A stretch of 63,676 bases of DNA, the filler included, from Octopus bimaculoides (lineage: Eukaryota), in the NCBI RefSeq assembly GCF_001194135.2. It is 9 parts of 8 records of this genome, joined end to end, with 100 filler letters (N's around TTAATTAATTAA, not from the genome) between each part and the next. Parts side by side here need not be neighbours in the genome. Positions count along the whole stretch, not along the records: positions 1 to 14,307 come from NC_068986.1; 8 more parts are not named here. One strand, given 5' to 3'. Numbering within the stretch: position 1 is the stretch's first letter; every line of letters begins with the position of its first letter. A program made the translations under genes and the position numbers. Of this stretch, positions 1 through 63,676 are shown one piece after another. The notes beneath the pieces were generated by a model, which saw only the letters and a program-made list of their open reading frames with translations, did no database searches and was not told the origin of the DNA.

Positions 1-19
1 TACAAAACAACAAAAGGCG

Positions 20-130
20 AAGACGTGTGTGCAAACAACAAACAGATGTGAGAAAGTCTTTTACGTTTCGAGCCTACGCTCTTCGACAGAAAGGAACAAA
101 TAAATAAGCAGGGAGAGAAAATTTTTTAAA
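20..130 (-). mobile_element. Repeat family A: short Penelope-like 3'-end/pLTR-type remnant
   Basis: Motif ttacgtttcgagcctacgctcttc(g/c/a)acagaaagg recurs at ~60, ~2620, ~12730 and ~46450. Its reverse complement reads ctgtNgaagagcgtaggctcgaaacgt, a GAGC/GCTC hairpin followed by GAAAC. Penelope assignment is inference. Confidence 0.5.
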
Positions 131-204
131 AGGTTTAGTGGCTAGCGATCTATCATATATATAAATAAGCAGTTACACTTATTCAAATGCACACTCTCAC
201 ACTC

Positions 205-205
205 A

Positions 206-248
<43 letters not shown>

Positions 249-256
249 ACACACAC
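205..256. repeat. (CA)n microsatellite
   Basis: Direct reading. Confidence 0.95.
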
Positions 257-343
257 TCGTATCTACTTGTATTGCCCTCTTTTCTCTTTGAATTAGAAAA
301 CGGCGACTTGTTTCATTATTTTCAATTGCACTTTCAGATCAAT

Positions 344-416
344 ATGACACGACTGCTTCCTATTTGCTTGTTGTCTTTGATTGCATTAGCAACTGTTATG
401 GGTGCAGCTGAGATCG
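344..416 (+). CDS. First coding exon (signal peptide) of a secreted cysteine-rich protein: MTRLLPICLLSLIALATVMGAAEI
   Basis: Acceptor ctttcag at 331-337, ATG at 344, hydrophobic signal-peptide-like stretch with a basic N-terminal residue, consensus donor G|GTAAGT at 417 (phase 1). Joins in frame to the exon at 4430. Confidence 0.8.
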
Positions 417-568
417 GTAAGTTTCCAATGAGATATGAAAATACTGAATAATTAAACTTTTGAAAATTGCCTGAGCACCAATTCTTTCATCGATTTAATC
501 AAATACACTTTTTCTGTTTTTAATTGTATTGCACTTATCGATATTTGATTTCCATCATTCTGACTTGA

Positions 569-770
569 TATACGGGGTAGTTACTAAAGGTTCCTGGACA
601 GGTTATGTTTACTAAAGAAAGAATTTATTCACCTAAGTTTTAACATCAATCCTTTTCGAAAGTGTCACCTTATGCAGCAATAGACCGGTCCCAGCATTTC
701 TGTCACTTTTGGAATCTGGCCTGGAAATCGTTTTCCGTGTGAGAGTGGATGCCCTTCTGCAATTCGCTCA
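569..770 (-). mobile_element. Mariner transposase C-terminal remnant with terminal repeat end
   Basis: Minus strand reads ELQKGIHSHTENDFQARFQK*QKCWDRSIAA*GDTFE, a typical mariner C-terminus. It is followed by a tacggggtagttactaaaggttcctgg TIR-like end. Confidence 0.6.
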
Positions 771-772
771 TC

Positions 773-1590
773 AGAAGCTGAACAGGAGACAGTAACAGTT
801 TATTACGTCAACATCGAAGTAAAGGGTGTAATGCTAACAATTAATCAATATAGATGCCAACTCAGCTGGTGGCCCTCATGGATTCCCAGCAATCCTTCTC
901 AAGTCATGCAAACGAGTCTTTGCAAAACCATTGCAGCTACTTTTTTCAGAGCTACCTCTGAAATGGTAAGCTTCCGGATAAACAAAAGGATTGGGATAAT
1001 ATACCCTATCCATAAAGTAAGAAGCAGATCAGGTGCTAAAAACTATAGGCCGGTCTCTCTGATCTCACACATCACCAAAATCATGGAACGAATAGTATGA
1101 AGGAAATTAATTGCATTCCTTGAAGAGTCAACCATGGTATAATTTGTCACAAGCTGCGTAGTTTTGGCTTAGCTGCAAAACTTGGAGAATGGACACTTGA
1201 CTTTCTAAAGGATAGACGTTAGTTAGTAGTTCTCAATGTGGCCACCTCTAAAGAAACTCAAATAATGGTATTCTGCATGGCATTGTCTTGGGGACGTGGC
1301 TTTTCATAGGGGCCCTCTCTGACATGCCCTTAGCTACTCAAATAGCCACTCTTGCTAGCTATGCATACGATACAAAAAACTCTCAAAAGATACAGGACAC
1401 TGCATTTCTTGCACATCTACAACGTGAGATCGATGCAATATACAGGTGGGCCGAGGAAAATAACATGCAGATTAATACTGGAAAATTCCAAGTCATGTGC
1501 TACAAACACAGAAAACCTTCTTTAGGTACGCCAAGGAGACTGCATTGCAGGGTAGGCCTTGCTTCTTGTAAAACGAGGGAAACCCAATGA
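773..1590 (+). mobile_element. CR1/L2-group LINE reverse transcriptase fragment (decayed)
   Basis: IYPIHK...KNYRPVSLISHITKIMERIV; LASYAYDTK (YADDTK-like); LQREIDAIYRWAEENNMQINTGKFQVM. Contains stops and frameshifts. Confidence 0.85.
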
Positions 1591-1765
1591 GAAGAAGTGA
1601 AACACTGAATGAACAGTTTAAAAGTGTCTTCATCCCACCACTACGAAACATGCAAATTATCAAACCTATAGAGATCGTTACCACTACAGAAGCTGAACAG
1701 GAGGCAGTAACAATTTATTACATCAGCATCGAAGAAAAGGATGTAATACTGACAATATATGATGT
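1587..1765 (+). mobile_element. Second CR1-like fragment (pre-RT linker), partly duplicating 773-850
   Basis: LNEQFKSVF...ISIEEKDVI; agaagctgaacaggag...gtaat(g/a)ct(a/g)acaat is shared with 774-841. Confidence 0.65.
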
Positions 1766-2025
1766 ATAAATATATAGAGACAGATACAGATAGAGAGATA
1801 TAGAGAGGTAGAGATAGATAAAGAGAGATGGATAGAGAGATACGGACACATCGCTGACACTAAAAAACCGGAAGTATATATTTTTAAAAACTTTCAAAGG
1901 CGTGAATCTAATCTGAAAACCAATATTTTTTTCAATGATAAAATGGATGTAAGGGAGACAATTAATTTCTGAAAGTTACTTCGCAAAGAGTTACCTCCTT
2001 TCTCTATGTAACCCAGGAACTACTG

Positions 2026-2425
2026 TTATCTGTCCCCGCGGGCTTGTTACTCATTATGTAAAAACATTTAAGAGTCTACAATCATGCCTGCAACATAAGT
2101 AATGTATGTTCCCAGTTTGGAAAAAAAATCAGTTCAAAAATACGCCGTTATAATATTATNNNNNNNNNNNNNNNNNNNNNNNNNNNNNNNNNNNNNNNNN
2201 NNNNNNNNNNNNNNNNNNNNNNNNNNNNNNNNNNNNNNNNNNNNNNNNNNNNNNNNNNNAAATTGCGTTCTCTATGCGTGTGTCTGTATGTAAAAGATTA
2301 TAACGGCGTATTTTTCAACTGATTTTTTTTCCAGACTGGGAACATACATTACTTATGTTGCAGGCATGATTGTAGACTCTTAAATGTTTTTACATAATGA
2401 GTAACAAGCCCGCGGGGACAGATAA
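2026..2425. repeat. Long inverted repeat (129-bp arms 2026-2154 / 2297-2425) around an N gap; foldback/MITE-like
   Basis: Arms are reverse complements with only two mismatches seen. Confidence 0.85.
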
Positions 2426-2490
2426 TTGAGCACTCAACATAAGTTCAGTTATATATTCTTTTAGAATATTTCTTTTAGAATATTACTTAT

Positions 2491-2524
<34 letters not shown>

Positions 2525-2529
2525 GGGAG

Positions 2530-2720
2530 AATTCACAAAAAAGAACAAAAGACGAAGGTAGGTGATGTAGACAACAAACAGATGTATCAGTATAACGCTC
2601 AGGAAGTGAAAAAGTCTTTAACGTTTCGAGCCTACGCTCTTCCACAGAAAGGAACACAGTAAGAAACAAGGAGAGAAACAAGGAGAGACAAAAAGAATGT
2701 CCTGTAACAAGCGATCTATA
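2530..2720 (-). mobile_element. Repeat family A copy
   Basis: Shares acaacaaacagatg...aaagtctttaacgtttcgagcctacgctcttccacagaaaggaac with 20-130. Confidence 0.6.
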
Positions 2721-2789
2721 TATGCATACATATATACATACACACATATATATACACACTCACACACGCACACACACACACATATACAC

Positions 2790-2831
<42 letters not shown>

Positions 2832-3569
2832 AAATGAATGTGTAATAAGGTTTTTGTATACAAAATAATTACCAAAATACATATGCGCGTGTATGAAAAT
2901 GTGTGCATGTGTAAACGTGTGCATTTACAAACGTGTACATGTATAAACGTGTGCATGTGTAAAATGTGTGCATGTGTAAACGATTGTAATTAATTAGTTT
3001 ACAGGGTGATTTGATCTAGGTTGGCGGGTTCAATATAAATATTTACCCGTAGATACTAAGACATAAAATTTGCTGATCGAAAAACTGCGCGTCTATTACA
3101 AAAGGTCACAGAGGAAAACCATTCACATTTTTACAGAAAAGAGTTATGGGGAGGTCCCATACATTAAATAATTCCATCCTATCAGTTCCGAAAATATTTG
3201 TTGTATTATGTAACAAAAAAGGGGCTTTTACGGTTTTTTAACGAAATGTAACGTCACTCACCAATTCGCTCTAAAAATATAACTTTCTTCCTGAAACACT
3301 ACAGGCAGTTTTCGAAGTTTTTTTTTTTTTCGTGTATCTGTTAATTATCGAGATATCACCGTCCGTATCCAATTGTAACTTTACGTTGTACGATTAATTT
3401 TAACATACACAAATTTCCTTTTAGACTAGTTCGTATTTTTTTGTCATCGACAACCTCTCTACGAGATTTTTTCTGTGGAACCACATTTTAGGTTCTATCT
3501 TTCAGTGCGACATTTTATGGCCTATTTTACCAAAACGTCAGTCGGTAAGTTCAGAGTTCAGAGTTCAGA

Positions 3570-3695
3570 TTCTGCCGAGGTTGACTTTGCATTTCATACT
3601 TTCGAGGTTGATAAATCAAGAACTAATGAAGTACTGGGGTCCATGTAATCGACTATTTCCCTCCCCCAAAAGTGCTGCTTTTTTGGGAACATTTG
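3570..3695 (+). mobile_element. SINE-like fragment (family with ctgccgaggtcgactttgc core) ending in an (ATT)n tail
   Basis: Same core at ~6195 (+) and ~34050 (-). Confidence 0.65.
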
Positions 3696-3698
3696 AAG

Positions 3699-3699
<1 letters not shown>

Positions 3700-3776
<77 letters not shown>

Positions 3777-3778
3777 CT
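3700..3778. repeat. (ATT)n/(AGT)n compound microsatellite
   Basis: Direct reading; a further (ATT)n lies at 3945-4022. Confidence 0.95.
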
Positions 3779-3804
3779 AGTTCTATTTTTTAGTGTTCAT
3801 GTAT

Positions 3805-3905
3805 GTAAGGTAGCAAATGCACTTATCATCAGCCACACAGGGAGATGCTCAACTGGTTAAGGTCAAGCAACTGACAAGCAAATCTGTGGTATTAAGCAGA
3901 ATATT
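3805..3905 (-). mobile_element. Dispersed repeat fragment (family E), reverse complement of part of 63290-63365
   Basis: ctggttaaggtcaagcaactgacaagcaaatctgtggtatt matches the reverse complement of 63288-63330. Confidence 0.7.
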
Positions 3906-3960
3906 TACTCTAGCCCATCGTTTATACCAAGACAAAACAATGTACTTATTATTATTATTA

Positions 3961-4013
<53 letters not shown>

Positions 4014-4429
4014 ATTATTATTACTAGTTCTATTTCTTAGTGTTCATGTATGTAAGCTAGCAAATAACAGCTACACCAAAACCTGAATACCGGTGTTTCC
4101 TGTACTTTACCAGTTCGCAATAAAACCTTTTAGTTCGCTTCAACTGCGCACGTAGGTAGGAGAAACCTTTATAGAAGAAACTATATGTTCATTAAATTGG
4201 TATCAATATACTCCACTTATTTGTTTTATCAAAACAGGACTGGGAAAAGAAGTAAAAGATCCGACTGAATTTCATATACGGATTGGAATGAAGCAACGGA
4301 TGTTATCTAAGTTGGATATTATTGAAACCAACTTTACATTCTCCTAGTTGATAATAAATCTACGTTAGGAAATATCCAATATATAATATACTGTTTAGTA
4401 GATATATTAATATGTGTATTTTTATTTAG

Positions 4430-4567
4430 AGTGTAATGGATGTTTAATGGAAGGTAAATGCTACCGTTTCGGAGAAAGTTGGAAGGAAAAGACGGAAATT
4501 ATGTGTAACGTGAAAAGATGCATTCGTTTAAATAAAAATCAATGGAAAGTAACCGTAAAGAAAGTGT
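4430..4567 (+). CDS. Second coding exon of the secreted Cys-rich protein (module 1): ECNGCLMEGKCYRFGESWKEKTEIMCNVKRCIRLNKNQWKVTVKKV
   Basis: Acceptor tttttatttag ends at 4429, donor T|GTAAGT at 4568. 138 nt, symmetric phase 1-1, open frame, lies inside the ORF-track entry 4414..4695. Confidence 0.85.
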
Positions 4568-4890
4568 GTAAGTTGCCAAAGAATATCTTTGTATCCTTCC
4601 TTCACTATACATTTTCAAACAGCCAATATCTCAACGAGTTGAGATATTGCCTCATACAATATTCTCGTGATGTGATCAGCTTGTTCTGCTTTTGATCAAG
4701 TGACAGATGACGTTGGTTCCACCGGTCAGGAACCTCCAGCTTATTCCTACAACCCAAACACAAAACAATTTCTCAAATGTCATCATTTCTAAAAATAAAT
4801 TTGGCATCAATTCTAAAAATAGCCAAACACATACTGCTGCTGTCCAAAGGAATTGGTATAAAAGACAGAAAACCAGCCAGTCTATTACAG

Positions 4891-5044
4891 TATGTTACAG
4901 TCTGTCATACCGGCCATGATGAAATACCACAAGGTATAGAAAATACGTATTCGCCTTTATATATTTAATCCTTTATATTGAACACTCAATATTTCATCTA
5001 TTCAATAAGACATATTCCATATATTCAATAAGACATTCAATACT
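4891..5044 (+). mobile_element. Dispersed repeat with degenerate minimal hammerhead-like motif (intronic copy)
   Basis: Near-identical to 26845-26996. Contains ggc-cATGATGA-aatacc-acaa-ggtata-GAAA-atacgtat-TC-gcc. Confidence 0.6.
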
Positions 5045-5639
5045 NNNNNNNNNNNNNNNNNNNNNNNNNNNNNNNNNNNNNNNNNNNNNNNNNNNNNNNN
5101 NNNNNNNNNNNNNNNNNNNNNNNNNNNNNNNNNNNNNNNNNNNNNNNNNNNNNNNNNNNNNNNNNNNNNNNNNNNNNNNNNNNNNNNNNNNNNNNNNNNN
5201 NNNNNNNNNNNNNNNNNNNNNNNNNNNNNNNNNNNNNNNNNNNNNNNNNNNNNNNNNNNNNNNNNNNNNNNNNNNNNNNNNNNNNNNNNNNNNNNNNNNN
5301 NNNNNNNNNNNNNNNNNNNNNNNNNNNNNNNTATATATACAGTATTCTTCAAATTTTCTTAGAGTGATCTAAATATTTTTTCCTATATTAACGAAGTCAA
5401 ATATCCAACCTTGATTTTAATGAAACGTTAATTATCAGAATAATTATCGTAATAACCTCTGAAATTAATATCGACTGCACCAAAAATATTCCAACTATGT
5501 TATAACTACACACATGACAATAATCTTACATTCAATCTTGTTTCATATACGCAACTTATAAATGAAAGCTATGCACATGTGTCCATACATACTAATACAA
5601 ATACCACACACGACAAATCGACTGTATTCGGCTCAGTCC

Positions 5640-5890
5640 TCAGTTAAATTATTGGCTGTACATTGTGTTCTTGAGCAATTCACTTTATTTCACATTGCGC
5701 CATCCCATTCAGCAGGAAAAATTAGTCGTACTTATAATTCAAAGAGTCCACTCTATCTCGTTCTGAAGCTCACTCAGAACTACGATAACGGCACGCGTGC
5801 CTCTGGTGTTCTCAGCGACTTGCACCTCAGTTTTACGAGTAGGCGTTTCTGTTGAGCAGATCAAGAGGGATACTTGATGTCGTAACCGGC
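5640..5890 (+). mobile_element. Decayed tRNA-derived SINE
   Basis: gtgttcttgagcaa..actttatttcac central block shared with the copies at 25280 and 48620; tail similar to 27330-27450. Confidence 0.6.
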
Positions 5891-6189
5891 TTCATGCGAA
5901 TTTTACACTTATAACCGAAGAGAATGCTTCAAATAGCTTTCATGCGACTGGGGTATATAAATTGAAATGCCTTCTATCTCTCCTTAAAATCGAGGCACAG
6001 AACATACACACATTTACCTTAATCTATTCCGATTTTAGGAATATAAACTCAAGATATAAGGTTCCTAATAAATTACGTTTAATAAATATATAATCAAGAA
6101 TGATTTTGAATGAAACGGTGAACTGGGAAAATAGTTATAATGCCGGGCAAAATGTTTATCGGATTTCTTTCTGGTTTTCGGATTTGACT

Positions 6190-6290
6190 TCAAGTTCTGC
6201 CGAGGTCGACTTTGCATTTAAAGTCTTCCAGGATCCGATATAATCGACTTATGCGATCCCCTAAAATTGCTGGCCTTTTGCCAGGTTTTA
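6190..6290 (+). mobile_element. SINE-like fragment (ctgccgaggtcgactttgc family)
   Basis: Similarity to 3570-3695. Confidence 0.55.
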
Positions 6291-6370
6291 GCAATAATAG
6301 GTACGATTAAGTGAAGTACAGTTACTTAATAAAGTAAGCTAGATATTGCTTGTTTTCTTATCAACAACAG

Positions 6371-6518
6371 TTTGTCGGCGGAATGATGACAAATGTGTTG
6401 GGAACGGTAGAACGTGGCCACTCTTAAAAGACGGTGAATGCTGGATTCGCAGGTGCAAAATTTGGGAAGATAATCGCGTTGAAATCACATCAAAATTAGG
6501 GGACATTTGTTACGTAAA
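6371..6518 (+). CDS. Third coding exon of the secreted Cys-rich protein (module 2): FCRRNDDKCVGNGRTWPLLKDGECWIRRCKIWEDNRVEITSKLGDICYVK
   Basis: Acceptor tgttttcttatcaacaacag ends at 6370 (phase 1, in frame with exon 4430-4567). Same Cys/Gly/Trp spacing as module 1. Donor AA|GTAAGT at 6519, or read-through stop TAA at 6520-6522. Confidence 0.8.
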
Positions 6519-6779
6519 GTAAGTATATATTTTAAGCTACCTAATTTAATTTATTCTCCTCCACGTTGCTGTTGAGTTTCCCGTGTAACACACGTCCTCG
6601 TCTATTCTACCTCTAACTCCAGTTAGCTTTCATTCAGATATAAAAATACAATCGTAAATATTTCCAGTTACATATTTCAACTGACAAACCGTGGAAATCC
6701 TTGTTCTGTTTTTTCTACTCTAAAAAAAGTGTGTCTTTTTTTGTCGGGGCAATCTATGACAAACAGTCATGCTCGCATA

Positions 6780-9060
6780 TGCTTAAAAGATAAACTTCAA
6801 GAAAATCTTTATAGATTTTTACAGTTCTAGTGATGGATTGGATCTGTAATCTTCGAATTAGCTTTCTCTTTTCTAGTTTTGAGAAGCCTAATTTCTCAAG
6901 ATTGGTAATTAAGTAGTGCATTAGATATCACAGGGCCCCAATAATTACAGGTATAAACCTGAACCTGTAATCTGGATAGAGTAGCTGCAGATTTCTCAAT
7001 AGTTCACCATAGATGTTCCCTTTTTCACTGATCTTCAGCTTTATGTTAACATCCGCTGGACAGCTAATTGCCACAACTGTTTCTCTTCTCTATCTCAAAT
7101 CATTATATCAGGTCTTTTGTGCTTACAATTTATTGAGGTCTTCACTGGGACATTCCACCAGTATTCCTTTTCATTATGAGCGGCTATAGATTCTACCTTA
7201 CTGTGAGTTCTTATTTCTTAGACCTTGGAGTTATCCTTCCCACGGGACTTTCATTATAGTGTCTCAGCTACAACATCGTGTCTCATCGGTAGATAATACC
7301 GTGATGACATTTTCGGACAACGGCTTAAGGTGTGGGTGATATCTTCAGTGTTAACCCCACAAAGTCTAAATCGGTCGTCATATTTCACTGATTTTCCTGC
7401 ATTTTGTCCATTTTGTGCATCGGGTATTTGATATTTCCTGTTCCTGGGTTGCAAACGCATACCCTTCAAAGTGGGAGGTATTAAGCTGGTTGTCGGTCCA
7501 TAATAGACTGCTTCGATAATCAATGTTACTATCATCTCTGAGCTTTCTACTAACATATCCATGCACGATCTTCTGCTCTTATATGCTCATCCTTTCATGT
7601 GATGATATGTTGCAGGAGAGTCGTGCGACTTCTTTGGGCATGTATTTAAGGTTATCAGACAAGGAATGCTGCACAAGGACCTGCTTCCCAAGTCTTATGA
7701 TGTTATCAGCCCCATGTAAGCAATCTTGGACAAGGGACGCACTTCGAAACTAGACGTTTAAACGATGTTGCCAAAGGGATATAATACGACATTTAAAGAC
7801 AGTTTGAATCGATGTTAAGTCAATGCCGCCTTGTTTTTGTTTTATGTAGTGGCTGTCTACGTCCCTGTTGATGTGGAAATTATGTGTGCTTGTTAGTATT
7901 TTTCGCGTTTTCACATTAATGGCTCCCACCTCATCAAGTTTCCAGTCAAACAGCCCAAATATTGGTATGAATACTGGCACTGCAAGTACATTGAGGGCCA
8001 CTGTTTTATTGAACTCAGCGAATTCCAACGTCCAACTTTACTTTATTCGGCTGTAATATACATTAGTGACACGTGTTTTGTTACAGGTGTCATTGTAAGT
8101 TATGCTTCCATTCATTTCTCGATACCTGCAACATTCCTCATCAGACATATGGGAAACAGTCAAGTCATTGAAGGAGATGTTGCCAGTATGAGGGACAGAG
8201 TGAAATACTTTTTGTAGTTTAGCCACATTGAAACTAGCTTCTTTCCATGTTCCTGCACCTCTGACATCACATGTTTGCTGATTAACAATTGCTCAGCACA
8301 TCCCCAGATTCCCTTCTTCGTAGTTGCTTGTTCTGCTGTGATAATGTTATTGGTTTCCCAATGGTCCTGGAGGAAGAGGCTTTAACATGTTGTATATATT
8401 TTATACATCAAGTTGTGGCATGCAATTGGCCGGTAGTTTTTATCCATGTGAATGATTCTGCATCTGGGGATCAGTTTTGTCTCTGTCAGAGCAAGCCACT
8501 ATGGTACGCTACTGTTCCCACTGTGAGCTTGCTGGTACAGATTGATAAGATATGGTCGGTAGAAGTTTAGCTTCTTGTACCAATATCCAAAATTCAAGTT
8601 TCTTCCATGTGCTTTTCCATCCTGAAGTTTCTGGATCATGGTGTCAAGTGTATATAGACATATACCATGTCTAACTTAATAGCACCAACTTGATATAATT
8701 CTGTTAAGTTCTCTGGTATCGTAACATTCAATTAGGGAGACGATATTGACTGAGACTTATCTAGGCATAGATAGCTTATCTCTCATCCCTTCAAGAAATT
8801 TGTTCAGATATCATTGGAAGTAACGGGATCGTTTTCTTCTTTGAATTGCTTTGCAATCATGTCAAATACTGCAGAGACATTTGAGGAAAAGTAATTTGGT
8901 TGCCTGTATGAGGGTTGGCTGAAACCTTCAAGGGCCGACCAAGATACTCTCATGGAATGTGGCCAAATGAGTTTTATTTTCTAACATATTCCGGTCAACA
9001 CGTTTCTTCCATTGGTGTTCCAACGCTTGGTTCCCATTGGTAAAGAAACATTCATCCTAT
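6780..9060 (-). mobile_element. R4/Dong-like non-LTR retrotransposon 3' half (RT, CCHC finger, restriction-like endonuclease), decayed
   Basis: KTRKILT...KQGG; CRLCGVNTEDITHTLSRCPKM...RHDVVA; WWNVPVKT..KHKRPDI...ISCPADVNI...IPVIIGAL. Multiple stops and frameshifts. Confidence 0.85.
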
Positions 9061-9918
9061 TAGTCAAAAGAAGTCAACAGCAGCATATATTGTTGCAATG
9101 ATACGAAACTAAATGTACTTAATTTCACATTGTTAAATAAGCTGTCGCAGATAAAAGGTGGTCAGCTCGGTGGCAGACACAGACAGTAATTGAATAGACA
9201 ACCAACCACATATAGTAGCAACAGCAAAACACGATGGATATATCGACTCCAAACTAATCGAATTATCAGCACATTATTATCATTAGATATTTCTCAACGC
9301 TACCGATGCACCAGTATCGTCACTGAACGCGACGTGTCACAAAACAAAAGCACAAGAAGAAAATTAATGCACAGTGACAAACTGCAAGAATACACATACT
9401 AACGGACTACACATGTTTAACAGGAGGCATTGCTACAAATTTACATACAAGACTGTTGTTATCAGATCGGCTACATAGTGCGTGTTGTGTCACAGAAAAT
9501 AACCAAATCAACCATGTTGTATTACACAAGAAAATCAATAATATTATGGCTACATCTCACATTCCCGAAATGCAGTGTCACTTAGACAATGCAGCCGATG
9601 CCCTCCAAATATTCAAACAAAATATCATGTACTAATGTGAAGATGTCCTGTACCCATATATGCTTGTATGTATACATATAGACCCCGAAGTATACAACCC
9701 GAAGTATATTTTAATTCGTCAATGAGATTAACCTGCTCGATAAATCTATGCAGCTGGAAATCGAAGGTAGCGCATTTATAACCTTATTGTTTAATGGCAT
9801 TTTATTGCAGTAAGATTTACAATTTTATAATTAACGACACTAGCCAAATTTATTTAGTAATAATTGTTCTTGCTATATATATATAAATAAATGTTCTATA
9901 TTTTTTCTGCTTTTATAG

Positions 9919-9931
9919 AAAATTATACTGA
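9919..9931 (+). CDS. Candidate terminal exon of the secreted Cys-rich gene (adds K-L-Y-stop)
   Basis: Strong acceptor ttttttctgcttttatag ends at 9918, phase-2 compatible (AA+A AAA TTA TAC TGA), AATAAA at 10073-10078. Other acceptors (~9149, ~13181) cannot be excluded. Confidence 0.35.
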
Positions 9932-10255
9932 TCGATCTAAACCTGAAACAAAAATCGAAAGCAAAACGAAAATCAGTTTGCTATAAACTGATAAAGACGG
10001 AGAATTTTACCGGACTAAGATATTAACATTATCTCATATAATCTCCACTTAAACAAGTGTATCAATTAACGTAATAAACTTTCAGAACACTTCTATTTCT
10101 TTCTGTTTTGTTTTCTCTTTTTGATATTTATGACAGTTAGAAACCATTAGAAAGAAATTATGCTTAAAAAGGGCCATAACAGATGTATTTCTATGTATTA
10201 ATCTATGTATTAATCTATGTATTAATCTATGTATTAATCTATGTATGTATGTATG

Positions 10256-10320
<65 letters not shown>

Positions 10321-10424
10321 GTTTGTCTCACTATCTGTCTGTATATCTATCTATCTATCTACATATCTATTTATATATCTATATACATAAAATTTCAAGA
10401 AAACAGAAAATGGAGATAACATTC

Positions 10425-10703
10425 ATGAACAACAATGGATTTGGCTCAATTATTATTTATTAATAATTTACAAAAAAAACTGCATCCCATCTAACATCTG
10501 TTTCTGCTGCCGATGTTCTTTGGAATTACCATTATGATGCTAACAGAATATTTATCATAGTTGGCAATAAAACGGTTTGAATCATGGAGCTTCATCAGAG
10601 GTAATTCCAAAGAACATTGGCAGCAGAAACAGCTGTTAGATGAGATGCAGTATTTTGTAAATGTTTAATAAATAATAATTGATGCAAATCAATTGTTGTT
10701 CAT
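10425..10703. repeat. Imperfect inverted repeat (~105-bp arms 10425-10530 / 10600-10703) with CTGATGA core in the loop (minus strand)
   Basis: Arms are reverse complements at an estimated ~90% identity. Minus strand loop reads ctCTGATGAagctccatgattcaaaccgtttta. Confidence 0.8.
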
Positions 10704-10719
10704 CAACGGTATTCTTCTA

Positions 10720-11072
10720 TTCCTTTACTCTTTTACTTGTTTCAGTCATTTGAGAGCGGCACTGCTGGAGCACCACCTTTAGTCGAGGAAATCGACCCCA
10801 AGAGTTATTCTATCGGTCTATTTTGCCGAACCGCTAAGTTACGGGGCGCAAATACACCAGCATCGGTTATCAAGCGATGTTGGGGGGAGAAAAAGAGACA
10901 CACAAACACACACACACACACGCATATATGCATATATACGACGGGCTTCCTTCAGTTTCCGTCTACCACATCTACTCACAAGGTCTTGGTCGGCCCGAAG
11001 CTATAGTAGAAGACACTTGCCCAAAGTGCCACGCAGTAGGACTGAACCTGGAACCATGTTGTTGGTAAGCAA
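10720..11072 (-). mobile_element. tRNA-derived SINE (family B; head ggcgcaggagtggctgtgtggtaag...)
   Basis: Near-full copy matching 16055-16455 and 22030-22390; internal CA/TA microsatellite. Confidence 0.9.
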
Positions 11073-12710
11073 AATTCCATAAGAGCAGTGAGTACAAGTA
11101 TGAATACATCACAATTATAACGGAGAGGGTTGCAAAATCTCTTGCATGTCTAGAAATAGCTGTCAAAACCATCATAAGGCCACTATGACCACTCCAGTTC
11201 TATCTCTTCAAAATAAAGTTGTCGGCGGACGACATGATATATAATTCAAAATTTGAAAATAAAAAGTTAATTCTGTATTGGAATTTCGAAGTTAGGAACC
11301 TGGCGTTTAAACTCTTCCCTTCACGAGAACTTTCCTGTCAATACAAATTAACACAAACAAAATATATATTTGGGGTTTACATGTGTCCCGAACGGCAAGA
11401 ATAATGTATGAACCACATTCAAATTCTAAATTCCAACGTCACGTCATGCACAGCGTTTATAAGAAAAGTGTGGTTTATTAGCAATTAGAACTTAAAGGCA
11501 AAATTGATAGACGTCACATGCGTAATAGATGGTACTGACTATACGGCTGGACTTTGTGATACATCACAAAGTTATAAATAGCAACATGCTGGGTGGATGG
11601 TGGAGAATAGATTTTTTTATAATCAATACAGAAGATCGCCTGTATAAAGGAAATGTTTCGAGTACCACGCTCAGCCTTCTAATTGTATGCTAAAGGTGTT
11701 CAACCCAATATTGTATAGCTTTAGGATGCGCCTCATTATCATTCTTTCGCAAGTTTGAATACTTGTTATGGGGTTCAAAAAATATATATGTATATGTTGG
11801 GTTTTAAAAATATATATGGATATGTTGCGTTAGGACACAGAATGTTGCATTATTTACTATGACAGGACTTCTCATATGGACATGTGTTGTAAAAAAAGCA
11901 GTGTTTATAATACTGGCGGGCGAAAATCATCCTCTGCGGCCGCCGGAAGTGCTAATTAACGTAGTTTTGAACGGCAAGGGTTTCGCTAGACACAGTAATC
12001 CTTTGCACCGACAGCGATATACAAACTTTCGTTATCTATTTATAGACTGTCTCAAAAAGCCAGTTTGAAGTAGTTATTGGGATAAAGAGTCAATATNNNN
12101 NNNNNNNNNNNNNNNNNNNNNNNNNNNNNNNNNNNNNNNNNNNNNNNNNNNNNNNNNNNNNNNNNNNNNNNNNNNNNNNNNNNNNNNNNNNNNNNNNNNN
12201 NNNNNNNNNNNNNNNNNNNNNNNNNNNNNNNNNNNNNNNNNNNNNNNNNNNNNNNNNNNNNNNNNNNNNNNNNNNNNNNNNNNNNNNNNNNNNNNNNNNN
12301 NNNNNNNNNNNNNNNNNNNNNNNNNNNNNNNNNNNNNNNNNNNNNNNNNNNNNNNNNNNNNNNNNNNNNNNNNNNNNNNNNNNNNNNNNNNNNNNNNNNN
12401 NNNNNNNNNNNNNNNNNNNNNNNNNNNNNNNNNNNNNNNNNNNNNNNNNNNNNNNNNNNNNNNNNNNNNNNNNNNNNNNNNNNNNNNNNNNNNNNNNNNN
12501 NNNNNNNNNNNNNNNNNNNNNNNNNNNNNNNNNNNNNNNNNNNNNNNNNNNNNNNNNNNNNNNNNNNNNNNNNNNNNNNNNNNNNNNNNNNNNNNNNNNN
12601 NNNNNNNNNNNNNNNNNNNNNNNNNNNNNNNNNNNNNNNNNNNNNNNNNNNNNNNNNNNNNNNNNNNNNNNNNNNNNNNNNNNNNNNNNNNNNNNNNNNN
12701 NNNNNNNNNN

Positions 12711-12830
12711 CGGGAATACGGAAAGTCTTTGACGTTTCGAGCTACGCTCTTCAACAGAAAGAATACGGAGACAAGGAGAAAAACACGGAGAAAAAAAATT
12801 GAATAGTGTTCAGTCAACGGTCAATCATAA
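12711..12830 (-). mobile_element. Repeat family A copy
   Basis: aaagtctttgacgtttcgagctacgctcttcaacagaaag. Confidence 0.55.
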
Positions 12831-12876
12831 TAATGGCCGATCATAACAATGACTGACCGGAAGTTATATATATATA

Positions 12877-12944
<68 letters not shown>

Positions 12945-13869
12945 TTCAAAGTTGAAGGTGTGACTTTGTAGTCTGTCAAATTCCTATATGTTGCTTGGAC
13001 TGAACTCATCAGTGTTCACGGTTCGGTTACTGCTACTGCTATTTAGGTATCAGAAAATGATGTATGACATGCATGGAATCATTGACCTTTGTGAGAACAT
13101 AAATACCTCTAGATTCCCGTACACCAGTGCAATCTGACAAATCAGTTCTGTATTCTTTCATTGTACTTTTCTATACTTCACAGCAGAGGGCATGTATTTA
13201 TAGAGCTAATTTGTTGTCCTTTTGAAATTGTAATATATTGTTCAAATTATTATTTACCGTTTTTCATATTTACTTAAAACGCAATACGAAAAATCAAACC
13301 ACATCTACGAACATCAAAAAGATATTTATTATATAATAGTGGGTGGAGAAAAAAGAAAATGCTTAAATCAAACATTTTTCTTTATTCGTTTTGTATTTGT
13401 ATCATGTGATCGATCGATTATCGATGATACTTGACCTCGATATTACAACAGTACTAAAATAAAGAGAAGCTTTGAAATAATCAATAGTTCTCTGATTTTC
13501 TACTATAAATTATTGATCGATATGATCTAAAATAATATTTTTTAAAGTTTGAAAGTTGCTCAGGATTCACTAATTAATATCATATTAAATATTGACTCAC
13601 ATCTCAGAGAAGAAATAATAAAGCTAAACTAAATGTTACTCATGTTTAGGCGTTATAATAAAGATTTTCAACACAAAGAGGTCACAAATTTGTAGGGTGG
13701 GGTAGAGTCAATAAAATCAAAACCTATATTTGACTGGTTTAACTAGGGTGCACGAAAAAAAAGGTCAACAACACCAACGGGATTCAGAAACGTACAAAGA
13801 CGTCGGTAAATACTGTAAATTGCGTGATTCAATATAATAAAAACTTTTCTCTGTATATTTTTTCTTTAT

Positions 13870-14307
13870 TTTTTTTCTCCCTCTTATTTCTTGTTCTCTT
13901 TTCTTAATTCTTCTTTCCTATTTTTTTTCTCTCTTTTATGCGAAATGTGTTCATTTTCTTTTGAATTTTTTGAACTTTTTTCTGAAACATGGCAAATGAA
14001 CAGAGCGCTGCCCTGGAGTGGGAATTATGCCCACCCAGGCAGCGGCTGGATGAAATGGAAGAGAAAGCAGTGGTCATGTGGACCTATTCTAGGTCACGCG
14101 ATGCCATTACCCTCCTCGACAAAGAAATAATAAAGGGAGAGCTGGCAAGTGTGTCGCCAGCAAAACATTTCTATATTTGCAGGGGAGTCAAGTATGCAAT
14201 TGTGTGGTTGCTATTTGACTCCTCTGAAGAGGCTTGTAAAGCTGCAAGCCAGCCCCTTGTAGGGGCGAAGATTTTGTTCCTTCCCACATATTGTGGGAAG
14301 AACGTCA
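13870..14307 (+). mobile_element. Tx1/L1-like LINE 5' UTR and ORF1 start (truncated at spacer)
   Basis: T-rich leader, then MANEQSAALEWELCPP...VWLLFDSSEEA...PTYCGK; homologous to 26046-26623. Tx1 assignment is inferred from the Tx1-type ORF2 elsewhere in the window. Confidence 0.55.
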
Positions 14308-14407
14308 NNNNNNNNNNNNNNNNNNNNNNNNNNNNNNNNNNNNNNNNNNNNTTAATTAATTAANNNNNNNNNNNNNNNNNNNNNNNNNNNNNNNNNNNNN
14401 NNNNNNN
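14308..14407. other. Assembly spacer N44-TTAATTAATTAA-N44
   Basis: Identical 100-nt construct occurs 8 times; the 12-mer has stops in all six frames. Confidence 0.95.
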
Positions 14408-14741
14408 TCTTGGGTGTAATAATACCGGTGTTATTTAATCTGTTTGTAATTTTTTTGTACATGGTGTTTTGGGGTTCGAAAATGGTTTGATTTTGATGTA
14501 ACACGTGTGTTTACGATCGCTGTGCGGGTAGTGGAGGTATCAAGTTAAAATACATCATTATATTTGGAAAGATAGAAATAAATTTCAATGAGTATTACTT
14601 ACTCGGATATAATCCAACCCTTTGTCAGCTACTTTTTGGCTCAATGCGATGTCTTTATTTCCGATGTTTTTGGATAAGTTTCGAAGCAGTGATTTATCGT
14701 TCTCACATGTTAAACGTCCCCTCACATGTTAAACTTCCCCC

Positions 14742-14848
<107 letters not shown>

Positions 14849-14929
14849 ATTATTATTATCCAGGTCACTGCCTGGAATTAAACTCGAAATCGTGGGGTTA
14901 CTAACCACGACGCCATATGCCCGTGGACA

Positions 14930-15720
14930 TTTTAGGGCTTATAAGTCTAATATTTTCCTATACTTCTTTAATATCGGTTTCCATATGCTACTCATATCTG
15001 CATTCGGTTTGCATAGGAGGTTGTTGTGTCCTGGCATATGTGCTGATTCTTTGAGGGAACGGTATATTTCACCTTTATATACCACAGCTGCATGGGATGG
15101 AGTACACGCAGTCTTTGGTCATATTCTCTTCTATTGATGGTTTTTGTTTTTAACGGAATATTTGCGATGTGTAGTATTACTCTTGGATACTGTCCCGATG
15201 TCATATGGGCCGCATATCTTTTCTATCTTTTCGGAGAGGCCTTTCACATAGGGTAGACAAACTGTAGACAGTTTATTGGTTTCATCCTCTCTTTTCTTCA
15301 TAACTGGAGTGGATAGTATGTTTTGGGGATAGTTATTGCTTAATAGATTGTTATTGAGCTTGATCATTTCTTCGTGGTGTGTATCACGGTCGCTACTTAT
15401 ATTCTTTGCACGATGTTTTAGGCACTGTGCAATCCCTCTGTTTACACTGTATGGATGATGGGAATTGAAGTTGAGGTATGTTCCAGTGAAGGTCGGCTTG
15501 CGGTATACGGATGTTCTGAATCCATACTTGGTGCGTGCTATTAATACGTCCAGAAGCTTTGTCATTAAATTGATTCTATGCTCCACTCATTGGCTATGAC
15601 AAGAAGAGGTATTGGCTATAAAAGTCAGATCTTTTTATTGGTCTGTCATAACACGTGCAGGTGCCTATGTCAAACATTTCATTGAACTCCTCTAATTTCT
15701 TATCAGAGATATCTCCTCGT
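14930..15720 (-). mobile_element. Penelope-like element RT C-terminus and GIY-YIG remnant
   Basis: LLDVLI...TSVYRKPTFTGTYLNFNSHHPYSVNRGIAQCLKHRA...NNYP...LPYVKGLSEKI. Confidence 0.85.
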
Positions 15721-15721
15721 C

Positions 15722-15937
15722 TGCTTATTCTTTTATTGTTTTATACAGTCATTTGACAGCGGCCGTTCTGGAGCACTGCCTTTAGTCGAAAAAATCGACC
15801 CCAGGACTCATTCTTTTGTAAGACTAGTACTTATTCTATCGGTTGCCGAACCACTAAGTTACGGGGGACGTAAACACACCGACATCCGTTGTCAAGCGAT
15901 GGTGGGGTACAAACACAGACACACGCACACACACTCA
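15722..15937 (-). mobile_element. SINE family B, 3' half
   Basis: cagtcatttgacagcggccgttctggagcactgcctttagtcg... matches 10740 and 22050. Confidence 0.85.
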
Positions 15938-16054
15938 TCAGATGTTTTAAACAAGGTTTCTACAATGAAATACGATCAAATGTTTCATATCCATAGGCAA
16001 TTTAGTATATATGTGTTAGAGATTATATGATTAATATAGAAAATTAGGGTATAT

Positions 16055-16455
16055 GGGCAGGAGTGGCTGTGTGGTAAAAAGCTTGCTTACCAACCACATG
16101 GTTCCGGGTTCAGTTCCATAGCGTGGAATCTTGGGCAAATGTCTTCTACTATAGCCTCGGGCCGATCAAAGCCTTGTGAGAGAATCTGGTAGACGGAAAC
16201 TGAAAGAAGCCCGTCGGATATATTTATGTGTGTGTGTGTCTCTGTGCGTGCGTCTCTGTGCGTGCGTCTCCCCACCATCACTTGACAATCGGTGCTGGTG
16301 TGTTTACGTCCCCTTAACTTAGTGGTTCGGCAAAAGGCACCGATAGAATAAGTACTAGGCTTACAAAGAATAAATCCTGCGCTCGATTTGTTCGAATAAA
16401 TGCGATGCTCCAGCATGGCTGCAGTTAAATAATGAAACTATTAAAAGTGTAAAAG
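16055..16455 (+). mobile_element. SINE family B, near full length
   Basis: tRNA-like A/B boxes (gtggctgtgtggtaa...ggttccgggttcagttcc), then cttgggcaa central domain and tail. Confidence 0.9.
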
Positions 16456-18795
16456 AGTATTTAATTGTGGAGGTTGTATGCGATGGGTACGGGGTGAGTC
16501 ATATAACTTCCATACGTTGTATTTAAAATAATATTTGAAACTGTGCATACACTGGAATTAAGGTACCTTTAAAATGATTGTGTTTCGACCTCACCTAGTG
16601 TACAGTATGTCGTTAACTATTACTTACAGGAGAGTTTAATTTCGTCGTCGATTTGATACGTTTTGTCTATTTGAGTGCTATAACACTGCAAACACCACAC
16701 AAAAGGTCAAAAAGAAATAGCACTCTACTCAAATTCATGACAGACTCGCAAATAACTATATAAAGCAACTATTCAGATCATAATCTTTATTCGAAATGTA
16801 GGCGATGGTTTCAAATTATCAAAATTTCAACACTTCTGATCTTATTTCCGCTAACCGTACAAATCACTGACCGCTAAAACCTATCAACCTATACAATATA
16901 CATCGAAAACACCTCGAAGTAATTTCTCGACTGTAGTAGGTCAAAAAACCGTTATACAATTACATGTTTTTTTTTGCTGCGTCTCCACCAAATCCTGCAC
17001 CTGACCACATAAACTGCTGTATTTACAGCTATATATATTCCATATGCTATAAACAAAACTTATACAACATAAAATCATTCACCCCGAGATAAATCATCTC
17101 AGTAGTAGATCACATAGAGTTTGTAAAGAATATTTCAAACAAGTTTTCAATAACAGTAGTATAATCTATCAACTCTCTTTTTTACAAGAAAAATAAGAGA
17201 ACAGCCTAAACAGACCACATGCGTAGAGAAAAAATAGCCCAACCAAATAGGTGAGTTAATACACTTTATTTTGTGCTCCATGATGCTGTCTATGCTGTTC
17301 CTGTGATTATGTGCATAACTTACCTGCAACCTCTCATTTATAACCATCCTGGACACTATTACACCATTGAAAGAACACAAATGGTCTCATTAATCTTTAC
17401 AAACATGGTAAATAAATATTTAAAAAAACTAAATAAAATTATAAGTAGCGTTACTATTTGCATACATGTCGATAGGAAGCATAACACTGAGTGTACAGTT
17501 AAGCAGCATCTGTCATGTTAGGAATGACTTCCCTGTGGCAACTTCAAGAATCTACACACATATTCAAGAGTAAACAGAGCCGAAATATATCGAACTCAGA
17601 TTGCTTCAGTTCAAACAAAGAACTTCTGTATGACAGAATGTATAGTATCATGATTAATTAGACGCAAGTATAAAATATCCGGAGCTATAGATCGATGGAT
17701 TTTGATCAACCGATTTGCACACAGCTTATCCCTATTCGTTCAGAACTGATCTGGGTTGAAACACAAAATATTATTCGTTCCTCAGTGAAAATGGGTACTG
17801 GTCTCTAGATTATGACTATCAGGTTACGTATGACAAGAATTAATAGACGGTTTTGCCCGTGGATATTTATTGAATTTATCAGATATTCACAAACGTTAAT
17901 CACTGCAGACATCCAAAATATCTTAACTATTATACACGCCATCAATGATATTTCCATCACAATGGATCAAGTGTTACTAGACGAGAGTCTATGAGTAATA
18001 ACAATATGAGTGAAAAACAACTGATCGATCAGGTAGTGAATTAGATGAATAACTAATTCACTAAGAATGATAATCCTCCTCATGTTCATGATCATGATCA
18101 TGATAATTATGATGAACATGCTGATGATAATGATAATTATGATGAACATGATGGTCATGATGATAACGATGATAACGATGACGATGATGATGTATAAAGT
18201 TTGTTTAACTAGCATGTATGAAAACGTCGATGTTAAATATTAAGACTAATTAAAATATAATTGACACATGATAAAATCTGGATGATCGATTTTATAATTG
18301 TGAAATGAACTGTTTCTGACCTTGAATAGATTAAATAATGATCTGATAGAACGTTATTAATTAAGAAATTATATTATGCGGGAGAAAAACCACAATAAAG
18401 TGAAATAATAAGATTGAAATACAAACCGAAGAGACCCAGAGGGAGTACATTTTATATGATTACAACACTTGTACAAGTCTTATTGATGGAATTATTATTA
18501 GTAGCGAATTTCTTTCATTCTTTCTGCTGCTATTTTTGCGCTGTTTCTTTTGATTGCTGTCTCTAATGCACACTTTCGGATCAGCTAAACAGACGATTAT
18601 GTGGATAAAATTAACTTGAAATATTATCTCTGAGTAAAAAATGACCTTGACTTCTGAATTATAAATCACATAAAGAATTAATTAAATTATTGCAACACAT
18701 ACCTGGAATATGTATAACTAATTTTTATAAAAATATATAATTGTTTTTTTCTGATAAGGATCTCTATTTGATACACACATACACCCAGAAACACA

Positions 18796-18796
<1 letters not shown>

Positions 18797-18885
<89 letters not shown>
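18797..18885. repeat. (TA)n(GA)n compound microsatellite
   Basis: Direct reading. Confidence 0.95.
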
Positions 18886-18887
<2 letters not shown>

Positions 18888-21800
18888 CTTATGCATATAG
18901 ATATATACATGTGTATATATGCACATATACATGCATACAAACATGCAAATATATGCATATATGTATGTAGATATATATTTATATATACATACACACAGAA
19001 ATACATACATACACACACACACACACATACACATACATGCATATTTACATTCACGCATTCATACAGAAAGCTTTGCGCATAGAATAAATAAACGCTATAG
19101 AGTTGGGTTAGAAGATTGCGCAGATCTATAATCAGTCGATGATGATCTCGACTCGTGATGCATCTATTCGTTAGATTGCCGGTGTTGTAACTAAGCTTAC
19201 TCCGTTTCTTTATCGCATCTCCCCTAAGTGTAAGGTATACCCCCTAAGATCTGTTATTATTGTACCTTGATCTGCGTCTTTGATGTATTTTGGAAATATT
19301 TTTAAGCCCATTTCCAAAGGTACCTTTATCGTTTATTTCCGTTAATATTTAATACATATATTTTTATTTTATATTGTATTAATAATAATAAGTTGTCTAA
19401 GAATTCTTTTCGATAAACCAATATAATTTATATTGTAATTTATAAAATAATTCTTATTTTATTTTATTTTATTCTAATTTATCCTTATTTATAAGTCAGT
19501 TATACCTTTTGAATCATTCTGTAAAGAAATGTTTTATAAAATTTGATATTTTTTGTATTTTATATTATTAAATTTTTATGTATTTAAATACCCTCTTATG
19601 CATCTGTGTAGCTTCTATAACTTATAAAAGGTTTTGGAGTTTATAATTTCTTCTCATAAAACTCATTAGACTCACTACATAATACAATATTATGTATTTT
19701 ATATTTGAAATTAAACATTGTTTTATAAATGTTTTGTATTTATATTTGATATTTTTATACATTTGTATATCCTTTCATATACTTTCTTAATGTTTATAAT
19801 TCATAAATAATTTTTATTGACAATTCATGAGGTCTTTTATATTATTCACTGGATATGAGAATCCTTACTTTAGTAAATTTTTTTATCACGGAATATATTC
19901 ATTATATGTTTATATGTCTAAACTGGTTAAGGTTTTATCATGATCTCCTAAACACTGTTAAGGAAAAGTCCTAATAGTTTTTCTTATATTAAAGTGTCCC
20001 ATTAATAGGTTTTAAATTTATTTTCTATCATTATTTTATTTTTTGATCTAAATTTTCTCAATTTAATATTATAAATTTCCTAAGCTATGAATTACTACGT
20101 CCCATATCCTTCAATTCTAATTTCCACCCCGAAAGTTTTCATTATAATCCCCTTTAAGTTCATAATCCAAGTAAGTATTGACCACCCCATCATTCTTTCT
20201 TCCATTTATCCCCCCTTCCCTATTAGGTGTTGCCTTACCAATACAACCCACACTTTTGTGTAAAGCTAGATATATGGTTCCAGTACACTGAGAGTCTAGT
20301 AGATTGCCTGACATTAATCGATTTATCATCATTAACTAGAATACAGTTTTCAATTCCCAATGTAATTCATTCTAAATGGTTTAAGACTACGTTCTTTATA
20401 AAGTCTCCTAAATATAAGTTACTAGGTCACCAGTCTTTTTATCCTGACCCCTACTATTTCCTCTGCTACTCTCTAAATTATAGTAGGCTTGACGTGGTAT
20501 GCATTGTTTTCTAAATTCATTCTGCCTCAGATAAGACAAAAGAAACAATGTAAATATTTTGAGTTCTATTATTAATGTAAATATGTTTTAAAAAATGGCT
20601 ATATCCTTATGTTTGAAGTCTATGCGGCCATCTGACGAGAACGGTTTCTTTCAAATTGCTGTAATATTTTCATTAATCAATTATAGAAGACGCTTGAAAC
20701 GGCCGTAATGAATTGACACCTATACATCTGTGTTACTCATTTATATTCTGTTCACTTACCTTGGAATTGGCACTTTGAAAATACTATAGAAAGTACATTT
20801 ATAAAAGTACATGTCTGAATAAACAAGATCGTATATCTTCAATTAGCAGGAATATTAGTTTCAAACACCCCTGTATGGTGTCTTGATATTTAATATTTAA
20901 TTAATATTGTCTGGGTGTTCAGATTATACCGACCTAGCAAGGTGCCTCAATTTAAGTAGCTAATTCAAATGAATCTTAACTTATCTTACACACGCTCGCA
21001 CGTGCACACACATACACACACACTCACACATATATAATTATTATGTAATAAAACAGAGTTTGTGTGTGTGAACTCGCGCGTATGGATTCGAAAACTGAGA
21101 TGCCGATTGTGATATATGAGGTATCAAAATATTCGGTAATCTTTCGACTACCAAATAAACTATGTTTTTTTGCAAGACAAATCTTTTTTACTACAAAAAT
21201 AACCTTGAAAACTAGGTCGGGTCGCCCTATTTTACAGTCTTTAGCTAAGGGACGCAACTCTACCTGAGCAATCTTTCAAGGTTATACCGTGAACTTTGCT
21301 ATTATTATTTAGTAGATAATCCTTTAACACGAAATATGTTTGTCTGTGTTTTGTTTAGCCCAAAGTTGCCTCTGATATGGCAGATTCATCTGATGGGGAG
21401 GAGGGGGAAGGGAGGAGGGANNNNNNNNNNNNNNNNNNNNNNNNNNNNNNNNNNNNNNNNNNNNNNNNNNNNNNNNNNNNNNNNNNNNNNNNNNNNNNNN
21501 NNNNNNNNNNNNNNNNNNNNNNNNNNNNNNNNNNNNNNNNNNNNNNNNNNNNNNNNNNNNNNNNNNNNNAGGAGGAGGAGAAGGAGGAGGAGAAGGAGGA
21601 GGAGGAGGAGGAAGCCGATGACTAAAAGAAAATAGTGTTGTGGGTGGAAGTGGAAGTACGGCGGATACAGACAGTAAACCACATGAGTAAAGTGAGAGGT
21701 GTGATAATGAAGCTAACCAGAACTTTACTTAGTGTACCTAGAATCCGACATGTCAATGCATAAAAGACAAATAGTTAATAGAGGTGTGTGGGCCTGATGG

Positions 21801-22029
21801 AGTTGAATAAAAAAACCAAAATACTGGAAGAAACTGAAGTATGGCATAAAAGTATTTATCAACATGTTAGTGCTGAGCGAACATGGTGTTGATGATGACA
21901 TAGAGTAAATTAATATTAAAATTATAATCGTCCTAACAACACTGGAATAGGGACAAGAGAGTGAGAGAGAGAGAAAGAGAGCAGAAGAAATTAGGAGTAA
22001 AATATCAAAAGTAAAGACTAAATACTTAA

Positions 22030-22390
22030 TATTTATTCTTTTACTTGTTTCAGTCATTTGACTGCGGCCATGCTGGAGCACCGCCTTTAGTCGAGCAAAT
22101 TGACCCCGGGACTTATTCTATCGGTGTCTTTTGCCGAACCGCTAAGTGACGAGAACATAAACACACCAGCATCGGTTGTCAAACAATGCTAGGGGGACAA
22201 ACACAGACACACAAACACACATATGTATATATACATATACATACATATATACGACGGGCTTCTTTCAGTTTCCGTCTATCAAATCCACTCACAACGCTTT
22301 GGTCGGTCCGAGGCTATAGTAGAACACACTTGCCCAAGATGCCATGCAGTGGGACTCAACCCGGAACCATGTGGTTGGTAAGCAAGCTAC
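22030..22390 (-). mobile_element. SINE family B, near full length
   Basis: Matches 10720-11072. Confidence 0.9.
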
Positions 22391-22638
22391 TTACCACTCA
22401 TGGGGAACAAAATATTAGAGATCATTGTAAAGACAACATGAATTCTTAATATCGTTCTCGTCTTTGGTATTGACATGTGTCAAAATTTGTACAGTCTATT
22501 TACAGCTCCACCTTTATTTACATTTTGTTTCCTCCCATTAGAATCAAAACACAAAACCTGGCAAATGCACACTGTAAGAGCATACCTTTGATGCAGGTCT
22601 GAAGAAATGGCACACACACACACATATACACACTCTCC

Positions 22639-22689
<51 letters not shown>

Positions 22690-24230
22690 GTCATATATGT
22701 GTGTATGTGAGAATTTGTGTGTGTGTGTGTGTGTGTTGTTTGTGCCTCTCTGTGTGCGTGTGTGTGTGCGCGTGCCTCTGTGTGTGTGTGTGTGTGTGCA
22801 CGTGCCTGTGTGTGTGTGTAAGTGATGTCTATCGTTACTTAAATGACTGTTCCGTTAGAACCGACGTTACTGCTATTTTCAACTTCAGGAGGAGGCCTCC
22901 CTCCTTCAGCTGGTCATTCGATGCAATCTTAACCCGATATATATCGCAAGCAGGGGAGTGAACCCCTCTCAACTCCCAGCCACGAGACCACCAGACCGTA
23001 CGCTTTCGACCTCTGTGATCATCGTCATTGCTCGATACTGGCCCGTTAGAGATAGTAGTTTAGACCAACGACACAGCCACTGATTTTGCGACAAGCAAAT
23101 TAGCTAATTAGAAAGTCGCTATAAGATATGTGATCTGTAACTGTACTGAGAAGTAAAATTTATTGGCACTTAAACATGGTTGTTTAGTAGAAACCGACAT
23201 TACTGCTATTTTTAACTCCAGGAGAATGCTTCATCTCTTGTACAGATTTTCTGACTAGCTAATCTACTCGCTGCAAGATTATTGACCGTGTATCGCTTGG
23301 TTTTCTATATATTGTGAGGTGGAGAAAGCTACTGCTATATATATCCAGTTGAGCAATAGGCTCTGTGTAGACTTAACTACGACCAGCTGCGCTCTAACTG
23401 AGCCAATCCATGTTTTCTATCTATCAAGAAGCATGTCCAAAATGCCCTTCATAATTTGAGACACTTGAACTTTATTTGATGGAATTTTGTCGATATTTCT
23501 ATCGGATGGGACAATCAAGTAGAAGATATTTTCACTGCTATACACATTGCTTTTCTTGTTAGATAATTCAGATAAATTATAATCACCACATCAATTTCAG
23601 TGGCAGTAACTGATCGCCGGGTACCGTTATATAAATATATAACACGTTTCCTTTGAAAGTATTCACAATCTAAACCATCACATTAGCCTAGGGTAGTCGA
23701 CAATTTTTAGTCATCCAGAATATTTCATACAACATGTTGATAATATCCTTATACTATCATGTGCTTCACCTTATACATTTTGCCAATATATCAATTTCCA
23801 CTCATCAAGATATACCGGATCATGTATTTTCCTTTGAATCTCCAAATATTATTCAATAGATTTTATTATAGAATATCGGCTTAATTCCACCAGAAAAAAA
23901 CATACAGGTATTTTTTTCTATTTACAAGAACCACTATATTCCTTCCTCTGTTTCGCAGAGTTTAGTGAGGGTACTCAAGTGCAGTGAATAATATCGGGCT
24001 TAAAATGCACCTATATGAAAACGCACATAAGCAGGAGAGAATCTGAAAGTAGAGCTTAACTAGTAGTTTCACCTTTAATTAGCAGTGACAAGAATGAAAG
24101 TTTCTTTAACCTTTTGAACTTAAACTGCTTGTCAGGAAGAAGATTGTCGGAGGTAGTTAAAACTGTAGTTACGAACAAAAAAGTTTGTACCTGTGAAACT
24201 ATGACCATCATACTTAGCATCTATCATCAA

Positions 24231-24266
<36 letters not shown>

Positions 24267-24616
24267 ATGTAAATATATATGCAGATAAAGAGATACCTAG
24301 ATAAGTAGATAGACAGGTACATACGTAATACGGACAGACAAGTACACACATACACATACACATACACACTCACACACCCACATACACACAACAGAAACCC
24401 ACGACCATGTGCACATGACAATATACACACAAATACTCCACACACACGCATACGCACAAAGACATATGGGGACACACATCCATATATAACAGACGCATCT
24501 ACATAGGCACACAAACTACATAGGCCCACAAAATTAATTAATTGATCAATTAATTAATAATTAATAATTTTACCAAGTGGTCTGGTACGTTAAAATAACC
24601 TTTTTTAGGTAAAATT

Positions 24617-24784
24617 ATACATATATTCTATAATTATAAACATAATTATAATCAAGGGTCAGCTAATTGCTTCGCCATGCACCGAATTTAGAAATAGGAG
24701 TTAAAATAGGAGTTAAAATTTGGTGCGTGGTGAAGCAATTAGCTGACCCCTGATTATAATTATGTTTATAATTATAGAATATAC

Positions 24785-24788
<4 letters not shown>
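24617..24788. repeat. Hairpin: ~72-bp inverted arms with a short loop containing (aaataggagtt)x2
   Basis: atacatatattctataattataaacataattataatcaagggtcagctaattgcttcgccatgcaccgaattt pairs with 24716-24788. Confidence 0.85.
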
Positions 24789-24856
<68 letters not shown>

Positions 24857-24891
24857 ATGAATGTGTGCGTGCGTGTGCGTGTGTGTGTATG

Positions 24892-51003: not shown

Positions 51004-53012
51004 AAGGGCCTGATCAAGGCAACAAGTATTTTTGTAGCTGAAAACGTGGGTGCCGATGTCAAGAAAAAGAAACATAATAGGAGTGACAAAAGAAAAGACC
51101 CATGGTGGAAAAGAAGAATCCAGGCAGAGTTAGACGTGCTCTCGAAGGAAATCTCTGTGTTAGACTGAAAAGAGAAAGGGGAGTTTAAAAGCGAACAAAA
51201 ATACAGGGCACTGAAAAGGAAGTGTAATAGTGAAAGAAAGGGTCTGAAGTAGTAATAGAGGAATTGAAACAGCGCCTCGTTGTAAAGAAAGCAAAGATGG
51301 TAAGATACGACCAAAGTATGAAGGGTTACCACCAGAATAGGTTATTCAGAGTAGATCAGAAGAGATTCTATAAAGAAATAAATGGAGAGTGTACAGATGA
51401 AAAGTTGATACCAGATAACATTGAAAGTCAAAGGTTTTGGAGTGACATCTGGAGCAAAGACAAGGAACACAAGAAGGATGCTGAATGATTGCAAGAACTG
51501 AAACAAACAGTAGTCTGGGACCAGATGGAGTTCAAAGTGAATATTTGGTGAATGGCATGCACGAATAGCTGCGCAACTCAACCCCTTGTTAAATGCCGAC
51601 CAAGGAACACCAGAGTGGTTGACATTGGGTTGGACAGTGCTGTGCTTGAAAAACATCGAAATAGACAATACGGTAGACAATTACCGGCTGATATCCTGTT
51701 TCCACTTACGTGGACGTTATTGACTGGAATGCTCACAGAGTTAATGTACGAATATCATGAGCAGAAGGGTTGCAAGCGTAAGGGCAGAGGTACCAAGGAT
51801 CAACTCCTGATAGACAAAACTGTACTTAGAGATTTCAAGAAGAGAAAAAGTAACTTAGCCATGTCATGGATTGACGTACGATATAATCCCACATTCTTGG
51901 ATTATGGAATATATGAACCTATTTGGTATTGCATCGAATGTTGAGCGATTGCTTGGAAAAACTATGGCGAATTGAAGGACGGACCTGACAGCATACGGAA
52001 GAAGTTTAGGGATAGTAGAAATTAGGAGGGGCATCTTCCAGGGAGACTGCCTGTCCCCACTGATCTTTGTACTATGCTTGATACCACTAACACTGATTCT
52101 GAGGAAAGCAAAGGTTGGGTATGTGTTCAAAAGTCGCCCACAAAAAGTCAACCATTTGTTATTTATGGATGACCTCAAACTTTATGGTAAAGATGAAGCC
52201 CAAGTCAGTTCCCTCGTTGATACGGTGTATACCTTTAGTGCTGATATCAGAATGGAGTTCGGACAGCGAAAGTGTGGTGTGTTAGTCTTGAAGAGAGGCA
52301 AAATCAAATGTATGGACGGGTTAAAAATACCGTCGGAGGAGGTTATGAAGCAGATAGAAGAGACGGGTTATAAGTACTTGGGGATTTTGGAAATGGATAA
52401 ATTGATGGAGAAAGAAATGACAGAAAAATTTAAGGTGGAGTACTTACGCAGACTGAGACTGATCCTTAAGTCGAAATTAAATGAACAGAATAAGATCGAA
52501 GCTATCAACATCTGGGCGGTTTCACTCCTTAGATATGGCGCAGGGGTAATCGCACTCCTTAGATATGGAGCAGGGCTAATCGAACTTAACAGCTTAGACA
52601 GAAAGACAAGGAAGTTGCTAACTAGATATGGGTCACTCCACCCAAAAACTGACAGACAGACTGTATGTAGCAAGAAAAAGAGAGGTGAAGAGGATTTATT
52701 GGATGCGAACAAAGCATTGGAGCAGAAGAAAACAACATAGCATGATGTGTAAAAAAATGCCACAGAACTGCTATTATTAGAAGTAGGAAGGTCAGGCTTA
52801 GGTAGGATGAAAGATTGCAAAGATAAAGTACTATACAAGAAATTGAAAATGAATGAAACTGAAAATATGTGGATAAAGAAAATAATGAATAGACAAACAA
52901 ACAAAGAGTGGTGATCAGGATTGTGAGCAATTGTGATTTGATCCAGGTTGAGGATTTTCATGCGTTTGTGGATGAGTTACCCAATTTCTTTCCAAATTTC
53001 TTCGTTTAATAT
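51000..53012 (+). mobile_element. R4/Dong-like LINE pre-RT and RT fragment (decayed)
   Basis: QNRLFRVDQKRFY; [13 protein letters not shown]; RRGIFQGDCLSPLIF; VNHLLFMDDLKLY; YKYLGILE; DRKTRKLLT..GSLHPK. Confidence 0.9.
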
Positions 53013-53112
53013 NNNNNNNNNNNNNNNNNNNNNNNNNNNNNNNNNNNNNNNNNNNNTTAATTAATTAANNNNNNNNNNNNNNNNNNNNNNNNNNNNNNNN
53101 NNNNNNNNNNNN
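53013..53112. other. Assembly spacer N44-TTAATTAATTAA-N44
   Basis: As at 14308. Confidence 0.95.
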
Positions 53113-55314
53113 AGCCAAGTAAAAGGTGTGAGGCCTTTCAGCAGCATTTTGCCCGACTGTTCGCGACGAGTGGCGAGCGAGAACACAGAGTGGACTTCAG
53201 TGCCTACCTGCACAGCCTGCCATGACTCAACAACAGAGGCAAGGTGCTGCAAAGGTGCCAGCATGGCGGCGGAAGTGCGGGACGCGATGGCAGAATGCTC
53301 GAGGGACAAATCGCCGGGTCTGGACGGTCTGCCCTACGAGCTTTACAGTTGTATGCCAGACTTGTTTGGGGACGTCTTGACAGCAAAGCGGGAGCATCAC
53401 TGGTTTTGTGAGCCGAGGAGCTGTAACGCTGCTGATGAAAGATCCAAACAAGGGGGACGTAATAGATAACTTTAGGCCCATCACTCTGCTCAATGCAGAC
53501 TTGAAAATTTTGGCCAAGATGTTAGCCAAGAGGTTGGCGCATGTCATCGAGAAACTGGTCGACAAGGGGCAAACGTGCACCGTGCCAGTCTGGAGCATCC
53601 ATGACAACCTCCACCTGATGCGCTACATCATAGACAGGGTAGTTAAGGAACCTGGCATGGGTGAGGCCCTGATCAATTTGGATCAATCGAAAGCTTTCTA
53701 TACTTGGAGGCTGTCCTCATAGCGGCTGGTTTTGGTCCCGTCTTCCGCGGCTGGATAGCTGCCTTGTACAGAGGCGTCCATTCGGTAATTTGCATGAATG
53801 GGCATCTATCGAGACCTTTCGACATTGCACATTCGGTCCGTCAGGGATGCTCCCTCTCGTCGCTTCTGTATGTATTGACTCTCAATCCACTACTGCGGAA
53901 GCTGGCGACGCTGAGGGGCATCCCACGATAATTGGGATGCGGGACGAGTGTGTCCGCATACGCGGACGACGTCACCGTCAGTGTCTAGCCCACAGCACAT
54001 CAAGCTGGTCTGCAAGACACTGAAAGACTACGAAGCGGTAACAGGAGTGAAAATCAACCAGGAAAGGTCAGTGGGATTGCGGCTCGGCACCAGGAGAAGC
54101 AAACCCATGCCGTCAGGCAGCGCCTCCGTTGTGGGACACTGGACCAACGGTCCGGTCGAGTTGCTCAGGGTTTGGTTTGAACTGGGATGAAATAATGAGT
54201 AGGGTGGCTACTCTCGCCCGGCAATGGGCCGAGAGGAAACTGTCCCAATAAGGTCGAGCGGAGGTGGCGAACACATACATCGCGTCCGTCATCTACTACC
54301 GCCTGACCGTCGTGCTTTGTCCCGACCCTACCATCACCAAACTGGAACGAATTCTCTTCCGCTTCTTGTGGAAAGGAAGTGTTCCGATGGTCAGGCGATC
54401 CGTTTGCTGCCAACACCCGTTAAAAAGAGGGCTGGGCATGCCGTGGTTGATGATGCTGAGACTGCAACATCTCCGGCTCTACGTAGATGACGGTGAATAT
54501 GTGTGGTCGCCGTTTGTGAGGCGCGCTTTTCCACAACTGATCTTGACCGAACTGCAGTCGTGGATCAAAAAGAGGCTGAGGAAGGGCGAATGGCACCGCG
54601 AGTGTCACGTTGCTCTCGAGCAACTATGCCATCCCGGGTCGACCTTGAGCGACTGCAACACAACCAAAGCATTCTATAGGGGATCAGTGGAGGGGAGATA
54701 CGACGACGATCTCGGGGCGAACCTGGGCGTCGACGAGGAAGACCTGACCCCCACTGTTCAAGACGACTTTCAGGCCGGGACCTATGGACAACTTCCAGAG
54801 ATCCCTGGCCTGGCAGTGCTATCGGGAAGCGCTACCCGTTCAGGATAAGCTCTACAGGCATGGCTCTACAGGCATGGCTCTACAGGCATGGCTCGGGGCC
54901 GACCTGCCCGAGATGCGGACAGAGCGACGAAACTGTTCTGCATGCACTCGTACAGTGTCCAACCATTTCCGACCGGTGGGCTTATGTCGAACGACTGCTA
55001 TCGCGTGTGGGACGAGTCAGTTTATCAGCTGAGTCTATCGTGAATATTGTCGCACCCCCTTTCTTGAAACGGGAGAGAAGAGCCATGTTCATCGTACTTG
55101 TGTCTATGGCGAAAGAATGTGTATGGTGGACGAGTCTGAAAGGTCTAGAGACAAACACTTTTCTCTCTGGTGAATCTCTCATCAGCTTTTCCAAGTATCA
55201 CTTGAAGAGGAAGGTAAGAGTAGAGAGGGAAGTTCTGTCTACTGAATGCTTCAAGAAAAGATGGGTGAATGTAGCAAGGATGGCACGTGTGAATGACGGA
55301 GCCACCTTGAGCAT
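53113..55314 (+). mobile_element. Tx1/L1-clade LINE ORF2 (RT plus C-terminal CCHC finger), frameshifted
   Basis: KSPGLDGLPYELY; FRPITLLNADLKILAK; SVRQGCSLSSLLY; SAYADDVTV; FRFLWKG; CPRCGQSDETVLHALVQC. GC-rich relative to the host. Confidence 0.9.
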
Positions 55315-55414
55315 NNNNNNNNNNNNNNNNNNNNNNNNNNNNNNNNNNNNNNNNNNNNTTAATTAATTAANNNNNNNNNNNNNNNNNNNNNNNNNNNNNN
55401 NNNNNNNNNNNNNN
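55315..55414. other. Assembly spacer N44-TTAATTAATTAA-N44
   Basis: As at 14308. Confidence 0.95.
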
Positions 55415-55635
55415 AGACACCATTTCGAGCGTGGCCGTTTTCGTGCGGGTGACACGTAAAAGCACCCACTACACTCTCTGAGTGGTTGGCGTTAGGAAGG
55501 GCATCCGGCTGTAGAAACTCTGCCAAATTAGATTGGAGCCTGGTGTAGCCATCCGGTTGCACCAGTCCTCAGTCAAATCGTCCAACCCATGCTAGCATGG
55601 AAAGCGGACGTTAAACGATGATGATGATGATGATA
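55415..55635 (+). mobile_element. SINE/LINE 3' tail (aaagcacccactacactc...ggaagggcatcc family) ending in (GAT)n
   Basis: Related copies at 56340-56535 and 61920-61971. Confidence 0.75.
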
Positions 55636-55914
55636 TGTAATTTTCCAGGTGTGCAAGTCAAGTATTCCCCTCTTCAGCAAGATACCTGCTCCTCTCCCTC
55701 TATCATAGAATCACATTCCTCCATTCTATACCCCACTCAGTTGAGGGGTCTTATCTTGCAGATACTTGGCAGCCTCACAACCATACCTGTACCTATATTT
55801 TAAATCATAACAATTTTGGGTTAACTCTTCTTCCCTTTCTAAAAATTTTATGAGAATTTAAAATAAACATCCTGAATTTATACAATGATGCAGATATGTA
55901 GCAAGTGATTTCAT

Positions 55915-56077
55915 GAGGCTAGACATGAACCTGTGATTCCTTCAACCTATATTTGAACCACTGACTTTCTGGGCCTAGATTTCAAACAGTGACTTCCTGA
56001 GCCTAGATCTGAACCAGTGACTTCCTAATCCTGGATTTGAACCAGTGACTTTCTGAGCCTAGATCTGAACCAGTAAC
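55915..56077. repeat. 28-bp minisatellite, ~5-6 degenerate units (ttgaaccagtgactttctgagcctagat)
   Basis: Direct reading. Confidence 0.85.
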
Positions 56078-56339
56078 TATTTGCAGTTAAGTTTTCTATT
56101 ATTCTCCAAAGTTTTCCGTAACCAACCCATTACTCTTGTTTCATTTGTTTTTAGATTGTGTTGTTGGTGATAGCAACCATTTTGATGAATCAAATAATAA
56201 GGCAACTTGCTAAATGGGAAAGCTCTGACACTAGCAGCATAACCAGCTGCTGAAAGGACCTCTGAAAATTTGAATGTATATACATGGTTTTTATTATTTT
56301 TTTTTAAAGTCAAAAAACAATGCAAGGTTGATGGTTTTA

Positions 56340-56535
56340 CTTGGTAAGCACCTGTGCTGGTGTCATGTAAAAAGCACCCAGTACACTCTGCAAAGTGGCT
56401 GGCATTAAGAAGGGCATCCAAACAGAGAAACCATGCCAAAGCAGACAGCAGAGGTTGGTGCAGTCTTTTGCCTGGCCAGTACCTGTCAAACCATCCAACC
56501 CATGCCAGTAGGGAAAGCGGATATTAAATGATGAC
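56340..56535 (+). mobile_element. SINE/LINE 3' tail, same family as 55415
   Basis: tgtcatgtaaaaagcacccagtacactc...aagggcatcc...catccaacccatgccag..ggaaagcggatattaaatgatgac. Confidence 0.7.
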
Positions 56536-57720
56536 AGACTCCAGGTAAAACCATCAACTTTTAGGATTTTTATGAACTGCTTTGTTTTGGCTTAAAAAAA
56601 AAAACAGTAATTAAAAACATCATTTAAATATATAAGACAATGCTGCATGCTGTCTACTACTAATCTATGTTTTTTCGCAATCTGTTTTTAAAACGTATAT
56701 ACTATATTTAACACAAACCACATCAATGGTAAGATGGATAGGAGTTCAAAAAGAAATACGAAATGAAAACATTATCAGAATAACACACAATGTAATCAAA
56801 GATTTACAGAAATTACTAAACAATCTTTAACATGACATTTCAAGAGTTTAAATTCCAGAATTTATTTACTAACAATATTCTGTTTGATATCTTTTCATTG
56901 TGTCAATGATAATAGTAGCAGCCATATGACTTGGCATCTGATATGAAGACTTTTCAGTTTTTTGCAGGATAAATTATATTCAATAATACAGAAACTAAAA
57001 ATATATTTTGATAAAATAATATTGAACAGGAATTTGAGATGTGTTGTTAACAAAATTTTAATTTTTTTTCACCAAGTTCATTTTAAACCAGTGAAAGATT
57101 AAAGAGGCAGAAATTATAAGCAGTTCCGGCATTGATCTATGTTGAATGCGATGCAGAAACAAAAAGATCATTATCATTGCTGTGGGATTGTCTCTGACAC
57201 ATACAAACCCAATTATTGTCACTTACTCTGATCACCTGGATTACACTCTACAGCTATTTATCTATCTATCAGTAATATACTCATCCCAAATATACACCTG
57301 TGTTCCTTGCCCAGCTGGAGTTTGTTGCCTGCCACATTCTGTCTCTTCTACACAACACATATCAGTTTATTTTCACTGTAGCACCTCCAGACTTTTGTGT
57401 CAATGATAATGGTAGCAGTCATGCAGTTTGCAGGATTTGATGGGCTGTTTGGTCTCCAAATGTAAAATGAAGAGAGGTGGTGATACAAAGTTTGATACAT
57501 GGGTATTGAGCACAACACTAAGCCTGTAAAATCACAGTTGCAGACTTTTGCTGATGTCCCTGTCATGAAATTGAAAATCGAATTAATTTTGTTAAAAATA
57601 TTTTATTTGCTAAAAAAAAAAAAAAAATACAATTCACAATTATTCTTTTGTTTTCTTTCCAACATTTTTGAAGAATTAGTTGTAATTTGGAGGTGTAACT
57701 GGTGCCATTTTTGACTTTAT

Positions 57721-57810
57721 TTAGGACACCATCATTCTTGGAGCAATACTCATAGACATTAACTCTTGGAACAACAATTTGCAGGCATACGGCATCCTCA
57801 TCTGCGAAAT
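57721..57810 (-). CDS. POLR2B: RNA polymerase II subunit RPB2, last coding exon ([29 protein letters not shown])
   Basis: Canonical RPB2 C-terminus; acceptor ttcttcag; stop at 57721-57723; absent from the ORF track because it is under 60 aa. Confidence 0.95.
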
Positions 57811-58624
57811 CTGAAGAATATTACAAAACAAAAAAAAAAAAGAAAGAAAAAAATTTAAATAACATTAAAAAAACCCCCCCTCAAAACAAACATTTAAATG
57901 AATTCTAATTTCCTATTGATTTTATTGATTTTGACAAAAGAACAAGGGTAGAGAAAATGTATCTGATCCTGAGGGACAAGCATGGTTACATGTTGAGGAG
58001 TTTGCTGTCAACTACGTGGGTTTGAGTTCAGTCCCATTTGCAGTATGCTAAGTTGAATGGGATGCATCAATAATTCTGAACTGGAATTTCCTTTTTTAGT
58101 TGGAGAAAGAAAACAAAGACCTAGAAGTAACAGTAGTTATTGTCTGTTAAAGAAGGAGGCGGGGATAATATTTAGAAATTTAAAATTTCATTAAATGAAA
58201 TTTACATGTTGACAAAGGCAGAAAATCTGATGTTTGTAAGTGGCAGGTAAGTGGGAGTTGTGGACTTATTAAACCTCATCAGCAGAACAGTCATCTTGAG
58301 TGGAATAGAATATTATGAGAGAAAAATGTTAGCAATTAGGATAATAATAATTTGTACAATTATTGAAAAATAAAAAGCCAAGGAAAATAACTAAATTGGG
58401 TCAGACATCAGTACATATTCTAGCAAAATATTGCTTATTTAATCAAACATGGAAGGACGAAACACCTAGCTGGTTTGGGCGAGATTGAATTGAGAACATA
58501 AACAAATGGCAAGAGTTATTTCATCTGATGCTCAACCGGTTCTTCCATCCATCAGATAAGTCTACAAGTACACGAGAGACAGAAAACAGAAAGCTGCAGA
58601 TATTCCAATATTCTTCGCTCTTAC

Positions 58625-58820
58625 CTGTGTTTTATTCTTGCAGCCACGACACTCAAATGTTTGGTTCCTCAGATTCGCTATACACACCAAACCACACAGG
58701 TTGCAGACATGCACTCGATATGGGTCGGATACTTCAAAGAGTCTCTCTCGCAGAAATTGTGCAGCACCATGAGCAATTTGACAATCACGCTCCATCTCAC
58801 CAAAACGCAAACCTCCATCA
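58625..58820 (-). CDS. POLR2B: RNA polymerase II subunit RPB2, penultimate exon ([13 protein letters not shown]...CNLCG...[10 protein letters not shown])
   Basis: Invariant [11 protein letters not shown] motif and clamp zinc-binding cysteines; acceptor ctaatttcag, donor CAG|GTAAGA; joins in frame to 57810. Confidence 0.97.
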
Positions 58821-59092
58821 CTGAAATTAGAATTAAGAAATAAAAAAGGTATTTTGCACAGAGATTAATCAATAAAATCATCCACCCCACCTCCCTTTCC
58901 CTACTCTGCTACCAAAATTTGAAGACTATTAAAAAAAATCTGTTTAGAAAATCATTTGAAAATTTTCTAATTGTTTGGTATTGTTATGCCAACAATCACA
59001 GAACAATAAGCCTAATGAGTCAGGTGACAAAGATTATTTTGAGGGTGGAGTTGAATTGAGTGAAAGGTACTTTTAGGGGAAACCTATCAAAT

Positions 59093-59209
59093 GAACAGTT
59101 TGGTAATCGGACAGGAAAGGGGATGAGAAATGCAATTCTGTGCTTGAGGACGTTGGTGGAAAAGTGTATAGAGAAACAAAAAGACTTGTACGCCTGTTTT
59201 ATTGACTAC
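59093..59209 (+). mobile_element. RTE-clade LINE RT fragment
   Basis: EQFGNRTGKGMRNAILCLRTLVEKCIEKQKDLYACFIDY, broken just before the expected KAFD. Confidence 0.75.
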
Positions 59210-59325
59210 TAGCAGAAATACCCGGCTTTGCCCGGGTTAAAGAGAAAAATGAAACCTAAAAACGCTGTGTAGACTACGCAACCCTCAACTGTTAGTAGCT
59301 ACGATACCATATTTCTACCTTAATA
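59208..59325 (+). mobile_element. Possible non-autonomous Helitron/Helentron-type end inserted in the RTE fragment
   Basis: actagcagaaatacccggctttgcccgggt (ACTAG start plus short subterminal palindrome). Confidence 0.45.
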
Positions 59326-59524
59326 ACTCTCCAATCCATGCCAGCATGGAACATAGACATTAAGTGGAATGCTAGAAGAAAGTTTTCAACTCATATCTAT
59401 ATAAAGTAAATACACGTAATTCAGAAACACGTTTTGTGTATTTTATTTCGTTACTAAACAAACAGGTACAGATTATAAATAATGAAAGGCCAATTTTGGT
59501 GATTCATTTGACAGAGGTAGTAGA

Positions 59525-59624
59525 NNNNNNNNNNNNNNNNNNNNNNNNNNNNNNNNNNNNNNNNNNNNTTAATTAATTAANNNNNNNNNNNNNNNNNNNN
59601 NNNNNNNNNNNNNNNNNNNNNNNN
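59525..59624. other. Assembly spacer N44-TTAATTAATTAA-N44
   Basis: As at 14308. Confidence 0.95.
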
Positions 59625-61325
59625 TTTTTTAATGAACTAAGGGAGATAAGTCAGAGAGAACAATGGCATGAATTTGCATGATATAAATTAAGACGTGATG
59701 GACTGAAGGCCACATGTAAACACTTTTAATGCAGTGAAATTTTATCAATTAAAATTTATTCATATCACTTTTTCTCTCCAGTCTTAATGCAGATTTTCTG
59801 CATTCACCACATATGTTTCAATAGCATGAAGTAATGCTTTGCAAAACTGGGGCTTTGGAAAACTTACAAAGGGATCAAAGGGGGCAGTAGGAGGGAGCAA
59901 TAGATGCATGTTTTCAGTGTTCTTAGTTTTTGTCTCATATTTAGATTGTAATCTTTTGAATACTTTTCAATGGGAAATTATCAGAAACTGTTTGTTATCG
60001 AAAGTTATAATGCTGACAATAACAACAACAACAGAAATAAACTTTGAAATGGAAATAAGTAAACAAACAAAACCAAATGCAGACTAACCTATGGCATGTA
60101 AATTACAAACCATAAACTTGAGTTCAATTGAAAACACATTGATAACGTTTCTAAAAGTATTTCCATACATGCAATAAAGNNNNNNNNNNAAAACACATTG
60201 ATAACGTTTCTAAAAGTATTTCCATACATGCAATAAAGACAGCTTCTGCACCTGCAGTGTTAGGTAATGTCCTGACTTTTAACATAAAAGAAATAATAAT
60301 GTACTGTGTTCAACTGTTTCTTAACCACAATCATCACAACAATAGCAGTAGCAACAAAAACAACAACACAATAACAAAAATAATGGACATTGAAATATGA
60401 ATCTTTTGGTCTCTTTTGCCAAGGTGTCAAGTGGTGGGGACACAGCAATGTTGGTTGTCAAGCAGTAGATTGGGAAATGCGTACAGATATACATACACAT
60501 ATACGTATATATATACATACATATATATAGAAATATATATATATATANNNNNNNNNNNNNNNNNNNNNNNNNNNNNNNNNNNNNNNNNNNNNNNNNNNNN
60601 NNNNNNNNNNNNNNNNNNNNNNNNNNNNNNNNNNNNNNNNNNNNNNNNNNNNNNNNNNNNNNNNNNNNNNNNNNNNNNNNNNNNNNNNNNNNNNNNNNNN
60701 NNNNNNNNNNNNNNNNNNNNNNNNNNNNNNNNNNNNNNNNNNNNNNNNNNNNNNNNNNNNNNNNNNNNNNNNNNNNNNNNNNNNNNNNNNNNNNNNNNNN
60801 NNNNNNNNNNNNNNNNNNNNNNNNNNNNNNNNNNNNNNNNNNNNNNNNNNNNNNNNNNNNNNNNNNNNNNNNNNNNNNNNNNNNNNNNNNNNNNNNNNNN
60901 NNNNNNNNNNNNNNNNNNNNNNNNNNNNNNNNNNNNNNNNNNNNNNNNNNNNNNNNNNNNNNNNNNNNNNNNNNNNNNNNNNNNNNNNNNNNNNNNNNNN
61001 NNNNNNNNNNNNNNNNNNNNNNNNNNNNNNNNNNNNNNNNNNNNNNNNNNNNNNNNNNNNNNNNNNNNNNNNNNNNNNNNNNNNNNNNNNNNNNNNNNNN
61101 NNNNNNNNNNNNNNNNNNNNNNNNNNNNNNNNNNNNNNNNNNNNNNNNNNNNNNNNNNNNNNNNNNNNNNNNNNNNNNNNNNNNNNNNNNNNNNNNNNNN
61201 NNNNNNNNNNNNNNNNNNNNNNNNNNNNNNNNNNNNNNNNNNNNNNNNNNNNNNNNNNNNNNNNNNNNNNNNNNNNNNNNNNNNNNNNNNNNNNNNNNNN
61301 NNNNNNNNNNNNNNNNNNNNNNNNN

Positions 61326-61971
61326 ATCTTGAGAGAAAAGTTGGGTATAAGAGGCATCAGATGTGGAGTGCAAGAGGGACGACTTCATTGGTATAGTCAT
61401 GTGATGCATCTGGACAAGGGGGTGGCTGTGAAAAGAAGTGCCAGTGTCTAACTGTGGAGGGAAACAGTGGAAGTGGTAGACCTAGGAAGTCATGGGATGA
61501 GGTGATGCAGCATGATCTGCAAACGTTGGGCCTTGCGGAAGTGAGGACAATTGTCTGAGAGCTCTGGCGATATACTGTGCATGAGAACACTCACCAGGCC
61601 AAGTGAAATCATAGTTGTGGCCATGCTGGTGTACTGTAATTGGTACCCATGCACTGAAGTCATGGATGTTGATAGTACCGTGTAATGGCACCCATGAACT
61701 GTTGTGGTCGATGCTGGTACCTTGTAGTCATGGTCATGGATGGTGCCATGCAAACTGGCAACCTGGAATCATGGAGGTTGGCAGTGCCCATATGTTATGG
61801 TCATTGCCAGTGCCATGCAAATGGCAGTTATGAATTGTATTCCTAGTCCTTGTTGGTGCCATGAAAATGGCCCCCACTCATGAATTATAGTCATCGTCAT
61901 TGCACCCATCCCAAAGGTAGGTAAAAGCACTCATTACACTCCTGGAGTGGTTGGCATTAGGAAGGGCATCC
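61326..61971 (+). mobile_element. RTE-like LINE 3' end with degenerate tandem-repeat 3' UTR
   Basis: WYSHVMHL..G..VK..CQCLTVEGNSGSGRPRKSWDEVMQHDL; then ~35-45-nt degenerate repeats and the aaagcactc...ggaagggcatcc tail. Confidence 0.75.
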
Positions 61972-62071
61972 NNNNNNNNNNNNNNNNNNNNNNNNNNNNN
62001 NNNNNNNNNNNNNNNTTAATTAATTAANNNNNNNNNNNNNNNNNNNNNNNNNNNNNNNNNNNNNNNNNNNN
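61972..62071. other. Assembly spacer N44-TTAATTAATTAA-N44
   Basis: As at 14308. Confidence 0.95.
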
Positions 62072-63287
62072 ATATATGACATACGTGTGCGAAATTGTGT
62101 TCCGTGTGTGTGTATATACACAAGTTTCCCCTATGAAAACACTCAGTCGTGACGCAAAGAAGACATCAAAGATTTGCGTGTTTTCCACAATTCTGGATAT
62201 TTTGCTGTAATTTATTTAGAAATTGTTATTAAGAAGATTTCGTTGATCAAAGTTATTGTTCGTGATGGGTGCTAAATGTCAACCAACGCTTCGATAGAAC
62301 GTTAATGTTATGTAATATAGACATCAGTTTGATAGGAAAATTATATTCTATATACTTAGAACTGCATCAGCAACAGCAGTAGCAGCATTTCAGAACGGTA
62401 GACATAATGATAGTAGAGGCAGCAACAGTAGGAAGCTTTTGTCTAAACAATGAAGAATCTTTGAGCTAAAAAACTAGTTATTAGATTATTTTGTAAACGC
62501 TGGCGCAGCATCTGCTTGGAAATATATATGCTGAGTGTCTCTGCACGCCTCTTATTAACATACAATGAAAGAAATTAAACCAGTCGTCTGGCACGAATAT
62601 GGGGTGGGGGTGAGAGTTTAAAAGGCAACAGTTTTCTGGGTTAATGAATGCAGACTGTGTGATCACTAGATTACTTGTATTTACCAGAAGTTTTTTTTTT
62701 TTCTGGAGTATAATTAGACATACTTCTACACATTTACGTCCCTGTTTGAATTGGGCAATTACCAATCAGCCTTCGACATTCTTTGTTCAAAGGGTTTTCT
62801 TGCCTAAGAATATTTCGTAGCTTTAAAAGCTTCAATTTTCACCGTTCCAAAATTAGAATCATTTCTCATTCTTATTTTATTTCTTAATCCTCATTATCCA
62901 TGACCTGTTATTGTAATACTTGTGGTTGTGTTATTTACTATTTTGTCATTTGTTTTTTAGCAGGCTTTAATACTGGTCGGTGAGAAATATATTAGTATTA
63001 ATTCCATGTTCTATTTTAAAGAATGTCGTTAAAAAAATTATTAGAAATAAGAAGCATTGTCCATTCTGCAGAAACATACGCACACACACGAAACACACAA
63101 ATACATTGGTATATGAAACGTACGCACGCTAATTTATTTACAAATCCTTAGTATATATGTGTGTGTGTGTGTATTTGAGAAAACAAGTTCAAAGGCAATT
63201 ATGTGAATATATCCCGCTCCACGCATTGTTAAACAATCAATAATAACAATAATGATAATGATAATAAAAATAACAACAAAACAACTC

Positions 63288-63634
63288 AATACCACAGATT
63301 TGCTTGTCAGTAGCTTGACCTTAACCAGTTGATTAAATCCCTTAGTGGCTGACAATATGTGCATCTCTGATCACGAGCAGAAGTAGTGGGGGAGCATCAT
63401 AGCCATGTGTTGAGAGGAATTCTTTGGGGTTTGAATACATGGATGTGTTGTTCAACATCCTTAAACAACCCTTATGCGCTGTTAATCTTGATATGAGACC
63501 ACTATGTCACGCATGTATGGTTGTAATCCATGTGCCTGATGTACCCTTATCAGACGGGTAGACATGATGAGTATACTGGACTTCATATATTTTACCCCAG
63601 TCTCAGTTTGGTGGCATGCCATGCCCTCTTACTC

Positions 63635-63676
<42 letters not shown>
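63288..63676 (+). mobile_element. Dispersed repeat family E ending in an (AAT)n tail
   Basis: Start matches the reverse complement of 3805-3905; poly-AAT tail suggests a retroposon. Confidence 0.6.

Follow-up and report, generated by a model that had tools for sequence, protein, structure and literature searches.

The gene at this locus is LOC106872088 of Octopus bimaculoides, which has four exons and whose product is best explained as a secreted binding protein, without enzymatic activity and subject to diversifying selection, formed from a pair of modules resembling fibronectin type I (FnI) modules and belonging to a cluster of Octopus paralogues. On balance we consider this explanation as a whole probable. 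An earlier sequence-only reading of the window (the whole stretch of 63,676 nucleotides analysed) had described a spliced gene for a small, cationic, disulfide-rich secreted protein with two tandem modules, and this interpretation is supported overall.

Gene Structure and Identity

The three exons proposed in that reading (344-416, 4430-4567 and 6371-6522) join in one frame of 363 nt encoding 120 amino acids, and splice sites, frame and composition all check, with every donor reading GTAAGT and every acceptor formed by a pyrimidine tract followed by AG. Only exon 2 is visible as an open reading frame (4414-4695), as had been noted. A fourth exon starts at 9919 behind the acceptor ...gcttttatAG and reads A AAA TTA TAC TGA, with AATAAA at 10073, 3' of its coding part. 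Splicing of 6518 to 9919 yields a product of 123 amino acids ending …ICYVKKLY, which is 100% identical to RefSeq XP_052825015.1 ("uncharacterized protein LOC106872088", Octopus bimaculoides). The gene therefore reaches at least 9931, and of the extent first given as 344-6522 the three exons stand but the end does not. The coding sequence spans 9588 nt, equal to the gene span in locus L006. The features are as follows.

196..343, + strand: conserved upstream region, in which a (CA)n microsatellite at 196-257 is followed by a conserved block whose invariant ...tttcag end abuts the ATG
344..416, + strand: coding exon 1, ending in phase 1, with the start codon, the signal peptide MTRLLPICLLSLIALATVMGAAEI and a single base of the codon that continues in exon 2; donor TCG/GTAAGT
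417..4429, + strand: intron 1, 4013 nt, interrupted by an assembly gap at 2160-2259 and containing simple repeats and remnants that resemble reverse transcriptase
4430..4567, + strand: exon 2, 138 nt, phase 1-1, encoding ECNGC and module 1 (five Cys; motif G-KC-Y-RF-G-ES-W)
4568..6370, + strand: intron 2, 1803 nt, holding an assembly gap (5045-5331)
6371..6518, + strand: exon 3, 148 nt, phase 1 in and phase 2 out, encoding the last Cys of module 1 (C72) and module 2 (C79, C94, C99, C117)
6519..6524, + strand: exon 3 donor GTAAGT, bases 2-4 of which are the in-frame stop TAA (6520-6522)
6519..9918, + strand: intron 3, 3400 nt, no gap, with interspersed-repeat or retroelement-like open reading frames on the minus strand
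9919..9931, + strand: exon 4 as far as it is coding, completing K121 and contributing K-L-Y along with the stop
9932..10100, + strand: probable 3'UTR within exon 4, in which AATAAA at 10073-10078 is the polyadenylation signal; end position approximate

The exon 1 product is identical to the start of XP_052825015.1. In an alignment of five paralogous upstream regions the 110 nt upstream show pairwise identities of 45-69%, and region 196..343 may represent the 5'UTR/promoter or, if an unseen non-coding exon comes first, may provide the acceptor for it. The final ~460 nt of intron 1 are conserved with the introns of paralogues, the junctions of exon 2 are the same in paralogues, and the exon 4 region is homologous to that of paralogues in L001, L003 and L005. 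Homologues of every exon, with identical splice junctions, are present at five further Octopus loci, so that the three-exon observation is not a product of chance.

The first 14,307 nt of the window are identical at 14307 of 14307 positions to CM046606.1 of GCA_001194135.2, gaps included, and physical continuity over the two intronic gaps is taken from the assembly and the RefSeq model. No residues were found to be lacking from the LOC106872088 product relative to its paralogues, and the intron lengths lie within the paralogue range. UniProt has an older model limited to exons 2-4, and where it overlaps the newer, four-exon RefSeq model the two give the same exons and the same 3' end. The three-exon observation is confirmed as real, with no coding sequence lost to the gaps. 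The gene is not undiscovered, being already present in RefSeq and UniProt as "uncharacterized"; in the literature searched the family has no description, and no paper naming these loci or peptides was found.

A Stop Codon within the Exon 3 Donor

The stop codon TAA that closes the 120-residue frame sits within the perfect donor AA/GTAAGT at 6518/6519. Without splicing the protein ends ...YVK, and with splicing it continues to ...YVKKLY. The same arrangement of stop and donor occurs in L001, L002 and L005, where RefSeq models take either outcome, and the 120-residue unspliced form is absent from a collection of 15 billion proteins. The conserved stop would leave it to splicing whether a C-terminal tail is added.

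The Precursor Protein

The protein has a typical signal peptide and is predicted to be secreted. The signal peptide call was made by inspection of the sequence: Arg-3 is followed by hydrophobic residues 4-19 with a mean Kyte-Doolittle value of 2.56, compared with -0.70 for the remainder, and the segment is conserved in all paralogues, in line with the original description of the N terminus. The precursor is laid out as a cleavable signal peptide of ~20-22 amino acids, a core of ~92 amino acids with 10 invariant Cys, and a six-residue tail, YVKKLY, which includes a Lys-Lys pair. The 120-residue form contains 11 Cys and 5 Trp, and its 23 Lys/Arg compare with 14 Asp/Glu; one Cys and one Lys/Arg lie in the signal peptide, leaving 10 and 22, respectively, beyond it, which reproduces the counts given before. 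The 10 Cys would form five disulfides, the most economical map being C35-C55, C50-C72, C79-C99 and C94-C117 (1-3/2-4 in each repeat) with a local C26-C29 bridge. The core of the LOC106872088 product has a net charge of +9 and a pI of 9.2, so that "cationic" holds for this protein but not for the family, in which the net charge of the core ranges from -6 (pI 4.9) to +14.

Predicted Fold and Comparison with FnI Modules

AlphaFold prediction used a shallow alignment, its 8 sequences all belonging to the one family, and gave a pLDDT of 89.6 and pTM of 0.73 for paralogue P0002 and of 85.2 and 0.67 for the LOC106872088 product. The part encoded by exon 2 is modelled as a β-hairpin and a three-stranded sheet. 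In Foldseek searches with both models each of the ~15 best PDB matches is a pair of FnI modules from fibronectin (PDB codes 3ejh, 2cku, 3cal, 2rky and 1fbr), with E values of 5e-4 to 0.1, probabilities of 0.97-1.0 and TM scores of 0.40-0.56, and FnI pairs are the sole significant matches for these two independent models. The core can accordingly be modelled with good confidence as two consecutive all-β modules, each a hairpin on a three-stranded antiparallel sheet, like an FnI (finger) pair, which agrees with the two tandem modules originally proposed. The two modules are weakly similar to one another in sequence (hhalign E 0.005, probability 7%).

The predicted octopus fold shares with the FnI pairs of vertebrate fibronectin (2-3FnI, 4-5FnI and 8-9FnI) two consecutive disulfide-braced modules of ~45 amino acids, and the module 1 motif G-x2-Y-x2-G-E-x-W is in register with the human G-x2-Y-x2-G-D-x-W; the phase 1-1 of exon 2 is a further likeness. 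Differences occur in the cysteine pattern, with the CxC of FnI strand D replaced by C-x4-C and with extra Cys in the octopus protein (CxGC at the N terminus and one just before the aromatic position), and in the context, with the octopus protein standing alone at ~100 amino acids rather than within a large matrix protein. FN1 domains have been described as exclusive to chordates or mostly restricted to them (PMC3308698), whereas the octopus protein is molluscan. At the sequence level the link to FN1 yields no Pfam fn1 match and an hhalign probability of 1-1.5%, and convergence could account for the likeness. In Pfam no family reaches threshold, so that the protein remains outside any named family as first stated; the sole match is VWC (E 0.045, 14.5 bits against a cut-off of 27.6). 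Of the three loose resemblances suggested earlier, fibronectin-I is borne out by Foldseek and the VWC N terminus is echoed weakly in this sub-threshold match, but β-microseminoprotein is absent from the fold matches.

A Clustered, Fast-evolving Paralogue Family

The members of the family, ~10 paralogues in all, have so far come exclusively from O. bimaculoides and O. sinensis, and a search of 1.84 billion representatives at E<1e-10 gave 7 relatives, every one from Octopus. The O. bimaculoides members are clustered over ~340 kb of one chromosome (106.93-107.27 Mb, with loci at 106.93, 107.00, 107.10 and 107.26 Mb), so that the suggested search for a paralogue array found one. The family had been thought possibly specific to cephalopods; a restricted lineage is supported, but within cephalopods it has so far been shown only for the genus Octopus. 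Common to the members are the exon plan, junctions, intron positions, signal peptide and an invariant cysteine spacing, C-x2-C-x5-C-x14-C-x4-C-x16-C-x6-C-x14-C-x4-C-x17-C.

Core pairwise dN/dS values are 0.49-1.62, and 0.73 for an O. bimaculoides/O. sinensis orthologue pair; values near 1 from 91 codons are noisy, and relaxed constraint would give the same. Among paralogues exon 2 is 57-70% identical, compared with 67-81% for the 300 nt of intron immediately upstream, and the signal-peptide exon is more conserved than the exons coding for the mature protein. The comparison shows that exposed residues change fast while the signal peptide, cysteine scaffold and intron positions are kept. Several paralogues carry dibasic sites directly after the last Cys, suggesting proteolytic trimming. 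As judged by these alignments the genes are a fast-evolving cluster, so far only in octopuses (genus Octopus).

Alternative Explanations

The dN/dS values near 1 and the two gaps within introns would also suit a decaying duplicate or a model stitched over assembly gaps. We regard a non-working gene as very improbable, since the reading frame is intact over four exons with GTAAGT at all donors, none of the 10 Cys nor the key Trp has been lost, the UniProt and RefSeq models agree in their shared exons and 3' end, and the paralogues contain no coding sequence that this gene lacks. Among known families, a midkine/pleiotrophin-type heparin-binding growth factor is suggested by the UniRef name of the paralogue A0A0L8IDT5 ("Pleiotrophin/Midkine N-terminal domain-containing protein"), and such proteins are likewise small, basic and secreted with 10 Cys and two β-rich domains. 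No member has a PTN_MK Pfam match at E<=10, however, and when hhalign compared the family with aligned pleiotrophin/midkine sequences, themselves checked against PDB codes 2n6f and 2luu, the probability was 0.13% over one aligned column. No midkine or pleiotrophin structure is present in the top 50 Foldseek matches although the PDB holds such structures; the cysteine spacing differs, and the octopus family is genus-restricted and fast-evolving, unlike a growth factor conserved across animals. As no sequence method gives midkine/pleiotrophin, the UniRef name is unsupported, and this identity, which sequence and predicted fold both oppose, is rejected as scarcely credible. A divergent VWC or single-VWC (chordin-like cysteine-rich) protein, similar to arthropod SVWC (Vago-type) proteins or BMP-binding CR domains, would account for the one Pfam signal, which improves to E 0.029 for module 1 and covers C..G..Y..GesW...C; arthropod single-VWC proteins are also secreted and have ten Cys. 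The N-terminal subdomain of VWC is FnI-like, and VWC, unlike FN1, is widespread across invertebrates, making it the most plausible ancestor. The score is nevertheless far under the cut-off, matches occur in one of ten module 1 sequences and in no module 2 sequence, the CxxCxC and CCxxC motifs are absent, no VWC structure is among the top Foldseek matches, and the second half is predicted as a full sheet module rather than VWC subdomain 2. Direct assignment to VWC is thus distinctly unlikely.

Two functional proposals draw on the mode of evolution. A cationic antimicrobial or membrane-active host-defence peptide, in which a basic, Trp-containing, disulfide-braced β structure binds to and disturbs microbial membranes, would fit the charge, pI and five Trp of the LOC106872088 product, and a tandem array evolving fast behind a conserved signal peptide is seen in many immune effector families. 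The charge is not conserved over the paralogue cores, however, the two-module mature protein of ~100 amino acids exceeds the typical size of membrane-active peptides, and no defensin-type family gives a significant match (best Defensin_beta, E 0.54), leaving the proposal rather unlikely. A salivary-gland (venom) or exocrine toxin-like protein directed against prey or predators, with the FnI-like scaffold framing hypervariable target-binding surfaces, has a low but appreciable probability. A conserved signal peptide with a fast-evolving mature part in a tandem array is the pattern of venom gene families, and the dN/dS near or above 1, the mature-coding exon less conserved than the neighbouring intron and the dibasic sites after the last Cys are consistent with it. 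Conotoxin superfamilies resemble the octopus genes in evolutionary mode only, with a tandem array, conserved signal-peptide exon, fixed cysteine framework and dN/dS near or above 1; to such venom and immune superfamilies the octopus family has no sequence or fold relationship, and its mature protein is much larger than most. No known toxin family is matched, and the literature searched holds no paper on these loci or peptides.

A Proposed Secreted Binding Protein

In the preferred explanation, the FnI-like pair would be secreted, would lack enzymatic activity and would work by binding an extracellular partner. Binding would likely proceed as in FnI pairs: an extended segment of the partner would pair with the presumably exposed edge strand of each sheet and so enlarge the sheet by one strand. 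A strongly basic surface on the LOC106872088 product would aid such binding. The partner itself is probably fast-evolving, which would indicate a role in host defence, saliva or venom, or chemical or reproductive signalling.

Gene Structure and the Alternative 3′ End of LOC106872088

The piece of NC_068986.1 that forms positions 1-14,307 of the window is identical, including its gaps (14307/14307), to the plus strand of CM046606.1 of GCA_001194135.2 at ~106,931,909-106,946,215, and in the chromosome record it is flanked by larger gaps (8525-9657 and 23965-24986 of L006, the genomic locus of LOC106872088). The parts of the gene and the assembly gaps around it are as follows.

344-416, plus strand, exon 1
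4430-4567, plus strand, exon 2
6371-6518, plus strand, exon 3
9919-9931, plus strand, coding part of exon 4
2160-2259, assembly gap in intron 1
5045-5331, assembly gap in intron 2
12097-12710, third assembly gap (614 N), downstream of LOC106872088 and outside the gene

Intron 3 is free of gaps. The protein aligns with its paralogues without a missing block, the intron sizes lie within the family range, and the gaps hide no coding sequence of LOC106872088; continuity of the DNA across 2160-2259 and 5045-5331 rests on the assembly and the RefSeq model.

The sequence-only reading of this DNA described three exons (344-416, 4430-4567, and 6371-6522), and all three are present with consensus splice sites. 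In a single frame they spell out the exact 120-aa sequence, in which a recount of Cys, Trp, and charged residues agrees with the numbers reported. Exon 2 is the sole exon visible as a plain ORF, as was also said of the ORF track. The exons thus stand, but the 120-aa terminus does not, with the stop located inside a donor and a fourth exon leading to a 123-aa RefSeq product. The stop codon TAA (6520-6522) coincides with bases 2-4 of a perfect donor, AA/GTAAGT (the slash marks the exon boundary). The older UniProt model of the gene, A0A0L8IEY6 (P0001, which lacks the first 30 residues), is 100% identical over exons 2-3 and terminates in ...YVKKLY. Searching for this ending located one candidate exon, which opens with A AAA TTA TAC TGA directly after an acceptor (...gcttttatAG) at 9917-9918, and an AATAAA lies 142 nt beyond the end of its coding part. 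Joined to the other three, this exon gives a 123-aa product that matches RefSeq XP_052825015.1 ("uncharacterized protein LOC106872088 [Octopus bimaculoides]") at every residue, and the 120-aa form is absent from a collection of 15 billion proteins.

Homology to the paralogues extends to the exon 4 region, and a stop within the donor is found in paralogues as well (TCA/GTAAGT in locus L001, CAG/GTGAGT in L002, and AAA/GTGAGT in L005 of Octopus sinensis). The paralogue RefSeq models either end at this point (P0003) or splice to a tail exon (P0005 and P0008). Because the arrangement recurs and both outcomes are represented in RefSeq, the 120-aa protein corresponds to the unspliced outcome at a 3′ end with two conserved options. 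The reading frame is set by splicing, with phases 1, 1, and 2; one RefSeq isoform of a neighboring paralogue gene (P0009/P0014) lacks exon 2, and skipping of exon 2 in LOC106872088 would likewise keep the frame.

The N terminus, previously called signal-peptide-like, is by inspection a typical signal peptide and is conserved in all paralogues. It carries R3 and a hydrophobic core at residues 4-19 with a mean hydropathy of 2.56 compared with -0.70 for the rest, and small residues (V-M-G or G-A-A) precede the mature part, features that identify the product as a putative classical secreted protein. Upstream of the ATG, a (CA)n microsatellite (196-257) is common to four of five paralogous loci, and ...tttcag immediately 5′ of the ATG (within 300-343) is invariant among the paralogous loci. 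This block could be a conserved 5′UTR or else mark the splice acceptor of a non-coding first exon missing from the annotation.

Other features of the 14,307-nt piece are listed below.

831-1769, plus strand, intron 1, ORF run like a non-LTR retrotransposon reverse transcriptase (e.g. ...YRPVSLISHITKIMERIV)
1288-1590, intron 1, ORF with a weak Pfam RVT_1 match (E 0.097)
3581-4014, 10183-10400, and 12821-13009, simple repeats giving long spurious ORFs
7254-8226, minus strand, intron 3, and also 6770-7010, minus-strand ORFs without a Pfam match
10725-11072, interspersed repeat with 80-87% identical copies in L002 and, twice and in both orientations, in O. sinensis locus L004
13989-14307, plus strand, ORF of >100 aa (MANEQSAALEWELCPP...) reaching the edge of the piece, without a Pfam match

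The run at 831-1769 is probably a decayed LINE fragment, and besides the weak RVT_1 match Pfam returned nothing for the other ORFs of the piece. At 7569-8191 and 6770-7010 the DNA shares 78-80% identity with sequence flanking a paralogue (L002 2605-3197 and 4434-4691), which makes it an interspersed repeat or a shared intergenic remnant. The spurious ORFs arise from trinucleotide repeats (homopolymeric Ile/Ser/Leu/Val), a (TCTA)n-type repeat just after the probable 3′UTR, and a poly-Asn run.

A Clustered Gene Family Confined to Octopus

LOC106872088 is not new as a gene, being already in RefSeq and UniProt as uncharacterized, and literature searches with the locus names, accessions, and peptide strings of the family found no paper. 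Of 1.84 billion representative proteins searched with a family profile, 12 matched at E<=0.001; ten of them are family sequences, including P0001, and the remaining two are long repetitive proteins and evidently spurious. All true matches among these representatives come from Octopus bimaculoides or O. sinensis, and all are named "uncharacterized" except the paralogue A0A0L8IDT5 (P0002). The earlier suggestion of a lineage-specific cephalopod family therefore holds in its restriction to a lineage, with the extent seen being the genus Octopus. The located O. bimaculoides genes share one chromosome.

Family loci on the chromosome of LOC106872088 (locus, position, strand)
L006 (LOC106872088), 106.93 Mb, plus
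L003, 107.00 Mb, plus
L001, 107.10 Mb, minus
L002, 107.26 Mb, minus

Common to all members are a signal peptide of the form MT[RQ]L.P.CLL..., the intron positions (phases 1, 1, and (2)) and junction sequences, and an invariant cysteine spacing, C-x2-C-x5-C-x14-C-x4-C-x16-C-x6-C-x14-C-x4-C-x17-C. The LOC106872088 product has the signal peptide, the ten cysteines, and the intron phases expected of a member of this unnamed Octopus family, to which it belongs, with 33-59% identity to the other members. The net charge of the core varies from -6 to +14 in the family (+9 with a pI of 9.2 for LOC106872088), and several paralogues have longer tails with dibasic sites directly after the last Cys.

A divergent, unannotated module-2-like exon (DCRLINAVCSKIDTSYVTISDDKCWNYTCKYQGDSKIITTVEYAGLC) occupies L003 1916-2143, upstream of LOC128248175 by ~8 kb. 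It has an exon-4-like region of its own at 4858-5188 and carries Tyr in place of the module Trp; it is a further family member or a pseudogene. The O. sinensis model XP_036359417.1 (P0008) begins inside module 1, and a complete exon 2 (DCDGCSVEGECHSYGELW...) is found just 5′ of it at L005 9920-10066, so that the model appears N-terminally truncated. The N-terminal extension (…YHQLFISVGGVTFGIKTRLFRVRHSLKFF…) of LOC106872057 isoforms X1/X2 and of A0A0L8IDN6 matches sequence present three times around another paralogue (L001 4269-4349, 7938-8054, and 25052-25138) and is probably a repeat read in frame, not true coding sequence.

Predicted Fold of the Ten-cysteine Core

Models of P0001 and of the paralogue P0002 were calculated with AlphaFold2 from an 8-sequence family alignment. 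Both are confident and all-β (pLDDT 89.6 and pTM 0.73 for P0002; pLDDT 85.2 and pTM 0.67 for P0001), and in each half a short hairpin precedes three long strands. The two tandem modules noticed in the sequence are thus predicted as two β modules with identical Cys spacing. The profile similarity between module 1 and module 2 is weak (hhalign E 0.005, probability 7%), and an internal duplication is weakly supported by hhalign and better supported by the identical spacing.

In Foldseek searches of the PDB with both models, a check the sequence-only reading had proposed, the top ~15 matches are all pairs of fibronectin type I (FnI) modules (8-9FnI, 2-3FnI, and 4-5FnI) with E 5e-4 to 0.1, probability 0.97-1.0, and TM 0.40-0.56, the lower-ranked matches being noise. 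Moderate TM values are to be expected of a pair whose modules can hinge. An FnI-like fold is thereby predicted for both models, and the loose resemblance to fibronectin-I noted from the sequence is borne out in the predicted structure; β-microseminoprotein, the likeness to which had also been raised, is absent from the Foldseek matches. At the level of prediction, the halves have the make-up of an FnI fold (~40-45 aa, a two-stranded and a three-stranded antiparallel β-sheet), and the core of the LOC106872088 product is predicted to be two FnI-like β modules.

Comparison with Known Domain Families

At the sequence level Pfam assigns the LOC106872088 protein to no family above threshold, and PDB sequence searches with the family profiles gave chance matches alone (deoxycytidylate deaminase, E 0.97; FBXW8, E 0.24). 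The Pfam fn1 model (PF00039) has no match at E<=10 to the whole protein, to 10 module-1 sequences, or to 11 module-2 sequences. When nine human FnI modules, each verified as identical to PDB chains, were aligned and compared with the octopus modules using hhalign, the probabilities were 1.0% and 1.5%, with short alignments in the structurally expected register, in which FnI Cys1 lines up with the second Cys of CxGC, and G..Y..GD.W with G..[YH]..G..W. The motif G-x2-Y-x2-G-[DE]-x-W is present in module 1 of LOC106872088 as G-KC-Y-RF-G-ES-W; in the paralogues its Tyr is often His or Arg and its Gly is often lost, Trp alone being invariant. Neither octopus repeat contains the C2-x-C3 of FnI strand D, the spacing being C-x14-C-x4-C-x16/17-C, with C-x4-C standing in place of the FnI hallmark CxC. 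The fold would then be FnI-like, but by sequence the protein falls outside the FN1 family.

The sole Pfam signal is VWC (PF00093) at E 0.045 and 14.5 bits compared with a 27.6-bit cut-off, matching one of 10 module-1 sequences (that of LOC106872088 itself) and none of 11 module-2 sequences. The VWC motifs CxxCxC and CCxxC occur in no family member, although ten Cys are present. The loose VWC likeness of the sequence-only reading is accordingly reflected in this signal, but the match lies below the cut-off and the VWC Cys motifs are absent. By the description of their framework, the arthropod single-VWC (SVWC) proteins have eight Cys; the octopus family has ten, differently spaced.

P0002 (A0A0L8IDT5) is named in UniRef as a "Pleiotrophin/Midkine N-terminal domain-containing protein," and this name was rejected, being unsupported by Pfam, profile-profile comparison, or fold. 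Family members have no match to PF05196 or PF01091 at E<=10, hhalign of the family with aligned pleiotrophin/midkine sequences, themselves confirmed by PDB 2n6f and 2luu, gave a probability of 0.13%, and for neither model do the 50 best Foldseek matches include a chain of the TSR-like midkine/pleiotrophin fold, with such chains existing in the PDB.

Divergence of the Core

Core dN/dS (Nei-Gojobori, 91 codons, invariant Cys and Trp codons included) ranges from 0.49 to 1.62 between genes, with a value of 0.73 for one pair of orthologues from O. bimaculoides and O. sinensis. Exon 2 of LOC106872088 is 57-70% identical to that of four relatives, compared with 67-81% for the 300 nt of intron just upstream (57% and 80%, respectively, with L001), and exon 1 is 63-75% identical to the paralogues. 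Conservation of the signal peptide, a tandem arrangement, and a scaffold that stays fixed as its surface changes rapidly make up the pattern of secreted effector families; in this small sample, relaxed constraint may apply to individual members.

Discussion

The four-exon gene, its secretory N terminus, the ten-cysteine frame, and the Octopus-restricted cluster are established, and on them a mode of action can be proposed. The product would contain five disulfides, the simplest map, obtained by applying the FnI 1-3/2-4 rule to the spacing of the repeats, being 35-55, 50-72, 79-99, 94-117, and 26-29, and this map fits the five (odd) Cys left in the mature part of an exon-2-skipped form. The protein has no catalytic features and would act as a binder. 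Collagen peptides and bacterial adhesins dock onto FnI pairs as an extra strand at the edge of each sheet, and the PDB entries matched by Foldseek are FnI-pair complexes of this edge-strand type. Our best guess is that a ligand would add at the sheet edge in the same manner, aided by the basic surface of the LOC106872088 product.

A generic fast-evolving secreted binder is the most likely reading of this protein. The rapid divergence points to host defense, saliva/venom, or chemical/reproductive signaling, and the secreted binder has two more specific variants, venom-like and antimicrobial, each of them less likely than the generic reading. VWC contains an FnI-like subdomain, and the octopus modules most plausibly trace back to a distant VWC ancestor; the pair may be a very divergent relative, possibly through that subdomain, or a convergent solution.

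In the matrix literature (PMC3308698), FN1 (finger) domains are counted as specific to chordates or largely restricted to them, which makes a stand-alone FnI-like pair in a mollusc unusual. A wider proposal, which we consider doubtful, is that the FnI-type finger is not a chordate invention: the octopus stand-alone pair, genuine and very divergent or independently evolved, would form a diversifying cluster that uses β-strand addition to recognize fast-changing extracellular targets (pathogens, prey, or conspecific cues), with the stop in the donor acting as a conserved switch for the C-terminal tail.

LOC106872088 is a real and tidy gene that provides a testable structural prediction, with a practical value that is modest for now; as the protein is short it should be easy to express and solve, and its function is directly testable. 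An FnI-like pair in a genus-restricted molluscan family would mean that the fold has an earlier origin than assumed, perhaps by way of VWC-like ancestors, or that it has arisen twice. Lineage-specific secreted clusters are regarded as a basis of novel traits of cephalopods in saliva, skin, suckers, and immunity, and this family is a clean, small example of such a cluster in octopus.
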